Shown here: positions 1 to 13,470 of the stretch, in pieces | Layout: each line of letters begins with the position of its first letter | Position numbering within the stretch: the first letter of the stretch is position 1 | The notes under the pieces: model-generated | Database searches by the model: none | What the model was told of the DNA's origin: nothing | Seen by the model: only the letters and a program-made list of their open reading frames with translations | Made by a program: the position numbers and the translations under genes | NCBI GenBank assembly: GCA_034440375.1 | Contig: JAWXBZ010000221.1 | Coordinates: 1-13,470, forward strand | DNA from: Candidatus Eiseniibacteriota bacterium | GTDB lineage: Bacteria > Eisenbacteria > RBG-16-71-46 > JABDJR01 > JAWXBZ01 | Length of the DNA stretch: 13,470 nt | Direction of reading: 5' to 3'

Positions 1-1
1 C

Positions 2-256
2 ATCGGGTTTTCCGAGAAGATCACAAGGATGGGTGGCCTGGCATCGCTGGAAATCGATTACGCGGACCATGCCGCGGAGATGGCGCGGGCGGCCCGCGCG
101 ATGGCCGGGTCTACAAGCCGCCGGGTCGGCGGACCAATTCGTTTCCCACGCAGTTTTCGCTGGGTGGTGAATACGGGCACGGCGCGAACCCTGGGTATCA
201 GTATCCCGGGCGAGATACTTTCCGCCGCCACCGTGTCGGGGGGCGCGGCGCGATGA
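2..256 (+). CDS. Partial (5'-truncated by window) ABC-transporter-type substrate-binding/sensor partner protein, ABC_sub_bind-like C-terminus
   Basis: The frame is open from base 2 (IGFSEKITRMGGLASLEIDY...). The ending 'GGLASLEIDY...FRWVVNTGTARTLGISIPGEILSAA' resembles the 'G.L.s...d.....iN.k.A..lGi.ip..ll..A' C-terminus of ABC_sub_bind proteins. The stop overlaps the next start (ATGA, 253-256). Confidence 0.7.
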   Translation: MGFSEKITRMGGLASLEIDYADHAAEMARAARAMAGSTSRRVGGPIRFPRSFRWVVNTGTARTLGISIPGEILSAATVSGGAAR

Positions 257-2211
257 ATTTTTCGAAAGGAACTGTCCCGACCCGGAGATACGGATCGCCC
301 GGCTTTCGAATCATCCTGATCGTGTCGAACATCCTCCTCGGCCTTCTTTTCATGGGTACGCTGGCAACGGTGATCGGCATTCCCGTCCGCAGCTCGCTCA
401 TGGACACGCTCGTGCGCCGGGGCGCATCGTACGCCGCTGATCTGGCCGGCCGTGGCCGGCTGGCCCTGGCGGTCGGCGACACCCTCCGGCTGGCCACCGA
501 CGCGCGCGCACTGCTCCAGGACGAGGAAATCGAGCGGATTATCTATCGTGGCGCCGACGGGGCGATCATGCTTCGAATCGAGGGGCGGGGCTCCCGCCAT
601 GCGCAGCTCCCCGGCACTGAGTCGATGGCCTCATCGGCCCGGATCAAGTTGACGGCCAGTTCAGATGGCGATCTCTTTTTGCACGAAGCGGGTGCTGACG
701 AATTTCGCGGCAGCCGACTCGGCTCGGTCGAAGTCGTCATGAACACGCACCGAATCGTGATCGGTCTTGTCCGAACGACCATGCTTGTCATGGTGCTTCT
801 CGTTTCAGGTCTCATCCTCCTGGTCCGCGCCGCAATGCGCCGATTTGTCGATCCGGTCATCCGCCTGGCCGAGGCCGCCCAGCAGGTGAGAAACGGTGTG
901 CTTGACATCCGAGTGGCCGAAACGGCGCCGGCCGAACTCGGACAGCTCGAAATGGCCTTCAACCGGATGGTCGAATCGCTCACCGAACAGGAACAGTCGC
1001 TGCGAGCCAAGAATGACGAGTTGGAGGATTCACTCCGGCAGACGGAGTCGCTCGTCGAGGAGCTGAAACAGACCCAGGACGCCATGGTCCGTTCCGAGAA
1101 GCTTCGAGCCATCGGCGAGATGGCCTCCGGCGTGGCACACGGATTCAACAACGTGCTGGCGGCGATCACCGGCCGCACTCAGCTCATGGAGCTGAAACTC
1201 CAGAAGGGTCAGCTCGATGAGGAATACCTGAGGCGCGGTCTGGACATCGTCCGGCAGGCGGCTTCCGACGGGGCCCGCACGGTGCAGCGGCTGCAGCAAT
1301 ACACCCGTGGAGCACTGCAGAAGGAACTCGTGGGCGTCGATCTCGAAAAGTTGACGCGGCAGGCCATCGATATGGCCCGTCCGCGCTGGAGCGTCTCGGA
1401 TCTGGGGCGGATCGGCACAATCGAGGTCCGGACATCATTCCATTGCGGTGGGCTCGTAGCGGCCGACGAGAGCGACCTGCGCGAGGTGATCCTCAATCTG
1501 TTGTATAACGCCGCGGACGCCATGCCGGGCGGTGGCACGCTGACCCTGGCCACCGAGCCCCGGGGGGAACGGACAGCATTGACCATCACGGACAGCGGCG
1601 TTGGGATGGTGCCCGAGGTCATGCGCCGTGTCTTCGATCCATTTTTCAGCACCAAGGGGGTCAAGGGAAACGGCCTGGGCCTGTCAATCGTATCGGGCAT
1701 CGTCAAGCGATTCGGTGGCGAAGTGCATGTCACCTCCGAGCCGGGCAAGGGGAGCCGGTTCACGGTATTGCTTCGTCCGTGGGAGGAGCGATCCGCCATA
1801 CCGACTGCCCCGGCAACCGATCGTGCCCCGAAAGAGGCCTCACGCGCGGTTGTCGCCTGCCTGATTGCCGACGACAACACGACGGCGCTGGAAAACCTGC
1901 GTGAAATCCTCGAGTCACTCGGCCATCGGGTGACAGCCCTCGAGACTGGCCGCGCGGCCGTCGACGCGCTCCGGGACGGCCACTTCGACCTGGTCATCAC
2001 GGACCTCGGGATGCCCGAAGTCAACGGCTGGGATGTGGCCAGTGCGGCGCGCCTGGCCAACGGTTCGCCCCCGGTTGTCCTTTGTACCGGCTGGGGGGAT
2101 ACCCTCGACCCGTCCGATTTCGACTCTCGCGGCGTCTGGCGATCGCTGACAAAGCCCTACACCGTGAGCCAGATCGAACGTATTCTCGAGGGGCTTCCCG
2201 CCGCGAGTTGA
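253..2211 (+). CDS. Membrane-bound hybrid sensor histidine kinase (TM-periplasmic-TM-HAMP-HisKA-HATPase-REC)
   Basis: Two hydrophobic segments; HAMP (PVIRLAEAAQQVRNG...ELGQLEMAFNRMVESL); H-box EMASGVAHGFNNVL; N-box NLLYNAADAM; G1 DSGVGM; F-box FDPFFSTK; G2 GNGLGL; receiver domain with IADDN, ITDLGMP, LCTGW and TKPY. Confidence 0.95.
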   Translation: MNFSKGTVPTRRYGSPGFRIILIVSNILLGLLFMGTLATVIGIPVRSSLMDTLVRRGASYAADLAGRGRLALAVGDTLRLATDARALLQDEEIERIIYRGADGAIMLRIEGRGSRHAQLPGTESMASSARIKLTASSDGDLFLHEAGADEFRGSRLGSVEVVMNTHRIVIGLVRTTMLVMVLLVSGLILLVRAAMRRFVDPVIRLAEAAQQVRNGVLDIRVAETAPAELGQLEMAFNRMVESLTEQEQSLRAKNDELEDSLRQTESLVEELKQTQDAMVRSEKLRAIGEMASGVAHGFNNVLAAITGRTQLMELKLQKGQLDEEYLRRGLDIVRQAASDGARTVQRLQQYTRGALQKELVGVDLEKLTRQAIDMARPRWSVSDLGRIGTIEVRTSFHCGGLVAADESDLREVILNLLYNAADAMPGGGTLTLATEPRGERTALTITDSGVGMVPEVMRRVFDPFFSTKGVKGNGLGLSIVSGIVKRFGGEVHVTSEPGKGSRFTVLLRPWEERSAIPTAPATDRAPKEASRAVVACLIADDNTTALENLREILESLGHRVTALETGRAAVDALRDGHFDLVITDLGMPEVNGWDVASAARLANGSPPVVLCTGWGDTLDPSDFDSRGVWRSLTKPYTVSQIERILEGLPAAS

Positions 2212-2277
2212 GGCGGCCTCCACGGCCACCTGAAATGCCTTGCGACCGAACCCGGCCCCGGCGCGTATGCTCCTGCC

Positions 2278-3387
2278 ATGAAGCTGGTTCGGATTCTGTG
2301 GCTCCTGCTGGCTACGTCCGCGCCGCTCATGATGGCCTCCGGCCCGTCATGCGCGGTGGCGCCGGCTGATTCGATTGTCACGCCAGATTGTGTGCGTTTC
2401 GAATCCCGCCTCGACTCCCTTCGGCAGGCCCTGCGGATTCCGGGACTGGCCCTGGCGATCGTCCGCGACACCACGATCCTGTCGGCCCGCGGCTTTGGAC
2501 TCGCGGACGTGGAAGGAAAGCGTCCGGTGACCGCCGATACGCCGTTCAACATTGCCTCCGTGACCAAGCCGATGTCGGCGATCGTGGCACTCCGGCTCGT
2601 GGAGCTCGGGCGGCTCGATCTCGATCGCGAACTCATGACCTACACCGGGTTCGAGGAACTCTGCCGGGACACGCGCGACGAGGGAGGACTGTTCTTCAAG
2701 GATTTCGAGTGCGATCAGCATCCGATGACATTGCGCCACGTCCTGTCGATGTCGGTCAATGGCACACCCGGCACGAGATTCTTCTATAACCCGGTCATCT
2801 ACTCGTGGGCCTCGCGTCCGATGATGGAAGTGACCACCGAGCCGTTCTCGTCGCTGATGTCCCGGTACGTCTTCGAGCCGGCCGGCATGACCCGCTCGGC
2901 CCGCATCCACCGGCAACTGCCGCTTCGTGAGGATCTGGCCCGCGACCTGGCGCTCCCCTACCACCTGGACGATTCAAGTCGTGTCGTGCGCTCCGAACCG
3001 CCATCTCCCCAGGGCGATGGCGCGGCCGGAGGCGTTATTGCCAGCGCCATCGATGTGGCCCGCTTCGACATTGCGCTGACACAGGGGCGCCTGATCACCG
3101 CCGCCTCGCGCAAAATGATGTGGATGCCGGGAAAATCACCTGCTGGCGCCACACTCCCCTACGGTCTTGGCTGGTTCGTCGAGACGGTCAACGGCGAACC
3201 GGTCGTCTGGCACACCGGACTCTGGGAGGGCGCCTGGTCGGCGATCTACCTGCGGCTGCCGAACCGCCGCCTTTCCTTGATCCTGCTGGCCAACAGCGAC
3301 GGTCTTCGCTGGGACAACGCGCTGGACGAAGCCGCCATCGTCCGATCGCCCTTTGCCAGGATCTTCCTCGAGGAGGCCATTCGATGA
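2278..3387 (+). CDS. Secreted serine hydrolase, beta-lactamase class C/penicillin-binding-protein-like family
   Basis: Signal peptide MKLVRILWLLLATSA; 'IPGLALAIV...GFGLAD...PVTADTPFNIASVTK' (SxxK); 'PGTRFFYN' (catalytic Tyr region); 'YGLGW...VWHTG' (HTG triad); 'LILLAN'. Confidence 0.93.
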   Translation: MKLVRILWLLLATSAPLMMASGPSCAVAPADSIVTPDCVRFESRLDSLRQALRIPGLALAIVRDTTILSARGFGLADVEGKRPVTADTPFNIASVTKPMSAIVALRLVELGRLDLDRELMTYTGFEELCRDTRDEGGLFFKDFECDQHPMTLRHVLSMSVNGTPGTRFFYNPVIYSWASRPMMEVTTEPFSSLMSRYVFEPAGMTRSARIHRQLPLREDLARDLALPYHLDDSSRVVRSEPPSPQGDGAAGGVIASAIDVARFDIALTQGRLITAASRKMMWMPGKSPAGATLPYGLGWFVETVNGEPVVWHTGLWEGAWSAIYLRLPNRRLSLILLANSDGLRWDNALDEAAIVRSPFARIFLEEAIR

Positions 3388-3421
3388 GGCGCAAAGGTGA
3401 CATGGCAGGCCCGCCGGGTCG

Positions 3422-4705
3422 TCAGCGCACCAGGAGCAACTTCCTGGCCATTCCCGCCCCGTCGGCAACACCGGCGCCGTACTCGATCCGGCAAAAGTAG
3501 AGACCGCTGGCGGCTGAGCCCACGTTCCAGGTGATGGCGTGGTGGCCGGTTGGCTGTACGCCGTCGACCAGCACGTCAACTTCCCGGCCGGCCACGTCGT
3601 AGATGGCCAACCGGACCCGCCCCTCCCGTGACACCGTGTAGCGAATGTCCGTGGCGCGGCCGAAGGGGTTCGGAAAGCCTCCCTCAAGCACGACGGCCGG
3701 CGCAGAGTTCGGCGATTCATTTGCGACGGCGGAGGTGGCGTTCGGATCGTACAGACAGCCAGACGATGCGAACGACGTCTGCCAGGTGACGATCAGCGAG
3801 GTGAAATCGGTTGACACCACCGTGCCGGAATCGCGCATCGCGGCGATCGGCGCGATCAGTGTGTCCTCGATCGAGGCCAAGCCGCCGGGTGCCACGAGAA
3901 CTGACGGCCGGATGGCATGGGACGTCGTCAGCATGCAGCTGGGTGACACTTGACCGGTTCGATACCGATCGACGAGGTCCACGAGGCCGACCACCGTTCC
4001 CAGGTACTGCCCGATTGCGGCGATGTTGCCGGCCGGATCGTGCTCAAAGTAGTGATCCCGATCGCGCGGATGCCAGACACCCGAAACCCGGGGATCGTTG
4101 ACGTGATTCGGCGTGCCACTCCCCATGAGGATGTCGCCGCGCCAGAACGCCCACGGGTAGCGCTCGCCGGCCACCGGCACCCGAAAACGATCCCACTCCG
4201 AGAACTGCGGCAGGCTGGGATCCCAGATGTGTCCGCCGATCACCGTTGTCCCGCCAACGCCGAGTGAATCCAGGAGATGAGCCACGTCGGTGTAGTTGTA
4301 ACCGCCATTCTCGTGCGAATGGGCGTCGATTACGGCGTCCAGATCCTCCTTGACGTATCGGAGGAAATTCTTGTTGTTGGTCGTCGCCATGAGCGCCGCG
4401 TCCTCGTACAAGAGCGCGGCCCGGAGGATCTTCCAATCCGGTTGCAGGGTCCAGGTCACGCTGTAGTCACGGGCAAGTTCGGCCATCTCGATGAGACGGC
4501 TTCGGTACTGGAGGTAGCTGTTGCGATTCTGAATGGAGCCGAGCGTGCCGCCCGGGGTGTTGTCTTCAATGTGAGTGAAGAGAACGGTGTGCACCGGCGG
4601 CGGAGTGCCGGCCACCACGGGCAGTGAGGCCAGAACGAAGAGGATCGCGAATCCAGGAGCCAGGTAACGGGCCAGCCGGGTCATCGAGCGAGGTGGGCCG
4701 GACAT
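3422..4705 (-). CDS. Secreted protein with an uncharacterised His/Asp-rich N-terminal domain and a C-terminal T9SS type-A/FlgD Ig-like sorting domain
   Basis: Signal peptide (RLARYLAPGFAILFVLASLPVVA); GGGAGGG SD about 6 nt upstream of the ATG; C-terminus 'FPNPFGRATDIRYTV...VRLAIYDVAGREV...W...ASGLYFCRI...ARKLLLVR' carries the PNP, GxY and terminal K-hydrophobic motifs of Por-secretion CTDs. Confidence 0.85.
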   Translation of the reverse strand: MSGPPRSMTRLARYLAPGFAILFVLASLPVVAGTPPPVHTVLFTHIEDNTPGGTLGSIQNRNSYLQYRSRLIEMAELARDYSVTWTLQPDWKILRAALLYEDAALMATTNNKNFLRYVKEDLDAVIDAHSHENGGYNYTDVAHLLDSLGVGGTTVIGGHIWDPSLPQFSEWDRFRVPVAGERYPWAFWRGDILMGSGTPNHVNDPRVSGVWHPRDRDHYFEHDPAGNIAAIGQYLGTVVGLVDLVDRYRTGQVSPSCMLTTSHAIRPSVLVAPGGLASIEDTLIAPIAAMRDSGTVVSTDFTSLIVTWQTSFASSGCLYDPNATSAVANESPNSAPAVVLEGGFPNPFGRATDIRYTVSREGRVRLAIYDVAGREVDVLVDGVQPTGHHAITWNVGSAASGLYFCRIEYGAGVADGAGMARKLLLVR

Positions 4706-4813
4706 GACATTCCCTCCCGGTTCAATCGTTGCACGGGTTCACAGGGGCTTGGACCGCCCCGGGGTGCGCACGTTACAGGAAGGGTTGAACGCGCCGCGCC
4801 GGTCGGCGCTCCC

Positions 4814-5749
4814 TCAGGGCACGAGGTTCTTGATCCGGCTCCAGGTGCTCGGCGAGATGTTGACGATCCGGTTGTCGCGCCGGAACTCAAGATCGACGAT
4901 CTTGTCGCCGGGATTGGGCAGCAGGAAGCCCGCGTTCAGCTCAACCATCGTCACCGGATCGAAGACATGCACCTGGGTCGTGACGCCGTCGGCGACGTAC
5001 AGGTTGCCATCGATGGGACTGATATCAACCCCGTGCGGGCGGTCCCAGCCGGTGCCCATGTAAATGCCGTTCAGCACGAGGGCGGGGCTGTAGCGATACA
5101 TGACGTTGGTTCTCATGGCGGTGACGACAATGTTGCCGCCGGGAAGGAAGGCGATGTCATTGGCCTGCGAGCCGGCCGGCAGGAACCACTGGTTGACGAG
5201 GGTGCCGCCAAAAGTAATCTCGCTGACGGCGCCGAGATTGAACTGGCAAATGTAGAGATTGCCGTTCGGGCCGATGGCCATGTCGGCCGGATCGGGGACC
5301 GAATACAGAATCGACACGAGCAAGCCCGTGGTGGCGTCATACTCACGGACGTCCCCGGTAGTGAACGAGCCGATGTAGACATTACCGTTCGGCCCATACA
5401 ATCCGGTCCACTGCCAACCACCGGTCGTGGAATAGGTTTTGATGTAGGCGCCTGAGGTGGCATCGTATTCGTCAACGCCCCCGCCGAACGACCCGACCAG
5501 ATAGCGGCCGTTCAAAAGTCCGAAATGAATCCCGAGCTCCCCACTGCCAAGCACCGCGGTGGAATGAGTGCCAATCAGGGCGCCGGTATTGCCAACGTAG
5601 GCACGCACCACGTTCGAGGCGTCGCTGGTCACGAATAGATCGCCGACGCCGCCGGCGGCATGGGCCGGCGCGGACACCAACACCATCGCCAGAAGGGCGG
5701 CGGGCAAGAGGGTCACGAAGGGTGAAATCACGCGTTCACGAGGGGTCAT
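4814..5749 (-). CDS. Secreted beta-propeller (NHL/Vgb-like repeat) protein with C-terminal TWxxIK tail
   Basis: Start moved to ATG 5749, which has a perfect AGGAGG SD (5756-5761) 6 nt upstream. Signal peptide ends APAHA. Repeats of about 40 aa such as 'GLYGPNGNVYIGSFTTGDVREYD', 'MAIGPNGNLYICQ' and 'VDISPIDGNLYVAD'. Ends STWSRIKNLVP. Confidence 0.85.
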   Translation of the reverse strand: MTPRERVISPFVTLLPAALLAMVLVSAPAHAAGGVGDLFVTSDASNVVRAYVGNTGALIGTHSTAVLGSGELGIHFGLLNGRYLVGSFGGGVDEYDATSGAYIKTYSTTGGWQWTGLYGPNGNVYIGSFTTGDVREYDATTGLLVSILYSVPDPADMAIGPNGNLYICQFNLGAVSEITFGGTLVNQWFLPAGSQANDIAFLPGGNIVVTAMRTNVMYRYSPALVLNGIYMGTGWDRPHGVDISPIDGNLYVADGVTTQVHVFDPVTMVELNAGFLLPNPGDKIVDLEFRRDNRIVNISPSTWSRIKNLVP

Positions 5750-6070
5750 GAGCGTCCTCCTGGGATGTTTGTTCGGGCGGGGGCAACGCCCGATCCCGCG
5801 GCCGGGACCGCGAGAATGGGCGGGGACGATCAAGGATACCAGACACGGTGGCCCTCAGGACCAAAATGGTTGCCGCCGCCGGGGCTGTTCAGAGCCCCGC
5901 CGTGATAACCTGTTGCAGGTCTCGGGAGACTAGTTTCTGGGGTCGGACCAGAAATCCGTGGCGCCCCGGTCAATCCTGTGTCTCTCATCTTCATCGGGGG
6001 GTGTTCGATGCTGCTTGTTACTCGCCATACATTTCGCTCCCGCACCAGCACCTTCGCAACGAGCCCTTCC

Positions 6071-6820
6071 ATGATTCGCCTTCTGCGCTCGACTGTCCTT
6101 TCGCTGGGTTTTTTCGCGATTGCATGGCCGCTCGCACCCGGGGCTGACCTCGCGCAGGCCGAAGTCAACTTCGTGGGTCTCCAATCCTGCTATACGATTG
6201 CCGGGCTTCGGCTCGACTGGTCGTCGGATCTTGGTCCGGATTACGTGCTTAACTACCCTGCCGCGCCAAGCTGCCTGAACATTGCCGGCGTCAACGAGTC
6301 GCTTGTCCTCAATCGATTCTTCTACACGGGACAGAGCTGCACCTCCACGTCCAATGTTCAGATTTCTCCCGCGGGTCAATACTCCGGAAGTCCAGTCGCC
6401 GTGATCGACTATCACCAGGTCGTCGACCACCGCACGGGTGACATCTACGGCCTGGGGGCGTCGGGAGCATGGCGGGTGAGCCCGCAGTTCGCGGGGCTTA
6501 CGGGTTCGACGACCATTTACTGGCGAATCGACGTCGAGGTGGCCGCCAATGATGCCCAATGGCCGCTCCGGATCATGCAATCGAACCACGGTGTCATCTT
6601 CACGACCACGACTCCAGGCGGCTACACTGTCATGGGCTCTTCGCCCTACTCTGACATGACCTTCCTGTGGGACTCGACTACGTTCGTGAGTTCCATAGCT
6701 GCGGGATACAGTGAGAGCCAGGGTCGTCTGACGTTTTCCTTCGATACGACCGAGCTTCCGACGCCCGTTATTGGTACCACCTGGGGCCGTCTGAAGACTC
6801 TTTATGGGACGGCACCCTGA
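6071..6820 (+). CDS. Secreted hypothetical protein, beta-rich, with C-terminal TWGxLK tail
   Basis: Signal peptide MIRLLRSTVLSLGFFAIAWPLAPGADLAQA from ATG 6071; an alternative start at ATG 6008 follows GGGGGGTG. Ser/Thr/aromatic-rich mature region. Ends PTPVIGTTWGRLKTLYGTAP. Confidence 0.75.
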   Translation: MIRLLRSTVLSLGFFAIAWPLAPGADLAQAEVNFVGLQSCYTIAGLRLDWSSDLGPDYVLNYPAAPSCLNIAGVNESLVLNRFFYTGQSCTSTSNVQISPAGQYSGSPVAVIDYHQVVDHRTGDIYGLGASGAWRVSPQFAGLTGSTTIYWRIDVEVAANDAQWPLRIMQSNHGVIFTTTTPGGYTVMGSSPYSDMTFLWDSTTFVSSIAAGYSESQGRLTFSFDTTELPTPVIGTTWGRLKTLYGTAP

Positions 6821-6848
6821 CGGCTTCCTAACCCGACGCCGCTCAAAC

Positions 6849-7702
6849 TCATCGCTTCAGCGCCGAGGTCCAGTTCAGCTCGAGGACGAGCGATGGAGGC
6901 GTCGATGCGCCGGTGGGGATCGATCCGAGGAAGCGTTGAAAGTCGGCGGAGGCCGTGACTGTCACGGCGTCCGGACGCCTCTTGGAAAGCACGCGCGGAG
7001 TGCCTGCGCTGAATGTCGGGGAGGCTTTCACCTCGGCGACCAGCGCCGTTCCATCCAGCCCAAGCAGGAGCATCTCCGTGCCGTCTCTCGACCAGAAGCC
7101 GGCAAATGCGCCCGTGGTCGAAACCTGATATTTGCTCCCGGGCGTCGGAAAGGACTGAGCCCTTCCTAAGTCAGCGGGCGCGTCATCGTCGGGGAGTTCG
7201 TGAGATCTCCGGGTGCCGGGCCAGGCGTCCCCACTCGCGCCAGGCCGAAATCCATGAGCTTGGAGCCGGACCGTGTCAGCATCACGTTTCCGGGCTTCAA
7301 GTCGCGGTGCACGATCCCCGCGCGGTGAGCCTTGTCCAGGGCGTCGGCGAGCTCCGCACCGAGCTTCAGCACGAGCTCGGTTGGCAGGGGTCCTTTGGCG
7401 AGTCGGTCGGCGAGGGTTTCGCCCTCGATCATCTCCATGACCAGGTAGTCAGTATCCCCTTCGCGTCCGACGTCATGGAGTACGCAGATGTGCGGGTGGT
7501 TGAGGCTCGAGATCGTTCGGGCTTCACGCTCGAAGCGGGTCCGCAGATCCGGGCTTGATGACAAGTGCTGGGGGAGCACTTTTATGGCCACGTCGCGCCC
7601 GAGTCGGGTGTAGCGTGCGCGGTACACCTCGCCCATTCCACCGGCGCCGACGGGCGACACGATTTCGTAAGGGCCGAGGCGGGTGCCGCTGGTGAGTGTC
7701 AC
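6849..7702 (-). pseudogene. Internally deleted Hanks-type Ser/Thr kinase with C-terminal TolB/PD40-like propeller remnant
   Basis: 7702-7166 encodes the kinase N-terminal part (GAGGMGEVY, VAIK, HRDLKPGN, DFG) and stops at TAG in the activation segment (PLT*EG), before any APE motif. From 7160, a different frame reads AQSFPTPGSKYQVSTTG...WSRDGTE...GTPRVL...RFL...LVLELNWTSALKR*, which resembles the last blades of kinase-TolB proteins. Confidence 0.85.
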
Positions 7703-7841
7703 AGCCGGGTAATTTGTCTCACGAGGGCGGTATCTCCGACGTCAAGTTTCAGCTTCGTCGTGCAGGTTACCACTCTTCCTGGTGCGGAGCGGCATGATGG
7801 GTTGATTGTGCTCCCCGGAAAGCCCGGCCACGAGTGACCCC

Positions 7842-9227
7842 CTACGGCACCTTCTTCGGAAAGAACCCCGCCGTCCGCTCCGTGGCCAGCCGGATCGCCT
7901 CATCGAGCGTCGTCAGGCCGTGGTAGCAGCGCTCCACTTCTTCTCCCACCTGCCCTTCGATATCGGGCCAGTTTTCCATCACGGGAACGGCGCGGATATG
8001 GGGAATGACATCCAGGAAGACCTGGCTGTGGGCGGGCTTGCTGGTTGGGTCAAGGAAGGCCGGGGAGTTGGCGATGGCCTTGAGTGATGGGACGGTCCGG
8101 CCGCTGGCGGCCAGAATTGACTGCCCCTCGGGGGTGCTGGCGTACTCGATGAAGGTCCAGGCGGCGGCCTTGTTCCGGCTCGACTTCGGCATGAAGAAGG
8201 CATCCGTGTGCAGAATGCCGGCCGGCACCTTGCCCCGCGGCAGGGGTGCCACGTCCCAGTCAAACGACTTGATGGTGCGGTAGATCGGCACGCCGCGACG
8301 GCTGTCGAAGTACATCCCCATCGTGCCGCGCAGGAAGCGGCTCACGCTCGGCTCGGCCTTTTCGGCGAACATGTCGGGCACGATCCGGTGCTTGCGCGAC
8401 AGGTCGATGAACCATTCGATGGCCTCGCGCGTCGCCGGGGCGTTCAGGGTCAGCCGGGTCGGGGCTTCGGGATTGTCGAAAATCTCCCCGCCGTTCTGCC
8501 AGATGAACGGCGCCACCCGGAAAAAGACGGCCTCCGTGCCCAGGCCGTACTGGTCGCTGGCCCCATCGCCGTTGGTGTCTTTGGTGAGCTTCTTGGCCGT
8601 CTGGATGAACTGGTCCCAGGTCCAGTCATCCTTCGGGTACGGAATGCCGGCCTCATCGAACAGGCTCTTGTTGTAATAGACGACGAGACTCGAAATGTTC
8701 TGCGGGATGGCCAGCAATTTTCCCTGCCAGTAGTACGACTGGAGCGCCTCCGGATAAAAATCCCCGGTGCGAACCAGCTTGCTGGCGGCCACGTAGTCGT
8801 CGAGCGGCTCGAACAGCCCTTTGGCAGCGTAGTTGGCGTAGCGGCGGTAGTTGAGCAGAAAAACATCCGCCGGCGTTCCGGCCGCGAAGTCGATGGCCAA
8901 CCGCTGAAGATAGGACAGCTGGTTCGGCGTGTACACAAGTTCAACCTTGATCTCCGGGTGCTTTTGCCCGAAAGCCGTGATCAGGGAGTCGTAGGCCTTC
9001 TTCTCCACCGGGTCGCCCCAGATCATGAAGGAGATGCTGCCGGTCTTTGGGGCGGCCAGCGCGGGATTGGCGCCCAGCGGCGTCATGATGCCGGGCAATG
9101 CGCAGAACGATGGCGCGACGGCGAGGAGCCCCACCGCCAGTCGGAACAGTCGGGTCGGCCAGGGGAAAATTTTGGTCAATTTAAAAATCCTCCGGGAGTC
9201 CTTTTCAGGATGGATCGGCCGATTCAA
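7842..9227 (-). CDS. Carbohydrate ABC transporter (CUT1) extracellular solute-binding protein
   Basis: SBP family 1 motifs: 'F...HPEIKVEL', 'AAGTPADVF', 'GLFEPLDDYV', 'YYNKSLFDEAGIPYPKDDWTWDQF', 'FLRGTMGM', 'FDWDVAPLP', 'AAWTFIEY'. N-terminal signal-like stretch; exact start uncertain. Confidence 0.93.
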   Translation of the reverse strand: MNRPIHPEKDSRRIFKLTKIFPWPTRLFRLAVGLLAVAPSFCALPGIMTPLGANPALAAPKTGSISFMIWGDPVEKKAYDSLITAFGQKHPEIKVELVYTPNQLSYLQRLAIDFAAGTPADVFLLNYRRYANYAAKGLFEPLDDYVAASKLVRTGDFYPEALQSYYWQGKLLAIPQNISSLVVYYNKSLFDEAGIPYPKDDWTWDQFIQTAKKLTKDTNGDGASDQYGLGTEAVFFRVAPFIWQNGGEIFDNPEAPTRLTLNAPATREAIEWFIDLSRKHRIVPDMFAEKAEPSVSRFLRGTMGMYFDSRRGVPIYRTIKSFDWDVAPLPRGKVPAGILHTDAFFMPKSSRNKAAAWTFIEYASTPEGQSILAASGRTVPSLKAIANSPAFLDPTSKPAHSQVFLDVIPHIRAVPVMENWPDIEGQVGEEVERCYHGLTTLDEAIRLATERTAGFFPKKVP

Positions 9228-10083
9228 CCCCGGCCGGTCGTTTCAGGTTCAGGGGCTTGAGCAGCATCTCGTCGGGCCAGAAGTAGCGGTGGGCCATCAG
9301 GAACGCCCCGATGACCGGAACCAGGATGACCACCACGCCGGCCATGATCAGCGGGGCGTCGGTCACATCCATCTGCTGCAGCGAGGAAAGGCCCACCGGC
9401 AGCGTGTAGTTGCCCTGGGATCTCAGGTAGAGCAGCGGCGAAATCAGATCGCTCCAGTAGAAACTGAATGCCAGGACAGCCACGGTGACAATCGTGGGAC
9501 GCGCCAGCGGCATGGCCAGCGCGGACCAGACCCGCCAGTGGCCGGCCCCATCCAGCCGGGCCGCCTCGAAAGTCTCCCGCGGGATGCGGCGAAATGTCCA
9601 GTAGAACAGGAGCACGTAGAACGGATTGGTACCGCCGATGGCCGGCACGATGAGGGCACCGAGGGTGTTCATGAGTCCCAGATGCCGGAAGAGGATGAAA
9701 CGGGTCAGCCAGAGCGCGGTAATCGGCACCAGCATCAGGAAGACGGTACCGAGCACAAACCGTCGCCGCCGCCGGGCGGTCAGATTGGCCATGGCGTAGC
9801 CCGCCCAAGAGGCCGTCACGATCGTCAGCGGCACGGCGATGCCGACGACAAGGAGTGAATTGCCGGCCTGCCGCGCCATCGGCACCAGATCGAAGAGCTG
9901 GCGATAGTTGTCAAAAGCCGGGCTCGTCGGCCACCATGGAATGTTGAGGGATGGCGGCAATCCGGGTGTGCGCAGGGAGAGCACCAACACCCACCAGGCG
10001 GGCAGGAGAAACGCCACGGCCAGCAGGAGCGGCAACGCGTGGCCGACAAGTTTCGGCCCGAACCGGTGGCGCAACTCAGGCAT
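9205..10083 (-). CDS. Carbohydrate ABC transporter permease (MalG/UgpE-like)
   Basis: Multiple TM segments; EAA loop 'IPRETFEAARLDGAGHWRVWSALAMPL'; 'W.D...PLLYL....YTLPVGL'. Likely start is ATG 10083, overlapping the upstream stop (ATGCCTGA). Confidence 0.93.
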   Translation of the reverse strand: MPELRHRFGPKLVGHALPLLLAVAFLLPAWWVLVLSLRTPGLPPSLNIPWWPTSPAFDNYRQLFDLVPMARQAGNSLLVVGIAVPLTIVTASWAGYAMANLTARRRRRFVLGTVFLMLVPITALWLTRFILFRHLGLMNTLGALIVPAIGGTNPFYVLLFYWTFRRIPRETFEAARLDGAGHWRVWSALAMPLARPTIVTVAVLAFSFYWSDLISPLLYLRSQGNYTLPVGLSSLQQMDVTDAPLIMAGVVVILVPVIGAFLMAHRYFWPDEMLLKPLNLKRPAGVESADPS

Positions 10084-10978
10084 CCTCGCCGTACCCCCAG
10101 CCACGGGCCAGACCGGCAACCAGGACGAGGAGCAAGGCCACCGCAGCGAGCAGAAGCAACATGATGGCGGCGGCGTGGCCGAAGCGCAGCCCCTCGAACG
10201 CCTCCTGGTACATCAAGAGAGGCATGAAGAGCGTGGCGTAGTAAGGCCCGCCGCCGGTCATCAAATAAGCCGGCGTGAAGGTGCTCTGGGCGCTCAGAAT
10301 GATGTCGCGCAGCGTCAGGAGCAGGAGCCACGGTGCCAGCATCGGCAGCGTGATATGACGGAACTTGTGCCAGCGGTTGGCACCATCGAGCGAGGCCGAT
10401 TGGTAGTAGTCGTCCGGAATGCCCTGCAGTCCGGTCAGCAGCACGACCAGCCCCTCGCCAATCTGGAAGAGCGACATGATGACGATGGCGAAGAGCGCCG
10501 TCTGACCTTCCGCGAGCCAGGCCGGCTGGGCGAGGCCGAGGGCTTTCAGGGAGATGTTCAGCGGTCCGTACAGCGGATTGAAGATCCAGAGCCAGATGAG
10601 CGCGTAGGCCACGTCCGGTACGACCGTCGGCAGGAAGACCGACATCCGGTAGAAGCCGATCCCCCGTCGGCGTTGCCGCAGGAGGAGGGCCAGCCCGAGT
10701 GCGCCGAGGAGGCGAAGCGGTACGGCCAGCAGGACGAAGACGGCCGAGTTCCGCGCGGCCGTCCAGAAAAGATGATTCTGGAAGACCTCCCCAAAGGTGC
10801 CGAACCCGCGCCAGACAGGGGCCGAAAGGCCGTCCCAGGAGGTGAAGGCGAAGGCCAGTGCGGTAAGGGCGGGCAGGAGGACCAGAAGGGTCATGCCGAC
10901 CACACCCGGCGCCATCATGGCAGCCAGGGAGACGCTGTCCCGTGTTCGGTATCCGGCGATCCTCGATTTGTGGGACAT
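10076..10978 (-). CDS. Carbohydrate ABC transporter permease (MalF/UgpA-like)
   Basis: Multiple TM segments; 'FYRMSVFLPTVVP', 'W.WIFNPLYGPLN'; EAA-type loop 'LQGIPDDYYQSASLDGANRWHKFRHITLPML'; 'MTGGGP'. Confidence 0.93.
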   Translation of the reverse strand: MSHKSRIAGYRTRDSVSLAAMMAPGVVGMTLLVLLPALTALAFAFTSWDGLSAPVWRGFGTFGEVFQNHLFWTAARNSAVFVLLAVPLRLLGALGLALLLRQRRRGIGFYRMSVFLPTVVPDVAYALIWLWIFNPLYGPLNISLKALGLAQPAWLAEGQTALFAIVIMSLFQIGEGLVVLLTGLQGIPDDYYQSASLDGANRWHKFRHITLPMLAPWLLLLTLRDIILSAQSTFTPAYLMTGGGPYYATLFMPLLMYQEAFEGLRFGHAAAIMLLLLAAVALLLVLVAGLARGWGYGEDA

Positions 10979-11038
10979 GGCCTAATCCTATACTGGTTCG
11001 GGGATGACCGAGCTTCGGGCGGAGGTTAAGATCCTCCA

Positions 11039-12574
11039 ATGACCGGCTACGACAACATCCTGAATCTTCTCATTCTCTATGACACGGCCCGGGGGTTCCT
11101 GCCGCTCCGGGAGGCACCGGACGTCATCCATCACGGCATCCTGTCCTTTTCGGGGGCCACCGGCACCCGCCGCGTGGAGTACCTGGCTCACGACGGGGCG
11201 GGTCGGTTCACGGCCGTCCCGGCCCGTGGCGCCCGCCCGGCCAGGCCGGTCACCTGTCAGGTGGCCACGGAAACGTTGGCTCTCTTTCGACAGGATCCGG
11301 GCCCGCTGAAGATGGCAGCCCTCGGCCCGGGCGAGCCGGCGCTGGAGGAGGCGGCCGAGCGGCTCAGCCTCACGCTGATCATTCCGGTGGCCGACGAGTA
11401 CGCGCTTCATGGCCTCATCGGCATCGGCGACAAGCTTTTCGGCGATATTTACACCGATACCGAACTCTCATTGATGCACGAGATCGCTTCGCTCCTGGCC
11501 GCCGCCCTCTATCGTCAGATCCGTCCCACCGCCGAGCGACTGGCGCCCGGCACCGGCGCGTCGCTCGACGCGATGCGTCGCGAGCACCCGCCGCTGGCTC
11601 GAATAGCCGGCCGAAGTTCCGCCATCCGGGTCATCATGGAGGAGATTCTCACGCTGGCCGATTTCGATCTCCCGGTCCTCATCACCGGCGAAACCGGCAC
11701 GGGCAAGGAGCTGGTGGCGCGGGCACTCCACGAGATCGGCCCCCGCGCGGCGGGTCCGTTCGAGGCGGTTAATTGCGCCGCGATACCGCGGGAACTGGTG
11801 TCCAGCCACCTGTTCGGCCACGAGAAGGGGGCGTTCACCGGTGCCATCGCCGAGGCGAAGGGCGCCTTCGAACGGGCCGGGGAGGGAACGCTGTTCCTTG
11901 ACGAAATCGGCGACATGCCGATGGAAGTCCAGGCCAGCCTGCTCCGCGTCCTCCAGGAAAGACGCTTTTCGCGCGTGGGCGGCGAACGGTCGATGCCGGC
12001 CAGAGCCCGCATACTCAGCGCCACGAACCAGAATCTCGAGGAGGCCGTCGCCGCCGGTACCTTTCGGGCCGACCTCTTCTATCGGATTCAGATGTACTCG
12101 CTTCGGCTCCCCCCCCTTCGCGAGCGGCGGGAGGACATTCCGCTGCTCGTCGAGCACATCCTCGGGGATGTCCGCCGCGTCAGGGGGAGCGCACCCCGCG
12201 CCGGAGTCGCGTTTCTCGATGCGCTGGCCGGACAGCGGCTCCGGGGCAACGTGCGCGAACTCGAGGGGCTGGTCCTCTCGGCCATCGTGCGAGCGGTCGG
12301 CGGCGACACGCTCGAGGCCGCCCACCTGATGCCGGAGCTATCCCGACCCGGGACATCGGGCCAGATCGCCACGGCGGCGACCGCCGGCACCTCCCAGGCG
12401 GGAGAGACGCCGCCTCCAGGTGTCATCCCCTACGAGGAAATGGAACGTGAATATGTCCGCTCCGTCCTCCGGGTCACTGAAGGAAACAAGAAACAGGCGG
12501 CAGCACTCATGGGCATCCCCCGGACAACCCTCAACGACCGGATGAAAAAACTGGGCCTCGACGCCACCTCCTGA
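11039..12574 (+). CDS. Sigma54-dependent transcriptional activator (bEBP, NtrC/Fis family) with a non-REC, GAF-like N-terminal sensor region
   Basis: Walker A GETGTGKE; NCAAIP; intact GAFTGA (11828-11845); Walker B TLFLDEIG; 'FRADLFYR'; 'GNVRELE'; C-terminal Fis-type HTH 'GNKKQAAALMGIPRTTLNDRMKKLG'. No receiver Asp motifs in the N-terminus. Confidence 0.95.
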   Translation: MTGYDNILNLLILYDTARGFLPLREAPDVIHHGILSFSGATGTRRVEYLAHDGAGRFTAVPARGARPARPVTCQVATETLALFRQDPGPLKMAALGPGEPALEEAAERLSLTLIIPVADEYALHGLIGIGDKLFGDIYTDTELSLMHEIASLLAAALYRQIRPTAERLAPGTGASLDAMRREHPPLARIAGRSSAIRVIMEEILTLADFDLPVLITGETGTGKELVARALHEIGPRAAGPFEAVNCAAIPRELVSSHLFGHEKGAFTGAIAEAKGAFERAGEGTLFLDEIGDMPMEVQASLLRVLQERRFSRVGGERSMPARARILSATNQNLEEAVAAGTFRADLFYRIQMYSLRLPPLRERREDIPLLVEHILGDVRRVRGSAPRAGVAFLDALAGQRLRGNVRELEGLVLSAIVRAVGGDTLEAAHLMPELSRPGTSGQIATAATAGTSQAGETPPPGVIPYEEMEREYVRSVLRVTEGNKKQAAALMGIPRTTLNDRMKKLGLDATS

Positions 12575-12579
12575 CGGCC

Positions 12580-12633
12580 GGCCGTCCCGATTCGACACGG
12601 TTCTCCGACTATGGCGGTGGGCCGTCCTGATTC
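12580..12633 (+). promoter_or_regulatory. Candidate upstream activator sequences (tandem 14-bp direct repeat) for the sigma54 promoter
   Basis: GGCCGTCCCGATTC (12580-12593) and GGCCGTCCTGATTC (12620-12633) are 13/14 identical and start 40 bp apart, about 110-165 bp upstream of the predicted start site. Confidence 0.55.
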
Positions 12634-12671
12634 AAGGGGCAGCAAAATCCACGCAGAAATCCTATAATTTG

Positions 12672-12691
12672 TGTAATTTCAATTGATTACA
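12672..12691. promoter_or_regulatory. AT-rich inverted repeat between UAS and promoter (candidate bending-protein/IHF-like or repressor site)
   Basis: TGTAAT-TTCAATTG-ATTACA has perfect 6-bp arms and lies in the most AT-rich patch of the window. It contains an IHF-like AATCAA on the minus strand but does not match the full IHF consensus. Confidence 0.45.
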
Positions 12692-12716
12692 GGCATAATG
12701 TCAGATGCAGCACTTT

Positions 12717-12731
12717 TGGCATCGCGCTTGC
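12717..12731 (+). promoter_or_regulatory. Sigma54 (RpoN) -24/-12 promoter
   Basis: TGGCATCGCGCTTGC matches TGGCAC-N5-TTGC with one mismatch and has exact GG-N10-GC spacing (GG 12718-19, GC 12730-31). It lies directly downstream of a bEBP gene and upstream of a co-oriented CDS. Confidence 0.88.
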
Positions 12732-12786
12732 GAAAGGGATCCTTCGTCCGCCAATTGATCTCAATCGTTTGCTTCAGGGGGCTCCG

Positions 12787-13404
12787 GTGAATTCCAGGAT
12801 CGGTCGTGAATGGATGATGGTCGCGGCCACCGTCGCGTTGGTAACTGTCTCAATCGTTGCCTCCCGCCCGGCCGTGGCCGGCGGTTGCCAGGACTCCGGC
12901 GCTCAATCGATTGCCTTCGAGTCACTGGAGCACTATCGGAACGGCCCCTACCGGGCCGGTACCGTCCTGATGGCGAATAGCGCAAACGATTGGAACGCCG
13001 CCACCGAAAAGCTGGCCATCGAAGAGGCGCTGAGCCTCTACCCGGTTGATACCCCAAATGTTAAGTGGGGCGAGCAGTCGGTCATCATGGTCGCCATGGG
13101 CGAGTGCCCAAGCCTTGGTTACAACGTCATCATTGAGAGTGTCTGGAAGGAAACCGACCGAATCGTCGTCGGCGTCCGTTATGTCCACCCAGGCGAGGGC
13201 TCGCAGCTTTCGGCCTTGTCATCTCCCTATCACATGATCTGCATCGATGCCGTCGGCATCGACAAGATCGAAATCTGCGAGACCAGCGCGGCCGCCGCCC
13301 GCATCGAGCGCCGCCTCTCCCCGCCCGGCAATTTCAATCCCGAAAATTCGGCCAGCACCTCCACGACCTGGAGCGATCTGAAGTCCCGCATCGCAACCCA
13401 GTAG
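12787..13404 (+). CDS. Secreted PrcB C-terminal-domain-like protein with C-terminal TWxxLK tail
   Basis: Likely GTG start at 12787 with AGGGGG SD (12776-12781). Signal peptide ends RPAVA. 'VIMVAMGECPSLGYNVIIESV...IVVGVRYVHPG...LSALSSPYHMICI' fits the PrcB_C pattern (G..pt.GY.i.i..v...V....P......t.Py..v.i). Ends STSTTWSDLKSRIATQ. Confidence 0.8.
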   Translation: MNSRIGREWMMVAATVALVTVSIVASRPAVAGGCQDSGAQSIAFESLEHYRNGPYRAGTVLMANSANDWNAATEKLAIEEALSLYPVDTPNVKWGEQSVIMVAMGECPSLGYNVIIESVWKETDRIVVGVRYVHPGEGSQLSALSSPYHMICIDAVGIDKIEICETSAAAARIERRLSPPGNFNPENSASTSTTWSDLKSRIATQ

Positions 13405-13470
13405 CTCCGGCTCCAACCTTCTGCGGCGGTCCCGGTCACCCCAAGGTTCGTGTTCCGGAGATCTTGGATA

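Follow-up and report, generated by a model that had tools for sequence, protein, structure and literature searches.

A short Trp-Lys tail on unrelated secreted proteins of Candidatus Eiseniibacteriota, a probable envelope sorting tag with links to type IX secretion

Three secreted proteins encoded in one 13,470-nucleotide stretch of a Candidatus Eiseniibacteriota contig (JAWXBZ010000221.1; hereafter the window) end in the same short motif, and the locus raises the question of what this shared ending is for. The sequence-only reading of the window had proposed a protein-sorting system. The three tail peptides translate exactly as it gave them (Table 1), and the bodies that it had called unrelated were classed by Pfam as an NHL-type propeller, a PrcB_C protein and, between them, a protein that fits no family (best E 0.05). 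The propeller gene probably starts at the ATG at 5746, with an AGGAGG site ahead of it in the upstream sequence, and AlphaFold2 predicted a seven-residue helix for its tail (pLDDT about 58) beyond the complete propeller. The ORF of the second protein opens at 5978, with residue 32 (6071) as the likely start, and its single close homologue starts at the same Met and keeps the tail, as does the single close homologue of the PrcB_C protein. Because these two proteins have one near-identical relative each, swapping of endings was testable for the propeller only. The neighbouring protein of the comparison class scored 30.4 bits against TIGR04183 (cut-off 23), the model of the ordinary type A C-terminal domain (CTD) of type IX secretion systems (T9SS).

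Table 1. Positions of the tails, their proteins and the comparison protein in the window
Feature	Position	Strand	Evidence
Secreted beta-propeller (NHL-like), tail at end	4814..5746	-	ORF; Pfam NHL; upstream sequence; AlphaFold2 model
Tail 1 (W core, W followed by 7 residues)	4814..4864	-	Translation
Secreted protein without known family, tail at end	6071..6820	+	ORF; Pfam; homologue; Atlas start
Tail 2	6758..6820	+	Translation
Secreted PrcB_C-domain protein, tail at end	12769..13404	+	PF14343 above cut-off
Tail 3 (first half atypical, W..K core intact)	13351..13404	+	Translation
Neighbouring secreted protein, ordinary T9SS type A CTD, comparison class, no tail	3422..4705	-	TIGR04183

The pattern [ST]W[GSA]x[ILVM]K matched 71 times in 22,828 six-frame ORFs of the source genome, and 62 of these matches lay 9-19 residues from the stop, where 0.68 would be expected from the rate elsewhere. 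A profile of the tail recovered 73 members at a score above 12, 71 above 15 and 70 above 17, and the 71 tail proteins fell into 51 body families by BLAST. A signal peptide was called in 52 of 68 tail proteins as compared to 617 of 2,765 long ORFs (22%), an odds ratio of 13.8 (p 3e-18) obtained with a crude heuristic rather than SignalP, and no Tat motif was found in the tail proteins. The enrichment at the C-termini of signal-peptide proteins, which had been suggested as the check, was observed. The motif described earlier is in place, with invariant Trp and Lys, but the signal is longer than that core and reads P-V-[PAGS]-V-x-P-x-T-W-[SG]-x-[IVL]-K-x-[LR], with 7-17 residues after W that include charged positions (net charge +1.9). 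The tail was predicted by AlphaFold2 as coil plus a seven-residue helix, free and outside the fold. It has no transmembrane (TM) helix, as had been stated, but the stretch after the motif, described as amphipathic, is so only slightly, with a hydrophobic moment of 1.15 against 1.02 for shuffled tails. When tails are compared with one another, their synonymous sites approach saturation (identity 0.43, with 0.33-0.39 expected from codon usage), which shows that the tail is conserved at the protein level and rules out a DNA-repeat origin.

Within the source phylum, 120 of 121 genomes carry the tail, and it was also found in Poribacteria, Latescibacterota and Fermentibacteria, which confirms the occurrence in Poribacteria and FCB-associated phyla that the sequence-only reading had mentioned; one weak match was obtained among 101 Bacteroidota genomes. 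From 123 distinct pattern matches, 45 were set aside before alignment as internal, too far from the stop or apparently due to chance. The tail is uncatalogued, without a Pfam, NCBIfam, PDB or paper match in the searches made: 58 tails of the source genome hit no NCBIfam family and 102 tails gave two single Pfam matches at E 0.16-0.23, short queries having little power in both searches; the tail profile had no match to PDB sequences at E 10; Atlas features gave no usable match for the tail proteins; and no description was found in the literature outside subscription papers and supplements. The earlier interpretation is supported in part: behaviour as a sorting tag is well supported, by the terminal position, the many copies on unrelated bodies, the signal peptides, the free helix and the exchange with other C-terminal modules, and the tail is very probably some form of envelope sorting tag.

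The suggested link to a T9SS-like system gained co-occurrence evidence from SprA and direct sequence evidence from Poribacteria, in which 38 of 41 genomes have the motif immediately ahead of a T9SS CTD, at a fixed register. These 41 genomes hold 30 composites of the Trp form and 292 of the Leu/Phe form (none with the reversed control pattern), the latter being largely tandem paralogues and so not independent events. In the 2.02 of 5.06 Mb read from one Poribacteria genome (G121), the whole tail was present in 5 of 29 CTD proteins, each with the W position exactly 11 residues before the NYPNP of the CTD (shuffle p<0.004 each); this position was Leu in four of the five fusions and Trp in the 80 terminal tails, and none of 29 terminal Leu/Phe/Tyr regex matches in G121 was tail-like. 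No fusion was found in the source genome, where none of the 71 tail proteins carries a CTD, against 97 CTD proteins. An export-only signal would be superfluous before a full CTD, and its retention there favours an explanation in which the tail serves docking or processing rather than export. It would be bound by a scaffold at the surface, the sortase complex or a large CTD cargo, with tail-only proteins exiting as passengers or docking once exported. Tail proteins are also small, with lengths above 450 residues in 4 of 64 of them and in 59 of 86 CTD bodies, and the body of a 14-member tail family is common to the N-terminal domains of three large CTD proteins. However, Trp mostly gives way to another residue ahead of a CTD, which would fit a CTD that assumes some of its function, no packing of the tail against the CTD in cis was predicted by AlphaFold2 (pLDDT under 50), and a CTD gene is found within 1 kb for just 9 of 70 tail genes. 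When 1,700 ORFs from 40% of G121 were compared with the source genome, 737 were shared but no shared scaffold, and no dedicated partner stood out among 111 signal-peptide-like pairs inspected, with Pfam run on 62 selected envelope proteins. We consider docking unlikely.

Three pairs of homologous bodies in the source genome were examined, and in two of them it is clear that a common xGV/xAV junction leads into the tail in one member and the CTD in the other. At published T9SS cleavage sites a small residue is preferred at +1, and in Prevotella Ile at +2 (PMC11969387). The pattern [TS][AGS]V is enriched in CTD linkers (29 of 94, 10.4 shuffled) and not in tails (6 of 68, p 0.11), [AGSP][VI][EDP] is enriched in both (29 of 68 tails, 11.5 shuffled; 42 of 94 linkers, 27.0 shuffled), and eight pre-CTD domains begin P-V-[SA]-V-x-L-x-x-F in the register of the tail. 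The presumed +1 site of the source-genome tails is most often occupied by Pro (36 of 64). The exchange extends to another module, as a propeller homologue of 47% identity (P0131) has an exosortase-type TM tail at the same junction. The cargo domains on tail proteins include LTD, DUF4394, CHRD and NHL, which are common on PEP-CTERM proteins, and these, the P0131 ending and the positive charge after W are consistent with a shortened PEP-CTERM-like signal, that is, a membrane-surface helix giving periplasmic retention and cut by exosortase or another membrane or tail-specific protease. Such a signal is nevertheless quite improbable, given the lack of a TM helix, the weak amphipathicity and the conventional IPTL-type target of the only XrtH-like enzyme in the source genome; exosortase, present in 14 of 38 tail genomes and none of eight named Poribacteria, is ruled out as a universal reader.

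SprA was present in 33 of 38 tail genomes, a panel of kin that includes five duplicate own-phylum genomes, against none of eight non-Bacteroidota controls, and PorU-like C25 proteins were present in all 25 named-record tail genomes of the panel. The source genome encodes SprA, PorU and many PorV-family barrels, and GldK was not found in it (93.7% complete); PorV paralogues number 9-17 per genome. A clade of PorV2-like barrels (FastTree, support 97) has members in all five genomes on the tree, and NF052325 (PorV2) matches occur in 35 of 38 tail genomes, all below cut-off and possibly including other PorV paralogues, with orthology checked in five genomes only; the source-genome barrel at C63:5603-6655 has NF052325 as its best NCBIfam match (149.7 bits, below the 325-bit cut-off). 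A 23-row PorV tree made with IQ-TREE had no starred branch, a literature search found no description of PorV2 cargo, and a complex prediction of this type of barrel with the tail scored 0.00 in two runs in which the controls were not folded, so that it counts neither way. The PorP/SprF search gave only a weak match, on a PorV paralogue, no tail gene was found in the 1.5-kb flanks of the examined PorU/PorV loci, and the SprA neighbourhoods (20 loci and that of the source genome), whose genes are presumably LptF/G-like, NusA-region and peptidase-like, held no gene common to Poribacteria. A PorV-like barrel fused to an S49 peptidase was rejected as a partner, since with one query it was found in 19 of 38 tail genomes and it is common in Myxococcota, hence not tail-specific.

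A dedicated sortase might instead be sought in the second PorU paralogue of the source genome (C11 type), which belongs to a supported clade (99) of 20 rows from its own phylum and neighbours; in that genome, four tail genes are no more than about 17 kb away from it. But the clade has no Poribacteria sequence and a genome with 23 tail matches (G134) has one PorU-like gene, of the ordinary type, which excludes the paralogue as a universal reader; another genome (G078) has the paralogue and no tail match, and we regard this role as very unlikely. GlyGly-CTERM proteins use the type II secretion system, and a tail directed to the secretin of that system or of the type IV pilus would accord with the search for secretins, which matched in 31 of 32 tail genomes, nine of them above the GspD cut-off. 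None was matched in G134, however, whose one 6-Mb chromosome has tails as well as SprA, PorU and PorV2, so a secretin is ruled out as universal reader; the only match in the source genome sits in a pilMNOPQ-like operon, and the CTD fusions would be left unexplained, making this targeting very unlikely.

The sequences show the position, modularity and distribution of the tail, its fixed-register fusion to the CTD and the presence of the machine, and we put at roughly one in two the probability that a T9SS-like machine handles the tail as a minimal signal of a T9SS-like route that has no motor. As it adjoins a T9SS signal in Poribacteria, it is probably an address label for a stripped-down type IX route. 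The small protein would cross the inner membrane by Sec. The first half of the tail would correspond to a T9SS cleavage-site segment, a small residue or Pro followed by Val/Ile, and the second half, the short free helix with its Trp and Lys, would be bound by a PorV-family shuttle within the SprA translocon, standing in for the seven-stranded CTD. A PorV2-like barrel would be the preferred shuttle, although its role as the reader is put forward tentatively and is rather unlikely. The protein would then be released or attached to the surface, probably after a cut by a PorU-type sortase. According to PMC10994853, type A CTDs conserve one residue on their surface, a PorV-binding Lys, and the invariant Lys of the tail is counted as a parallel.

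Several observations run against the T9SS reading. The known signal is carried by a beta-sandwich and its last two strands (PMC4804311 and PMC11969387), neither of which the tail has, and the shortest CTDs known to the latter source, those of Prevotella intermedia, have 40-55 residues. The SprA co-occurrence may reflect shared ancestry, Bacteroidota have a full T9SS (PorV2 in two of four tested) and lack the tail, and two genomes (G150 and G151) have six and three tail matches without a SprA or PorV2 match, with misbinning possible. The frequent Pro at the presumed +1 site and the lack of [TS][AGS]V enrichment in tails belong here as well.

In its most specific form, which is possible but has the odds clearly against it, the proposal would describe a new T9SS signal class: a 15-residue Trp-Lys helix, read by an orphan PorV2-type barrel, by which small proteins, from dozens to more than a hundred in a genome, pass through a SprA translocon without the Gld motor. 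It would operate in several uncultured phyla, Poribacteria among them, and could also act as a processing segment before an ordinary CTD. The tail proteins, about 70 here and 80 in the 40% that was read of one Poribacteria chromosome, imply that much of the exported proteome of these phyla is unannotated. If a T9SS-like machine reads the tail, the cargo that a T9SS recognises would extend beyond proteins with the beta-sandwich CTD, the system would function outside Bacteroidota in the absence of the known motor ring, PorV2 would acquire a role, and surface display could make use of a 15-residue tag. Testable pairs of tail and candidate reader are provided by the fixed-register fusion and the conserved barrel.

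As compared to PEP-CTERM, IPTL-CTERM, GlyGly-CTERM and MYXO-CTERM, judged by the criteria of bioRxiv 10.1101/2023.06.07.544157, the tail is likewise terminal and multi-copy, with signature residues, on unrelated bodies with signal peptides, and P0131 provides one swap; it differs from these tripartite signals in lacking a TM helix, an Arg cluster and exosortase co-occurrence. PorV2 (NF052325, 'putative type IX sorting system protein') is the best match of the conserved barrel clade, whose score lies below the cut-off of that family and whose binding of the tail is hypothetical. Set against the T9SS type A CTD (TIGR04183, PF18962), the tail is about 15 residues long, predicted helical, too short for three strands and without beta-strands, motifs B, D and E or an HMM match; its cargo is small, it is absent from the Bacteroidota sampled apart from the one weak match, and GldK is missing from the source-genome search. 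It nevertheless resembles that domain in its C-terminal place on Sec-exported proteins, its invariant Lys, its swapping with the CTD after a similar junction, its fusion to such CTDs in Poribacteria and the SprA, PorU and PorV that tail genomes also carry.

The tail, a C-terminal Trp-Lys segment of about 15 residues, is a real, widespread and uncatalogued C-terminal tag. Translation placed the three tail peptides of the window exactly where the sequence-only reading had put them (see the table), and the Trp and Lys that it called invariant are fixed throughout alignment A1, which takes in the tail members picked up by the profile. The genome of the window (G000; 3.96 Mb, 93.7% complete) carries the tail on about 70 proteins of 51 body families, with the consensus P-V-[PAGS]-V-x-P-x-T-W-[SG]-x-[IVL]-K-x-[LR] and 7-17 residues C-terminal of the Trp. 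Among all its six-frame ORFs, 62 of 71 strict-motif matches sit 9-19 residues before the stop, 0.68 being expected. The proposed enrichment of signal peptides was borne out by a heuristic caller (52 of 68 tail proteins versus 617 of 2,765 background ORFs). Tail proteins in this genome have a median length of 253 residues, versus 659 for bodies with the type A C-terminal domain (CTD, TIGR04183) of type IX secretion (T9SS). Pfam matched nothing at E 0.01 in 43 of 60 scanned tail proteins, and the matched bodies include LTD, NHL, CHRD, DUF4394 and beta-helix domains. The largest tail-bearing family has 14 Cys-rich members of about 230 residues without a Pfam match (C11:22830-25412, C50, C101, C146, C209, C252), and three large CTD proteins have its body as their N-terminal domain.

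Table. Features of the window.
Feature	Position	Strand	Type
Hybrid sensor kinase (presumed)	253-2211	+	
Secreted serine hydrolase	2278-3387	+	
Tail, NHL-type propeller	4814-4864	-	
Tail, protein without Pfam match	6758-6820	+	
Ser/Thr kinase (presumed) N-terminal fragment, 178 residues, apparently truncated	7166-7702	-	ORF
Sugar ABC transporter genes (presumed)	7842-10978	-	
Sigma-54 activator (presumed)	11039-12574	+	
Tail, PrcB_C protein	13351-13404	+	

The tail is a module separate from the body fold. The window propeller is complete by about residue 258 (AlphaFold2, pLDDT >90) and is followed by a linker and a 7-residue helix with pLDDT of about 58; the concern that the tail is an ordinary structural element of its body does not hold for the propeller, since it lies outside the finished fold in this model. 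Among the best 150 representatives of propeller homologues, 11 end in the tail, five close relatives run on into other domains, and distant relatives have PEP-CTERM-like (9) or T9SS-like (3) ends by regular expression. One homologue, P0131, is 47% identical to the window propeller and bears an exosortase-type transmembrane tail at the corresponding junction. Related G000 bodies terminate in either tail or CTD, and none of 71 tail proteins was among the best 97 of 118 TIGR04183 hits. We consider the tail very probably an envelope sorting signal (probability about 0.9).

In its own phylum, the tail profile matched 120 of 121 genomes at E <=1, with 2 to at least 73 matches per matching genome. 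Scanning the genome collection with the tail pattern gave at least 123 distinct matches, 78 of the listed ones being terminal tails. The suggested occurrence of such ends in Poribacteria and FCB-associated phyla proved right, as terminal tails are among the matches listed from Poribacteria, Latescibacterota and Fermentibacteria, and also from Eisenbacteria, Krumholzibacteria, one Acidobacteriota and one Pseudomonadota. All 38 panel genomes have 3-104 profile matches, a presence that is circular because the panel was picked from tail hits; the 12 controls have 0-1 each, and one of 101 Bacteroidota genomes gave a single weak match. The tail matched no family in NCBIfam, Pfam or PDB, and no description was found in the literature searched.

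The strongest new evidence for a link to type IX secretion is the composites of Poribacteria, in which the tail is fused before a CTD. In the 2.02 Mb examined of one such genome (G121), Trp is present in 80 terminal tails, and a whole tail stands immediately ahead of the CTD in 5 of 29 CTD proteins, its Trp position exactly 11 residues ahead of NYPNP and occupied by Leu in 4 of 5. In two further records, a tail lies some 30 residues ahead of a CTD. Across 41 Poribacteria genomes, 38 carry the composite; 30 copies have Trp and 292 have Leu or Phe (many of the latter being tandem paralogues), and a reversed control pattern gave no match. The fused tail was modelled by AlphaFold2 as unstructured and outside the CTD sandwich. 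PorU cuts ordinary T9SS cargo in the linker slot before the CTD, according to two reports (PMC11969387, PMC4804311), so this layout places the tail in the slot of PorU cleavage. In this slot, G000 shows an enrichment of [TS][AGS]V, and eight of its pre-CTD domains start in register with the tail; the presumed +1 position of G000 tails is mostly Pro, which counts against likeness to linker-slot cleavage. Ahead of most other Poribacteria CTDs, the position that a tail can take is filled by a conserved two-helix-like segment (e.g. L210:1026, L221:15206, L258:12738 of G121).

Of the type IX machinery, G000 has genes for SprA, one PorU-PorV pair, another PorU-like protein and nine PorV-family barrels; GldK was not found in this 93.7% complete genome. 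Of the 38 tail genomes, 33 have a match to SprA, versus 0 of 8 non-Bacteroidota controls, the Poribacteria matches being weak (E 1e-4 to 1e-8, open frames of 1,560-2,310 residues). Two genomes, G150 and G151, have tails, yet neither SprA nor PorV2 (NF052325) was matched. That the tail serves a T9SS-like route as a minimal signal is about as likely as not.

Three candidates were rejected as universal readers: exosortase, which 14 of the 38 tail genomes carry, none of them a named Poribacteria genome; the second PorU, whose clade lacks Poribacteria; and secretin, nearly universal, but of pilus type in G000. Neither of the last two was found in G134, whose single 6-Mb chromosome has tails, SprA, one PorU and a PorV2-like barrel, with exosortase also unmatched. 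G000 has a single XrtH-like exosortase and a single IPTL-CTERM-like protein (C112:33990-34697 and C15:7328-7873); a scan found no PEP-CTERM proteins in it.

A PorV2-like barrel is the preferred candidate reader, though at a probability well below even. Seven tail genomes searched have 6-17 PorV-family barrels each. In a FastTree of 50 rows from five genomes, the PorV2-like clade (support 97) and the canonical PorU-linked PorV group (support 88) each had members from all five; PorV2 was the best match of all three clade members tested. Several clade members lack the adjoining large cargo gene that most paralogues have, and one Poribacteria copy stands after PorU. At E <=1e-18, NF052325 matched 35 of the 38 tail genomes and all 10 genomes of the own phylum, among them G078, which gave no match to the tail; of the controls, it matched 2 of 4 Bacteroidota and 0 of 8 others. 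In F. johnsoniae, PorV loops bind the CTD within SprA, and the contact to PorV is made by one conserved Lys, as one report describes (PMC10994853).

Seven G000 PorV-family barrel genes (C75, C30, C150, C258, C241, C232, C188) each adjoin one for a large divergent-CTD protein, which suggests dedicated shuttle-cargo pairs; two barrels carry extra C-terminal domains that we take to be OmpA-like and TPR-like. In one 800-residue protein (G000:C196:10957-13359 (L400); L217:10625-13168), a signal peptide and a PorV-like N-terminal barrel accompany S49 (SppA) peptidase domains. Its gene lies close to the PorU-PorV pair in G000 and, in G121, close to a PorV paralogue, and it was matched in 25 of 60 genomes, look-alikes being chiefly Myxococcota; it is possibly an outer-membrane peptidase acting on released signals. 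The window hydrolase belongs to the beta-lactamase family (PF00144), far under every class C beta-lactamase cut-off, and the transporter, sigma-54 activator and sensor kinase genes have no apparent link to the tail.

As compared to known systems, the tail is not a member of the tripartite sorting-signal families; it falls outside the T9SS CTD as well, yet its mode of action is most plausibly CTD-like.
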